Source: Ginglymostoma cirratum
Lineage: Eukaryota
DNA: 63,040 nucleotides
Assembly (NCBI GenBank): GCA_024137785.1
Contig: JAHRHZ010000263.1
Span: 29,521,648 to 29,584,687 of the forward strand
Direction: 5' to 3'
Below are positions 1 through 63,040 of the stretch, piece after piece; within the stretch, counting starts at the first letter, position 1, and each line of letters begins with the position of its first letter. The translations under genes were made by a program, and so were the position numbers. The notes below the pieces were generated by a model. That model worked only from the letters and a program-made list of their open reading frames with translations, was not told where the DNA came from and did no database searches.

Positions 1-430
1 GCAGCATCAGAGGAGCAGGAAAGTTGACTTTTTGAGTCGGGACTCATCTTCAGAAACGGGGAGGGGGAAGGGAGCTCAGAAGTAAAGACTGGGGTGGGGC
101 TGGGGAAGGTAGTTGGGACGGTGATAGGTGAGTGCAGGTAGGCAGTGGTGGGGATTGGTCAGTGAGGTGGGTGGAGCGGATAGGTGGGCGAGAAGATGGA
201 CAAGTTGTGTCAGGTCAAGGAGGCAGGATGAGTGGGAGGTTTGGACATGGGATGAGGCAGGAGGTGGGGAGATTTTGAAACTGGTGAATTCTATGTTTAG
301 GCCATTGGGCTGTAGGCTCCCGAGGTGGAGCTCCTCCAGTTTTCAGGTGGTGTCACTGTGACACTAGAGGAGGCCCAAAATGGACATGTCACCCAGGAAG
401 TGGGAGGGGGAGTTAAAATGGTTGGTGCAG
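1..430 (-). mobile_element. Penelope-like element 3' fragment (pseudo-LTR plus end of the GIY-YIG region), truncated by the window edge
   Basis: Similar to the inverted arms at 23927-24540 and 34651-35150 (gcagcatcagaggagcaggaaag...; gggagattttgaa...; gagtgggagggggagttgaaatgg). Confidence 0.75.
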
Positions 431-1037
431 ATGCTCTACAAACACATGGTCAAATATAACCTATGAACCCAAAACACTCCTTTAGGGATTCCCAAAAAAA
501 ACCGCCGTAGAGTATGAAACTAAAGAAAAATGCATTTCTCTAACACCTGAATAGGTTTAATTTAGCCATAACTTCAACTCCCAATTTAGAAAATCTGATA
601 GATGTATGAAAGCTTCAGGAAGAGGCTGAGTTGAAGTATTTAATTTAAATTCTTTAAAACTCTTCTGGATTTTATCCAATTACTTCTAATGTGACACTAC
701 TTCTAAACTCTATATTCAACGCTGACCTATCGTTAACAAATCTAACTGACTTCTCCTTTTCTCAGGAGCAACTGCTTTACACATCCATCTTTACCCAAGG
801 GCATTTGCAGAACCGTCCCAAACTGAAACTTTTCTATGAATATTTTCCCAAAGCTTAAAAAACGTAAGTTCTGAAATTTCTAAGAAATCCTGATGCACAA
901 TTTTTTTACTCTGCTCTAACACAAACTCTCCTATGTACACAAAAACCCATTAATTCTGAAAGTTGGACTCTAAAAGTTGTTTTAAAAGAAATCACCGCGG
1001 CTACAGAAACACAAGTAAATCATTAATCCCTTCAACG

Positions 1038-1170
1038 TCAAAAATCACACAACACCAGGTTATAGTCAGAAAGCTTGTGTTTTCAAATAAACCTATTGGA
1101 CTATAACCTGGTGTCATATGATTTTTGACCTTGTCCAACCCAGTCCAACACCAGCGCCTACACATCATGA
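1038..1170. repeat. Short fold-back (inverted) repeat, probably derived from a Penelope-like terminus
   Basis: tcaaaaatcacacaacaccaggttatagtc (about 1038-1068) is the near reverse complement of gactataacctggtgtcatatgatttttga (about 1100-1129). A related copy lies at 1325-1520. Confidence 0.6.
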
Positions 1171-1324
1171 CCGACCCCTTCAGATAGACAGAATAAAAAA
1201 CTGTCTCACTCATTCAAAATTCAAACATCTAATTTTGAAAATAAATTATGTTAATAAATATGTATAAAAATCACACAACCTACATCACAATTGATATGCA
1301 GCATTGCAACTAGTGTACCTCACG

Positions 1325-1520
1325 GTCAGAAATCACATGCCACCAGGTTACAGTCCAACAGGTTTATTTGAAAACATGAGCTTTTGGAGCCTCGCTCCTT
1401 CTTCAGGTGACAAGGCTCCAAAAGCTTGTGATTTCAAATAAACCGGTCAGACTACAACCTGGTGTTGTGTGATTTCTGACCTTGTCCACCCCTGTCCAAC
1501 ACCGGCACCTCCACATCATA
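1325..1520. repeat. Fold-back repeat with a degenerate hammerhead core in its centre
   Basis: Arms of about 70 bp at 1325-1393 and 1412-1481 are near reverse complements. The minus strand of the centre reads CTGAAGA-aggagc-gag-gctcc-AAAAG. Confidence 0.6.
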
Positions 1521-3489
1521 GTTTACCTCATGTTACACGTCTTCAGCATATGTCATCAATTGAGTTTAAAGAACCTTTTGTACTATTAGCAGTTGAATGC
1601 TAAAGGCAGGAAGAGACAATTCCAGCTACACATGGAGAGATTATTAACCGGACTGAGGCGATGCACAGTGCCTTTCATCGATGACTATGCCTTTAAGACA
1701 ATATGCCTTCAGCTGTCTAACAGAAAGGCACTGTTATTATTTGTTTTGTGGCCAAACCTGCCACATGAACAACATTAATAACACATCTGGCCTCAGATGA
1801 TCTAAGCTCAATTGCAATGTGGTAGTCATCTATCTACCTGAAACCACTGTGGATAACAAGTCAAATATTTGATACTCCCACATGCAGCATAGACAACAAG
1901 GCAATCTATTTCTAGTATCAGCAAAGGATCATGCAAATGAACTACAATTAAGATTTGTCACAGGTCCTTCAATGGTAAATTTTATTACACTGATATTCCA
2001 TCTACAGTACATTAACCCTTGAATGTTTACATATGTATAGAATACCAAGTAAAGTAAAATCCAGATCTCACAGGCTGTGAATTGAAGTCAATGGGGGGAA
2101 ATCCTCCATAACTACCATCTTGGACATGGTTCATAGTTTGTGATCAACCTCAGACAGTTCGTTGCAAAACAAATTGCACACGAAGTAGAAATTGGTTCAA
2201 TTGGAATTGGTTGCAGAAACAACACAGAGTGGGAAAGAGAGGAATGAAAATGGAGAAACTATGCAGATCGAGTGTTGCTATGTTCTCTGACAGAGTGCTG
2301 ATGGTTTGGCTGGAAGAGGGATATCCTCTACCCAGAACGGGCCAAGATGTTCTCTATCCAGGTGACAATTGGAAGGCAGTAACACCAGATGTACATCATC
2401 TGTCATTGACAGCTAGTGGACCTATGCAGTATAAGTTTAAGATCCTCATGAGATGTCAATGTCAGTGAACGCATCTTCAAATGTCATACCCTTACAAAAT
2501 GAATGACTAGATTCACACACAGTTCCAATCACCACCCCTTGTTTCAACGAACTGCCAGATACTCCATCCCACATGATTTATACTAATATTCTTCAACTGA
2601 TCACAACAAAGTTTAATTTTAAAAATGGAGGTGGTATTGCTAATAATAGATATTAGGTTGTATGTGAATCAACATCAGAAACAGTCAAGTTCTTTACGTA
2701 CTAAATAAACAACTCATTCATTGTAAACAAAACTTACTCAAGCAAATATGTAAAAATGATTAACAAAAGGTTTAAACCACAACTACCTTTCTTCAAAAAC
2801 ACACACACACAACACCCAAGTCTAGGGAAAAGAATCTAAACACTCTGCAGAATTTTACCTTGAAGGTATTTTGGAAAGTTAACAATCAAATTCAGAAAAA
2901 GAATTATTCACAGATAGTCCCAAAAGTTGGTCTGTAGCCAAATTCACTTTTCACATAAGCTGGTCTGCACCAGGGTGTCTTCCTGGGGTGACCAAATTAA
3001 TTTTTCTGTAGACAGTGGTGTAGATTTCAAAGATTTTTTTAAGGAATCCTTCACGTGTGGTGGTGAAGTCCTCATTTGGGTTTCTATATCACAAACTTTG
3101 ATGAGAGGGGTTTCAAAGAAAAAGGAAGAGGACAAATGCTGTTGCTCCTGCAGCAACGTATCTTGGACTTTTCATGTTCAAATCCATTACCTTTATTTGA
3201 CCCCACAATCTGAGTCAGGACACTGCTCTCTGAAAGTGTTACAGACATTGCATGTCCATCCAAGCAGCTTGTTCCTTGCAAATGCAACACTGTCACTGTT
3301 GTAACCAGTATCATGTCTTCAGGCAGTGTTATTAAAAATTCATATATTAGTTTAATTGCTATTTTAAATAATGCTTTATTATTATACTTATTCATAATAT
3401 TAGTCTCATCACCCTAGAATGTTTGGTACTAAAAGCCTCCCACATAATCTGACAGCTTGTACATAGTAGATGTGGTATACCTCCAGTTA

Positions 3490-4990
3490 GTTTGTGTTTT
3501 GAAATTTGTGACGTCTTTGACAATCTAATTAGTACCCCAAAATCAAAAACTCCAGCATATACAGGGCAGGTGCATCTTGGAGATTCAGCTAGATGAGTTT
3601 CTGGGAGGTTTGCACATTCTGTCTGATACTTTGACTTCCATATATGTGTTCCTGATGAAGTATCATGATACGTTTGACGCCTTGCCAAATGAACCTTCTC
3701 CATTTTCGATGGTCACAAACCTCCCATGAGTCAGTTTGACCCCTTCAGAGATTGTTGTCGAAAGGCCGTAAAACATTTCCTGCCATGACTATGTTCCGAA
3801 TAGAGCAATTGCTTGGGGAAGCTGATGTCAGATATACAAATGACATATCTTATCCAGTGGAAATAGTTTTAAGTGATCAGCACCTTGATGCCGTGCACCT
3901 TGGTATGGGAGTCAATGCTATTATTGGACAGCCTTTCTTGCCACCGGATTTGGAGGATTTTGAAAGGGCACAGCTGCTAGAACTTCACCAGTGGCTTGAG
4001 GTGACTATTGTAGGCTGTCCAGGTTTCTATATGATAGGGAGGTGTAAGGATCACTGCTGCCTGGTGAACCATGACCTTGGTCTCGGGTTTGGGATCCTGA
4101 ACCTCAAAAGTTCTTTTCCTAGTCAACTGAAAGCTCAGCTAGCACATTGGGTGACTATGAATTTTGTTGTCCATATTTGCCATTGTCAAGAGGGTGTTTC
4201 ATTCTCCAGGAGCTTGCAATTGATCTTAGTTGATGGAGGAGGTGTCATGCTTCGGAAACTGGCTGGAAGAGTTTTCCATGTGTTTAGTGAAAGGCTGATT
4301 TTCTCATTTGCTTCAGAGGAGTTGACAGTGACCTAAAGCTCAATTTTTGGGTGAGCACATGCACTGCTGTTATCTACACTTGGAATTCAATGACTGGAGT
4401 TGTGTGATTTTGGTTTTGGATTGAAGGTGACAAAGGTTATCTCTATACCTGTGATTGATTTGCTGGAGTTGAGATGCAACATTACAGACAGGAAGATGGT
4501 GAACACGGTTGGCATGATAACATAGCTTTGTTTGACCCCAGCCTTCAAGGATATAGGGGTGATTCCATTGGTAAGGGTCAAGGCTTTCATATCTTTCTAG
4601 ATTAGGCAGAGAATGTCAACAGATTTGAGATGGCAGCTAAATTTGAGGAGAGTACTCAATAAGTCTTTGTGGTTGACAGAATGAGAGGCTTTTGTAAAGC
4701 TGAGAAAGGCCATGAGCAGTGCTGGGTGTTTCTCTTTGCATTTTTCATGAGTTCATTGTGCATTGAAGATTATGTCAGTGGTGCTCCTCATTCAGTAAAA
4801 CCCATACTGTGACTCTGAGACAAATATTTTAACCACTAGCAGGAGGTGATTGAGGAGGATCCTTGTAATGATTTTCTTGATGGCAAGCAGCAGGGAGACT
4901 CCTCTGTAGTTACTTCATTTCTTCAGAGCAGACATTCCTACACTTGAGGCAACACACGAGGCCAAGCAGGAATTCTACACTGATGTTGAA
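3490..4990 (-). mobile_element. Degenerate RTE-clade LINE, reverse-transcriptase region
   Basis: Minus-strand remnants of RT motifs: NYRGVSLL (about 4890-4915), SESQYGF (about 4800-4820) and GVKQSYVIMPTVF (ORF 4387-4590, the GVKQGC..PTLF motif). Many stops and frameshifts. Confidence 0.7.
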
Positions 4991-5007
4991 CAATGTGTTG
5001 TGCAATA

Positions 5008-5215
5008 AAAACCCGAAAGAACTGCGGATGCTGTAAATCAGGAACAAAAACAAAATTGCTGGAAAAGCTCAGCAGGTCTGGCAGCATCTGTGAAGGGAAA
5101 AAACAGAGTTAACATTTCGGGTCCAGTGACCCTTCCTCAGAACTGAGGAACATTTTCCTTCACAGATGCTGCCAGACCTGCTGAGCTTTTCCAGCAACAT
5201 TGTTTTTGTTCTTGA
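5008..5215. repeat. Penelope-derived fold-back element with a minimal hammerhead motif on the minus strand
   Basis: The arm at about 5038-5100 (caggaacaaaaacaaaattgctggaaaagctcagcaggtctggcagcatctgtgaagg) is mirrored at about 5155-5215. The minus strand of about 5107-5145 reads agtt-CTGAGGA-agggtc-actg-gaccc-GAAATGTT-aact. Confidence 0.7.
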
Positions 5216-7249
5216 ATATGTTTTGCAAGTCTGAACAGACAAAAAGTTGATCCTCATTAGAAATGTCATGCCAGAGTCAGGAAGGACATGAATCTGCAGA
5301 AAGCTGTGCTTAGCAGTGGACAACAAACTCAAATTGGGTGCTCCTTTTGATAAAACATCAATAATATACTACTTGTCATTACCAAAATCCTGGTTCACCA
5401 GCGAAACAGGCACAACAGTTCATGCAACACCCATGGTCGCTAACTAGACTTGTTCATTGTTTGAACAAGGGACCATATAAATGTCCACATCAGCCACGTC
5501 ATGACAGGTTACCAATGACTGCTGGATTGACCAATCACCACCTTGTCAGATATGCCATTTCTACAGCCTGGTCCCAAACAATGGAGGCAGCAGAAGTATC
5601 AAAGAAGCCACTAAAGCAGCTGTTCTCAATCAGCACTTCAGTGCCAACCTCTCAGTCCTCCAGCCATCAGGAGCTACAATAGACAAAATTCCTGGTCAAC
5701 CCTAAATTCCACCATAACAAGCAACTGTGATGCATCCTTTGCAGGTTTGTGATATATTTAATCATGCCCGATGGACTACCGCTGATGTGCAAGGAACAGA
5801 AGCTTAAGATTATGGAGTTAAGGTGTTTTGTGGGCCAGATGAATGAAACAGAGTCAGATTTACATGCAGGAGGGTGGGGAGTTTTGGAAAGTTGAGTGCC
5901 ACGTCTTGTGCTTCAAATGTTCCCTCCTCCAAACAGTTTTGATCAAGGCAGTGTCAAACAGGCATCAACTACACACATGGCAGCAGCAGATAGGTCATTA
6001 AGATTAATTCAATGGCCACTTGGTGGGCACATGAGTGGATCCTTCTCAAAGTGAACATGCTGCACACAGAGGCCAAAGACCAGCAGAAACCAGGAGACAG
6101 GGCAAATGAGAACCTTTTCAGTTCACCCCAATCTGAACCACAGGTATTCAACGGCCATAGCCTCCATAATGATGGTCTGGTAGCTATGGTCACACATAGT
6201 TGACCTTTCTTCCCTCCATCCACAACTCGTAACCCACAACCCTCAGGGCTCCCAATGGTCCTCCCCAGCCTGTGAAGCCCATCTGCCATCCCTATTTGGA
6301 GAGAGCTCCAAGGTGCAGCCTATAAGACTTGACCACCACCAGCCTGGCTCAAGTTGAATTATTGCCCCTTGTGGAACGTTTCACCACCTGAGGAATAGGA
6401 CTTAACTGAGAAGTCAATGAATCCATGAAAGGGAGGCACAGAGGAGAAGCATAGCAAAATAGTACGTTTCTAAACCACATTAAGTCAGGAAAATTTCATC
6501 TTTTCTCTCCAGAGGATAATGACCTCAACTGGAACAATGTATCATAATAATTATCCTAAGGATCTTTAAGCGTGCTGCTTCAAATCATCCAAAGTATTCA
6601 CCATAGTTTGCTTTCAATAGAATATACATGCAGAGCTTGGCAAAGGTATAACAAAGATATTCGGTAATGCTCCTCTCTTCTACACACACAACCATTTTTT
6701 TTGGTTCTCCAAATGTGTAACCCCTTGAGCACAGACTGTCGCAAGACGCAATATCTTCAGGAGGGAGGGAACAGGAGAAAATTGGCTGAGATGTTTTTGC
6801 AGCACGTCTTCCTGTTGGCAGGAAATACCATTCAAGAACACAGAAAATTGTGTCATGGATTAATAGTAACTCTGGTTAGCACACTTACTGCCAAAGGATG
6901 CTTTCACACCCACGCACAGGTCTGCAGGAAAGATTGATATGGAAATTGTGTCTAATTATTTTCTCATGAAATGGTAATTCTGGATCACCAGCTGTCCTCA
7001 CATAAAAGTGACTCAAATCCACAAAAAAAAACTCAAGCAGCAGATTCTAAAATAACATGAAGAATGAATTAAAAATTCTGTTAACCCTAATCTCACTGTG
7101 TCGGATGATGCATTTATTTCCTTAGGACTTATTTACCCACAGAATGTCGTAACTATCAAAGAGATCATAACTATTAGCAAGGCTACATTTTTAGAATTGT
7201 ATTTCACCTCCTTCCCCATACGGATTGTTTTTAGTAGGGCACAACGTTA

Positions 7250-7920
7250 AATACATTGGATGTCCAAACAGGTTTGGGTGTACAGGAGCATAGCTCTTTA
7301 AAACGCAATGAACAGGAGCAGAAAATAGTCAAGAAGGCTAATGGAATGCTGGCCTTCATAGCTCAAGGTCTGGAGTATAAGGATGCAGACATTATGCTGC
7401 AGTAATACAAAACCCTAGTTAGACCCCATTTAGAGAACTTTGAGCAGATCGGGGAACCACACCTTAGGTAGGGTACTTTGGCCCTGGCAGGAGTTCAGTG
7501 CAGGTTTACAAGGATTATACTGGACTTCAGTGGTTAGGTTATGAGGAGAGATTAGATAAATCAGGCCTTTATTCTCTAGAATTTAGAAGGTTAAAGGGTG
7601 ATCTAGTCGAGATTTTCAGGATATTAACAGGGAAAGACAGGGGTAGACAAAGATAAACTATTTCCACTGAGTGAAGATTCTAGAACCAGGGGCAGAGTCT
7701 AAGAATTAGGGCCAGGCCATTCCGGCGAGATCTTAGAAAGCACTTATATACACAGAGTAGTGGAGATCTGGAACTTCCTTCCTCAAATAGTGATCATTGC
7801 TAAATCAATTGTTAAATTTAAATCTGAGAGAGACAAATTTTTATTAAGAAAGGGCTTTAAGAGGTATGGGCCCAAGGCAGATTTGAGGGGCTGAATGGCA
7901 TCTTTCTGTTCCTCTGTTCT
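7250..7920 (+). mobile_element. CR1-like LINE 3' fragment
   Basis: Typical CR1 ORF2 C-terminal DNA (aagaaggctaatggaatgctggccttcat; tacaaaaccctagttagacccca; ttaaagggtgatct...) plus 3' UTR. Degenerate. Confidence 0.7.
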
Positions 7921-8959
7921 TGACAGAAGTGAACTTGAAAATCTGTTTGATCTTTATGCGAGTTATAGAGTTCAGGTGTGAACAGATATTTGACAGTGAA
8001 CAGCAAAACCAAAGATTACCTAAATAATCATTCACTCAGAGAGTGGTGAGAATTTGGAGCTTACTACCATGTAAAATGGTTGAGACAAATAGCATAGATT
8101 CTTTAAGAGGCAGCTTGATAAGTCTACCAAGATGAAAGGAATACAGTATGTTCAGAAGGTGAAACAGGCTGGGTTAGAGACGGCACATGCACAGCAATGT
8201 CACATTGACAGGCAGCTGCATTTCAGGTTCCAAAAACTGGCATATTTCTGTCATGAAGAAAAAGACAGCCTTCACTGATATTGCCTGTAAGAAAAATGGT
8301 ATGCATTCAGGACACACTAATGGTATGGATGCTCAGACATTGAGTGATGCTTGTGAGCATCAGACAGCTCTTTTCCAGCATCATCTGTGTCCTTATCATC
8401 ATCATCCTCAAATGATGGGAACAGTGGAATCCCAACAGGCAGAAGATCTGTTATTCACTATACAGGAGCCCATTAAATTTTTAGAAAGTTTCTTACAGGA
8501 CCTTTGAATTCTGATAAACTGTCATGTCTACATGGAGGAAATGAATTGCAGAATCTTATCCTCACGTGATCTTAAAGATCTCTTCCTGCCTGTGGGGCAC
8601 AATCCTCACGGGCCACTACTTCCACTTTTCTAGTGGCAATAATTAACAGGGTTGGTAGGTAGGCAAAAACACAGAAATCATGGAGGTATTTAGTGACTCC
8701 TTGTAAGGAAAGCTGGAGCAATCATGTTGCATGTGGCCATAACAAGTGCACAGTTCTGAGTCAGAGTTCCACATTTATCAGAAAGGAAGCTGTTCTTATT
8801 AATTTTTACTTCTGTACCTTATTTCAATAACATCAATAATTTGTGTTTTTACAACAGTTTAATGGTATTAGAACATCTCAGGACACTTCACAGTAATATT
8901 ATAAAACAAAATATGACATAGCATCCCGTAAAGAAATATTAGGGCAGTTGACCTGCTCC

Positions 8960-10020
8960 TAATTCATATATCACCGGGAGCCTATTGGTTTAGTGAGTAC
9001 AGAGGTGATGGGTGAATTGTGTCCTTGTACATGTATCACAAAATGCTCACATCCAAGTTCACCAAGTAATAGGATAGGCAAAATGAATGTTGGCTTTTAT
9101 TTCCAATAGAGTGGTGTTGGAAAACTACAGCAGTCTTCATAAAATTATACAAGGCTTCAGTCAGACTACAAGTTGAATACTGTGAACAATTTTAGCCCCC
9201 TTGATGAAGAAAACATATTCTGGCAGTAGAGACAACCCAGAAAATGTTTAATAGGTGATTTCACATATGACAAGATTTTCTTTTAGGAGACGTTGAGTAG
9301 GTTGGGCCTGTATTCAATGGAGTTTATAAGAATGACAGATGACCTTATCGAAGCATACAAGTTTCTTAGGAGATTGACAGGGTAGATACAGAGAGATTGT
9401 TTCACCTCTTAGCAGAATCTAGGACCAAAGGGCATAATCTTAAGAGTAAAGGCTCACCAACTGACAGAGATGAGGAGGTTTTTTTTTCCTTTCAAAGGCT
9501 AGAGAATCGATGGAATTCTTTGCCTCAGATGGTTGTCTAGAATGGGTCATTACGTATTTTCAAGGCTGAGATACTCAGATTTTTAATCAGTAAGGGAATC
9601 AACGATTATGAACAAAAGTCAGGAAAGTAGGGTTAAAGATTATCAGATCAGCCTCATGATGTCATTGATTGGCAGAACATACTCAAATGGATCAAATGGC
9701 CTACTTTGGCTCCTGGTATTATGGGTCCAGAACAAGAGGTTACGGTCTCAGGATATGCACTGAGCCATTCTAGTCTGAGATGAAGAGAAGATTCATCATT
9801 GAGATGGTACTGACCCTGTGGAATTTTCCACCTCACAAGGCTGTTGAGGTGAAATCACTGAATATATTTAGGAAGTAAGTAGATTTCTAGAAGATAGATT
9901 GTGTCATGAATGTGATGAGAGAACAAGTGAATACAGAATTGAGATACAGGAACAATCCTGATGGTGTTGAATGGATTCTACAGGCTGAGTGCCTACTCCT
10001 GCTTCTATTTTCTAAGTTCC
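8960..10020 (+). mobile_element. CR1-like LINE 3' fragments (at least two)
   Basis: CR1 3' region signatures (gacagatgaccttatcgaagcataca; aggaccaaagggcataatc; gatcaaatggcctactttggctcct). Confidence 0.65.
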
Positions 10021-10642
10021 TAAAAAATTTAAGAAATTGCCCTTTTTTAATTCATTTATTCATGGGATATGGGCATTGCTATCAAGGCTAGCATTTAATG
10101 ACTTTACATTTAATGGCCTTTCAGAAGGTAATTACCTTCTTGAACTACTGGGATCCATCTGGTTTTGTGCATCCACATTGATGTTGAGGAAGAAATTCTG
10201 ATCTGTCAATAGTGAAGAAACAAAAATGTACTTCAAATTGAGGATGATACATGACTTTGTAAAGAGCTTGCAGGGGGCAATATTCCACGTGCTGTCAAAA
10301 GAGCCCAAGCAAGCTACTGCAGTGTATCTTGTTGACGTCACACACCACAACCTCAGACTGTCTACGGTGCAGGGAGAAATGTTGAAAGCAGTGGATGAGG
10401 TGCTAATCAAACAGGCCTATATGTCATGGACAGTATTGAGTTTTTTGTGACTTATGTAAGTTGCACTCATCTAGGCATGCTAGAAATATTCTATCACACT
10501 CCTGAAGTGTGCCTTGTATTTGGTGGGGACAGGCTTTGGGAGGCAGGAGGCTGCAAATCACACATCAGAGGTTCCGGGCTAAATAAGCTGCTCCCACAAT
10601 GCTGTGAAAGCTGACCAAAGTCAAAAACTCCATGGTACTCAC

Positions 10643-10683
10643 CACTGGCATCTCCTCATATGAACGTATAGAAGACAATCTGT
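10643..10683 (-). CDS. CCDC169: CCDC169 coding exon 4 (41 nt): (D)RLSSIRSYEEMPV
   Basis: tatag| acceptor and |gtgagt donor, phase 1 to 0. The peptide matches recalled human CCDC169 DRLSSIRVYERMPV. Confidence 0.9.
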
Positions 10684-11023
10684 CTATAAATAGATACAAA
10701 AAAGTATCTCTCAGGAATTACTTTACTTATATTTTTAAGTGGGCTTTGTGAAAAGGCAGTAAAGAAATGGGATTCTAAAGTAATTTAAAGCAAAATAATT
10801 AAGTGATAAAATGATCAACTGATGTTTATTCTACTTGTATAAACAATTCATAGCGTTGATTTATATTGCGTTTTTAGAAACTCTATATAAATTTTAATCT
10901 CCTTTTGACATAATGGATTTTACTTCTGTATTAAATTCAATTGACCCAAAGCTATTTAATATTATGTACAGGAAATAAACAGCATTTTACAAAAGAAATT
11001 AAGATAGTAGTATTGTGAAATTA

Positions 11024-11179
<156 letters not shown>

Positions 11180-11284
11180 TTACATTTTCATACTGTACTG
11201 TATTCATAAAGTTATTTCTAAAAAGAAGTGTTTTATGCCTGGAGTAAAGAATACTGCTTGATTAAAACTTTTCTTCTTACATAC

Positions 11285-11367
11285 CTTCATCTTCAATTCT
11301 GTCTAATCGCTTTTCCAGTTGAGACACTGTGTTTCGCAAATCAGAAGCAGATAAGTCAAGCATGTCC
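11285..11367 (-). CDS. CCDC169: CCDC169 coding exon 2 (83 nt): (R)DMLDLSASDLRNTVSQLEKRLDRIEDE
   Basis: aaacag| acceptor and |gtatgt donor. Phase 2 to 1 joins exons 1 and 3 in frame. The coiled-coil peptide aligns with recalled human [21 protein letters not shown]. Confidence 0.88.
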
Positions 11368-12978
11368 CTGTTTAACAAACAAGAGGTAGTACACTAAAAT
11401 CATATAAAATTATAGTAAAACCCAAGCAGATTATTTCAAGTGCTTGAGATGAGTTTTTAAAATTTAGACACAGTAATAAGGTTAAAAAAAAAGTTTCTGC
11501 GCACTTAAAAGGGATTAATATTAACACCACCAGAAGAACGGTTTTTAAACATACTTACGATATTGCTATACATCCTTACAACAGTTTCTAAAATGCATCA
11601 TACGTAATTGTAATACGATATCACAGTTTTTCCATTTCCATAACTTGGAAATTGAACTGATTGAATAAAGTCTTCCACATGAAATACATTCTGATTTCCC
11701 ACCTGTGATAAGGGAAAGGAACTGGTGATCTTCGAAAGCTAGGGGAAATAAACATTGTAGGGCAGCCTAATAGGATTAAAATGTGATTGCAATTTCAATT
11801 TAAAGCATTGTCTGCTGTAGAAATGCTCAATATTATCTCACACTGATGAGCATAAATTTCCACTGCCTCAAAGTATCATTTTTTTGAGAATTTGCAGAAG
11901 TAACAGAATCAAGAAAAACAAATGAAATGTTGCAGAACAAGAACAATTATGGTTTGTTATGTTGTTAGTGGTGTTACTGTGAAACTATATGCTATCATCT
12001 CAAAAGCAAGCTGCCTGAATCCTTCATCTTAACCTCAAACTCAAGAACCCAGTTGAAAGCCTTAATTTTCAGTTCATTACTGCTTAAGCGTATTGCTTCT
12101 TGCAAACACAAAGAAGTGACCATTAATAGTTAGAATTATGTTAGAATTGATTTTAAAATTAATTTTAATTAATTAATTTAAAAATTCTGTTGAAAGAGAA
12201 TTTTAATAGACTTTGAATTCTACCATGCATTTTAAATTGTAACCTATTTAACATAAAAATATTCCATCACAAGTTAATAAGGAATACACTATTACCATGC
12301 CTGCTAAGGAAATCTGTAAAATAACCAGGGCTACACAGTGGTGTAAAACTACCACTTCAAATCCAGTCATTATAGCATTAATACTTAGGAAGCTCTTCTA
12401 ACAATATCCCAAGTCTTAGGCTGATTTAAGCTACAACAGCAGCATGGGTGTGAGCAGTTTTTACTTGAACTAATACTCTTTTCTTTTGCTGGCATCCCAA
12501 CCAAACTTGCCTAGGCAGTCTAGCCATGCTTAATGAGTTAGTTTGGGCATAGACTCTGCAATTGCAGTCCAACTTTAGAGATAATGATAGGTAAAACGAA
12601 TTTTCATTAACACCACCATCATAATGTGATCTTTCAATGTCTTCGAGACTAGTATTAGCCACAGATAAAAAAAGCAATGTTGTACAGTTATAATCAGCAT
12701 AAATTTGTCTGACACCTGTTATGAATATTTACAGCTGGGTGCAAAAGCATGCAGGTTATGTTACTGGACCAGTAGACAAATGATCCAGACAAAGAAGTTC
12801 AAATTCCATCAAAACAGCTGCAGAATTTAAATTTAATCGATTAAGGAAATTTGGATTTAAAACCTTTGTTTAAAAATAGTGACTATGAAATGAAGCCGGA
12901 ACAGCACAGATCTCAGAAATATAAGCTTCCAGGATACCGGACAGGACTTTTAGGATATGGTTCCTCACAGATGACTTG

Positions 12979-13140
12979 CAGTGTTCCCTCTAAGCTGTAT
13001 CCACAGCCACTTTGATGATTTATTTGTGATGATAGGCACGGCCATTCCGGTTGCAGCATTGACATCTGGTCTTGGAAGTCATTGCAGTACATGGGCCTTG
13101 GAGGCCCACAAAGCCAGTAAGTAAATTAGAGGGAACACTG
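12979..13140. mobile_element. 162-bp hAT-superfamily MITE
   Basis: Perfect 15-bp TIRs cagtgttccctctaa (12979-12993) and ttagagggaacactg (13126-13140). The 8-bp flanks atgacttg and atggcctg match at 6/8, consistent with a decayed 8-bp TSD. Confidence 0.8.
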
Positions 13141-13469
13141 ATGGCCTGTACATAGATGGAATGAAACACTTTTCTGTTATGATAGCTTATTATGATGTGG
13201 TGCTCTCAACACAAAGTGTTTACAGTCTATAGTGCCCTATGCCTGTGGGAAGCTGGCTGCGTTGACAAAGCCTAATGCCCGGGCTGCAGCACTGGCCTTG
13301 TTACAAGGAAACAAACAAGTGGTTTATCAGTCATAAATCACATTGGTCACAGCCTTGATACATTTGTGCGGCAAGAATTGAGAGATCCGCGATTGGTCTC
13401 CAGTGATTCTTGGAAGCAGCAAGTTGTATAAATATTTAGTACAGCTGTCACCTTGACAGTCCCAAGATG

Positions 13470-13820
13470 ACCATCCACTCCTTCAGTTTGCACTATTTAT
13501 GAGATGCACTGCAGAAATTCACCAAAGATCCTCAGATAGCACTTTCCAAGCCCATGACCACTCATATCCAGAAGGACAAGGGCAGCAGATACATGAGAAT
13601 ACTATCTGCAAGTTCCCCTCCAAGCTACCCACCATCCTGACTTGGAAATCTATCGACATTCCTTCAGTGTCACTGTGTCAAAATCCTGAAATTCCTTCCC
13701 CAAGAACATTGTGGGTCAACCTACAAGACATAAGCGATTCAAAAAGACAACACATCAACACCTTCACAATAAATTGCTGACCAATCAGTGATACTCACAT
13801 CTAACAAATGAATTTTAAAA
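13470..13820 (+). mobile_element. 3' end of a CR1/L2-group LINE (same family as 26290-28590)
   Basis: Shared motifs gatgcactgcagaaattcaccaaagatcctcagatagcactttccaa and gggcagcagatacatg, ending in an A-rich tail. Confidence 0.6.
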
Positions 13821-14159
13821 TGTTCCCAAATTTTCCTCTAAGAGATGACAGTTCTGTGATGGTGTCTCAGCAGCAACTCAGTTTGTGACAACAATGTCCC
13901 TCACTCATCTGGAGGAAATGGCCTTGAGAACAATAGGTTCTGGACCTCCTATACCTCCTCCACATCCCGAGAGGAACTTCAGTTACAGTTTCTTCATGAA
14001 TTGTTTATTCAGCAACCGAGGGAAGTTGCTGCTGCCGGTGGACTTGCATTTACTCCTCCTCGATTCCTCTGTGCCTTCATTGCACCAAGGCTAGAGCAAC
14101 AATAACATCTACTGGGTGGCTGAATCAATTGGTCAGGGTTCCAACAAAATTATGCAGGG

Positions 14160-14575
14160 AATATAGGAACAGAGGAAAGTAGGAACAGGGTAGGCCGTTC
14201 AGTACATCAATCCTGCTCTGCCATTCAATGCGATCATGTCTGACTGAATACTTTTGTTCACCCCATCCCCTTAATCTCGTAGGCCCCTGGTAATCAAAAA
14301 TCTATCAATCCCTACCTTACACCTACTCAAAGAGTGAGCCTCCACAGCCCTCTGCGGCAGAGAATTTCAAAGTTTCACAATGCTCTATGTAAAACAAAAA
14401 TCCTCATCTACACTTAAGTGGTATCCTCTTATTTTTAAATTGTGTCCCCTGGTTCTAGACTGCCTAACCAGGGGAAATATCATACCTGTATCTACCCTAT
14501 CTATCCCTTGAAACATTTTGTAAGTTTTAATGAGATCACTTCCCATTCTTTGAAACTTTGGAGAATATAAGCCCT
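14160..14575 (-). mobile_element. CR1-like LINE 3' fragment
   Basis: ORF 14385-14579 contains GSDLIKTYKMFQGIDRVD...SRTRGHNLKI, a CR1 ORF2 C-terminal motif. Confidence 0.75.
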
Positions 14576-15463
14576 GCAATCAAATATGCGAGATACCAAC
14601 CATGGCCGCAAGCAGTTTTGACCATGCCATTGATCTTTACAAGTTGATAACAGACATCTCCGTGAAGCAGAAGTAACCATAGATGACTTAAAGGTATCAA
14701 CTGTGGGTCACAATTCACAAAGAACATTCAAAGTCTCATAGGCTGAACAGCAGGTGATTTGCTCTCACATTGAACTGTAAGTATTTGCCACACTGGCCTA
14801 CTGCCCAGATTGTAATGATATGGAACACATGTCCCTGACGACCCCAAACAGCTGACTGGCTGTACCTATTCACCTGGATTGAGGACAGGCACTGCCCTTG
14901 ACTTGACTGAGGTCTGCTCCAATTAGACTTTTGAGATATGGCCATTTGGCTGAAGCACATGCTGTGTATTTGCCACATAAGCTGTTGGTGCATGCTGTAG
15001 GTGTAATACTGACATAGCAAAGTGCCGTACAGCAACATATCCAACCACATGACTGATTACTGCTGACAACTATGACAAGCTTCCGGGCTGTGTCTGTGCT
15101 AAAAGGCAAGGCGATACAGAACTACTGTCAGCTTGTAAGCTCTGAAAGGGGTAACAAAGTGCAAATAGGCAAGGAAATACATGATGGAGATACTGCAAGT
15201 GTTCAAGCAGGCACAAAGTCAGTAAGCACTAAGAAATCAAGCAAAGAATTCTGAGATGCAGCCTGCTCCAATGCATGAGATGGTGCCTGTCCCTGCACAC
15301 AGGGGTCTGGCAGCAGCATTACAATGAAAGGTGCGGTGTGCTCTGAAAAGCAGAATTAAAGTGGACAACTGTTTTCTAAATAGGTCAGAGATGTGCCATG
15401 ATGATGCTGTGATGTTTGTGTGTGTTTGCTGCCATCCTCTGGGGATTAGGAGTGGGAGGACTC

Positions 15464-15484
15464 TGTGTGTGTGTGTGTGTGTGT
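15464..15484. repeat. (TG)n microsatellite
   Basis: Direct tgtgtg run. Confidence 0.85.
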
Positions 15485-16345
15485 TGGTTGGAAGTGTCAC
15501 CCATGGGGTTTACTTACCTTACATTGTTGGGGACTGCTGTCCAAGCTGGAGGCCTGAAGGAGCAAGCAGAAAGCTAGTGCTGTCAGGTACCCACTCTGAC
15601 TTTCATATAGGGAATTATCACCATCTAGTTTCTCTCATTATGAAATCTCACTTTTATCTCTACATTCAATGTATCAGCTAACTTACTCAACGTAGCCTTG
15701 GTCAAAGATTTTAAATAATCCTTTTTAATGTTTTCAATTCCCAGAATGATCTGAGCAACAGTCAAAGCCATTTTGAAATTCTAATCCATGTAACATCTTT
15801 CACAACAATACCCAGTTTTAAGGTTCAGTACCTCAACGTAGACATTTCTTTAAAAGACTTTCAGATTCACTCTTCAATTCAAAATATTTCTATCCCATCA
15901 AAACTGTTCACCATTGTTATGATCCCCGTTGCTGGTAATACTGCACAACCCATTGCCCACGGTGAAACCCCATTGGAATGAGATGCCTAAAATTGATTAC
16001 CCAGCATTTAGAATTAAAAGCAGGGAATCTGATGTTGATGTGTCAGTGCCAGAGTTTGCTAAGACCCGGTTAGAAATCAAAAAGCTTGAATTAGCAGTAA
16101 AGAAGAAATAGGGAGAAAAAAATTAGAGAGAGGAGGAAAAGAGAAAATAGCAGACAGGAGAAAGATACCTAAAACAGAAAGGGAAAGAGTAAACAGTATA
16201 AAGAAAAGAGCAATAAAAAGGGAGGAGGAACAAAGGAAGAGAGAACTGGAAGTTTATAATTTGTGAGATAGTAGGAACTGCCAATGCTGGAGTCAGAGAT
16301 AACACAGTGTGGAGCTGGAGGAACACTGCAGGCCAAGCAGCATCA

Positions 16346-16745
16346 NNNNNNNNNNNNNNNNNNNNNNNNNNNNNNNNNNNNNNNNNNNNNNNNNNNNNNN
16401 NNNNNNNNNNNNNNNNNNNNNNNNNNNNNNNNNNNNNNNNNNNNNNNNNNNNNNNNNNNNNNNNNNNNNNNNNNNNNNNNNNNNNNNNNNNNNNNNNNNN
16501 NNNNNNNNNNNNNNNNNNNNNNNNNNNNNNNNNNNNNNNNNNNNNNNNNNNNNNNNNNNNNNNNNNNNNNNNNNNNNNNNNNNNNNNNNNNNNNNNNNNN
16601 NNNNNNNNNNNNNNNNNNNNNNNNNNNNNNNNNNNNNNNNNNNNNNNNNNNNNNNNNNNNNNNNNNNNNNNNNNNNNNNNNNNNNNNNNNNNNNNNNNNN
16701 NNNNNNNNNNNNNNNNNNNNNNNNNNNNNNNNNNNNNNNNNNNNN
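16346..16745. other. Assembly gap (400 N), preceded by a Penelope-like terminus at about 16264-16345
   Basis: Run of N. The left flank gagatagtaggaactgccaatgctggagtc...ggccaagcagcatca matches the start of the element at 34651. Confidence 0.95.
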
Positions 16746-17965
16746 TAATTTGGTTACCATGAACACTGAACACATTCACAAGAGGTTGCCAATGTACATT
16801 AACAAAATAATGTAAGTTTATTACACAGAATAAAAAAGAAAAACAAAGCTATATATAAATATGACAATTTGAAAAGATCCACAATATACATCAAAAACAA
16901 GAATGCAAACTTTTTTTCCCAGCAACATCCTTTACAGGCACTGAAAGCCACTGAAATATCAATGCTATCTTCACTTTAAGATTTCTTATTAATTGACAAT
17001 GTCATAAATATTTCCTTTCAGTAAACTTCTGCACAATCACCCAATGTGACTTTCTCTGTGGGACACATTGACACAGGCAAATTCACCAAATATTTTCACT
17101 GAATTCTAAGAAAAAGTTCAAGGCTTTGACTACTTTTACGCTGCTAAACCACTATTCTGTCTGTGTGGATCTTTTCTTCTGGACTGGACCTGCTTCTGGC
17201 CTCTGGCATTTCTTTCAGTTACACTAAATTCAAAAAGCTCAACTTTGTAAACACCTCAGCAATTGTCTCACCAGGAAGCTTCCCTGTTCATTTAGTCTAA
17301 GTCATATGGTTTCTTTGAAATGCTGTTTTGATACACTATTAAAAAAATTAGTTTCTAACCTTTAAAAAGAGTCACTTTCATAGAATTGAAGAACCTAAAT
17401 CCATTTGTATCTACCTTAGAAACCAAGGTTCAAAAAATTAACAAAATATTGTAAAGCTTCATCACAATATAAACGCTGAGCTTTTGATGAATCTCATAAG
17501 TCAAGGTCCAAAAAGTGAAACAATTTTGATAAACTCCACTGTGGCTATGATTTCCACTTCTCGGCACCTGCAAAATGTGAAGGCTTTGTAGAGGGCTCAA
17601 TATAAAATTTATTAGAATGGCTCCAGGGATGAGAGATTGTAGAGAAGTTGAGATTGTTCTCCCAGGAGGCAAGAAGCCTAAGGGGATTTATTGGCAATGT
17701 ATCCAATTATGAAAGGTTCAGATAGAATAAATGGAAACTGTTTCCAGTGGATAAAGGACTGATACAATCAGATGGTCCACATATCATTTTAATTAAATTC
17801 ATTGACAAAAGAACCAGAGGTGACAAGAGGATAATTTTTACACAAACAGTGGTTAGGAATTGGAAAGTACTACCTCCCTACAATTCATGTGGATGCAAAT
17901 TCAAATCGGTGTTCCAAGGGAAATTGGAAAATTACCTACAGCAAAACAAAAAGGAGAAGGAATGA

Positions 17966-18298
17966 TCATGGTGGCTCAGTGGTTAGCACTGCTGCCTCAC
18001 AGCGCCAGGGACCCAGGTTCGATTCCAGCCTTGGTCTGTGTGGAGTTTGCATATTCTCCCTGTGTCTGCGTGGGTTTCCTCTGGGTGCTCCGGTTTCCTC
18101 CCACAGTCCAAAGATGTGCAGGGTAGGTGGATTGGCCATGCTAAATTTCCCATAGTGCCCAGGGATGTTTAGATTTGGCGGGTTAGACAAGGGAAATGCA
18201 GGGGTAGGAGAATTGGTCTGGGTGGGATGTTCTTCAGACGGGTAGTGTGGACTTGTTGGGCCAAATGGCCTGTTTCCACACTGTAGTGATTCTATGAT
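17966..18298 (+). mobile_element. tRNA-derived SINE, HE1/V-SINE-like
   Basis: Pol III A box (tggctcagtgg) and B box (ggttcgattcc), central V-domain-like tgtgtggagtttgca...gggtttcctc...ccggtttcctcccacagtccaaag, and a LINE-like tail ending in gattctatga. Confidence 0.85.
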
Positions 18299-20289
18299 TA
18301 TATCTTGAGTTGGCAGAAGTGGTAGAACTGACAGGCTTTCTCTTTGGAAGAACGGGTGTAGATCTGATGGCCTGAATAGCCTCCTCCTGTACTGCACCAT
18401 TAGGCTCTAGAGGGCCCAAAATGGGTTGAGGAAACACACGACAGAAGCTGTTGAGGCTTTAAAATGGGAAGGGTAAAGGAGGAGGCATGGGCCCAGAAAC
18501 AGATGATGCACCAAGGCCCATCATTCATTCTTCTAACCTTGTTAATGACCAGAAATTTACCTGGACCAGCTACACAAATACAGTGACTGCACAAGGAAAT
18601 CAGAGGTTTGAAATTCTGCAGTAAGTAGTTCACTTATTGACTACATCCTGACCCATCCAGTCACTAACATCTGTCCACCAACTACAATGCGTAAGTGAGG
18701 AATGTGATAGAATAGTTCCCAGTTGACTGGATGGGCGCAGTAACACAGCAGTCAGTACAACACAGTCCAAATTAACTCAAGCAGGTTGATTGATTGGTAC
18801 CTCATTGACCACATTAAACATTGAATCCATCCACCAGCCAAGCATGATGGAATTGGTGTACACCTTCTGCAAGATGCAGTACAGCAATTCACCAAAGGTA
18901 TTTCACTCTGTGCAGTTTGGCAATTTTTGAACATTGTACAGGTGGCTATTTGACAGCAACTTCCAAACAAGTAGCTTTTACTATTTAGAAGAACAAAACA
19001 CAACTCAAGCACAGGAAACCCACCAACTGCAAGCTCCCTTCCAAGCCATACACCTTCCTGACTGGGAAATATATCACAGTTCTTCCACTGTTTCTGGTCA
19101 AAATTCTGGAAATGCCTTTCTAACAGCACTATAAACACCTTCTCAAGGGTAATTAGAGATGATAGTACCTAGATCCCATGACTGAAGAAAAAAGGTTAGA
19201 TGCAATCATTTAGAAAAAAATCAAACCTACCATTAAAGCTTCAAAAAGCCATGTTTCACAAAGTCCTCTAGAATTTTATTGTTACGTGCTTGGAATCCTA
19301 AACACTCTTTATGTTGCATTCTGAAATATGTATCTCATCACTGTTTGGTCAGCAGGGCAATCAGTCTGAGAAAATATTGTAATTAGCAAATTTGGTTTAC
19401 TGATCACAATTTTAGAATTTTGGTTTGTAGTATATGCTTTCTTTATATAGATACATCACATTTGATAGACACTAAACCAGGACAGAAAAGGCTTGTGGTA
19501 GATTCATCAGCTTTATTTTAATATTAGCAATTCTTTCAGGCTGTTACACATGTTAAATCAAAGGATGCATTTTTAGGCATGGGATCATTTATACCACGTA
19601 AAATGCAGCCTACTGTTCTGCTGTTAAGGTGTAAATGTTCCGTCTCTGTTTCTTCCTCAAACTGTTACTTGAAAATTTGCATAAAACATTATCACCTGAA
19701 GTGTGATAAATAACTTGTGTGACAGAAAGTGTGGGACTAGATACTGGTTTATCACTTTAGACATGTAAAGCAGTACTTTTTACGACTGTAAAAAGAATTC
19801 TACACAGACAATATAGTGCACTACTACATAGTCCAGTTTATTTGTGATGAAATTCTCTAGTTACATATAATATCTTACTGAGCAAATACAGCAGTCTGAC
19901 TGGTAACATTTGTGACACACTCAATTCCAAATTTGTTTTTCTTTTTATCAACCTGTTTGGACATGCTATGGCTCACCTATCCATTATATCTTCAGGTGGC
20001 ACATGAACTTGGACCTTCTGGTCCAGAACAGGGACATTCATACTGCCCCAAAAGACCCTAATTATCCATAAGGATTAGAGTGGTAATATTCAGTTCTGCC
20101 CGTCACTGGGAGAAGGGTTATTGCAAGGTTTTCAATAGGTCATTCATGACAGTTCAGGGTCCACTGAAGAGCAATTCAAAAGATTGGGATTTAAAAGCCA
20201 GCATGTGAGCTGGTGTAGAAGTGCTGGGTTTTATTTGCATTGTCCGGAAGGCATTTGAATTAAACTGGTTTTCCATCGGCAGCACAATG

Positions 20290-20445
20290 AGTTTACCCAA
20301 AACATTGACTGCCCCTTTCTACCCGAAACATTGACTGCTCCTTCCAGTCCTGAAGAAGGGTAATACCCAAAATGTTGACTGCTCCTTTCCTCCAGATGCT
20401 ACCTGGCTTGCTGTGTTCGTCCAGCCTCTTGTTTGTCTACCTAGA
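20290..20445 (+). repeat. Penelope-like terminal fragment with a short internal triplication and a degenerate hammerhead core
   Basis: Three copies of taccc(a/g)aaa(c/t)(a/g)ttgactgc, plus CTGAAGA-agggta-ataccc-AAAATGTT. Confidence 0.55.
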
Positions 20446-20919
20446 CCTAACAGCAACTGGATAGCTTTGTGTTGTTATAACACACGCCAAGTTCTATAAG
20501 TTATGGGGCAGTTAGGTGTAGCAGTCAAGGCTTACGAAAAGTCTTGGAAGTTGTTCTAGCTTACAAGAAGCCAGGTGCCACCCATTAGTCAGTACAGTGG
20601 AGAGTGGGGTTAAAAAAGCCCATAAACAGTGTCTGCTTGATGCAGCTGTGCAAGACGGAAACTCGTGAAAAAAAAAGGAAAGATTCTTGGAAGGCCAGAA
20701 GGGAAAAAATGTAATCCCTTTTGACGTTGACTGAGATTTGATGACCTTTCAGGTCATTGAGGTCTGGGAGGAGTTGCTGAGAACCAGTGAGATTGTGCTG
20801 ATCGCATTCATTGCTTGAGGTGCTCTTTGAGTGATGCGTGTTTGCAGGGTGATTTACCTGATGTGGTACTGTTTACGTTGTCCTATATGACATAAGAGAC
20901 TGAGCATGGATATCATGGT

Positions 20920-21137
20920 AAAAAACCAAAACAACTGCAGATGCTGGAAATCAGGAACAAAAAAGAAATTGCTAGAAAAAGTCAGCAGGTCTGGCAGCAT
21001 CTGCGGAGAGAAATCAGAGTTCATGTTTTTGGGTTTGTTCTGAATAAGGGTCACTGGACCTGAAACGTTAACTCTGACTTCTCTCCACAAATGCTGTCAG
21101 ATCTAGTGACTTTTTCCAGCAATTTCTGTTTTTGTTA
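20920..21137. repeat. Penelope-derived fold-back element (same family as 5008-5215)
   Basis: Inverted arms flank gtt-CTGAATA-agggtc-actg-gacct-GAAACGTT-aac, a hammerhead core with a G-to-T change. Confidence 0.7.
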
Positions 21138-21532
21138 TAGGTATTGTAGTATTGAAGAACCAATGAGCATTTATTACAGATAACTATTACGAGCAAACAC
21201 TATATTCACAGTCACATCAAAATCTGGGCTAACTTTGAACTATTAGATTACAACTAAGCACCATGCTTTCAGTTGTATGCCATACATCAAGTGATCCAAG
21301 ATAAGATGGAGTCTGTGATCTTTATACTCATAAATCACATGCTATGATACAGTGATAATATAATGAGTAAGTCTCTCAAAGATTTACTGATGCACCGTGA
21401 CTCTTAAAGAATGAGTTCAGAACGAGAGAACATTGTTTTGAAATTAGGGGTTGCCCTTTTAGGTCAGAGATAAAGGGGTTTTTTTCTTTCTTAGAGTTGT
21501 GCAACTTTGGAAATCTGCTTCAGAATATTGGG

Positions 21533-21868
21533 AGCAGCACAGTGGCTCAGTGGTTAGCACTGCTGCCTTGCAGCACCAGAGACTAGGGTTCAATTCCACC
21601 CTTGGGCGACTGTGTGGAATTTGCAAATTCTTCCCGTGTCTACACTGGTTTCCTTCCACAGTCCAAAGACAAGCAGGTTTGGTGGGCTGGCCATACTAAT
21701 TGCCCATAGTGTCCAGGAATGTGTAGGTTAGGTGATTTAGCAATGGGAAATGCAGGGCTACTAGGACAGGATAGAGTAGGGGTGGGTCTGGTTGGGATGT
21801 TCTTCGGATGGTCAGTGTGGACTCAATAGATCAAATGGTCCGCTTCCACATTGTAGGGATTCTATGAT
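21533..21868 (+). mobile_element. tRNA-derived SINE, HE1/V-SINE-like
   Basis: A and B boxes (tggctcagtgg, ggttcaattcc), with the same body and tail as 17966-18298. Confidence 0.8.
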
Positions 21869-22269
21869 TGTACAAATATGGTGGAGGAAGGACATTGAAC
21901 ACTTTAAAGAAATGTGTAGACTGATTCTCTTTCCTAGCAAAAATCTATGGTTATCAAGGATAGAAAGGAATATGGAATTCAGAACACAAATAGATCAGTC
22001 ATGATCTTTTTGAATGGTTGAGCAGACATTAAGTACTGAGTGCTCTCCTTCTGCTCCTAATTCATATACTTGTATGTTTGTCAACTCACCATGAGACATA
22101 GCACCATCACCAGTACTTCTATGTCCTTTTCATATCATACCATATGCACGTGTAATCAATACCATAAAATTCACATTCACCTAACAAGGGGTGCAAATTT
22201 TGTTAGTATACAATGAATCAATAAATAGTCACATGGTAGTACAGAACTTGAGTACTGCTGAAAAAAAAA

Positions 22270-22950
22270 GATATTCTGGTCAAAGCTTTCTCATCTTGTA
22301 TTCATCAAGACAGTTCCCGAGCATATCACCTTAGGGGAAGAACCAATTTTTATACTGTATTAGAGGAGAGTGCTGATTGATTTGCAAATGGACTTTGATT
22401 GGTAGAGGAATTCATGGAGAATGTATCAGTTAATAAAGATTGGCAGTTAACTGCCAGGCTTGGTTTAAATTTTAAATCAGGTTGACTCATCTATGTTGTT
22501 GAGCTGAAGCATTTACTGTGTATGAATGTGTTTTTTTCTCTGTGCAAGGAACATTATTAATATGTAGCTTCTAGAACATGCAAATATGCCATACTGAAAG
22601 CCCAATTTAAAGTCATAATTGGTTGTCAAGTAATCTTTCGCACACTCAGGATTAGCCAAAACAAAAATGACTCAACAAAATAGATGATAATAATTAGCTG
22701 GTATATTTCTCAGGTTAAATTCTTAAACCATCCAAGCCAACCTGCCTCATTTAAAATTTAAACAATCCCTGGCCGTTATCTGTCCTTTACTTTAACTTGG
22801 GGATTCCCCATGGCAATACCTCCATGAATCAGATCCACTTGCCAACTAATCAGCACACTCCTTTCATATAGTTTAAAAGTTGGTTTCTGCCATTACTTGG
22901 TAATTCTCGCAAGTTGTACTGATAAGTGCAAAACAACAAAAATGCCTTGT
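22270..22950. mobile_element. Old Penelope-like remnant with about 200-bp inverted arms
   Basis: About 22285-22490 and about 22740-22940 are diverged reverse complements. The spacer on the minus strand encodes NPECAKDY...AYLHVLEATY-like GIY-YIG C-terminal remnants. Confidence 0.55.
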
Positions 22951-23387
22951 CTGGCAGTAATCACTAAATACTGTAGTCACAACTTTTGAAAAAGGTTTGA
23001 ATTTCGCATTTGGAATCTATTTCCGAGGAGCTTGCGCTTTCACATTTGCAAAATCTTTCACTATGAGTTTTACCTCTTTATGTCTATTCTTCTGCCTAAG
23101 TCACCCCAGGTCTCAAAAGTTCACCTGTAAAGTTGAAGCCCATGAAAGACTGTTTTTTTTTAAAAAAAACAATGCCCGAATTGATTGCCTTAGTTAGCGC
23201 TCCCGGCCTGTCACCATGGCTCCTGAAAGGGAGAAGAGTATATTGGGAATTGTTGCTCATTTCACGGTATCCCGGGTTGAGATAAGAAATGAACGGAAGA
23301 GCGGGAGTAGGGGACTTCACTTGTATCGGATATGGTCCCAAGTTGAAAAGCAGCATGATCCCGGGTAAAGCCCCATTGCCCTCATAC

Positions 23388-23461
23388 CGCATTTGCCTCT
23401 CCTGCTCCAACTCACTGCTCAGCTGCTCGAGCTCCGAGGACTCTCCGCGCACCTCCTCCAT
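23388..23461 (-). CDS. CCDC169: CCDC169 coding exon 1 (74 nt): MEEVRGESSELEQLSSELEQERQM(R)
   Basis: ATG at 23461-23459 in a strong context (aggATGG) and a CG|gtatga donor. Phase 2 fits exon 2. It lies in a CpG-rich patch, and the position downstream of SPART matches human synteny. Confidence 0.8.
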
Positions 23462-23598
23462 CCTCGCTCCCAGCCCCGCTTGTTACAGTCGTCACCGTGG
23501 CAACGCAATGTCATGTGACTCGCACCCGGAAGTCCCTTGTCTCCTCTCTGCGTGAAGTGTACGGCCCCGCGAAGTCTGTCATTCTGTGAGGAGTTGCT
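23462..23598. promoter_or_regulatory. Compact CpG-rich bidirectional promoter (CCDC169 and the novel plus-strand gene)
   Basis: RFX X-box GTCACCGTGGCAAC at 23491-23504, M-box/CLEAR-like GTCATGTGAC at 23510-23519 and ETS/GABPA CCGGAAGT at 23526-23533. Locally high CpG in a CpG-poor window, with divergent ATGs 137 bp apart. Confidence 0.75.
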
Positions 23599-23662
23599 AT
23601 GGATAGAAGGGAGCTATTGTCTGATTCTGCCAAAGAGTATGACAGGATGAAAGCCAATATAG
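23599..23662 (+). CDS. Putative novel coiled-coil microprotein gene, exon 1 (64 nt): MDRRELLSDSAKEYDRMKANI
   Basis: Strong Kozak context GCTATGG, open frame to a strong AG|GTAAGA donor (phase 1), directly downstream of the promoter motifs. Confidence 0.65.
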
Positions 23663-23926
23663 GTAAGAATGCATATTAAGGGTTACAGATATACTATGGT
23701 TTATTTGTAATTTCTCCTATTCTCAAGAATATAATATCGACTGACTTTTACTACAGACACTGCTGATGTTTTTAAACTTTTGCTTTCAGAGTTTCAATAT
23801 TTCATTTTCCTCTAAATTATTCAATGTGAGGGACATAAACTGGACAAGATATTCTAAATGAGACCTAATCAAGAATGATTTTGTGCTGTGTTGAATTTAT
23901 CTAAGAAATACATTCAAATTTTCAGG

Positions 23927-25161
23927 GATAACAAGGTGTAGAGCTGGATGAACACAACAGGCCAAGCAGCATCAGAGGAGCAGGAAAGCTGATGTTTCGG
24001 ACCTAGAAACCTTCTTCAGAAATAGTGGAGGGGAAGGGGGTTCTGAAATAAATAGGGAGAGGGGGAGGCGGATAGAAGATGGATAAAGGAGAAGATAGGT
24101 GGAGAGGAGACAGACAGGTCAAAGAGGCGGGGCTGGAGCCAGTAAAGGTGAGTGTAGGTGGGGAGTTGGGCGGGGGTGGAAATAGGTCAGTACAGGGAGG
24201 ATGGACAGGTCAAGGGGGTGGGATGAGGCTGGTAAGTAGGAGATAGGGGTGGGGCTTGAGGTGGGAGGAAGGACAGGTTAGGGAGGTGGGGACAAGCTGG
24301 GCTGGTTTTGGGATGCGGTCGGGGGAGGGGAGATTTTGAAGCTTATGAAATCCACATTGATGCCATTGGGCTGCAGGGTTCCCAATTGAAATATGAGGTG
24401 CTGTTCCTGTAACCTTCGGGTGGCATCTTCGGGGCACTGCAGGAGGCCTAGGATGGCATGTTGTCTAAGGAGTGGGAGGGGGAGTTGAAATGGTTCACGA
24501 TTGGGAGGTGCAGTTGTTTATTGCGAACTGAGCATAGGTGTTCCACAAAGTGGTCCCCAAGGACATTTTTCAAGGACTGCAACTCTTTCCCCCCACCACA
24601 GTGGTTGAAAGCGCCTTCGCCCACGTCTTCCGCATTTCCCGCAACTCATCCCTCACACCCCCTCCCCGCAATGACAACCAAAACAGGATCCCCCTCGTCC
24701 TCACATACCACCCCACCCAACCTCCAGATCCACCGCATCATCCTCCGGCAATTCCGCCATCTACAAACTGACACCACTACCAAAGACATATTTCCCTCCC
24801 CACCCTTATCTGCTTATTGGAAGGACCACTCTCTCCGTGACTCCCTCATCCACTCCACACTCCCCACCAGTCCCACCACTTCTCCCTGCAACCTCAAGAA
24901 GTGCCACACTTCCGCCCTCACCCCCATCCCAGGCCCCAGGAAGACCTTCCAGATCAAACAGATGTTCACCTGCACATCTGCTAATGTGGTATGCTGTATC
25001 CGCTGTTCCCGATGTGGCCTCCTCTACATTGGGGAAACCAAGCGGAGGCTTGGGGCCCGCTGTCAGCTTTCCTGCTCCTCTGATGCTGCTGGGCCTGCTG
25101 TGTTCATCCAGCTCTACACCTTGTTACCTCAGATTATCCAGCATCTGCAGTTCCTACTATC
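23927..25161 (+). mobile_element. Penelope-like retroelement (Neptune-like), truncated, with an inverted 5' arm
   Basis: ORF 24458-25165 encodes a Cys-rich linker (PCNLKKC) and the GIY-YIG motif VVCCIRCSRCGLLYIGETKRRLG. Positions 23927 to about 24555 are an inverted copy of the element's 3' end. Confidence 0.85.
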
Positions 25162-26289
25162 TTAAATTTTAAAACCTAGTTCTGCACTTACCCACAAGAG
25201 GAAACATTCTTTCCATATCCACCTTATCAAGACCATTCAGGATCTTGCACATTTTAATCAAATCACCCTTCGTTCTTCTGAACTCTAGTGAAAACCAGCC
25301 CAACAATGTCCTCGTAAGAAGAGGCATGACCAATGTTCCATCTATTTCTTTCCTGCTGAGCCCGGAGCTATGCATCAGCATGCCAATCTATGTGCGTGGG
25401 GCTTCTCAGCCTAGCTGTGCAACTAAGAAGTGACATTGACCATGGTGTCCTTTTGGGTTGGGGTGTTCTGAGAGGTACGTGCTTTGAGTGTTGCCAATCG
25501 ATCTGCTACAAGTCATTGTCGTCACTTGTAAATCTCACTGTCCTGATGTCTGAAGCTGCCATTAAACCATCACAACTATTAACTCGACTAATTCAGCCTT
25601 TTCTCATAATACAGAGGTGCATTTATACAGGAAAAATTATTTTACTTTCATGTGAGGATACAAATTTATGCAAAAGGTGTCTTTCTCTTTCCTGTTCGCA
25701 CGTTTTATTTTCATTCATTTTTACACACTGCTATGCTTAAAATTGGACAGCTGAGGCTACAACTGGGAAATCTTGAATCCATTTTGAGAAATAAACAAGT
25801 TCCGCAATGCTGACTTTTGTACAGGTTCCATATCTCTCGATCTGTATAGTCTTGCTCACCGTCAGAGGACAAGTTTTCCTTGCTCACTTGAATAAAGCGT
25901 AATCCAGGCCTTTTTATTGGCTTCTCTTGCTATTGCGAGGTGCTGGATTGTCTGATTGGCAGGTCTGCACCAGAGGAGGATATTAGTTCCAATTTAGCCA
26001 AACAGTTCATCAATACAATTCTCTCATTGCGAACAATTGTCCCACCAGGGACTGCGTCATCTAATCTTTGACAAGTTGCATTTGTGCTTATTATGTATAA
26101 ATAAGAATGTAATTCCAGATGAAGCATGATCTGATTTTGCAAAAAAGCAAATGAATATTAAAATTAATTACTTAATCAGTGTGCAAAGTTAACAAAGGAC
26201 AAAAATGTTAATTTTTATATTTAGGAATGAGAACTAAAAGTTATCTTAAAACAGCAGCATCCGGTTCATCATGGGAACAAACTAAGCTG

Positions 26290-28590
26290 CCATATTTTAG
26301 ATTCATGAGGTGCTGTTGACCATCAGTAGCAGCAGAATCGTATTCCAATACAACCTGCAATCTCATGACCAGGCATATCCTTCGACTGCACTGTTACCAG
26401 GGGATCAAGCCAAGAGATCAATCTGATTCAATGAAGAATGCAGGAGAGCATCCCAGGAGCAGCAGCAGGCATACCTAAAAGCAGGCACTCTACAAACAGG
26501 ATTACCCGCGTGCCAAACATTAGAAGCAGCAAGTGATAGACAGAGCTAAGCTCTGCAGTCCTGCCACATCAAGATATGAAGAGTGGTGGACAGTTACACA
26601 ATTTGCTGAAGGAGGAAGCTCCACAAATATCCCCATCCACAGTGAATACCCCAGCTCATCAATGCAAAAAATAAGGTTGAAGCATTCACAAAAAGCTTCA
26701 GCCAGAAGTGCCGAGTAATGATCCGTCTTGGCCTTTTCCAGAGGTTCCCAGCATCATAAATGCTGGTCTGCAGTCGATACAATTCACTCCATGTGATATC
26801 AAGAAATGGTTGGAGACACTGAATACTGCAAAGGCCCTGACAACATTCCAGAAATAGTTCTCAAGACTTTTATGCTCCAGAAACTGCCCCTTCCCTAGCC
26901 AAGCTGTTCCAGTACAGCTGCAATTTTGACATTTATCTGACAATGTGGAAAATTGCCCAGGTATGTCCAGTGTACACCAAAGCAGGAATGATCTATTCCA
27001 GCCAATTATTGCTTCGTCAGTCTACTCTTGATATTCAGTAAAGTGATTGGAAGGTGTCATCAACAGTGCTTTCAGGTAGCACCTGCTCAGTGACGCCCAA
27101 TTTGACTTCCGCCAGAGCACCCTGGCTCCTGACCTCATTCCAGCCTTGGTTCAAACATGGACAAAAGAGCTGAATTCCAGGGGTGATGTGAGAGTGACAG
27201 CCCTTGACATCAAGGACTCATTTTGCCAAATGTAGCATCAAGGAACCCTAGCAAAAGTGTAATGCATGGGAATCGGGGAGAATCCACTCTACTGGTTGTA
27301 GTCATGCCTGGTACACAGGAAGATAGTTGTGGTTGTTGGAGGTCAGTCATCTCAGCTCCAGAACATCTCTGCAGGAGTTCTTCATGGTGGTGTCCTAGGT
27401 TAAACCATCTTCAGTTGCTTCGTCAATGACTTTCCCTCCATCATAAGGTCAAAGGTGGGGATGTTCACTGACGATTGCAAAATGTTCATTATTCACAACT
27501 CCTCAGAAACTGAAGCAATCATGCCCAAATGCAGAAAGACTTGGACAATATCGTTTGCACCACACAAATGACAGGCAATAATCATCTCTAATAAAAGATA
27601 ATCTAACCAATGCCCTTTGATATTCAATAATGTTATCATTACTGAATCCGTCAATTATCAATGTCCTGGGGATTACTATTGACAGAAACAACTGGACTTG
27701 CCATATAAACACAGTGGCTATAACAGCAGGTCAGAGGCTGGGAATATTGCAGTGAGTATTGTCCCTCCTAACTCCCCAGTGCGTGTCCACTATCTACAAG
27801 GTACAAGTTAGGAGTGTGTTGGAATACTTCTCACCTTTCTGGATAAGTGCAACTCTGACAACACTCGAAGCTTGAGACTGTCCAGGAGAAATCAGTGCAC
27901 CTGATTGGCATCACACCCACAAATATCCACACCGTCTACCATTAATGATTAGTAGCAGCTGTGTACACTACCTACAAGATACACTGCAGAAATTCATGAA
28001 AGATCCTTAGACAGCACCTTCCAAACTCATAACTGCTTTTATCTTTTTATTCATTCATGGCATGCGGGCGTCACTGGCCAGGCAGCATTTGTTGCCTATC
28101 CCTAATTGCCTAGAGGGCAGTTAAGAGTCAACTATATTGCTGTGGGTCTGGAGTCACATGTAGGCCAGACTGGGTATGGATGGCAGTTTCCTTCCCTAAA
28201 GGACATTAGTGAACTAGAAGTGTTCTTCCTGACAATCCACAATGGATTCAAATTCCACCAACTGCTGTGGCTGGATTCAAACCCAGGTCCCCAGAACATT
28301 ACCTGGGTCTCTGGACTAACAGTCCAGCGATAATACCACTAGGCCATCGCCTCCCACTGGAAGCACATGAGCAGCAGATATATGGGAATAACAGCACTTG
28401 CAAGTTTCCATCCAACATATCACTTTTCCTTCAGTGTCATTTATCAAAATCCTAGGATTCCCTCTCTACAGCATGTGGACAGCCAAGGTGTAGGAAGGCA
28501 GTTCAGCACCATCTTCTGAAGAGCAACCAGGGACCAGCAATAATATGCTGATCCAGCCAGCAATACCCATGTCCCACGAGTGAATAAAAA
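26290..28590 (+). mobile_element. Degenerate CR1/L2-group LINE (RT region to 3' tail) with a nested insert at about 28045-28355
   Basis: RT motif remnants (gccaattattgcttcgtcagtctactc; gcccttgacatcaag, ALDIK; gggatgttcactgacgattgc, MFTDDC) and an A-rich tail at about 28582-28592. Confidence 0.75.
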
Positions 28591-29504
28591 AATGTCCAAA
28601 CTGTTGGGTCTTTCTTGAATATGAATACTGTCAGTGTTCAAAGGGGAAACAACATTTATGAAGAAACTTTGTACTTTTTTGATTGAATGGGACTTGTGTG
28701 TTCCCTTAAGCAATACCTAGTTCGTGGAGATAACCACATTGTAATATTTAATTCTCATTAGTCTTCAGCTGATCATCCTGATGATGAATAACTGTTCCCT
28801 TTGCTCATTAAAATTACTGAATAGGGTATTCAGTATCAGGTACTCCTTCCTCCTGCAAAGAAGTCAGACTTTGTTCTGCTCGTGAACCATTGGTGGAAAT
28901 TCAATGCAGCGAATATTGAGACCTTGGTTTAAATGAGCGATTTTAATGGAACATTGTTGCTCCGTTATTGAATTCCAAGATTCAATTAAGTGATAGAATC
29001 TGCAGTATTGGATGTGGGCCTTTTTATGATCTGCATGGAATTATATTGCAGGTACTTGACAAATAATGAATTTCATCCTGCATTTACTGTCCAAAGTATT
29101 AGCTGACTATATGCTTGGTTCGGTCATTATATTGTTCTACATACTAATTTAGCGTAGTATAATATACCCCTTCACTAAGCTGTTCTTGCTATAAATAAAT
29201 CTTATCTGGCACCTGGGTGGATATACAGTAAGTAGCAAAGATGTCAAATAACATTTTTCATCCTGAGAAGAGAGTCTCATAGAATCATTACATGAGACAT
29301 AATTAATATAAGGATATCTCACAGTCTCTCTCTCTCTCTCTCATGTTTGTAATTAATATAACACTAGAGTATTATATAAAAATGAGGCCGTGGTGTAAGA
29401 CATTAAAATGGATATGAATTATTCCCATATGCCCTGACCCAGTTTATCCCCTTCTTAACTTCATCAGAAAAGACTGCAGTCTTATTTCCCTACTTGATAC
29501 ATAA

Positions 29505-30650
29505 ACAAAGGAATGAGGAACAAAAGTAGGCCATTTGGTCCTTTGAGCCTATTCTGCTATTAAGTATTATCATGGCTGATCGTCCAACTGAGTAACCATG
29601 TTCCCACTTTTGCCCCATACCCTTTGATCCCTTTAGCCCTAAGAAACAGCTTTCCAGTGGCATTTCAATCGAATCACCACTCTCTTTTGGGGGAGAAATT
29701 TCTCCTCCTGTCAGACATAATGGGCCTACCCCATTATCCTTAGACTGTGACCCCAGTTCTGGACTCCCGCTCATTAGGAACATCCTTCCTGTGTTTACCT
29801 TGTCTAGTCCTTATAGAATTTTTGTAGATTTCTCTGAGACTCTTTCCCTTCACCCCACCCACCCCCCCAATCTTCTAAACTCCAGAGAATATTGGACCAT
29901 AAGACCATAAAATTTTGGATCAGAATTAGCCCATTCAGCCCATCGATTCTACTCTGCCATTCGATAATGACTGATATGTTTCTCAAACTCCATTCTCCTG
30001 TCTGCTCCCTGTAATTCTTGATCCCTTTACCATTCAAGAATCTATCTGTCACTGTCTTCAATATATTCAATGACTAGTCACCACAGAAGGCTGTGGAGCC
30101 AAGATTCACCAACCTCTGGCTGAAGAAATTCCTCCTCATCTCAGTTCTGAAATGCCAACCCTGAGGCAGTGCCCTCTTGTTCTAGTCTCTCCTACTAGCG
30201 GGAACATCTTCTCCGCGTCCACTCGATTCACACCTTCCAGTATTCTGTAAGTTTCAATCAGATCTCTCCTCATCCTTCTAAATTCCATCGAGAACAGATC
30301 CATAGTCCTTAACCACTCCTCATATGATGAGCCCTTCATTTCCGGGATGATTCTTGTGAACCTCCTCTGGACCCTCCAAGGCTTGCACGTCATTCTTTTG
30401 ATACAGGCCCCAAAACTGCTCTCAATATTCCAAATGCAGTCTGACCAGAGCCTTATACTGCCTCAGCTATACGTCCCTGTTCTAGTATTCTATGTCTCTC
30501 ATAATAAATGCTAATATTGCATTTGCCTTCCTAACTGCTAACTGAACCTGCATGTTAACCTAAACAGAATCCTGAATGACAAGCTTTGGAAGTCTGAAGC
30601 ATAAAAATTTTATTCTGTTTAGAAAATAGCCTATGCCTCTATTCCCGTAA
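29505..30650 (-). mobile_element. Stacked CR1-like LINE 3' fragments
   Basis: ORF 30136-30393 reads RVQRRFTRIIPEMKGSSYEEWL...RRDLIETYRIL...TRTRGH, the CR1 ORF2 C-terminus. Confidence 0.8.
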
Positions 30651-31419
30651 ATTTCTTTCCTCATACTGAAATTGGACAAGAATGACTTTCTTTGTAGATG
30701 TTGGTTTGAGATGCCTGTGAAGTGTATGGATTTTGTTTTTTTGCTGTTTGTTGTACAATCTTTTTCTAGACTAATATAAAGAATTTCGAGGCAGACATAG
30801 AGGTTGACAAAACTTTAATGGAGTCAACTTCTTACTGCAGCTACACGAACTTTTTCACTGCACTTTAAAGAACTAAGATGGATGCTCCATTATGTGATAT
30901 TGTCTTAACCAGTCCAGTCTCTCTTCTTATGTTAGCCCTGCCATCTCAGAAAAAAGCCTGATTAACTTTCCTGCATGCCCTTCACAGCCAGAACATTCCT
31001 CATCATCAGATAAGGAGATCAAAGTGCATACAGTCTACCCTCACGTGTGGTGTCACATTAATAAGAATGTATGAAATTTAAGCTATACAGGTAAATGGTC
31101 TTTGAGGCTGCTCTACCATCTAGTACCATCATGGGTTATCTTCCAATTCAATGGCATAGGAGATTAATGAATAATATTAACGATTTATACCAATTTTTAA
31201 AATTTCAGATTCCTGTCTTTGCATTTATAATGAAAACACTGATGTAAAGTTGTTCTGTAATTACATCGTCTTCTCAGTTGAGATGCTCTAACGCCACTTC
31301 TCCTGAAGATTACACTTGGGTTAACCTTCCCTTGTGTAATACAATGGAATAATAAATGTTACAGCTTTAAGAAACTAAAATGGCATTATGGTCAATATTA
31401 TATGTTGTTTCTATTGCAG

Positions 31420-31517
31420 AAAGACTTACTGAAGAATCTTCTCAGTTGGCCATGTATCAGAAAAAAATGGTGGAACACAATACAGTGCTTAAAAATCTCA
31501 GCCAGAATTTCAATCAG
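31420..31517 (+). CDS. Putative novel microprotein gene, exon 2 (98 nt): (E)RLTEESSQLAMYQKKMVEHNTVLKNLSQNFNQ
   Basis: tgttgtttctattgcag| acceptor and CAG|gtaacc donor. Open in the phase 1 to 0 frame required by exons 1 and 3, and located in non-repetitive sequence. Confidence 0.65.
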
Positions 31518-32159
31518 GTAACCCAAAACTGCAAATAGGAAGGCTACCCAAACCACACTATTTGAGGAACAAAGTGTTAGCCACAAGTTATACTGATCTA
31601 CTGCAGACCCTCTTTGCTCACACATTATTACCTCAACAACTTGCCTTGTACAACTAATGGGCATAATGCATGAGTATTATGCTTCTATTCCTGACCACAG
31701 ACATTTTGGAGGTATTTATAAAATAAGCTATAAATCTAGCTCAGCTATCAAGTTTCAACACACTATTTCAAACACTTTGGGAATTTATTTTTGAATGCTC
31801 ACATTGCTGACAGATAAAACTAGTACTTTGAACAGACGTGTATATTTCTGTCTGTCTTATTGGTCACCAATTTTTACTACTAGTGTGACTGACCTGACCT
31901 TTGTTATTCCTCAGCTGGATCTAAGGGGATCTCAGTTGGACGACTTCTCTATTTAAATACTTGTGCTGTGATACTATCTGTACTTAATATGACAACTCTT
32001 CCCCTCCTTTTCTTCCCTATTCCACATGAAATTTTTATATCTAAAAGCATTTATCAACTTTGAACCTGCTCGAGACGAGATACTTGCTATTTTATGATTT
32101 TCTAATTTTCTAATCCAGTAACTTACTCTTTTTCACCTGATAATTAACTTTTTCGTATG

Positions 32160-34650
32160 CATTTTATTAAGTAGGGTAAGGACGACTTGGCTGACTGGAC
32201 AGCATTTACTACCCATTCCCCATTTTTGACCTTTAGAAGATGATAGTAAGCTGCCATTTTGAACCACTGCAGTCCATTTAGTGTTGGTACACCTACATTG
32301 CTGTAAGGGAGGGAGTTCCATAATTTTAACCCAGCGTCACTGAAGTTGGGATGGTGAATTGCTTGGAGGTGGTCTTACAGGTGATGGTGTTCCCATGTAT
32401 CTGCTGCCCTCGAGGTGGTAGTAGTGGTTGTGGGTTTGGAAAATGTAGTGCGAAGTGCCTTGGTGAATTCTTGCAGTGCATCTTGTAAATGGTATGCACT
32501 AATATACATTGTGTCACTGGAGACAATGTTTGCAGAGTCAGCAGGTGAATTACTCACAACAGGATTCCCAACCTCTGACCTGCTCTGTAGTCAAAGTATT
32601 TATGTGGCTGATCCAGTTCAGTTCCTGGTCAGTGGTAACCCTCAGGATGTTAGTGAGGGAGTTTGTGATGTTAATGCCCGTTGAAGGTCAGGGGGTAACT
32701 GTTAGATTGCCTAACAGTTGGAGATCGCCATTGCCTGGCACTTGTGTGGTGCAAATGTTACTTTCCACCTGTCTGCACCAAGCCTGGACATCATCCAGGT
32801 CTTGTTGCTTTAGGACATGGGCTGCTTCAGTATGTAAGGAATTGTGAACGGTGTCGAACATTGTACGATCATCCGCGAACATCCCCACTTCTGACCTTAT
32901 GACAGAGGGAAGGTTGCTGATGAAGCAGCTGAAGACGTTTCGACCTAGGACACTGAGGGACTCCTGCAGAGATATCCCGAAGCTGAGACAAGTGACCCCT
33001 GACAATCACAACCACCTTCCTATGTGCCAACCAGTGGAGAGTTTTACCACCAATTCCTCATGATTCTAGTTTTGCTAGGTTTTCTCAATGACAAACTTAA
33101 TCAATTGTGGCCGTAATGTATGGTATGGTACCTGCTGTCTCGTCCCCTCTAGAGTTCAGCTCTTTTGTTCATGTTTGAACCAAAACTATAGTTGTGTTTA
33201 AAATAAGTAGCCCTGGGATGGGTATTAATAGTAGGTTGTTGCTGAGCAAGTGCTGCTTGGTAATACAATTGATGACGTCCATCATATGTTACTGAATATT
33301 AGGAGTAAATTAACCAAGCTGTATCTGGCTGGGTTGGAACTATCCTTTTTTTCATGTACTGGTCATACTTGGGCAATTTTGCCAAATAGGTGTGAGTGTT
33401 GTAGCTGTGCTGTAATAGCTTGGGGGTGGTGGTGCATAGCAAGTTCTGGAACATGTCTATTATTTTGACCCAGCAACAGTGAAGGAATGGTGATATATTT
33501 CCAAGTCAGGATGGTGAGGAGCTTGGAGGGGAACTTTCAGGTGGTGGTGTTCCTTTTGTATCTGCTGCCCTTGTCCTTCTACATCAAAGTGATTGTGGGA
33601 CCTCTGGAAGAGGCTGAGATGGATCATCCCAGACAGTTCTGGCTGAAGATTGGTGCAACTGCTCCAGTCTTATCTACCACTTACGTGCTGATCTCCCCCA
33701 TCAGTAAGGATGGAGATATTTGTGGAGCCCTCTCCTCTAATGAGTTGTTTAATTGACTATAATGGTTCAAAATTGAATATGGTAGAAATGCAGAGCTTAG
33801 ATCTGATCTGTTCATTTTGGAATCATTTAGTTCTGACTATCACTTGTGCTTATGCTGTTTGGCATGCAGGTAGCCCTGTTTTGCAGCTTCACCAGGTTGA
33901 TGCCTCATCTTTGCATATGCCTGGTTTTATTCCTGAAATGCCCTCCGCAACTCTCTGAACCAGGGTTGATCTCCTGTTTTAATAATCAGGCTAAAATGGG
34001 TGACATGCTGGACCTTGGGTACATTGTGTTGGAGTAAAATTCTGCTTCTACTGATGGCCAACATTGTCTCATTTAAAGCTCAGTCCTGAGATGCTAGGTC
34101 ATTTCAAAATCTGTCCCATTCTGCAGAGTAGTAGTTCCACAGGACATGATGCCAAGTATCCTTGATATGAAGACTGGATTTCAATTCTACAAGGACTGTG
34201 CAGTGACCTCTCTCTGACCAATACTGTCATAGATAGATACCTCTGCAACAGGCAGAGTGGTGAGGATGTTTCTGCACTACCTGATGTAGACCTAATCGAG
34301 CTGCTATATGCTTTAAGATTCAACCAGCTCAATCAGCATTAGTCAGCCAGTCTTGGTGATGGATATTGAAGTCGCCAATCCAAAGTACAAATTTGTGTCT
34401 TTACCACCCACTGTGCTTCTTCCAAATGGTGTTCAACATGGATAAGTACTGCTTCATCAGCCAAGGGCTGGTGGTAAATGGTAATCAGCAGGAGGTTTTC
34501 TCTTCTAGGTTTTGAACTGATGCCATGAGACATCATAGGATCCAGAGTCAATGTTGAGGAATGCAAGACAACTTCCTCCTGACAGTACACTACTGTGCCA
34601 CGTCTGGGTCTATCGTGTTGGTGACGATGCCTAGGACATGGTCTGTTATG
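32160..34650 (-). mobile_element. Degenerate CR1/L2-group LINE (same family as 26290-28590)
   Basis: ORF 32688-33005 contains FSCFISNLPSVIRSEVGMFADD...LQQDLDDVQAWC-like RT sequence. Endonuclease-like remnant NLLLITIYHQP lies in ORF 34339-34731. Confidence 0.75.
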
Positions 34651-36547
34651 GAGATAGTAGGAACTGTAGATGCTGGAGAATCTGAGATAACAAGGTGTAG
34701 AGCTGGATGAACACAGCAGGCCAAGCAGCATCAGAGGAGCAGGAAGGCTGATGTTTCGGGCCTAGACCCTTCTTCAGAAATGGGGGAGGGGGAGGGGGTT
34801 CTGAAATAAATAGGGAGAGAGGGGGAGGCGGATAGAAGATGGATAGAGGAGAAGATAGGTGGAGAGGAGACAGACAGGTCAAAGAGGCAGGGATGGAGCC
34901 AGTAAAGGTGACTGTAGGTGGGGAGTTGGGGAGGAGCTACGTCAGTCCAGGGAGGACAGACAGATCTAGGGGGTGGGATGAAGTTACTGGTAGGAGATGG
35001 ATGTGGGGCTTGAGGTGGGACGAGGGGATAGGTGGGAGGAAGGACAGGTTAGGGAGGCGGGGACGAGCTAGGCTGGTTTTGGGATGCGGTAGGGGGAGGG
35101 GAGATTTTGAAGCTTGTGAAGTCCACATTGATACCATTGGGCCGCAGGGTTCCCGACGAGGAGCTCGAACAGTTCATTCACTTCACCAATACCTTCCTCC
35201 CCAACCCTAAGTTCACCTGGACCATCTCTAATACCTCTCTCTCCTTCCTGGACCTCTCTGTCTCCATCTCTGGCAACCACCCAGAAACCGATATCCATTT
35301 CAAGCCCACCAACTCCCACGGCTACCTGGAATACACCTCCTCCCACCCACCTTCCTGCAAAAATGCCATCCCCATTCCCAATTCCTTCGCCTCCGCCGCC
35401 TCTGCTCCCAGGATGAGGCATTCCACTCCCGTACATCTCAGATGTCCTCATTGTTCAAGGACCGCAACTTCCCCCCATCAGTGGTCGAAAACGCCCTTGA
35501 CCGTGTCTCCTGCATTTCCCGCAACTCATCCCTCACACCCCCTCCCCGCAATAACAACCAAAAAAGAATCCCCCTCATCCTCACGTACCACCCCACCACC
35601 CTCCGGATCCGATGCATCATCCTCCGACACTTCCGCCATCTGCAATCCGACCCCACCACCAAAGACATTTTTCCCTCCTCACCCTTATCTGCTTTCCAGA
35701 GGGACCACTCTCTCCGTGACTCCCTTGTCCGCTCCACACTCCCCTCCAGCCCCACCACACCCGGCACTTTTCCTTGCAATTGAAGGAAGTGCTACACCTG
35801 CCCCTACACCTCACCCCCATCCCTGGCCCCAAGAAGACTTTCCAAATAACATCTGCTAATGTGTTATACTGCATCTGTTGTTCCCGTTGTGGCCTCTTCT
35901 ACACCGGGGAAACCAAGCGGAAGCCTGGGGACTGCTTTGCAGAACACCTACGCTCGGTTCGCACTAAACAACTGCACCTCCCAGTCGCGAACCATTTCAA
36001 CTCCCCCTCCCATTCCTCAGACGACATGTCCTTCCTGGGCCTCCTGCAGTGCCACAACGATGCCACCCGAAGGTTGCAGGAACAGCAACTCATATTCTGC
36101 TTGGGAACCCTGCAGCCCAATGGTATCAATGTGGACTTCACAAGCTTCAAAATCCCCCCTCCCCCTACCACATCCCAAAACCAGCCCAGCTCATTCCCAC
36201 CTCCCTAACCTGTCCTTCCTCCTATCTCATGCCCCACTCCCATCTCCTACCTACTAACCTCCTCCCACCCCCTTGACCTGTCCATCCTCCCTGGACTGAC
36301 CTATCTAACTCCCCACCTACACTCACCTTTATTGGCTCCATCCCTGCCTCTTTGACCTGTCTGTCTCCTCTCTACCTATCTTCTCCTCTATCTATCTTTT
36401 ATCTGCGTCCCTCTCTCTCCCTATTTATTTCAGAACCCCATCCTCCTCCCCCATTTCTGAGGAAGGGTCTAGGCCCGAAACATCAGCCTTCCTGCTCCTC
36501 TGCTGCTTGGCCTGCTGTGTTCATCCAGCTCTACACCTTGTTATCTC
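34651..36547 (+). mobile_element. Penelope-like retroelement (Neptune-like): inverted 5' arm, RT thumb, GIY-YIG and pseudo-LTR, with TSD
   Basis: EELEQFIHFTNTF..FTWTISNTSLSFLDL..KPTNSHGYLEYTSSHP (PLE RT C-terminus), PGTFPCN linker, and CSRCGLFYTGETKR..FAEH..VANHFNS..EQQLIFCLGTLQPNGIN (GIY-YIG). Frameshifted. Flanked by catggtctgttatg (34637-34650) and catggcctgttatg (36547-36560). Confidence 0.9.
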
Positions 36548-37619
36548 ATGGCCTGTTATGATTGTCAGGCTGTTGCAGTTTCTGGTGCCCTTGATCAGTG
36601 TCCAGTTGTGTATCCAATTTTCTGTCTTTCTTTATACAACCAGTTAAGAGTCAACCACATTGCTTACGGTTTGATGCATTTAAACCAAAGCAGGTAAGAT
36701 CAGCAAATTTTCTTCCCTCAGAGGCATTAGTAAATCAAATGGGTTTTTACAACAATCCACAATGGTTCCATTGACATCCTACGACTTTTAATTCCAGATT
36801 GTGAATTAAAACAAGCATTCAACCTTCTGCTATGGGTGGGATTCGAACACCGGAGATCACCTGCATCTCTGGTGACAATCCCACTATTCCATCACCTTTT
36901 ATAATTCCGTATTAAATACTACAGGGATTGTCGATAACTTTATACAACATACTGCTTTGATCACAGTTTATTGATGGTCCTATCCACTGCGTCTTTGAGC
37001 GTAGCAATTCAACTTGACCAACTTTTTTGATGTTTGCTCAGATGAAAAAAAGTGGCTTATAAATTTTTCACGAGACTGATATATTTCAAAAAAGCTGTCG
37101 GTGTGAGCTTGTTATTTTTTTGTATATTAAAACTTGAAATAGACTTTTATAAATGGGAATACATTTGTTCACCTATACAATTACTTCACTTCACTTCAGT
37201 AATCTTGCTCGTTTTTGTAAAAGACTCACATTCTAATTTAGCTTCTATATTATTATTTTTTCCCATTCTGGACATTAAACACAGCCTAATATTTAATATG
37301 CCTCCCTGATTATTTCATTACTCAAGATTAGATCTAGCAAAAACATTACTTCTGCCACCATTTCATCATATTGCTTCAGGAAGAATTGTACACCTTTTAG
37401 GAATTCCATTCCTTTTCTTAGTTTACTCCTTAATCATGAGAACGATACCTTATGTTCATTATTCCTACCCCTTCCTGAATTGTCAAACTTCTTCCCCTCT
37501 GGAATAGGCACAATGGACCGTGTGATCCCGGTCAGTGTTGTATCTGTGAATCAATTTCCTTTCTGCAGTCAGGTGAGGTGGGGGGGTCTGTACTACAGCC
37601 TTAAGGATTACTCAATTGT

Positions 37620-37862
37620 GTTGGCACTATTGCCAGAGCTAGAAAGTTGTGAATTCAAGCTCCACTTTGAGGAATTATGTGCAAAAATCCACGCTGATAG
37701 TCTAGTGTGGTACTATGGAGGACAAGAATGTTCCAGGTGCCAACTATTTAATTAAGACTCCAACTACCCTCTCACAGATGTAATAGATTCAAAAACAATT
37801 GCAAAGAGCAGCAGGAATGTCTACCATTGTGTTAGCTTATTTTTGCCTCTCAATCAACATCT
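37620..37862 (+). mobile_element. Ancient DeuSINE-like (SacSINE1/AmnSINE1-type) SINE remnant
   Basis: Diverged match to the recalled Deu-domain order: aaatccacgctga..gtggtact..ggag..ggtgcc..ccctctca..gatgtaa..gat..aagagcag..tttgcctctcaatcaacatc. Confidence 0.55.
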
Positions 37863-38348
37863 CTCTTGGCCTTTTTTGTAGTTGATGCTACTTGATCACT
37901 TTTCAGCATCCAGCATCCTATTTAGATTTGGTGGATGCTTTTAAAGCTGGAGGTCCTTTCCGCCATTTAATCCTTCCCATTTATCCAGGCTGGGGACCAG
38001 CACTAATGCATGCTGGCTTGTCTGTGCCAGTGGCTGGGTTCTTCATTGCCAACAAGTGACAATTGAGCCCAGACTTCCACTGCATTGGTACATATGTATG
38101 GTGAAGTATTGCAATGGTTTGCCACAGTTTTCTGTGGCATAGCTGATCAAGAGACTTGAACCTGAAGCTTCTGGCTCAGAGATTGCGATGCTACCATAGT
38201 ATCAGATGATCTTGGCTCTCCATCTGAAAAGCTGAAAAACATTAATGTAATATGGAATATCTTACTCTGTGCATCTTTACATGAATATGATCTTGTACAT
38301 GCAGTGCAGCTTAACAACTAAAGCAAACTAAGCTTTTATCTCTTTTAG

Positions 38349-38411
38349 GTACAGTTGAGACTGGAACGAGTAGCAGCTGTGAAGCCTGGTATCACAGGAC
38401 TGAACCAGTAG
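38349..38411 (+). CDS. Putative novel microprotein gene, terminal exon 3 CDS (63 nt): VQLRLERVAAVKPGITGLNQ*
   Basis: Branch-like ctaag plus a cttttatctcttttag| acceptor, phase 0. TAG at 38409-38411, with AATAAA about 160 nt downstream. Confidence 0.6.
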   Translation, partial: VQLRLERVAAVKPGITGLNQ

Positions 38412-38572
38412 TTTGTGGGGGAAAAACATGCCTGTAATGCAATGAAAGCCAATATTTCCAACCTATTCAAGATTGTAGTATTAACTTGAGCTTTCATGAT
38501 AATAGTTATGTTTGCTCAATGAGTGAATTTTCCTCCCAATTTGTGTAACTCAATTGTTTGTTTTCTCCATGA

Positions 38573-38578
38573 AATAAA
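38573..38578 (+). terminator. Polyadenylation signal AATAAA of the putative novel gene
   Basis: Canonical hexamer after an AT-rich 3' UTR-like stretch, followed by T/GT-rich sequence (tgtatttttcacatttgtatattt). Confidence 0.55.
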
Positions 38579-38859
38579 GACTTGAATGTATTTACACTGA
38601 TTTAAATGTATTTTTCACATTTGTATATTTAAGGCAACTTCAGCATATACACATTTCATAAATATTCCAATACTTTCATGGGATGTAGATGTCACTAGCA
38701 AGGATAGCGTTTGTGCCTATCCTTTTGGACATGTGGGAGAGGTAAAAAAGGGAAGAAATATTAATGGTTACCACTTGAAGCAAGATAAAAGTACAGATTG
38801 GCTAATCCAATATGTTGTATGCAACTGAGGTATGTTGAATATTCTCTTCACCTGATCCC

Positions 38860-39820
38860 TGGTTTATTTTTTTTTAATTCACTCGATGCGGATGTCAGTG
38901 CCTGTCCTGTGTTGCCCTCGAAGGTGGTGGAGCACTACTTTCTTGAACTCACAGTCCACATGGTGTAGATAAACACAATGCCCTTACGGAGAGAATTCCA
39001 GGACTTTGACCCAACGAGAGTGAAGGAGCATCCTTACATTTGAGTCAGGATGGTGACTGGCTTAGAGGAGAACCTGCAGGTGGTGGCATTCCCATGTATC
39101 TGCTGATCTTTGTCCCTCAAAATGGAAACGGTTGTGGGTTTGGAAAGTGTTTTCTAAGCATCTTTGGTGAATTTCTGCAGTGGGTCTGATTAATAGAACA
39201 GTGGTAATGAGTTTTGGTAGTGGAGGGAGTGATGCTTGTGGATGTGGTACCAATCAAGCAGGCTGCTGTCAAGATCCTTTTCTTGTTGGAGCTGCACCCA
39301 TCCAGGCAAGTAGAGTGTGTTTCATCAAACTGCTGACTTGTGCCTTTGTAGATAATGGACAGACTCTGGAGAGCTCGGCTTCACCAAGCAAGTGCTGCTT
39401 GACAGCACCGTTAATGACATCTTCCATCTCTTAAATGATTGAGAGTAGACTGACGGGGCAGTAATTAACTGGGTTGGATTTGTCCTGCTCTCTTTACCCC
39501 TACATTATCAACTGTACAACAGGAGCTTGGATAGGACAGCAGCAAGTTCTGGAGCACACTACTATTGCCAGAAGGTGCAGGGCCTATGGCCTTTGTAGTA
39601 ACTAGTACATTCAGCCATTTCATGCTATTACATGGAGTAAGTTGAATTGGCTGAAGACTAGCATCTATGATGCCACAGAGATGGATCATCCACTCGATAC
39701 TTCTGGCTGAAGAGTGCTGCAAAGAGCTTCAGCCTTATCTTTTGCACTGACATATCAGGCTCTTTGATGACTGAGGATGGAAAATACACGTGGAGCCTTC
39801 CCCTCTGTTGAGTTGTTCAG
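38860..39820 (-). mobile_element. Degenerate, internally deleted CR1/L2-group LINE
   Basis: Reverse complement of motifs in 26290-28590 (ttcccatgtatctgctg; ggtgaatttctgcagtg; attggctgaagactagcatct), with a T-rich tail at about 38862-38876. Confidence 0.65.
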
Positions 39821-39849
39821 TTGGTTGATCAATGGAGCCACAAGATAGA

Positions 39850-41412
39850 GTTGAAAAGTAGGGTTCTCAACAGATTTGTAACTACTCTTTTCTATAAGAA
39901 TGAATACTAACTAGTATAACTGTTGTGAAACTGACAATAAGGATCTACCCAATTTACAAGCCAATGATTAGCTTACATATGATAATTAATCATTACACAA
40001 TAGAATGTACAAACATCTACACTTAAGGCAGGTTAAAATTAAGGCACTTTAATTGAGGAAAAGAAAGTTGAGAATTTCAAGTAAAGTTTCATGCTACAAA
40101 AGTAGGCTTTTTTAATTAGTATCCCAAGCGTGGAAGCAAAAACATCCTTTCAATGTCAATTCCCAGCATTAAGTCAATTTAGATGTTAAGTGTACTTCAT
40201 GCCAGAACCATTTTACAGATTATAAATTTGAATAATTGAATTTCACTATTACAAATTCACAACTGTAAGTTACATCAACTTTTAAGTTGGGAAGCTCTCT
40301 CAAAATTTAGTATTTGAAGCTTTCAAAAATTGCACAAGTGCCAACTAGACTAGCCTGAGGCTACCATTATACCTTTTTTGTTTTAATATTGTGGTTTTAG
40401 TCACTGCTATTTCACTTTAAACACTGAAATTTGTATTGGTGCAAAAGCTATTCATTTTTGAAAAAAAAAAACACTATCCATAGATTAGGTACTGTTCTCC
40501 TGTCTGCACTTTGACAAAAAAGTGCAATACTCCACGGAGTGGCAAGTTGAATTGTACTCATACAGTATCCAGATATCATCATAACTAAAAGATGATCATA
40601 TTAGCAATGTATCAGAGATAATGTGTTGTGCAAGCAAAGAAATATTACAGAATAGTGCAACATGGTTTCTTTTAAGGTTGTGTCAAATGTAGATTTCATT
40701 AAGTTAATCTCTTTCCTTTATACTTCTCCAATTTGGACAAAATATCAAACCTGAAGGTGCCCAGTACCCAACTAAAGTAAATTTCAAAATTAGCTCAATT
40801 ATGGAAAATGGTTGCTTACATCCAAAAGAGCTCATGCATATCCACAAACAAGGGAGACAGACTGGTTTTTAATACCCCACATCCATTGCCTCAATTTCAG
40901 TTTGAAAAGTGATATTTCAACAGCTTAGGAATGCCAAATGCAAAGTTTATATCCAATGATGCAAGCATTCACATGTATTACTATTGGTGTATTAATCCAG
41001 TGCACTGTAAATAATGTGAATTCTGGCTTAACTAATCAAATGTAGAGCAGAGATTAGGTCAGAACTACAGAAATCTGAGGCAGCAAGATAGAACACCCAA
41101 TTACCCTTCATAGTGCCAACCATTTTTTTTGAAACTCATTTGTCTGCACAACTAAGGGTGAAAGTGCAGCATTCTTTGTACATTAGTGTTCATTCCAACA
41201 TCTGAAAATAAAGACAAAATAAGTTCACAAAAATCAACTTAGTATACAGAACATAAAGTGCAATCGGTTCTTCATTCTGCAAGATAAACTGCTGCTTGTC
41301 AGTTAAATAAAATCAAAATATACGCATTCACATAGCTTTCACTCAGGTACAAGATCAACATTTAAAATTCCATCAGCTGAGTTCCTCAAGATCTTCTCAA
41401 AGATGAAATTGT
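39850..41412 (-). other. SPART: Probable SPART 3' UTR
   Basis: Non-repetitive AT-rich sequence after the TGA. Candidate ATTAAA signals on the minus strand at 40110-40115 and 40048-40053. The true 3' end cannot be determined. Confidence 0.5.
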
Positions 41413-41602
41413 TCAATTTTTGTCTTGCTTCTCTGGTTTTTCTTGTAATCTATACTCAACTAGAATAGCATTTCCAGTTTCTTTCGCAGTGCGTCGTGCC
41501 ACAGCCTTGATACCCAAATGATCAATGTTAAAAGCTGTAACACCAACGTTGATGGCAGAGGTCACAGCATTGTCTGTAGCTTTCCCAGCAGCAGAGCCAT
41601 AC
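41413..41602 (-). CDS. SPART: SPART last coding exon (190 nt): (K)YGSAAGKATDNAVTSAINVGVTAFNIDHLGIKAVARRTAKETGNAILVEYRLQEKPEKQDKN*
   Basis: ataaag| acceptor, phase 2, TGA at 41415-41413. Matches the spartin senescence-domain C-terminus (recalled human YGYNAGEATHHAVDSAVNVGVTAYNI). Confidence 0.93.
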
Positions 41603-43916
41603 CTTTATCAGAAAGGAGCATTTCGACAATTTCAAGAAGCAAAGCAACCAGAAAAAATGCCAGATTTTTTGCCATGCTAACATGCTGCGCACTTTACACA
41701 ATTAATTTTATCCACATTTTAAGAAGGTTCTCTTTCCCACATGCCAGTCCTTTTCTGGAACTTGATCACAGATAAATTTGAATACATCTGCACATTACAA
41801 GTCAATTAACATAATCACAATACAAGAAACAAATTTGACTATTAAAATATACAGAATTAGCACAGTTGGCTAGAGAGAAGAGATAAGGATCAGGTTTTGA
41901 TTAGAGGCTGGGACCCTCTAAGTGAGAGCTGCAAGAACAAAAACAAGAAACAGGAGAAGGACATTCATTCCTCTAATCCTGCCTTGCCATTCCATAAGAT
42001 GTCCGGCCTCAATTACCATTGTGCCAGCTCCTTACAACCCTCAACTCCAATATTTCAAAGTTTATCTACTTTCTCCTTAAATACTTTCACTAATGTGAAG
42101 GGTCTGTTTCTGTGTTATGTGAATCTATGACTATCTAGCTTCCACACTCTCTGGGGTAGAGAATTCCAGACATTTGTTATCCTCAAGAAATTCTTTGTAC
42201 CAGTGAGGCAACTCTTGAGGCCTATATACCACCATGATTTTTTTCTCTCTGCTATTTCTCATCTCCAGTTAGATTATTCTCTTATCACAATTTATTACAC
42301 CTATATCACCACTCACCACTCACCACTGCAATGAAACATTACATATCAACAATGGTATCCCATCTTTCCTTTATTCTCTATTCCTCCACAATATCGAATA
42401 TCCTTGAATGTTGAGTACTAATCCTGATCACCATGCAACCACATGTCTGTAATAGCTGTAAAGTCACGTTCATTTATTTCTAAGTGTCATCAACTCATTT
42501 TCTGTTTACAAACACTATATGCATCCAATTAGAGTCTTAAACTTTGATTTTTTTGGCATTAACAACAATTTTGGTTTTAATTTCTCCTGCACTTTCCTGC
42601 TTATATTTTCTACCCCTTCCTGTCACACTTTGATTTGATTGCAGGGTAGTGAAGACACACTTATGCCCTCTCATCTATTCTTTAAAAACAAAAATTCAAA
42701 AGGGTTCCCCTTGAGTCCTCCCCACCAGACCCCTCAGTAATCAGTTTGAAGCCCCATTTATAACACTGCTTACACAATTAACTAGAATACTGTCCCAACA
42801 TAGTTCAACTGAAGCCCATCCCAATGGAACAGCTCATTCCCTAGTATGGGTGCCAGTGCCCCATGAATTGAATCCTATTTCTCCCACACCAGTCTTTGAG
42901 CCAGGCATTTATTTCTCTAATCTTATTTACCCTACATCAACTGCATGTGGCTCAGGTATTAGTCTAGAGATTATGTCCTTTGTGGTTCTGCATTTTAACC
43001 CAGAGTAGTTTGTAATTCCTCAATAGGACCTCCTCCTTAGTCTTGGTACCTATGTGGACATGAGAACTGGATCCTTTCCCTCCCACTCCAAGTTCCTCAT
43101 CAGCTTGAACCTTGGTGGCAACAGACTTCAGTTCTCTGCCTTTGCCACGCAGAACATAAGGGAACACTGCAAATTATGACATGTCAAGGAGAAACAGTCT
43201 CTTCCCTTGACAAGAAATAGCAACATTGGCATCACCATGTTCTTCTGGCTGAGATTAAGTAGCACAGCACGGGGATGAATTCTAGGATTATTCTGAAATA
43301 TAAATCACACATCAGTGTGAGCCATCATCCACAATGAAAAAATCTTTGTGCTGGTGAGATTTTTCAGTTGACAATAATCCGATCTGGAGCAATAATACTA
43401 AAGCAGTCGATTAACCATTTAAGATATTTGATTAACCCTCCTCTAAACCTAAGGAAGTGATATACCAATGATGGTAAAAGGGACCAAATTTTAGAAATAC
43501 ATTAAATACCAGTTTATATCATTGGCAACATAGATTAGGTTAATGGTAAACAGGGATTCTATTTTTCATTAAATTTGACAAATTATTAGATTACCTCCTA
43601 TGTGGGTAGACTAATTCCCCATAGAATACAGGGTCGGAGGAAAGAACTAACAATCAGTAGGACACTGGAGAAAATAAGTCACTCAGCATAAGCACACCTA
43701 AATGATTCACAACAAAAAAATCGTAATGTATTGTCAGAAAGGGGAAAGCTGATTTAAAGCAATTAATATCAAGATGCTTGAAGCAATTTAATTTGTTTTT
43801 GAAATGTAACTTGTGTATCTGTAACAAAGTATGAAGCACAGTTATGAACAAAATAATGTACTGTTTTTGTAAATTGCATTTCTAATTAATTCTGTTTTAA
43901 ATAAACAAGTACTTAC

Positions 43917-44007
43917 TTATGTTTCACTGTGTGGACAGTCTCTGCTGCAACATTCTTGGCTATGCACTTTGCTGCACACTCTAAACCATTCCAAACAGTG
44001 GCAAATC
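43917..44007 (-). CDS. SPART: SPART coding exon 6 (91 nt): (G)FATVWNGLECAAKCIAKNVAAETVHTVKH
   Basis: ttgcag| acceptor and |gtaagt donor, phase 1 to 2. Matches recalled human GFSTVWQGLECAAKCI. Confidence 0.95.
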
Positions 44008-45514
44008 CTGCAAGTTAAAAAAAAACTGCAGTTTACATGAATTGATTATTCACCTCGGGGGTCACACAAGGATTTGGGGTAGTCCTCCATTTCCAGTCAA
44101 TATTGTTCAAAAATGTGATTAGCTCCCAATGGCTGAGTAAGGAAACAAGAAAACATTAAACAGACCAAATCACTGGAAGGTGCAAGTAGGGCCTTTAGTC
44201 TGACGGAGATCACTAACGTAGAATGGAGCAAAGATACCATTAACACTTGAAGGCAAGGCAAAGGACTTTTATGTCAGTTCATAAGAATAAAGGAGTTAGT
44301 GAAGCCTCACAAAAACTTTGGAAATGTTGGAGTTTCAGAGAACAAGGGAACCATTAACCACGAACCTTCCTTTAACAGTTTGAACTTACAGGTTACAGAG
44401 GTTAAAGTGACAGGTTGGAGGAATAGAACCTCAAAAGATTGTTAATTATGCATTTTAATACTAAATAGTAATAGTTCAGTGAGGAAACACATCTTTACAC
44501 AAGTGCAGCAGTCTCTAACTCAGGAAAGCATTAACAGATGGATCAACAAATAATTTGAGTCTAAAATGGGAAGATTTTTGCTAGCCAATGGGAGCAAGAG
44601 ATTACGGAACTAAGGTGTATAACTGGACTGGACTTTGGTTAGGCCATAGCTGAAGCACTGCAGGCAGTTCAGATCACCAAACTGTAGGAAGGATCACCAG
44701 GATGTTGCCGGGATGGAACAGTTTGTTGAGGGGGGCTTTGGAGCAGAGAAGGCACAGAGGAGACCTGTTTGAAGTGTAAAAGGGACATGGACAGGGCACA
44801 CAGGAAGCAGTGGTTCCACTTAGTGAAGGGTTAAATGACAAGAAAGAGTAAATAAGGTTAAGGTGAAAGGCAAGAGATTTAGTCGGAGCGTGGGGAAAAA
44901 TGTCTTCACCTGGAAAATGGTGGGAATTTGGAATGCACTGCCTGGGAGTGTATTTTGAGGCAGGAAACCTTGCCACCTTTAAACAATTTATGTAGATGAA
45001 CACCTGAAATGTAATAACATTCAAGGTTTGGGCCAAGTGGTGGAAAGTGAAACTAGAATAGATTTAGAGTTTTTTTTTGAACATGCGGACTTGATGGGCC
45101 ATGGGTCTCCTCTATACAGCATGATTCTATGGTGACTAAATGGGAGTTAGAACATAATCAGATACAACTTCTTTGAAGAGCAGTTTAATGAGGTAACACT
45201 GTTCCAATTAAGGTTTCCTCCTTTTGGGGGCAGTTTCTGCTTCAGTACAATTTACATTACATTCATCTACATTGAACTGAATTGAATTGCACTGCCACCT
45301 ACTGGCCCAGTTATCCACTAGATTGAAAACCTTCTGATTCTGGTTGTACTGTTCCTTATTTGTCATGCTCAACTGTCAAGGAGATCTCAGCTGGAATACT
45401 GTCCACAATTCTGATCACGAAAATACAGCATAGTTTACTCTTCAGAGTACACAGAAACTTCTGGGGACCAATAAACTTTAAGGAACTTCAGTTTATCGTC
45501 AGAAAAAAGGAGAT

Positions 45515-45676
45515 CTTTCCTCTCCTCTATCCATCCTCTATCCGCCTCCCCCTCTCTCCCTATTTATTTCAGAACCCTCTTCCCCTCCCCCATTTCTGAT
45601 GAAGGGTTTAGGCCCGAAACGTCGAGTTTTCCTGCTCGACCTGCTGTGTTCATCCAGCCCCATGCTTGTTATCTCG
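45515..45676 (+). mobile_element. Solo Penelope-like pseudo-LTR
   Basis: Near-identical to 36380-36547. Confidence 0.8.
45593..45626 (+). ncRNA. Minimal type I hammerhead ribozyme motif
   Basis: CTGATGA (45596-45602), stem II aGGG/tttagg/CCC, GAAAC-GTC (45616-45623) with the ACGT palindrome. Stem I (ttt/gag) is weak. Confidence 0.6.
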
Positions 45677-47246
45677 ATCTTTCAATTCTGACCAGTTGTT
45701 CGCAGTAAATCATATAAATCCCACAGTCAAAGTCAAACATTATGGAGTCAAGAGTAACAGGGAAGTGAATTAAGCTTTTCACCTAGAGAATAATAAAGCT
45801 ATAGACCAGGAATGGTTTATTCAAGTGAACAATCTATTTGGAATGAAGGCAAAATGGATCAAAACTGTTTCAGAAGTAGGAAGCAACGGGTAACTGTTGA
45901 TGAGTCCTATTGTTCCCAATTGGGTTCCGCATGGCCTAGTACAAGACCCTTGTTTCTTGTGGTATACAAATGATTGCCCTTTAGAGGCTATTAGAAAATT
46001 TTGAGAGAATACAAAATAACTGCTTAGTTGCTAATGATATAGAAAACTGTACACCACAGGAGGATATCAATGGACTAGTCAGGTGGATTGAACATTGACA
46101 AATGGAATTCAATCTGAAGAATCAGGCAATGCAGTTGTGAAGCCTAAAAATGTATGAAAACAGTAGGAAACTAAAGCATAGAGGAACAGAAGGAGCTTGC
46201 AGCGTATACTCATAGAAGTGGCTGGACAGGAAAATACTTGGCTAACTTGCTTCTATTAACTAGGTGCAGAATTGCAGTTGAGCAGTTATGCTGGAATTCT
46301 ATAAAACATATGTTAAGCCACAGTTGTTTTCTTAGGGACAGAGTAAGCAGAATAGAGACCTAATTGCAGTGATTAATATCATAAGAGGATTTAAATGCAA
46401 CAAATAGGAAGGGATTCAAATCTATGCCCCTTGAAAGAAAGCAGGCTTCGTGGGAATTCAAGGGAAATCTTTTCACTTGGATGGGAATATGGAACACTGT
46501 CTGGAAAGTGTAATAGAGGCAAAAAATCAGCTATTAAAGTCATGCACATGAAGCACCATATCTACAGACCAAGAGATGGAGATAGGATAAACCTAAATTA
46601 CTACTTATTGGCTACTGTGAATACAATGGGCAGAATGGCCTCCTTCAATACAATACATTCCATTCATGGGAAGTGGGTGTCACTGGTTAGGCCAGTATTT
46701 ATTGTCCACCTTAATTACCCAGAGGGCAGTTGACCACATGTGGGTCTGGAGTCACACACAGGTAATTTACAGCAGTTTCATTAGGGAACCAAAATTAATT
46801 TTTAATGACAACTGACAATGATTTCATGACCATTAGACTCAATATCAGTGTTTTTTAATGAATTCAAATTCCACCATCTGCCACAGTGGGTTTTGAATCC
46901 AAGTCCTCTGGACATTTCCTAGTTCTCGGAATTAATAGTCTAGCAATAATACCACTATAGTCTAAACAATGTGACATATTTCTAGAAGAGCAAAGAGGTA
47001 AACTGAAGTGATTAGTAAGCCTTGATGGATCACATGCCCTTCTTCTGTGCTTAAAAAGTTATGTTCAGTTATTAAAGTTCTCCACTAATCCAGATAATGC
47101 ATACCTGAAATGGTTACACAAATTAACATAGTATCCCTTTGATTTCTGCAAGTTTAATACAAAAAACTGATTTAAAAAGACAGTGAATCAAACATGTTTA
47201 ACTACTTGGAGAAGTTGAAAGGAAGCCAAATAAAATCAACACGTAC

Positions 47247-47405
47247 CTTGAACGCCACTTGCTGCCACCACCAGGGCTCCATCTAGATTGGCTTTTGAAT
47301 TATTATCTTTCTTTATAGCTTCTGGAATCAGTTTACTTCCATGTTTCTTTACATGTGGAGCCAGCTCTTTTCCAACAGTACTAGCAACAGCACAAAGTCC
47401 ATCCA
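47247..47405 (-). CDS. SPART: SPART coding exon 5 (159 nt): (V)DGLCAVASTVGKELAPHVKKHGSKLIPEAIKKDNNSKANLDGALVVAASGVQ
   Basis: ctcag| acceptor and |gtacgt donor, phase 1 to 1. GKELAPHVKKHGSKL matches spartin. Confidence 0.95.
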
Positions 47406-47887
47406 CTGAGAATTTAAAACAACATCCTTAACTTCATGATTCTGACAAATTCAACTGCTCAATAAACTTGCAATAAGGAGCTTCAGTCTAACTTAAATAC
47501 AAAAACCTCATTGTTGAAAACCTTATCTTACGTATCATAAATCAAATAGTAAAGACGAAGCCAAAGTGAAAGCTGCAATCTGTTTTTTTCCACCATTTGT
47601 CATTATATTGCTCTTGTGGGGTTGATACCTGAAATTATTCTCCTTTTACAAGCTACAGCTCCATTATGCCTTTAACAAAATTTATATTTGCTTGGGTGGT
47701 TCTTGCCACTTTTTAAAAAGAAACTACAGGTGGAACACTCCCTATATACTGAGTTACTTTCTTAAAAGCACCTCTTGTCCCATTTTTGTAGTTTACAACA
47801 GACTAGCAGGCAACTGTAGTTACAAAATTGCATGGTTCTCCTGGTCAGTGGCAATGCAAAAGCATATGTCAATGATGACATTTAAAC

Positions 47888-48702
47888 AGAACATAAGAAC
47901 ATAAGAACTAGGAGCAGGAGTAGGCCATGTGGCCCCTCGAGCCTGCCCTGCCATTTAATAAGATCATGGCTGATCTTTGAGACTCAGCTCCACTCACCCG
48001 CCCACTCACCATAATGCTTAATTCCTTTACCTTTCAAAAATTTATCTAGCCTTGCCTTAAAAACACTCAGTGAGGTAGCTTCAACCACTTCACTGGGCAG
48101 GGAATTCCACAGATTCACAACCCTTTGGGTGAAGAAGTTCCTCCTGACCTCAGTCCTATATCTACTTCCTTTTATTTTTGAGGCTATGCCCTCTAGTCCT
48201 AGTTTGCTAGCGGAAACAACCTCCCTGCCTCCACTTTACCTATTCCCTTCATAATCTTATATGTTTCTATAAGATCTCCCCTCATTCTTCTGAATTCCAA
48301 TGAGTATAATCCCAGTCTACTCAGTCTCTCCTCATAATCCAACCCTCAACTCTGGAATCAAGCGAGTGAATCTCCTCTGCACTCCCTCCAATGCTAGTAT
48401 ATCTCTTCTCAAGTAGGGAGACCAAAACTGCACACACTACTCCAGGTGTGGCCTCACCAGAACCCTATACAGCTGCAGCATAGCCTCCCTGTTTTTAAAC
48501 TCCATGCCTCAAGCAATGGCAGACAAAATTCCATTTGCCTTTTAAATCACCTGCTGCACCTGCAATCCCACCTTCAGCAATTCATACACAAGGACACCCA
48601 AGTCCCTCTGCACAGCATCGTGCTGCAATTTTTTACCATTTAAAACATAGTCCATTTTGCTGTTATTCCTACCAAAATGGATGACCTCACAGTTATCAAC
48701 AT
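47888..48702 (-). mobile_element. Relatively young CR1-like LINE 3' fragment
   Basis: Begins with the tandem 3' tail (aga)acataagaacataagaac and continues through the reverse complement of the CR1 ORF2 C-terminus (..ccaggtgtggcctcaccag.., LVRPHLE). Confidence 0.85.
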
Positions 48703-50940
48703 CCTTAACTTTCTGTTGGCTGCAGAAACTTATTCTCCCAGCTGCAAGGAGGGCCCATCAGTGAGTTAAGTAAAAAAATGTTACTGCACCACAGTTTCAA
48801 TGCTTTTTATTCAAGCACTCTAATATTTCAATTCCTTGGAGGTGTACATACAGGTGAAACACAATCACGTGTTTATAATCATTTTTAAGCATAGTTTTAA
48901 TTCCAGTTTCCCGCCCCACCACTCATCCCTCCCATTTCTGCTCACAACCACCAAAATCCAACAACTGCTCTTCTCATAAGTACCTTCTACAACCTCTCCC
49001 ATGCAATCTCTATACAATCATTCTCAGTTCCCATCCCATGCGCCATAGTTGGGCAATCAGTTAGATTAATTCAGTGGAGCAGCTTAATTCTACTTGATGC
49101 AACTATTGACACTACAGTTTGTTGGTAATGATAACATGTTAGAATCCTGTAAGGAAATATAGAAGTAAGAAATTTTCAAATCGTACTGAGCGCAACCTAG
49201 CTTTTTATAATAACACAATAGAGTTCTACCATCTTGAGATAGTCAATTCCTGTGTAAGCCATTCCTTCAATGTAGCCTACTTTGATATTATTTAGGCAAC
49301 ATGCTGAGGATTCTTTGGTCCAGTTCATCTGCAGAAACAGTGTATCAGTGAAAATACACTCGGCTATTTATCATTATCTATGTATTAGATACAGGGCAAG
49401 TTATTGCAAATATCTGGATCAAAGTCCATGTTAACATTTTAGTGGTGGTTTTTATTTAGAGAGACTGTCTGAACATCTAAACAAAATATCCACACAAGTC
49501 AGAACGGAAAACAAAAGGTATAAGAACAGGTGGTCTGACTTAGTTAAATAACCTTCAGATTGATTAACCTTAGAAATTTTGAAGGAAGAAAGTAGTAACA
49601 CAGGGTACAAAACAGTTATAAACCATACTATTAAGCTAACGGTGATTTGGTGGCGCTCAATATTTTCATATACAAGAAATCTTGAGCTTATTTTGGTTTT
49701 TAAAAAGAAATGTTTGTAGGGGTCAAAATTTTTCCAAGGCATCCTCTTGATTACAGAGATCAAATTTTGATTTTTTTCATTTCTCATTCTCATTGATTAG
49801 GTGATGCTATCACATAACAGTACCTGTAAACAACTGGCACAGAAGCAGGTTTAGTAGAATTCATCAATATCTTCAATAATTACAACCTTCCATTAAACTT
49901 TTAGCCAGATCAAAGAAAGCATTGATTTCAGGGAGCATTAATTCCCAGTGCTTAAAATTGGTACAAAAGAAGACATAAAAGTTAACAATAAGACACTTTT
50001 TCAAAACAGCTGTTTCACTTTGACATAGCCACAATTTTAACACATCTTTCAGAGATTGGTGAGCTCACAGCTAATGTTTTCATTGTATATACACAAAGCT
50101 GGAAAATGTCACCCAAGCACTGACTATTCTGCATACTGCAAATCCGACATCAATCCCAAATTTAAATTTAACAATGAATAGTTTTGATTACAATAGCAGC
50201 CACTACATTTCTCCTTCCTACATAAGATCCTGAACATATGCAGCCTTAGGCTAGAGATTCTACATTAGTTGCAAGGAATTCATTCCCTCAGCAATATCAA
50301 GTTTTCCCTGGTTTGCAGTTAGATGGGATTCCTTTTTGTTCAATTTAAAACCATTTTCACACTTTCACAGCCTCCTCCTCCATTTCCACGTATCCATTTC
50401 TCACTCAGCCAGTCAAAGTTTAAACTTTTAACAACATTGCAAGTTAGTCAAGAGCATGCACAAACCACAGGAATTCTTTAAACGTGATCCAAAGATATAC
50501 CTCCAGCTAATATCTACTGGCTTTTTTCATACTGTGACCTGTAGCCCCACTTGGAAGTTAAAACTTGCCATGGTCCCAAACATAGAACAGCTGGGATGGG
50601 ATGGTAGGGGAAAGGAGGGACGCTCGGTGAGTGGGAAGGATGCACATAATCCACATAAATTAAGTCAGGATTTTACAAGACAGTAATGAGGCATCAAGAA
50701 TCAGCCAGGTAAGCCATCCCAGTATTCAAAAACTGGGAATTTAAAAGGAGTCTTACAGCTGTCAGTTGGAACTCCATAGCAACCATTGCTGTCTAGGAGC
50801 TTGTAACACCAAAATCTTGTTGGCAACCCCGCTGGGAGTCACATCCAAGTTTAGGGAGTCTTTTTCTATTATTATTAACCATTTTTAGATTCGTAAGAAA
50901 TCCTTAAGTGAATATTAAAGGGTATTGGTTGTTAGCTTAC

Positions 50941-51135
50941 CCAAGAACTGGCTGACTTTTACAGCACCTCCTGTTGCTTGTCTTGCAACACTGAGTCCTT
51001 TTTCCACTGTTGGACTTATTTTTACAGGCTTATCTTCAGGCTGAATATGCGTTCTCAGTTTAGAAGCTCCTTTCTGGATTGCTTTACCAGTGAATTCAGC
51101 TCCCTTAACTAGACCCCAGCTCAACCAAGAGGCCC
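50941..51135 (-). CDS. SPART: SPART coding exon 4 (195 nt): (G)ASWLSWGLVKGAEFTGKAIQKGASKLRTHIQPEDKPVKISPTVEKGLSVARQATGGAVKVSQFL
   Basis: tttttcag| acceptor and |gtaagc donor, phase 1 to 1. Senescence-domain sequence (ORF 50915-51124). Confidence 0.96.
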
Positions 51136-51520
51136 CTGAAAAATAACATTAAATTGTTATAAAGTAGATTTTCCACCATTTTGCTCAGTATACACTAACA
51201 GGCGATAAATTTAATTGTGATGCTTATAGAAATAGGTAATGCGATATCCTTTATCAAACAATGTTTCCATACATATGCAGAATACAACACAAGTATCCAA
51301 GCAGCTCCTGTCTAATTCTAAGGATTAGATATTGAAACCAGCTGGAACCACAACAGCATCAAATATTTTGACACTGAGCTTATTTTATCAGTTAAGCAAT
51401 GAATTTCAGAAGAATCAGTTAGCAACTCAAAAGGTTGTGAGCACTTAAAAGTACATTCCTGATGGTGAAATTCACATCTTCGAAAAACAGTTCTCTCACT
51501 TATGTACAATAATTGCTCAC

Positions 51521-51647
51521 CCGTTAGAATTCCACGGGCCATTTTTCCACTCCACTCTGGTATAGCCTCTTGGTTACTAACTTCTGATTCATGGCAAATT
51601 GGAACAGTCTGGCTCAAATTAAGTTCTCCAGATGAAGCTTCTGGATC
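51521..51647 (-). CDS. SPART: SPART coding exon 3 (127 nt): DPEASSGELNLSQTVPICHESEVSNQEAIPEWSGKMARGILT
   Basis: tttcttag| acceptor and |gtgagc donor, phase 0 to 1. Matches recalled human EVNLSHIVP..LPEWSEKVAHNILSG. Confidence 0.92.
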
Positions 51648-53523
51648 CTAAGAAACAAATAGGTAATTAGTAAAATACAATTAGATTCACAGCACTAGAT
51701 TGGCTGCTTACAAGTAGTCAGTTAAAAGCTGTCATCCGATTTGTTTTCTCTTCCAGGCTTATACAGTTCTATTAAAAAAACAAGATATTGAGATTATAAT
51801 CATCCAGGAATTTATGCATTTGAGAGATACATCCTATAAACAACTTAATGTATGTAAGTGTCACTGGCTGGGTCAACATTTATTGCCCATCCCTAATTAC
51901 CTGGAGGACATTTAACAGTTAACTACATTGTGGGAGACTGGAGTATTACTGTCTTTTACAAATCAATGCAAATAAAACTGATGTGTTCACACACAAACAC
52001 GAGTATTTCTCCTATGTGAAGTCCTGTCTACTACGTTAGAAACTCCCTTGTCTAGGATCACTTTGTTCACATAGATGTACTAAAATGTAAACTGTTCACA
52101 CTCCAAATTTTGAACAACATACTCAAATCTGTATGAACACAGACCTTGGGCAATGAAGATTTCAATCAAATTTATTCAAGTAAGATGTCAATGCAAAAAC
52201 ATGTGTTTAAAATAAAAAGAACCTGCTCTTGGGACTCATTGATTCCTATTCCCCCCATCACCTGTTTGATAGTCTGGAATTCATTTTGATTCCACCACCA
52301 CGCACTCCCTCTCCCTACCCCTGCCATTTTCTAATCTCTTGCTGCAAACAAAACTCTGTTTCAGTTAAGCATATATTTCCATTGGTATAACCTGACCTAC
52401 AGGTCCAAAAGCATTTATTTCAGTGAAGCATTAATTGCTCGCAGGATAAAAGCACAAACTATCTACATGTAAATAATGGCTATAAAATTCAACTCTCTTG
52501 CCTGTTTCTTGATATCAGGCTATAGACTAAACCAGAGATTCCAGTCCGTTCGGTTGGCACTAAATTTAGTTATCTCATATTTTTTGCACTGTTCACGTAA
52601 ACTACTGATGAATTTACTAGCGGTAAGACTAGAAAAATGCTAATAACTGTACAATCTGGACCGCTCATTCACAAAAACAATGGGCTTACAGAAATATCTT
52701 GTATAAAAAAATCTTTTCAGACTTCACAATGCATTTCCATACTTTTTTAAGGACTCTGAAGTCTTCAGATATGCCTGAGCTCTGCAAATACATCATGATT
52801 CTTGCACAATCTCAAAAATTCCTTCATTTCTTAGTTAAATCTAATTTACAAAAAACAATAAAATGCCTTTTTTTTTGTAGGGAACTAAACAAGTGGTGAT
52901 GTTAATTCTTATTAATAGTTACGTTTAGTACGTCTTAGTGTGTTCATAGCAATGCACGCACTCATGTGATATATACTAATTCAGTTGGAGCCAAACTGAA
53001 TGGCGCATTATGAAACTAAATTAAATGTCTCAATGTTTCCCCCCCTCCCATCAGCTTTAGCTAAATTTGTTTACTTCCAACTTCAGCGTTTTTGCATAGG
53101 TTAATATATAGCAATCAAGAATAGAAGCTTTTCCTGATTTTTCATCAGCTGTGTTTAGTGGCGACGAGCATTTTACAGGCATTAAGCGTCAAGCTCAGAC
53201 TGGAGATTAACTCTGGAATTTTTCTAGTCTATACGGTTGTTACCAATAATTCATTGGTTAGGACAAGAGGTAAGTCCTTTCCTTATTTACATTTGATAAA
53301 TTCAGTTTTTACCTGTGACATTCTTGACCCATTTAATCTGCTTAGCAATCTTTCTGCATCCTTTCCTACAATCAGATGGCAGTGTTAAGCTGGTTAATGT
53401 CTAGTTTTATCCATTATCCAAATATTAGCATTTTTAAAAATTTGCTAATTATATCAAGTGTTTGAAACTTTTTGTAACCTTTTTTCCACGGCTTCAGTCA
53501 ACTTTTCAATTACTGAAATTTAC

Positions 53524-53721
53524 CTGAACTTTTAGATAAGTCATTTGTCTCAGCAAGTCTTCAAAGTGTTCTCTGTCTGATTGTGGCAGCTCAGAGGACA
53601 GCACTACTCCAACATAGACACCAGGATCTTGTGACATTATATCAGGAAACATGTAGACTCCATTGTGACATTGCAGTACAGGAGACTGGCTAGGTATAAG
53701 TGGGTACACCCAATCACAAAC
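53524..53721 (-). CDS. SPART: SPART coding exon 2 (198 nt): VCDWVYPLIPSQSPVLQCHNGVYMFPDIMSQDPGVYVGVVLSSELPQSDREHFEDLLRQMTYLKVQ
   Basis: ttctgttag| acceptor and CAG|gtaaa donor, phase 0 to 0. Matches spartin VCDWLYPL..GVVLSSELP..FEDLLRQM. Confidence 0.96.
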
Positions 53722-53949
53722 CTAACAGAAAAGGAAATATGATTATTATTTTATGTCCATCTACAAATTGACCCTTAAGATGATAACATAATAAATAGTA
53801 CTGCAATTTTCACTCAATTTGTTCTCATATTACCACCTGTGCATGAAAGACCCAGTTATACCAAACTAAAATTTATTCATATAATGCTTTAGACGACTCA
53901 AGGACAAAATTTAGCACTAGTTTCGAAGCATAGTTATTATTATCATGTA

Positions 53950-54260
53950 AGAAAGCGCAGCACATGGTTTGTGCACAGCATGCTCCCACAAACAGCAGTG
54001 AAATAAGTGGCCAGAACATATGTTTCAGTCACTGATTGAGGAATAAATTGTAGCCAAAAGACTGGAAGAACTCACCTCCTCCCCTTTGAATAATGCATGG
54101 AATCTTAAATCATCTCTCCAAGCTGGGTGGATTAACCATGGGAAATGCAGGGGTACAGGGATAGGGCAGGGGGTGGGTCTGGGTGGGCTGCACTTTAGAG
54201 GGTCAGTGTGGGCTTGATGGGCCAAAAGACCTGCTTCTACACTGTAGGGATTCTATAATT
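53950..54260. mobile_element. DeuSINE-like remnant (minus strand, about 53950-54120) abutting a V-SINE/HE1 3' half (plus strand, about 54121-54260)
   Basis: ctcccacaaacagcagtg..gattgaggaataaattgtagcca..ctcccctttgaataatgcatggaatctt is Deu-like in reverse. It is followed by gggaaatgcagggg..gggtgggtctgggtggg..cactgtagggattctat as in 17966-18298. Confidence 0.55.
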
Positions 54261-55789
54261 GTATGATTTATCTAAGTCAACAATGTTGAACAGAAGAAAG
54301 TTTGATTCACCCGTTATTTAATGTAGGACCAACAGCCAAACAAGGCCTTCATAGTTATGAAGTTTAGGATGGACAGTGAAAAAGAAAAGCATGTATCTGG
54401 AAGTTAACCACATACTAATAACTTCACTGATCAGCGTAGAGATAGGATATGTGGGTTACAATGAAGGAACCTTGAGGCATACCACAAATATCCATGTACA
54501 TCAGGGAAAAGAATCTCTCTCAGGAGATATATTGAGCATTTTGGGACCACAAGATGGAAGCTGGGAGAAGTACCAGAGATGCAGGAGTGTTTCACATTGC
54601 TCTTCTTATTCAGAAAAGAAATCCATGTTAGTATAACAAACTGCAGTTTAAAAAGCTAGTAATGACACTGACCAGAGTTTAGGAGGAATGGGTTTAAGAG
54701 TCCATGCAAGAGGTAGTGAAGAGCAGTTTGTGACTTAGCTTGCATTGTATGATAACCGATCTGATAAGGAGAAAGACTGCAGCTATCATAAAAGGGCGGA
54801 AAATAACAGCTGTGATCACTCAAAGAAAAACTATTTAGGTTGTATTTCTAATTTATTCTGACTAGTTTATGTTTAATAGGTCACAAAATTCATTAAATTC
54901 ATTGGCTTGAGCCAAATTTATGCATTAACCTTTTGAAAGGACAAACTTATCGAATGCCATTGGCACACTGGAACACTTGTAGTTATCAAATAAACAAGTC
55001 GTAATTGCTGTAGATTTAGCTGAAAATCTCCTTGGATTGTTAGATAAAAGTTAGATTCACACTAATTCTCATTCAAGCAAACTGTTTTTACAATCAAAGT
55101 TATTTTTAACATTTTTAATTTTTAGCACAGTTGTGACTAGGTAGATGTGGAGACAAAGACAATGTCCACATTTAACAACATCTCAAGGGAGGCCAAATAT
55201 TCAATATCCCAACGTAAGAGTTAAATCCATTTAATGGCACTTCACTATAAACTACTTCCTGAGTTTTCTAATTCCAGTCTTAAAAACAATTAATAAAAAA
55301 GATAGCTTGAATTTAAAGAACTGAAAATGATATCCATGATTTCTTCATAGGTTTTCTACATCAGGGAGTGTGTATTCTAACTGTATATTCTAGATTTAGC
55401 TTTCTTATGCATTTGCTTAAACAAAGGGATTTAGTGTGGGTCAACGTGTAAGACTTTGTCTTGCCCTTAATCCTTATTTTCTCTTCAGCTATTCACCAGT
55501 TGCTACTTGAGTGAGAAATTTACCCTCAGTAAAATTTCCTAACAGCTAAACAGAATATACCTGGTAAATGGTTCAAAGTTCTAGCCTTTGTGTATGATGA
55601 AGAATAAAATAAACAAAATAACTAAAAATTCTAAGCTTCTATTATACAAGACTTCCACAATCCCTTCAAATTATTATTTTGCAAAAACATTGTGAATTGC
55701 AGTACAAATTGTGAAAATAAATACATATAGTAGGCATCTGAACCAAAAATGTTAACAAATAAATTTTCTGCAATAATCTAAAAACATAC

Positions 55790-56599
55790 CTGCAGAAAGG
55801 AAGGTGGCCGGTTTTGTGCTGCATCAGCATCTGAATCAGAAAATGTCACAATGCGGAGGTATCCTGGATAGGAGGGTGCACTCACTTGCCCATCAGGTGT
55901 TACATAGAATATCTGCACTCCTTGCTCAATTAAAATGAGCTCACATCCATCTATACCAAGTGATTCCAATGGAGGAGGATGGGTCCTTTGCCCAATAGCA
56001 TTACCACCAACAACAGCAAACTCGCCAGATTCAGTTCCATAGGAAATGGTCCTGTGTCCTTCTGCGGCCTCGGGCGTGTATACTGGGGGCAGCTCATTCA
56101 ATGCACACGGAACATCTGCTGACAAACTAGCCGCTATGTTCAAGGAGCTTCCATTGGTAGTTGGTTTCACATTCATGGCAGAAGATTGAGTGTTTGACAA
56201 CATTGAAGATCTCTCTTCACAGGGTATTGGTACAACTGGATACAGTCTTGACTCCGCTTTTGAGTTATCAGGTCCTGAAGTTTCAGAAAATTGGTTTGGC
56301 TGACTAGATGCCATTGAATTGTCTTCATGTTCCAAAATAGATAACCTTGTTTGTATATTACTTAATGTTGCACACATCTTATTCTGCATTTGACGGGCTA
56401 CGTCCCACTGGGGACCTGTACATTCTCGACTATTTGAAGGAATATTCAATCCTTCAATTAGGTGCCTCTTTCCTTGCCTGTAATACTGCTTTGCAACTTC
56501 TTTTTGACCACATTCATCTGCAGTGAGCCCTTTATTAACAAAGGTAAATGCCTTTTTATATTCCTCCTTAATGCGATTAAGACTTTCAGCTGCATTCAT
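55790..56599 (-). CDS. SPART: SPART coding exon 1 (810 nt, 270 aa): MIT domain, PPxY motif and start of the central domain
   Basis: The exon starts at 56625 after a tttttgttag acceptor, with ATG at 56599-56597. IKEEYKKAFTFVNKGLTADECGQKEVAKQYYRQG (MIT), PPVY, and GVQIFYVTPDGQVSAPSYPGYLRIV match spartin. CAG|gtatgt donor. Confidence 0.97.
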
Positions 56600-56889
56600 A
56601 GTTGCAACGTTGCAGTGGTCCAAACCTAACAAAAATAAAGAAATACATCTAAATGAAATGTTTTGACAGATTTAAAACCAAAGGAGCAGAACTTGCATGC
56701 AAGTATAACTTAAAGCAAATGCAGCAGTTTCCCACCTTGTACCAGGAATTACTTTCCGAATTTTATCTCATGAAGGTTCACAAATGGTCAGAGCATTGTG
56801 AATGCCATAAAGATAGTCAGGTCAAATATTTTGTATGTTGAATTAGATGCAATCCAATTATACAGAGTGCTATTACATCCAAGCCCCAA

Positions 56890-57800
56890 AACTTTTACCT
56901 TCCGCTTGTAGACTTGCTCAGCGAGCCAGTGTGTTTCATTGCAGACATTTTGTCACCCCGCTACGTAACATCATTAGTGCACCTCAGCTGAAGCGTTGGT
57001 GTTCTGTCCTGCTTGTTATTTACGCACCTCGGCTTGCTGGGGTGGTTGGCATTACGTCCGGTTCTGTTTCTCAGTAGTTTGTGTATCGTGTCCAGTTCAA
57101 TGTGTTTGTTGATGGAGTTTCATTTGGAATGCTAGACCTCCAGATACACACTAGTCACCCCTACCGTACATTAGTGACACATCAGACATAACCCTAGGAC
57201 TACTCAGACCCCTAGGTATCAGGCTAGCCCACAAACCAACAACCACCCTGCGATAGCTACTGACGAACGTGAAGGATCCCATACTCACAACCAATAAAAC
57301 TAACGTAATATACAAAATACCATGCAAGGACCGTGAGAAATATTACATAGGCCAAGCTGGAAGAAAGCTGACAATAGGTATATACGAACACAAACTGGCC
57401 ACCAAGAGACACAACCAATTCTCACTGATCTCAATATACACGGACAAAGAAGGACACAAATTCGACTGGGCCAACACATCCATAATAGCACAAGTCAAAG
57501 AAACATGCTAGGGAATTCCTGGAGGCCTGGCATTTCGACCAGAACTCCATCAACAAACGCATTGAACTGGACCCGATATACAAACCACTGAAAAACAGAT
57601 CTGGAGGTAATGCCAACCACCCCAGCAAGCCAAAACATATAAATAACAAGTGGGACAGAACACCAAACACTTCACCGGAGGCACACTTGACAATGTTACC
57701 TAGCAGGGTGACGAAACGTCTGCAACCAAACACACCGACTTGGCGATCAAGTCTTCAACCTCATCCACAACCCGAGCTACAAATATTCTCAAAAACTTTA
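56890..57800 (+). mobile_element. Penelope-like element (Poseidon/Penelope-like) 3' fragment with an inverted 5' arm
   Basis: ORF 57269-57511 reads NVIYKIPCKD..YYIGQAGRKL..EHK..GHKFDW (GIY-YIG). About 56900-57142 is an inverted copy of about 57520-57790. Degenerate hammerhead cores occur in both arms. Confidence 0.85.
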
Positions 57801-59479
57801 AACCTTTATACTCACATAACCAAAAATTTATGGATTTATCAGAACATGGTTGCTCGCCACATTTCACTAAGAATATTGATGAAGCAGTTTGTGGACTTCA
57901 TTGATCACAACCCTAGAACTTACTACCTAATTGCATTGCGGGTGCACCTACATCAAATGGACTCCAGCAGTTTAAGGCAGCAGCTCACCACCATCTTTCA
58001 AGAGCAACTAGGGATGAGCAAGAAAAGCTGACCTATCGAGTGATGTTCTCATCCCATAAGTGATTGGAAACAGTCCAAGGACTTAAAAACACGAGTAGGG
58101 GTGGAACTGTAAGCAACATAGTGGCTTGGATAAGAAACTTGTTAGGAGCTGGGGGCGTAGGAACAATCGATACTCAGTGGCAGAACATAAATCATTGTAA
58201 CCCTAGTGTTCTGGACTTGGCTTCAGCTTTTCTGAAGAGTTATTTTGGATTTGAAACATTAACTTAGCTGTCCACAGATGCTGCCAAATGTGCCTAGTCT
58301 CTCCAGTACTTTGCTTTTATCTCTGCTTTGCATTATATTTAGAAATAACTTTGATGAAGAAACTGTGTCATACAAACTTCCCAGAAGCATTACATAAGGT
58401 AGCATAACATATAGTGTAGATGGCAGCAGAATGTTGCAAAAGGGACATTGCATGATATACTGCATCAGCGAAACTATAGCTGATGGATTTCAATGTGGAA
58501 ACATACAAGTTCATCTGCTTGGAACCTGAGGAAAACAAATCCAAAATTTTCTAAACGGTAAGAAGCTAGAAACTATGGATGGATTAACCATGCAATTTAG
58601 GGATCCCTGTATAGAAACCACTAAAATAGCTTGTGAACAAATACAATAAAGTAAAGGGTTAAACAAATTTTGCATGCTCGAGGCACAGTTTAAGTATTCC
58701 TTAAGATTCAACATGCCACGAAGGCTGCGAATAATCCAGTTCAACTTCATAATCACCATGGAGAATGCCATGAGCCTTAGCTTTGTGATGGGAAGTGAAG
58801 AAAGCAGTTTAGCATTCCAATACTTAGCTCATAAAACACATCCAAGACTGAATATCAGGAAAGCTGTCTGACATTGTGAACATAATATAGAAGGGGTCGA
58901 GAGGGTGTTGGATAAGTACAGCAAAGTGGCAGCAGAGTATGTTTGGCACCTGATATGCAGATTTGAAGTAACATTGCCAAGGGGGAGTATTTAGATGAGA
59001 AATAGGAGAGCAGGGCATGGTCAGGGATAGATTCGAAAGAGAGACTCTACAGGCAATAATGCAAGAGGAGAAGATACTGCAGGTGATTCTTCTGGTCACA
59101 AATAGATAGAAATGGAATGAGCTGGCATTCCCAACCATCTGAATAATGGAGGAGGATGTTGGTCAATTTGTTAAAGATTGCAGACAGGTCAAGAATGACA
59201 AGAAAGGATATTGTATCATGGTCATAATCAGATCAAATGTCATTTGTGACTTTGAGAAGAGTTGTTTCAGCATGGTGGCAATGATAGTAACCTGCTCAGG
59301 GAGGCAAAAATGGAATTCTAGGAAAGATTGTTTTGGAATAGAGAGGTGACGACTTTCCAACATTTCACTTGAAAGGAGCTCAACAGTTTAATTACATGAC
59401 GCCAAACCAGAAATAGAAAACTGCTGTGTAGCAAGAACAGTTGGACTGTTACTGTTGCACCTGTTGACATAATCAGCTG

Positions 59480-60880
59480 AAATCTTCTTTATACTGAGTG
59501 ATGCCAAAGAACTGGAAAATTGCAAAGTTACACCCTTGTTCAAAAATGGGTGTAAAGGTTAACCCAGCTACTACATGCCCATCAGTTTAATTCTGTGGGG
59601 AAACTTCTAGAAAATAAAAAATTGGATACAAAATTGTTACATGGATGAATACAAGTTAATTACGGAAAGCCAGCATGGATTTCTTAGGGGAAAATTGTCT
59701 TACCAACTTGGGAGCTTGTTTGAGGTAGGAAAGAGGATTGATGAGGGCGATGCTGTTGAAATGGTGTACATGGACTTCCAAAAATGCATAAGATACAATA
59801 GCACACAGACTTGTGTACAAAGTTAATGTTCATGGAATAAATGACAGAGTAGCAGCATGGATATATAACTGGTTGAGTGGCAAGAAATATAAAGTAGTGG
59901 TTAATCAATGTTTTTCAGGCTGAAAATAGTTGTGTACTGAAGCTCCCCCAAGATGAGTGGTAGAACCCTGGATTTTCCTGATATAAATTATTGACCTTGA
60001 TCACGGATGTACAAGACACAAAATCAAAATCACAAAATTTGGAAGCATAGCTAACCCACATGAGGATACTGCAGAACTTTGAAAGACAGATAAGTTGTTG
60101 GAATGAACAGACAGATGGCAGGCAAAGTTCAGTGCAGAGAAATTAGAAATCATCCAGTTCAATAAGAACATCACGAGAGACAATGTGAAACAAACTTCAA
60201 AGGAGACTCTTGTGGTACACTGGTTGAGCTACCTAAGCCCAGAGGCCAGCATTCAAGTCCTACCTTCTCCAGAGGCATATAACATTTCTGAACAGATTGA
60301 TTAGAAAATATCTCCAAACTCCAAAGTGGATACGGGAACAAAGAGTCCCATGTGTATTTGTGCACGGGTCATTGAAAGTGGTACATTAGCATAGGGTTTA
60401 TTAATAGAGGCGTGGAGTTCAAGAACAAGGAGAATATGTTGAACTTATTTAAGAGGCTAATTTTGCTTAAGCTGAAATGCTAGGCACACACTTTAGATAG
60501 CACATGAGGTTATTAGAGAAGGTGTAGAAAAGATTCAATGAAATTTTTTATCCCCTCCAAGGATGAGGAACTTGAGTTATGAAAGTCAACTGGAAATCTC
60601 AGGGCTGATTTCCTTAGAAAAATGACTAAGAGTGGATTTGACTGACTACATAGAGAGAAACTGTTCCCATTTGCAAAAAGATAGAGACCAACAGGACACA
60701 GATGCACACCTCAGAATTTGAAAGAGGCAGGTTCAATTGAAGCATTCAAATGTAAATTAGGCTGTTATCTGAAAAGAAAGAATATGTAGGGTTACAGGGA
60801 AGAGTCAGGAGAACAGCACCAAGTGAATTGCTCATTTGAAGCCCCAATGCAAACAACTGTCACATGGCCAACTTCTGCAC
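59480..60880 (+). mobile_element. Degenerate CR1-like LINE RT region
   Basis: ORF 59641-59826 reads LITESQHGFLRGK..IDEGDAVEMVYMDFQK (CR1 RT). Confidence 0.75.
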
Positions 60881-60920
60881 TGTGACTACTCTTGTGCTAT
60901 GAACTTCTGGATTTTCTAAA

Positions 60921-61005
60921 GGTTCTAGGCCCGAAACGTCAGCTTTCCTGCTCCTCTGATGCTGCTTGGCCTGCTGTGTTCATCCAGCTCTACACCTTGT
61001 TATCT
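60921..61005 (+). mobile_element. Penelope-like terminal fragment
   Basis: ctaggcccgaaacgtcagctttcctgctcctctgatgctgc...ctctacaccttgttatct. A further end fragment lies at 63009-63040. Confidence 0.75.
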
Positions 61006-61009
61006 TACA

Positions 61010-62110
61010 TCATTGTGCATTTTGTGCAAGGGAAATTGTGTCTCACAAACTTGATTGAGTCTTTGAGGAAGGGATCAAAAAGACTGATGTGGGCAGAGCG
61101 GCAGACATTGTTGACTTGGATTTCAGTAAAACCTTAGATAAGGTTCTGCATTGTAAACTAAGTAGTAAAGTTAGATCACATGGAATTCAGGGCGAGATTG
61201 CCAACTGAATACAAAATCGACAAAGATAGGAGACAGAGGGTGGTGGCAAGGGCTGTTTTCTTCGGACTGGAGGCCTGCTACCAGCAGTTTCCACAGGGAT
61301 CGGCATTGGATGAGGAGAGGCAAATGGAGTTTAATTTGGATAAATGTGAGGTATTGCATTTTGGTTAAAACGAACAAGGGCAGGACTTACACAATTAAAA
61401 GTAGGGTCTTGGGTAGTGCTGTAGAACACAGACACCTAGGCGTTCAGGTACACAATTCTTTGAAATTTGCATCACACATGTAGGGTAATTAAGAAGGTAT
61501 TTAGCACGCATGTCTTCATTGCAGTCCTTTGAGTATAGGAATTGGGACAATACGTTGAGTTTGTACAGGTCATTGGTGAGGCCTCTTCTGGAGTACTGTG
61601 TCCAATTCTGGTCACCCTGTTAGAGGTGGAATATTATTAAACTGGAGATGGCTCAGAAAAGATTTGTCAGGAAGTTGCCAGAAATGGAAGATTTGAGTTA
61701 TTAAAAAAAGGCTGAGATATTTTCCACTGGAGTGTAACAGGTTGAGGGGTGACCTTAAAGAAGTTTATAAAATCATGAGGACGTAGATAAGGTGACTAGC
61801 AAAGGTCACTTCCCTAAGATGGGGGGAGTTCAAAACTAGGGGACATGTTTTTAAGGACAGAGGAGAAAGATTTAAAAAGGACAGGAGGGGCAAATTTTCT
61901 TTTACAGAGTAGTTAGTGTGTAGAATGAACTGCCAGAAGAAGTGGTGGATACAGGTACAGTTACAACATTTAAAAGACATTTGGATAAGTACATGAATAG
62001 GAAAGGTTTGGAGGGATAATGGGTCAAACACAGGCAGGTGGGACGAGTATACTCTGGGAACATGGTTTGCATTGACTATTTTGACCAAAGGTTCCCATGC
62101 TGTATGACTC
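61010..62110 (+). mobile_element. CR1-like LINE (HER1-like) RT-to-3' fragment, internally deleted
   Basis: FVQGKLCLTNLIE, QMEFNLDKCEVLHFG, ttggtgaggcctcttctggagtactgtgtccaattctgg (LVRPLLEYCVQFW), and a tail ending in tgctgtatgactc. Confidence 0.8.
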
Positions 62111-63040
62111 ACATTTTCACAAGACGAAATCAACAAAATGGCCAATATGGATATATGCACCAGAATGTAATTCATGAAATTTGATCAGTGCTTGAAGCAT
62201 AACAAAACACCACAAAAATAAAATCTATAACAAAGCATGAATTTAACCCATTTAAAGCTGCAAAATATTTTTACAAGCAGCAGCACTGATTTCCTCTTTT
62301 ATGCAGCATTATTAAACAACGTTTGGATTATGACTTGGCTGCATCAAGTACTATACAGAATAACTGCAAAAAAAAAAAGCACAATAGCTGATTGTGGTCT
62401 CTTATGAACAAAACATCATGTGATTAGGATTATTATGAAAAGTCACTATCCACAATGAATACAGTTGTTCTAAATGTTACATTCTGCTCACAAAAAGTAT
62501 AAAGCATCTTAACTCTATCTGGCACCAAGCTATTTTAAAGGAATGCATGTTGAACAATCTTCAATATCAATTAGTTCTTTAAAGAAAAAGACAGGGTTTC
62601 CAATCAGCTTGTCAGTTTCTTGACAGTTGAGATGTAGAAAGATACTTCAGTGGTTCAACGTCAACTTGCCATAGACTGCTCCGATCACTGATTTTGAAAT
62701 TCAGCCTTGGAACTACCATGGAATAAAAGTTCCAATCAAAATACCAGTATTCAATTACTTTTTTTAATGTTTAAATTACCTGTGTGCATTAGTTTACTTA
62801 AGAACACCAAGAAATAGGAGGAGTTGACCACACAACCCATCCCCTTGCATTAAAGGCCATCATATCATTTACCAGCCTTATAGCTTGGCATACCTGTGTG
62901 ATAACACTACATTTTTTCTACAAACACAAAGTCCTTGTGAACAATAACAAGTTTCATACCATTTAAAAAAAAAAACTTTACTATACTTACTACTAAATTA
63001 ATATTACAGATAACAAGGTGTAGAGCTGGATGAACCCAGC

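Follow-up and report, generated by a model that had tools for sequence, protein, structure and literature searches.

A conserved, undescribed three-exon gene head-to-head with CCDC169 in a shark encodes a 74-residue predicted coiled-coil microprotein

Analysis of a 63,040-nucleotide stretch of the Ginglymostoma cirratum genome (hereafter the window) revealed a spliced three-exon gene encoding a microprotein of 74 residues. Transcription, two retrocopies and conservation in sharks, amphibians, turtles and early-branching teleosts establish the gene. Its product, which is predicted in databases yet undescribed, is probably a coiled-coil subunit according to heptad analysis and structure modeling. 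We tentatively read the locus as a whole as a real gene for a strand of a helical bundle, which may act in ciliated or germ cells and be controlled, together with CCDC169, by RFX.

The exon structure proposed by the initial annotation agrees with the sequence in every element (Table 1). Each intron starts with a GT donor and ends in a pyrimidine-rich AG acceptor, and the 225 joined nucleotides give 74 codons and a stop, encoding the same peptide. The start codon, described as having a strong Kozak context, carries G at both -3 and +4, and it lies within a CpG-rich segment (GC 50-60%, CpG observed/expected 0.63-0.88) where an upstream promoter had been placed. A poly(A) signal is present after the stop, as expected, and the 3' UTR is longer in some RNA contigs, reaching 38629 in run X1 and extending beyond 38800 in run X11.

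Table 1. Features of the microprotein gene and its surroundings (window coordinates)
Feature	Position	Strand	Remarks
CpG-rich shared bidirectional promoter	23201..23600	.	start codons at 23461 (-) and 23599 (+), 137 nt apart
CCDC169 first coding exon, inferred	23388..23461	-	ATG, GT donor; in phase with the DUF4600 exon; no Pfam match of its own
RFX X-box consensus match	23491..23504	.	inside the 137-nt gap between the start codons
Exon 1	23541..23662	+	5' UTR starting at 23541 or further upstream; ATG at 23599; 64 coding nt (23599-23662)
X-box-like half site, weak	23593..23606	+	overlaps the start codon; best of 13 looser-pattern matches, 6.7 expected
Intron 1	23663..31419	+	7757 nt, GT-AG, phase 1
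Exon 2	31420..31517	+	98 nt; encodes the core of the coiled-coil helix
Intron 2	31518..38348	+	6831 nt, GT-AG, phase 0
Exon 3, coding part	38349..38411	+	63 nt; conserved C-terminal motif, TAG stop
3' UTR	38412..38600	+	AATAAA at 38573-38578
SPART last Senescence-domain exon	41482..41604	-	convergent neighbor

The RNA material consisted of contig runs presumed to derive from RNA and of two raw RNA runs, with tissues unstated; six of 16 listed runs were used, four for each junction. Both predicted splice junctions were found in it. Junction 31517^38349 occurs in all four of its runs (16 reads with 14 starts in X15, and contigs in X3, X1 and X11), and junction 23662^31420 in two of four (X15, X3, X16 and X2), with 13 raw poly(A) reads (11 starts) in X15 and one contig in X3. 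The latter junction is absent in X2 and, among the reads listed, in X16, whose 22 reads hardly cover the region. The X3 contig of 452 nt, composed of 23541-23660, exon 2 and 38347-38580, joins all three exons on one contig. A synonymous third-position difference at 23631 is common to 11 of 11 X15 reads and X3. Altogether, the spliced form is seen in runs of four studies.

The genome also contains two retrocopies of the transcript, each with 80% identity, over 315 nt for L003 on C270 and over 250 nt for L002 on C21. Both junctions are joined without introns in L003. L002 has junction 2 joined but retains very little of exon 1, a few bases in all; intron 1 is missing from L003 and intron 2 from both. 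About 100 nt of the 3' UTR is present in each. The copies have decayed through stops or frameshifts, and their changes are spread evenly over the three codon positions (10/7/10 in L003, 9/13/10 in L002), being too few and too even for gauging selection on the parent gene. The existence of two retrocopies implies that the gene was at some time transcribed in germ-line cells or in early embryos. A further match in the same genome (L018 on C39, E 3) was rejected as a paralogue: it shows no nucleotide similarity to the mRNA, and by its motif it looks like a fragment of a LINE reverse transcriptase.

Relatives of the microprotein with 40-92% identity were found in 11 named species, comprising two sharks, three frogs, one newt, two turtles and three early-branching teleosts (chiPu_0008385, scyTo_0008497, CAH2225067.1, GDO86_004511, FKM82_009610, NDU88_002470, TFK06199.1, CAM4371032.1, AAFF_G00128270, MATL_G00049370 and GN956_G24737). 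They are 63-75 residues long, except for one with a longer N-terminus, and their cores align without gaps. Sharks, teleosts, amphibians and turtles all preserve the reading frame, the length and the heptad pattern, in line with the proposal of a conserved protein-coding gene. The tree groups the turtles (95/99), the teleosts (99/98) and the frogs (90/93), and a more distant multi-copy family is also related to the shark microprotein. The shark proteins P0001 and P0002 were recovered with exon 2. Protein P0003 deviates at junction 1 and P0031, by five extra residues, at junction 2, which are exactly the shark intron positions, suggesting that the introns are shared.

The view of this gene as unrecognised and overlooked holds in that it is undescribed and fits no named family, but not in that it has already been predicted in 11 species. 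Ten of the 11 named homologues are labeled hypothetical or unnamed, and one, the Platysternon protein P0016, 'glucose-induced degradation protein 8-like'. LisH/CTLH domains are expected of GID8; a Pfam scan of P0016 gave four weak unrelated matches and no supporting domain, and the name is unsupported. No Pfam family scores over its cut-off for the microprotein family, and a literature search, including six homologue locus tags, found no description of the gene among the papers listed; supplements of shark or frog transcriptome papers could list it. The protein collections searched gave no match from a mammal, bird, lizard or common teleost. This is weak evidence of absence because the gene has 72 codons over three exons, all 11 named matches are GenBank-type predictions with none from RefSeq, and each shark protein is the sole member of its 90% cluster. 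Loss in mammals is plausible. Beyond animals, none of 36 viral-contig stretches fitting the pattern of the distant family was confirmed, nor was any of 39 stretches found in prokaryotic genomes with the family profile. One of 222 prokaryotic stretches from the distant-family search (L019) was confirmed, with a 23-residue match without vertebrate-profile signal; its frame lies opposite a bacterial gene, and it is read as a chance match.

At the protein level, AlphaFold2 with a 15-row alignment predicts one helix spanning residues 2-64 (63 residues), with a mean pLDDT of 88 and a pTM of 0.52. This single-helix model and the heptad analysis both support the coiled-coil character suggested by the initial annotation, and the stripe M17-L24-L31-M38-L45-F52-L59 is hydrophobic in every sequence of the 11-row alignment that has a residue there. 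In the predicted helix, a second hydrophobic stripe changes side midway, and the core includes polar residues (A/S28, Q35, H41, N42 and Q56). The C-terminal motif is basic and nearly invariant in the 10 vertebrate-type proteins. A seam of this breadth and partial polarity would fit a hetero-oligomeric bundle with at least three helices better than a simple leucine zipper. A homodimer prediction of P0001, in which the alignment was not used, gave a score of 0.02 (mark 0.32), which speaks neither for nor against a dimer. Foldseek found no match in the PDB at E up to 10, sequence profile searches of the PDB gave chance-level matches only, among them histone H2B and helices of designed proteins, and the ESM Atlas offered nothing usable for P0001 and P0012. 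The wide VIA-align search, with a best Z of 6.7, returned generic coiled coils and no DASH chain among the 50 matches listed.

Both proposed neighbors are identifiable on the minus strand. The head-to-head arrangement with CCDC169 is supported by a Pfam DUF4600 exon at 11027-11140, and SPART on the other side by Senescence-domain exons near 50942-51139 and 41482-41604. Two motifs in the promoter, presumably of ETS type and E-box type, are not above chance (34 of 100 shuffles each). The X-box is the sole consensus match in the window, also in a check with spacers of 0-3; shuffles give an expectation of 0.08, with a match anywhere in 8 of 100. It was sought after the sequence had been seen and may serve CCDC169 alone. 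The X-box consensus is bound by RFX at ciliary genes (10.1101/2022.11.11.515474), and CCDC169 appears in cilia gene lists (10.64898/2026.10.23.761367; PMC7273420), which are groupings by their authors and not functional tests; our literature search found no functional study of CCDC169.

Taken together, the 74-residue product would be a single long amphipathic helix and likely one strand, without enzymatic activity, in a parallel coiled-coil bundle. The microprotein and CCDC169 may be under joint RFX control in ciliated or germ cells. CCDC169, a coiled-coil protein expressed from the same promoter, is the first candidate partner. A connection with cilia, the centrosome or sperm is drawn solely from the X-box and the neighboring gene and should be seen as possible, short of probable. 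Detection of the spliced form in four studies would also fit broad housekeeping expression. Moreover, the bin with CCDC169 exon 1 has zero depth in all four runs used for junction 23662^31420, including two showing the microprotein gene; the two genes therefore do not seem to be simply co-expressed, a point weakened by 3' bias and unstated tissues.

Several other explanations were weighed against the helical-bundle reading. That the spliced RNA is non-coding, made by divergent transcription from the CCDC169 promoter and open in its reading frame only incidentally, would agree with the lack of direct peptide data and with the count of 0 RefSeq entries among 11 named matches; it is effectively refuted by conservation at the protein level, with frame, length and heptads maintained from sharks to turtles while the retrocopies decay. 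More room is left for a regulatory microprotein, a free helix titrating or capping a longer coiled-coil partner, CCDC169 for instance; we consider this unlikely. Its model is HSBP1, which acts on HSF1 and, like HSBP1L1 and BRK1, is a vertebrate coiled-coil microprotein of 74-76 residues. The shark protein resembles these three in size, small number of exons and coiled-coil character; their families are absent among the Pfam matches listed and the sequences are unrelated as far as tested. The composition of the family, with 72-75 residues forming a helix and a short tail and nothing else, and the promoter common to a coiled-coil gene favor regulation, while no similarity to DUF4600 or HSBP1 was found for 22 members (best 25 of 62 Pfam families) and CCDC169 exon 1 is unseen in the runs showing the microprotein gene. 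A broadly expressed housekeeping subunit of a helical bundle, endolysosomal or other and similar to those of BLOC-1/BORC, appears somewhat unlikely. It would account for the spliced form in four studies and for the ETS-type and E-box-type motifs, although both are no rarer than chance. Sub-threshold Pfam matches point the same way: three of 22 members match Snapin_Pallidin (best E 0.003) and one matches BLOC1_2 (E 0.0095), but the scores lie far under the cut-offs (18.4 versus 29.6 bits and 16.7 versus 33.4 bits), and an unrelated bacterial coiled coil matches Snapin_Pallidin equally well (E 0.004). BLOC-1/BORC subunits are modeled as short parallel helices in four-helix bundles (PMC13478489), a likeness to the microprotein as predicted, whereas their Pfam models (PF14712, PF10046) are longer, at 89-96 positions.

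The most far-reaching alternative, which we regard as highly improbable, is that the product descends remotely from a Dam1/DASH subunit of the Dad4, Dam1, Dad1 or Dad3 type, with a microtubule-tracking role in some animals. According to PMC9998035, eight Dam1/DASH subunits are paralogues, present in Ichthyosporea and Capsaspora and undetected in Metazoa. An animal survivor closest to Dad4/Dam1, about equally improbable, would have been missed by surveys as a 72-codon three-exon gene overlooked in annotation and seemingly absent from the usual model animals. Dad4 (PF08650), Dam1 (PF08653), Dad1 (PF08649) and Dad3 (PF08656) share with the microprotein a length of about 70 residues and, as modeled for the latter, a single helix; the Dad4 Pfam model has 71 positions. 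The microprotein aligns without gaps, in the grey zone, to two Dad4 proteins from metagenomes, of which the complete one aligns from start to start, with common EKL.E, N, F and Q positions, but it is devoid of the N-terminal motif of Dad4. Heptad-preserving shuffles equal the Dad4 scores in 25 of 2000 and 171 of 2000 cases, counts that are not significance values because Dad4 was picked post hoc. Sub-threshold Pfam matches reach four families: four proteins match Dam1 in the same register (best E 2.3e-4), 10 of 22 members, most of them near-identical, match Dad3, and Duo1 and Dad1 are matched as well. No DASH family is among the 53 families listed for five control sequences, and true Dad4 likewise has grey-zone scores (E 0.04, 0.14) against its paralogue Dad1. 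Against this, the best Pfam score among 22 members is 21.3 bits for a cut-off of 26.6 (Dam1, Arapaima protein), others being lower, and no member matches Dad4 among the Pfam matches listed. The hhalign probability, computed against a two-sequence Dad4 profile only, is 12% for the family and 5% for the distant family. The PDB sequences retrieved at E up to 10 (12, 32 and 41 in separate searches) include no DASH chain. Unrelated coiled coils hit wrong families at E 1e-5 to 4e-4, and on the family profile Dad4, with 8-12 bits, is outscored by the LINE-like fragment, with 14.3 bits. Searching the shark genome itself with the Dad4 and Dam1 models (2 of 10 families), exon by exon and hence with low power, gave nothing over cut-off.

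The gene represents an unnamed protein family maintained at least from the split between sharks and bony fishes onward, with a more distant branch in addition, and a case of short multi-exon genes falling through annotation. The family is directly testable in frogs. If the Dam1/DASH descent were true, it would overturn the published view of animals as being without Dam1-complex subunits and would imply that sharks, amphibians, turtles and early teleosts have a microtubule complex of DASH type, perhaps with a new role at cilia or in sperm. Should mammals and birds really have lost the gene and retained its promoter partner CCDC169, the loss would mark a component missing from a ciliary or germ-cell complex there and provide a handle on CCDC169.

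The gene is spliced and transcribed. Its exons were placed correctly in the initial annotation, with GT donors, AG acceptors and phases 1 and 0, and joining them yields 225 nt, that is, 74 codons in frame and a stop. The start codon lies inside a CpG-rich stretch and has purines at -3 and +4; the proposed polyadenylation signal is also present. The head-to-head arrangement with CCDC169 was borne out, as the two divergent ATGs are 137 nt apart, while SPART is the convergent neighbor. More CCDC169 exons lie beyond the window. One abundant repeat is copied into both introns, has very high depth in all runs and gives no Pfam match at E 0.01; its fragments resemble a Penelope-type GIY-YIG element.

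Features of the microprotein gene and its surroundings (positions in the window)
Feature	Position	Strand	Remarks
CCDC169 DUF4600 exon	11027-11140		Pfam match
Assembly gap	16346-16745		400 N, within CCDC169 intron 1
CCDC169 ATG	23461	-	first exon, no Pfam match of its own
Exon 1	23599-23662	+	
Repeat, intron 1	23922-25162		inverted ends of ~70 nt
Exon 2	31420-31517	+	
Repeat, intron 2	34650-36550		inverted pair
Exon 3	38349-38411	+	
AATAAA	38573		

Six of the 16 listed sequencing runs were mapped to the window, including about a quarter of a poly(A) RNA-seq run (X15). Both predicted junctions were recovered. Junction 23662^31420 is spliced in two of four runs, supported by 13 reads (11 starts) in X15 and a contig in X3; X16 has hardly any coverage and does not show it, and X2 contains neither exon. 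Junction 31517^38349 is spliced in all four runs, from four studies: X15 has 16 reads with 14 starts, while X3, X1 and X11 have contigs. A single 452-nt contig spans 23541 to 38580 and joins the three exons. X1, X3 and X11 bear no RNA label on record, yet contain the intron-free form at high identity. Since the X11 contig extends beyond the AATAAA past 38800 at high depth and the X1 contig ends at 38629, the 3' UTR may also occur in a longer form that nears the 3' end of SPART.

Two further loci, the same ones with either query, turn up besides the gene when the 4.36 Gb genome is searched with exon 2 or with exon 3 plus the UTR. The copy L003 (contig C270) is intronless over both junctions and continues into the 3' UTR (80% identity over 315 nt), and L002 (contig C21) is 5'-truncated, with few exon 1 bases only, and spans the second junction (80% over 250 nt). 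Both have stops or frameshifts, with changes even across codon positions, and are processed pseudogenes. Such copies imply transcription in the germ line or early embryo.

The last of four protein searches retained 32 proteins out of 2952 candidates (E up to 10): 11 named vertebrate proteins, one unnamed Logan protein (62% identity) and 20 members of a distant family. Identity to the window protein is 92% in Chiloscyllium punctatum and 81% in Scyliorhinus among sharks; 52%, 51%, 44% and 49% in the amphibians Pelobates, Ascaphus, Hymenochirus and Pleurodeles; 47% and 50% in the turtles Platysternon and Lepidochelys; and 54%, 45% and 40% in the teleosts Aldrovandia, Megalops and Arapaima. The 92% identity to Chiloscyllium suggests that the window comes from a shark. 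Judged from sequence, the microprotein is conserved. Turtles, teleosts and frogs each group in a 15-row tree. These searches (32 of 2952 candidates) found no homolog in mammals, birds, lizards or common teleosts. The human and mouse CCDC169-SPART gaps, which we take to be a few kb or less, would fit loss of the gene. All 11 named homologs carry accessions of the GenBank type, and neither shark protein shares its cluster with another, so the missing mammal proteins do not establish loss; either reference annotation overlooks the gene or the protein collection has gaps.

AlphaFold2 predicts one helix at residues 2-64, with pLDDT of 95-98 across 11-60 and a low-confidence tail. Positions 17, 24, 31, 38, 45, 52 and 59 are hydrophobic in every aligned sequence, in agreement with the proposed heptads, and a second stripe changes sides between the first half (Y14, I/L21) and the second (L48, V55, V62). 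Small or polar residues occupy positions 28, 35, 41, 42 and 56, an almost invariant basic motif lies at the end of the helix, and the sequence lacks any long hydrophobic run or catalytic motif. We infer that the protein is soluble and forms one strand of a helical bundle, together with a specific partner.

The protein was compared with known families. No Pfam family reached its cut-off for any of the 22 members scanned, and PDB sequence, structure and Atlas searches gave no named match. Sub-threshold Pfam matches repeatedly include four families of the Dam1/DASH kinetochore complex, with Dam1 matched in the same register in four proteins (best E 2.3e-4); in controls, unrelated coiled coils score such E-values against wrong families, with no DASH among the families listed. 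Dad4, a lead chosen after the fact and represented by two real sequences from metagenome contigs, aligns gapless and start-to-start, a weak match (12% probability, 8-12 bits) whose score is equaled by 25 and 171 of 2000 heptad-preserving shuffles. According to PMC9998035, single-celled relatives of animals have Dam1-complex subunits, whereas none were detected in Metazoa. Descent from a DASH subunit is improbable. The microprotein is assigned neither to DASH nor to the BLOC-1/BORC complexes of short parallel-helix subunits; it may act alike, as a short helix within a parallel bundle.

The promoter offers another lead. The sole X-box consensus of the window (0.08 expected window-wide) lies between the two ATGs. 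X-boxes are RFX sites reported for ciliary genes in 10.1101/2022.11.11.515474, and two papers list CCDC169 among cilia genes. Against co-regulation, the bin of CCDC169 exon 1 has zero depth in all four runs examined for junction 23662^31420. Weighing the X-box and the cilia grouping against this absent depth, we keep a ciliary or germ-cell role as a tentative reading, somewhat short of even. The genome search put L008:1453-2349 (G000 C51), a 298-codon open frame containing a coiled coil, above the cut-off for DUF4600 at 27.7 bits, but a rescan put it below (25.9); it is possibly a CCDC169-like paralog or a chance match.

The description of the gene as unrecognized holds in part: no family was found, nor any published description in the literature searched, but the protein was already predicted in 11 species, labeled hypothetical in ten and misnamed in one. 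The latter, P0016 (TFK06199.1, Platysternon), is called 'glucose-induced degradation protein 8-like' and has no GID8-type domain; it is a family member and its name a database misnomer. The product appears to be a short coiled-coil microprotein of a family not described before.

The distant family (P0008, P0013-P0060; unnamed ENA and Logan proteins) shares a 63-residue core that is 33% identical and occurs in many near-identical copies, some broken, with at least six on contigs of 984,561 nt. It was part of the query in the final search, and its scores there arise partly by construction; independent support comes from a two-shark profile against 1.84 billion proteins (E 2e-4) and from comparing separate profiles (97% probability, 61 gapless columns). 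Relatives were not found in viral contigs, and prokaryotic genomes gave nothing except one match taken as chance. The N-terminal extensions differ in frame, as if a splice acceptor had been read through, which makes a eukaryotic host probable. The copies may represent a tandem expansion of the gene in some non-vertebrate.

Follow-up and report, generated by a model that had tools for sequence, protein, structure and literature searches.

A spliced microprotein gene beside CCDC169

The window, the whole 63,040-nucleotide stretch of DNA that was analysed, carries on its + strand a gene of three exons that splice, with GT-AG at all junctions, into 74 codons and a stop. The gene lies head-to-head with CCDC169, with 137 nt between the two start codons. 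The features of the locus are:

11029..11139, − strand: internal CCDC169 exon with splice sites; DUF4600 match at E 2.5e-13
23388..23461, − strand: CCDC169, probable first coding exon, in head-to-head arrangement with the gene; no Pfam match for this piece
23491..23504, strand not assigned: X-box-like site between the head-to-head start codons; sole match in the window, also found in 8 of 100 shuffles, for a pattern that uses an RFX consensus and was picked after the site was seen
23510..23519, strand not assigned: M-box/E-box-like site GTCATGTGAC; sole match in the window
23526..23533, + strand: ETS-type site CCGGAAGT; sole match in the window, also found in 34 of 100 shuffles
23541..23598, + strand: 5′ untranslated part of exon 1, minimum extent; start of transcript contig 9
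23599..23662, + strand: coding part of exon 1, 64 nt, codons 1–21 plus 1 nt; carries the invariant Tyr14
23663..31419, + strand: intron 1, GT-AG, phase 1, repeat-rich
31420..31517, + strand: exon 2, 98 nt; Leu24, Leu31, Leu48 and the invariant Phe52
31518..38348, + strand: intron 2, GT-AG, phase 0, repeat-rich
38349..38411, + strand: coding part of exon 3 with the stop; best-conserved block V-Q-x-R-L-E-R-V-A-A-x-K-P
38412..38580, + strand: 3′ untranslated region; AATAAA at 38573–38578
55781..56671, − strand: open frame that contains the first large coding exon of the tail-to-tail neighbour, spartin (SPART); MIT domain at E 0.003

All three exons are joined by one transcript contig of 452 nt (contig 9, run X3). 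Its blocks span 23541–23660, 31418–31515 and 38347–38580, and the joints are the predicted ones, moved by 2 nt because of a repeated AG. The evidence for splicing is this contig; its two joints are not among the 15 of 290 joints listed, and no run is recorded as RNA. A further run, X16, placed only 7 reads on the window. Exons, splice sites and transcript contig agree at the span where an earlier note on this DNA had placed the peptide, and the ten residues numbered in that note all stand at the positions given in the spliced translation. The spliced gene for a 74-residue peptide is real. A Pfam search with the three separate exon peptides gave no matches.

The piece at 23388..23461 was assigned to CCDC169 because an exon encoding DUF4600, which we take to be CCDC169, lies downstream on the same strand. 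The name SPART presumably applies to the frame at 55781..56671, given the human CCDC169-SPART order. The M-box/CLEAR-like promoter site described earlier is present (GTCATGTGAC, 23510–23519) but is within chance, as such a site also turns up in 20/100 shuffled versions of the window.

A family of unnamed vertebrate relatives

Relatives of the peptide were found in 11 sharks, bony fish, amphibians and turtles, under database entries that are unnamed or misnamed. Beside 13 vertebrate-type sequences there is a second, multicopy group of 21, giving a family of 34 whose members were assigned by similarity and not by gene order. The sequence searches made gave no match in mammals or birds, and no member of the multicopy group turned up in viral contigs or in JGI metagenome contigs. 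The group's sole match in a prokaryote genome (L112) was rejected as a chance match, and a bacterial repeat protein (P0010; E 1.3e-4, 22 bits) was dropped from the family on the same ground. A literature search, with most subscription papers outside its reach, returned nothing published about this gene or about DASH subunits in animals. The sequences form a conserved, transcribed and hitherto unnamed vertebrate gene family, and this holds even if the link to DASH discussed below fails.

Tyr14 is present in 10/10 relatives, and Phe52 is invariant in the family and followed by N/D-Q/E-V. Among 12 vertebrate-type relatives, the C-terminal positions are well kept: V55 in 11/12, Q56 in 12/12, L59, E60 and K66 each in 11/12, and P67 in 9/12. 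Further upstream, L24 is found in 11/12 and N42 in 9/12, R23 is retained in 1/12 (Lys in 11), and N20 in 2/11. The earlier note had named ten of these residues as matching the fungal kinetochore subunit Dad4, with their lack of conservation among orthologues as a refutation. This came out half and half: most of the C-terminal ones are conserved, and N20 is shark-specific.

An AlphaFold2 model shows a single helix over residues 2–64 with a mean pLDDT of 87.9. The single long helix expected of DASH subunits is thus present in the model, a trait common to most coiled coils. Foldseek with the predicted model gave no match, and the best 50 hits from VIA-align were tied generic coiled coils, all at Z 6.4–6.9. 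A four-copy complex prediction in which the alignment was not used scored 0.21 against a mark of 0.32 and was counted neither way. As predicted, the 74-residue protein would consist of an amphipathic helix of about 60 residues and a short tail, and it would most likely serve as a single strand in a heteromeric bundle of parallel helices.

Comparison with DASH profiles

We first consider Dad4, which the peptide had been said to resemble. The PMC9998035 supplement contains, under S. cerevisiae, the yeast Dad4 fragments quoted in the earlier note, and a gapped alignment by eye with yeast Dad4 yields 14 identities. An identity with Dad4 is not supported: DASH_Dad4 (PF08650, cut-off 29.8 bits) is absent among the matches listed for the 34 family sequences, and a bacterial look-alike helix reaches E 0.0042 on that profile by chance. 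The x-P-H and N-Y motifs are missing as well; by eye, the N-terminal Pro of x-P-H is present in 39/43 Dad4 entries, and N-Y follows the aromatic residue in most. Dad4 is well conserved (the Dad1-Dad4 profile similarity is about E 1e-17 in the Table S1 survey data), and an orthologue should therefore be easier to detect. A true Dad4 orthologue that lost four codons near the second exon junction, a special case of the DASH reading, is thus very unlikely, even with the 14 identities, an ungapped by-eye fit of filamentous-fungal Dad4 at E-K-L, Asn42, Phe52 and Gln56, C-terminal V, L, E, K and P kept across the family, and a gap in the alignment of the earlier note that can be put at intron 2.

The Dam1 profile gave the stronger signal. 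For the protein from Arapaima, DASH_Dam1 ranked first among the Pfam matches (E 2.3e-4, 21.3 bits, below the 26.6-bit cut-off), and two proteins from turtles and one from a frog matched it at E 0.09–0.18. The matches from all three lineages share one ungapped register, from profile position 2 or 3 to 36, ending at the invariant Phe. One control helix, a bacterial look-alike, falls into this register of DASH_Dam1 as well (E 0.034). The Pfam matches of the shark proteins included no DASH family. Aligned by hhalign to 65 fungal Dam1 cores, the family again fell into this register without gaps, with a score of 17.9 and a probability of 6–8%. The reversed family scored 10.4, and 17.9 was reached by 2/300 full shuffles and by 13/300 shuffles that preserve the hydrophobic pattern; most of the signal is therefore helix pattern. 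Ten of the family's 11 spaced positions were found in 56/65 Dam1 cores vs 1/30 controls, with a pattern defined on the family itself and family sequences that are not independent. The best-conserved C-terminal positions, Q56 and R58, score negatively against Dam1 in the hhalign columns, as do most columns of the Dam1 block F-L-Y-G-x-x-M-N-A-x-C-V, which the family does not match.

Other DASH profiles were reached more sporadically, and no family member reached any DASH gathering cut-off. DASH_Hsk3 (PF08227, cut-off 24 bits) was matched in register by one of the 34, a member of the multicopy group (16 bits, E 0.016, residues 3–25 on profile positions 1–23); one further match was out of register. 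DASH_Dad3 was matched by 20/21 multicopy sequences (E 0.016–0.13), and CUX1_N outscores it in that group. Single members also match Dad1 and Duo1 in registers of a different kind, and these matches were left out of the positional support. By eye, size and the spacing of 38 places from Tyr to an aromatic residue match Hsk3 without gaps, and Tyr-x-x-hydrophobe opens the helix in 24/34 Hsk3 entries of the PMC9998035 supplement. The Hsk3-type Tyr opening and the hydrophobes at +3, +7, +10, +17, +31 and +34 are present in the family. The opening is not exclusive to Hsk3, because fungal Dad3 opens the same way.

PDB sequence searches (A1, A2, A4, A5 and P0015) listed no DASH, BORC or BLOC-1 chain among the matches, one list giving the best 60 of 71. 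This blank is weak, since the Dam1 profile from this analysis likewise retrieves no Hsk3 chain from PDB. Dam1 and Hsk3, themselves paralogues, are in the grey zone of each other (E 0.22–0.7, Table S1). Scans of viral contigs for Hsk3 and Dad4 motifs gave 0 matches, and the analysis found no partner subunit.

Competing readings and relation to known complexes

The family may be a coiled-coil microprotein that is specific to animals and has no relation to DASH or to BLOC-1/BORC, a reading that we regard as possible though doubtful. In ciliated or germ cells the protein would then pair with another helical protein, CCDC169 being one candidate, and its likeness to DASH would come from a pattern that short amphipathic helices commonly have. 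No library score passes its cut-off or exceeds what chance helices attain. Among the 30 bacterial look-alikes used as controls, for three of which the lists end at 25 families, there are false matches to coiled-coil families at E 1e-5 to 3e-4. The pattern-preserving shuffles that attain the Dam1 score, ESM Atlas searches (P0004, P0015) that found no family, a conserved C-terminal block without a counterpart in the DASH families tested, and the short distance between the start codons of the gene and CCDC169 are also consistent with it. It accounts less well for the single register in which three lineages match DASH_Dam1, for the listing of some DASH family in 5/13 vertebrate-type sequences vs at least 2/30 bacterial look-alikes, and for a length and N-terminal Tyr that fit Hsk3 by eye.

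The BORC/BLOC-1 alternative raised in the earlier note is still alive, though below cut-off. On this reading, which we consider unlikely, the protein would be a shortened Snapin-like subunit (BLOC1S7/BLOC1S6/KXD1 triad) that can be exchanged into the tetramers of BLOC-1 or BORC. MITF/TFE would control its gene by way of the M-box-like site, and it might act in the organelles of pigment cells. Snapin has a Q-x-R-L motif, which would explain the invariant Gln and Arg of the family. Snapin_Pallidin was listed for 3/13 vertebrate-type sequences at E 0.003–0.004, in each case on the C-terminal half of the profile (44/52–88) and covering the family's best-conserved block, and BLOC1_2 was matched once (E 0.0095). 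BORC and BLOC-1 exchange subunits (PMC12846789), and Snapin has known paralogues (PMC11513930). However, all three Snapin_Pallidin matches are from bony fish (3/34 sequences) and reach 18.0–18.4 bits vs a 29.6-bit cut-off, the first half of the profile is without a match, and Nuf2_DHR10-like scores similarly in the same three sequences. BLOC/BORC families were also listed for at least 4/30 chance helices, and the M-box-like site is within chance for the window.

The best reading, to which we give a probability of roughly 0.4, is that the peptide is a diverged DASH-type bundle subunit, probably Hsk3-like. The idea of a DASH-type subunit thus survives as a grey-zone lead that points more to the Hsk3/Dam1 pair, and not in the form of Dad4. 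The best-fitting bundle would be of the DASH/Dam1 arm type, and within it the protein would belong, in diverged form, to the Hsk3/Dam1 pair, with Hsk3 as the more likely counterpart, a placement suggested by weak scores and by-eye spacing. To our knowledge, DASH/Dam1, the fungal chromosome-pulling ring, is absent from animals, which use Ska. If the placement is right, jawed vertebrates outside mammals and birds would have retained some of the DASH complex in addition to Ska, possibly in ciliated or germ cells as an assembly linked to microtubules; this speculation comes from the promoter shared with CCDC169 and its X-box-like site. More broadly, we tentatively suggest that sharks, some bony fish, amphibians and turtles may keep hidden small DASH/Dam1 subunit genes beside Ska, this one being Hsk3-like. 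The tiny size of these genes, their introns and the lack of annotation would explain why such a set was overlooked. Predicted proteomes were the basis of the survey in which animals showed no subunits, and its authors caution that genes this short easily escape detection.

A vertebrate DASH subunit, if true, would overturn the view that animals lack DASH, and an animal with both Ska and Dam1-C would allow a test of the old question of why one takes the place of the other. If there is a hidden DASH set, the complex would have survived into animals and would be open to study in meiosis, cilia or sperm of frog or fish.

Among known systems, Hsk3 resembles the family by eye as a small single-helix protein with Tyr at the helix start and an aromatic residue or His at +38, without gaps. 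It differs in having Phe at +42 (F-M-A-A motif), where the family has an invariant Gln (12/12), and large hydrophobes at +14 and +21, where by eye the family has small or polar (Gln) residues. The family also has a conserved R-L-E-R-V-A-A-x-K-P tail and is found in animals that have Ska. The Dam1 core helix (PF08653; PDB 6cfz_H, 8q84_I) shares the ungapped register ending in L-N-x-S-F, but the family lacks the F-L-Y-G-x-x-M-N-A-x-C-V block and also the long extension that most Dam1 proteins carry at the C terminus. Dad4 (PF08650) is similar by eye in its length of about 72, E-K-L, Asn42, an aromatic residue at Phe52 and a terminal K-P as in fungi, whereas the family is without its Pfam match, x-P-H, conserved R-I and N-Y, and has Arg at +2 in 3/10. 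Snapin/Pallidin (PF14712; BLOC-1 and BORC subunits) aligns through its C-terminal half in three bony-fish sequences, far below cut-off, with the first half of the profile unmatched and no such match seen in the other lineages.

Gene structure and transcripts

The microprotein gene at 23599-38411 of the window is real. Its three exons join into a reading frame of 74 codons plus stop, in DNA that is vertebrate and whose nearest protein matches are from sharks:

23599-23662, + strand, coding part of exon 1, with a GT donor
31420-31517, + strand, exon 2, with an AG acceptor and a GT donor
38349-38411, + strand, coding part of exon 3, with an AG acceptor and carrying the stop
38573, + strand, AATAAA, 3' of the coding part of exon 3

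A single 452-nt contig from sequencing run X3 covers 23541-23660, 31418-31515 and 38347-38580, and its joints are the predicted ones, offset by a repeated AG. Exon 1 is covered by 11 poly(A) reads from a second run, X15. At 23631 the window has C and both the X3 contig and 11/11 X15 poly(A) reads have T, a silent difference in the third position of an Ala codon. The same high-copy repeat, with deep read coverage, lies in each intron (23930-25160 and 34660-36550).

The gene is arranged head-to-head with one that we take, from human gene order, to be CCDC169, and tail-to-tail with a downstream spartin-like gene (MIT match; name presumed likewise):

11029-11139, - strand, CCDC169 exon (DUF4600 match, E 2.5e-13)
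starting at 23461, - strand, probable first CCDC169 exon, 137 nt from the microprotein start

Exon phase implies at least one further CCDC169 exon between these two, where none was located; a 400-base assembly gap (16346-16745) falls within the CCDC169 span. Because only 137 nt, CpG-rich, separate the two start codons, both 5' UTRs and a shared promoter fit in 23462-23598. An X-box-like site, also found in 8 of 100 shuffles, and the promoter shared with CCDC169 may hint at ciliated or germ cells.

Relatives and conservation

An exon 2 query returned two shark proteins of 73 residues each, and their profile gave 6 matches among 1.84 billion representatives; one of the six, a bacterial repeat protein, was dropped from the family. 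A 7-sequence profile then gave 32 matches among 2,957 candidates, none with a meaningful annotation name. Named species account for eleven of them: two sharks and three bony fish, three frogs and a salamander, and two turtles. The other 21 are one unnamed vertebrate-like sequence and 20 of an unnamed multicopy group. The profile search found no match in a mammal, bird or lizard; since it depends on shared five-residue words, absence of the family from these animals is not established.

The window protein is identical to its relative P0004 at 65 of 73 positions and has 29-36 of 72-74 positions in common with full-length bony-vertebrate proteins. Within the vertebrate-type set no substitution occurs at Tyr14, Leu31, Phe52, Gln56, Arg58, Ala63 or Ala64, and AlphaFold2 models a single helix (residues 2-64, mean pLDDT 87.9). 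This is a transcribed, conserved and unnamed 74-codon gene for one helix. The source record of one turtle relative (P0019, Platysternon megacephalum) labels it 'glucose-induced degradation protein 8-like', a name for which Pfam lists no support; another (P0034, Lepidochelys olivacea) has five additional residues precisely at the exon 2/3 junction, probably from an alternative or mispredicted acceptor.

Members of the multicopy group (ENA/Logan records): P0011, P0016-P0018, P0020-P0023, P0025-P0033, P0035-P0066

Each of these near-identical relatives of 61-70 residues was called as one open frame. At least six lie on one 984,561-base contig, some appear broken, and the group has the look of an expansion, either tandem or linked to mobile elements. 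A vertebrate-only profile scored it up to 49 bits, compared with at most 18 bits for bacterial look-alikes.

Comparison with Dad4

The earlier note had likened the peptide by eye to fungal Dad4. The yeast Dad4 sequence in the PMC9998035 supplement does contain the fragments it cited, so the visual resemblance is genuine, but our tests do not support Dad4 identity, which we consider very unlikely. Among the Pfam matches listed for 34 family sequences none was to DASH_Dad4; HMMER leaves out the majority of matches weaker than about E 0.1, and the P0011 listing gives all but two weak families. For controls, 301 bacterial genomes were searched with the family profile and its top chance matches taken; 30 of these 33 look-alike helices were scanned (a duplicate, a near-duplicate and a short fragment were excluded), and one of them matched DASH_Dad4 at E 0.0042. 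Of the residues thought to match, N20 is shared by 2 of 11 relatives and R23 by 1 of 12, with Lys in the remaining 11, whereas L24, N42, V55, Q56, L59, E60, K66 and P67 recur in 9-12 of 12. By eye, Dad4 entries in the PMC9998035 supplement carry, in 39 of 43 cases, the proline of an x-P-H motif at the N terminus and, in most, N-Y after an aromatic residue; the family has neither.

Literature searches listed no paper that describes this gene or a DASH subunit from an animal. The survey in PMC9998035, which detected no animal subunits, used predicted proteomes, among them a chimaera, two fish and Xenopus, and cautions that such short genes are easily overlooked.

Dam1, Hsk3 and other helical bundles

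We propose, at a probability of about 0.40, that the window protein would contribute one strand to a heteromeric bundle of helices, most likely of the DASH type and in the manner of Hsk3; the figure includes the small share left to Dad4. DASH_Dam1 heads the Pfam matches of the protein from Arapaima (21.3 bits against a cut-off of 26.6, E 2.3e-4) and also appears for one frog and two turtle proteins, every match spanning profile positions 2/3-36 and ending at the invariant Phe. Some DASH family appeared among the matches of 5 of 13 vertebrate-type sequences (including two isoforms of one frog gene and two turtle proteins) versus at least 2 of 30 controls, three of which were represented by their best 25 families. 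DASH_Dad3 was matched weakly by 20 of 21 multicopy-group sequences, behind CUX1_N, and DASH_Hsk3 in register by one member (E 0.016).

Our Dam1 alignment, from 111 fungal loci on metagenome contigs (65 distinct cores, only two tight fungal groups), recovers solved Dam1 chains. With hhalign the family aligned to it ungapped and in the register of the Pfam matches, but at a probability of 6-8%. Among 300 full shuffles, 2 reached the score of 17.9 (10.4 reversed), as did 13 among 300 that retained the hydrophobic pattern; single-sequence medians were 11.6 for the family, whose members are not independent, and 9.5 for controls. According to PMC9998035, Hsk3 is a paralogue of Dam1, with a profile-profile E of only 0.22-0.7 compared with about 1e-17 for Dad1-Dad4. 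Given so weak a similarity, a diverged Hsk3 would yield the weak Dam1 signal observed, and so would chance. An animal coiled coil without kinship to DASH agrees equally well with all of these figures and is quite possible.

Snapin carries a Q-x-R-L motif, which would account for Gln56 and Arg58, and three proteins from bony fish match Snapin_Pallidin (E 0.003-0.004) across the family's best-conserved block. Exchange of subunits between BORC and BLOC-1, described in PMC12846789, also favours a Snapin-like subunit. We nevertheless regard this reading as unlikely: BLOC/BORC families are listed for at least 4 of 30 controls too, and an M-box-like site such as the one here is no more than chance would give.

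The window protein is not assigned to any DASH family. By eye, Dad3 opens its helix as the family does, but its C-terminal motif is absent. The Hsk3 set in the PMC9998035 supplement, also read by eye, consists of small proteins, with Tyr opening the helix in 24 of 34. The Hsk3 spacing (hydrophobes at +3, +7, +10, +17, +31 and +34, then His, Tyr or Phe at +38) is identical in the family, without a gap. Against the Hsk3-like reading, the family has small or polar residues at +14 and +21, and the Hsk3 Phe at +42 is replaced by the invariant Gln.
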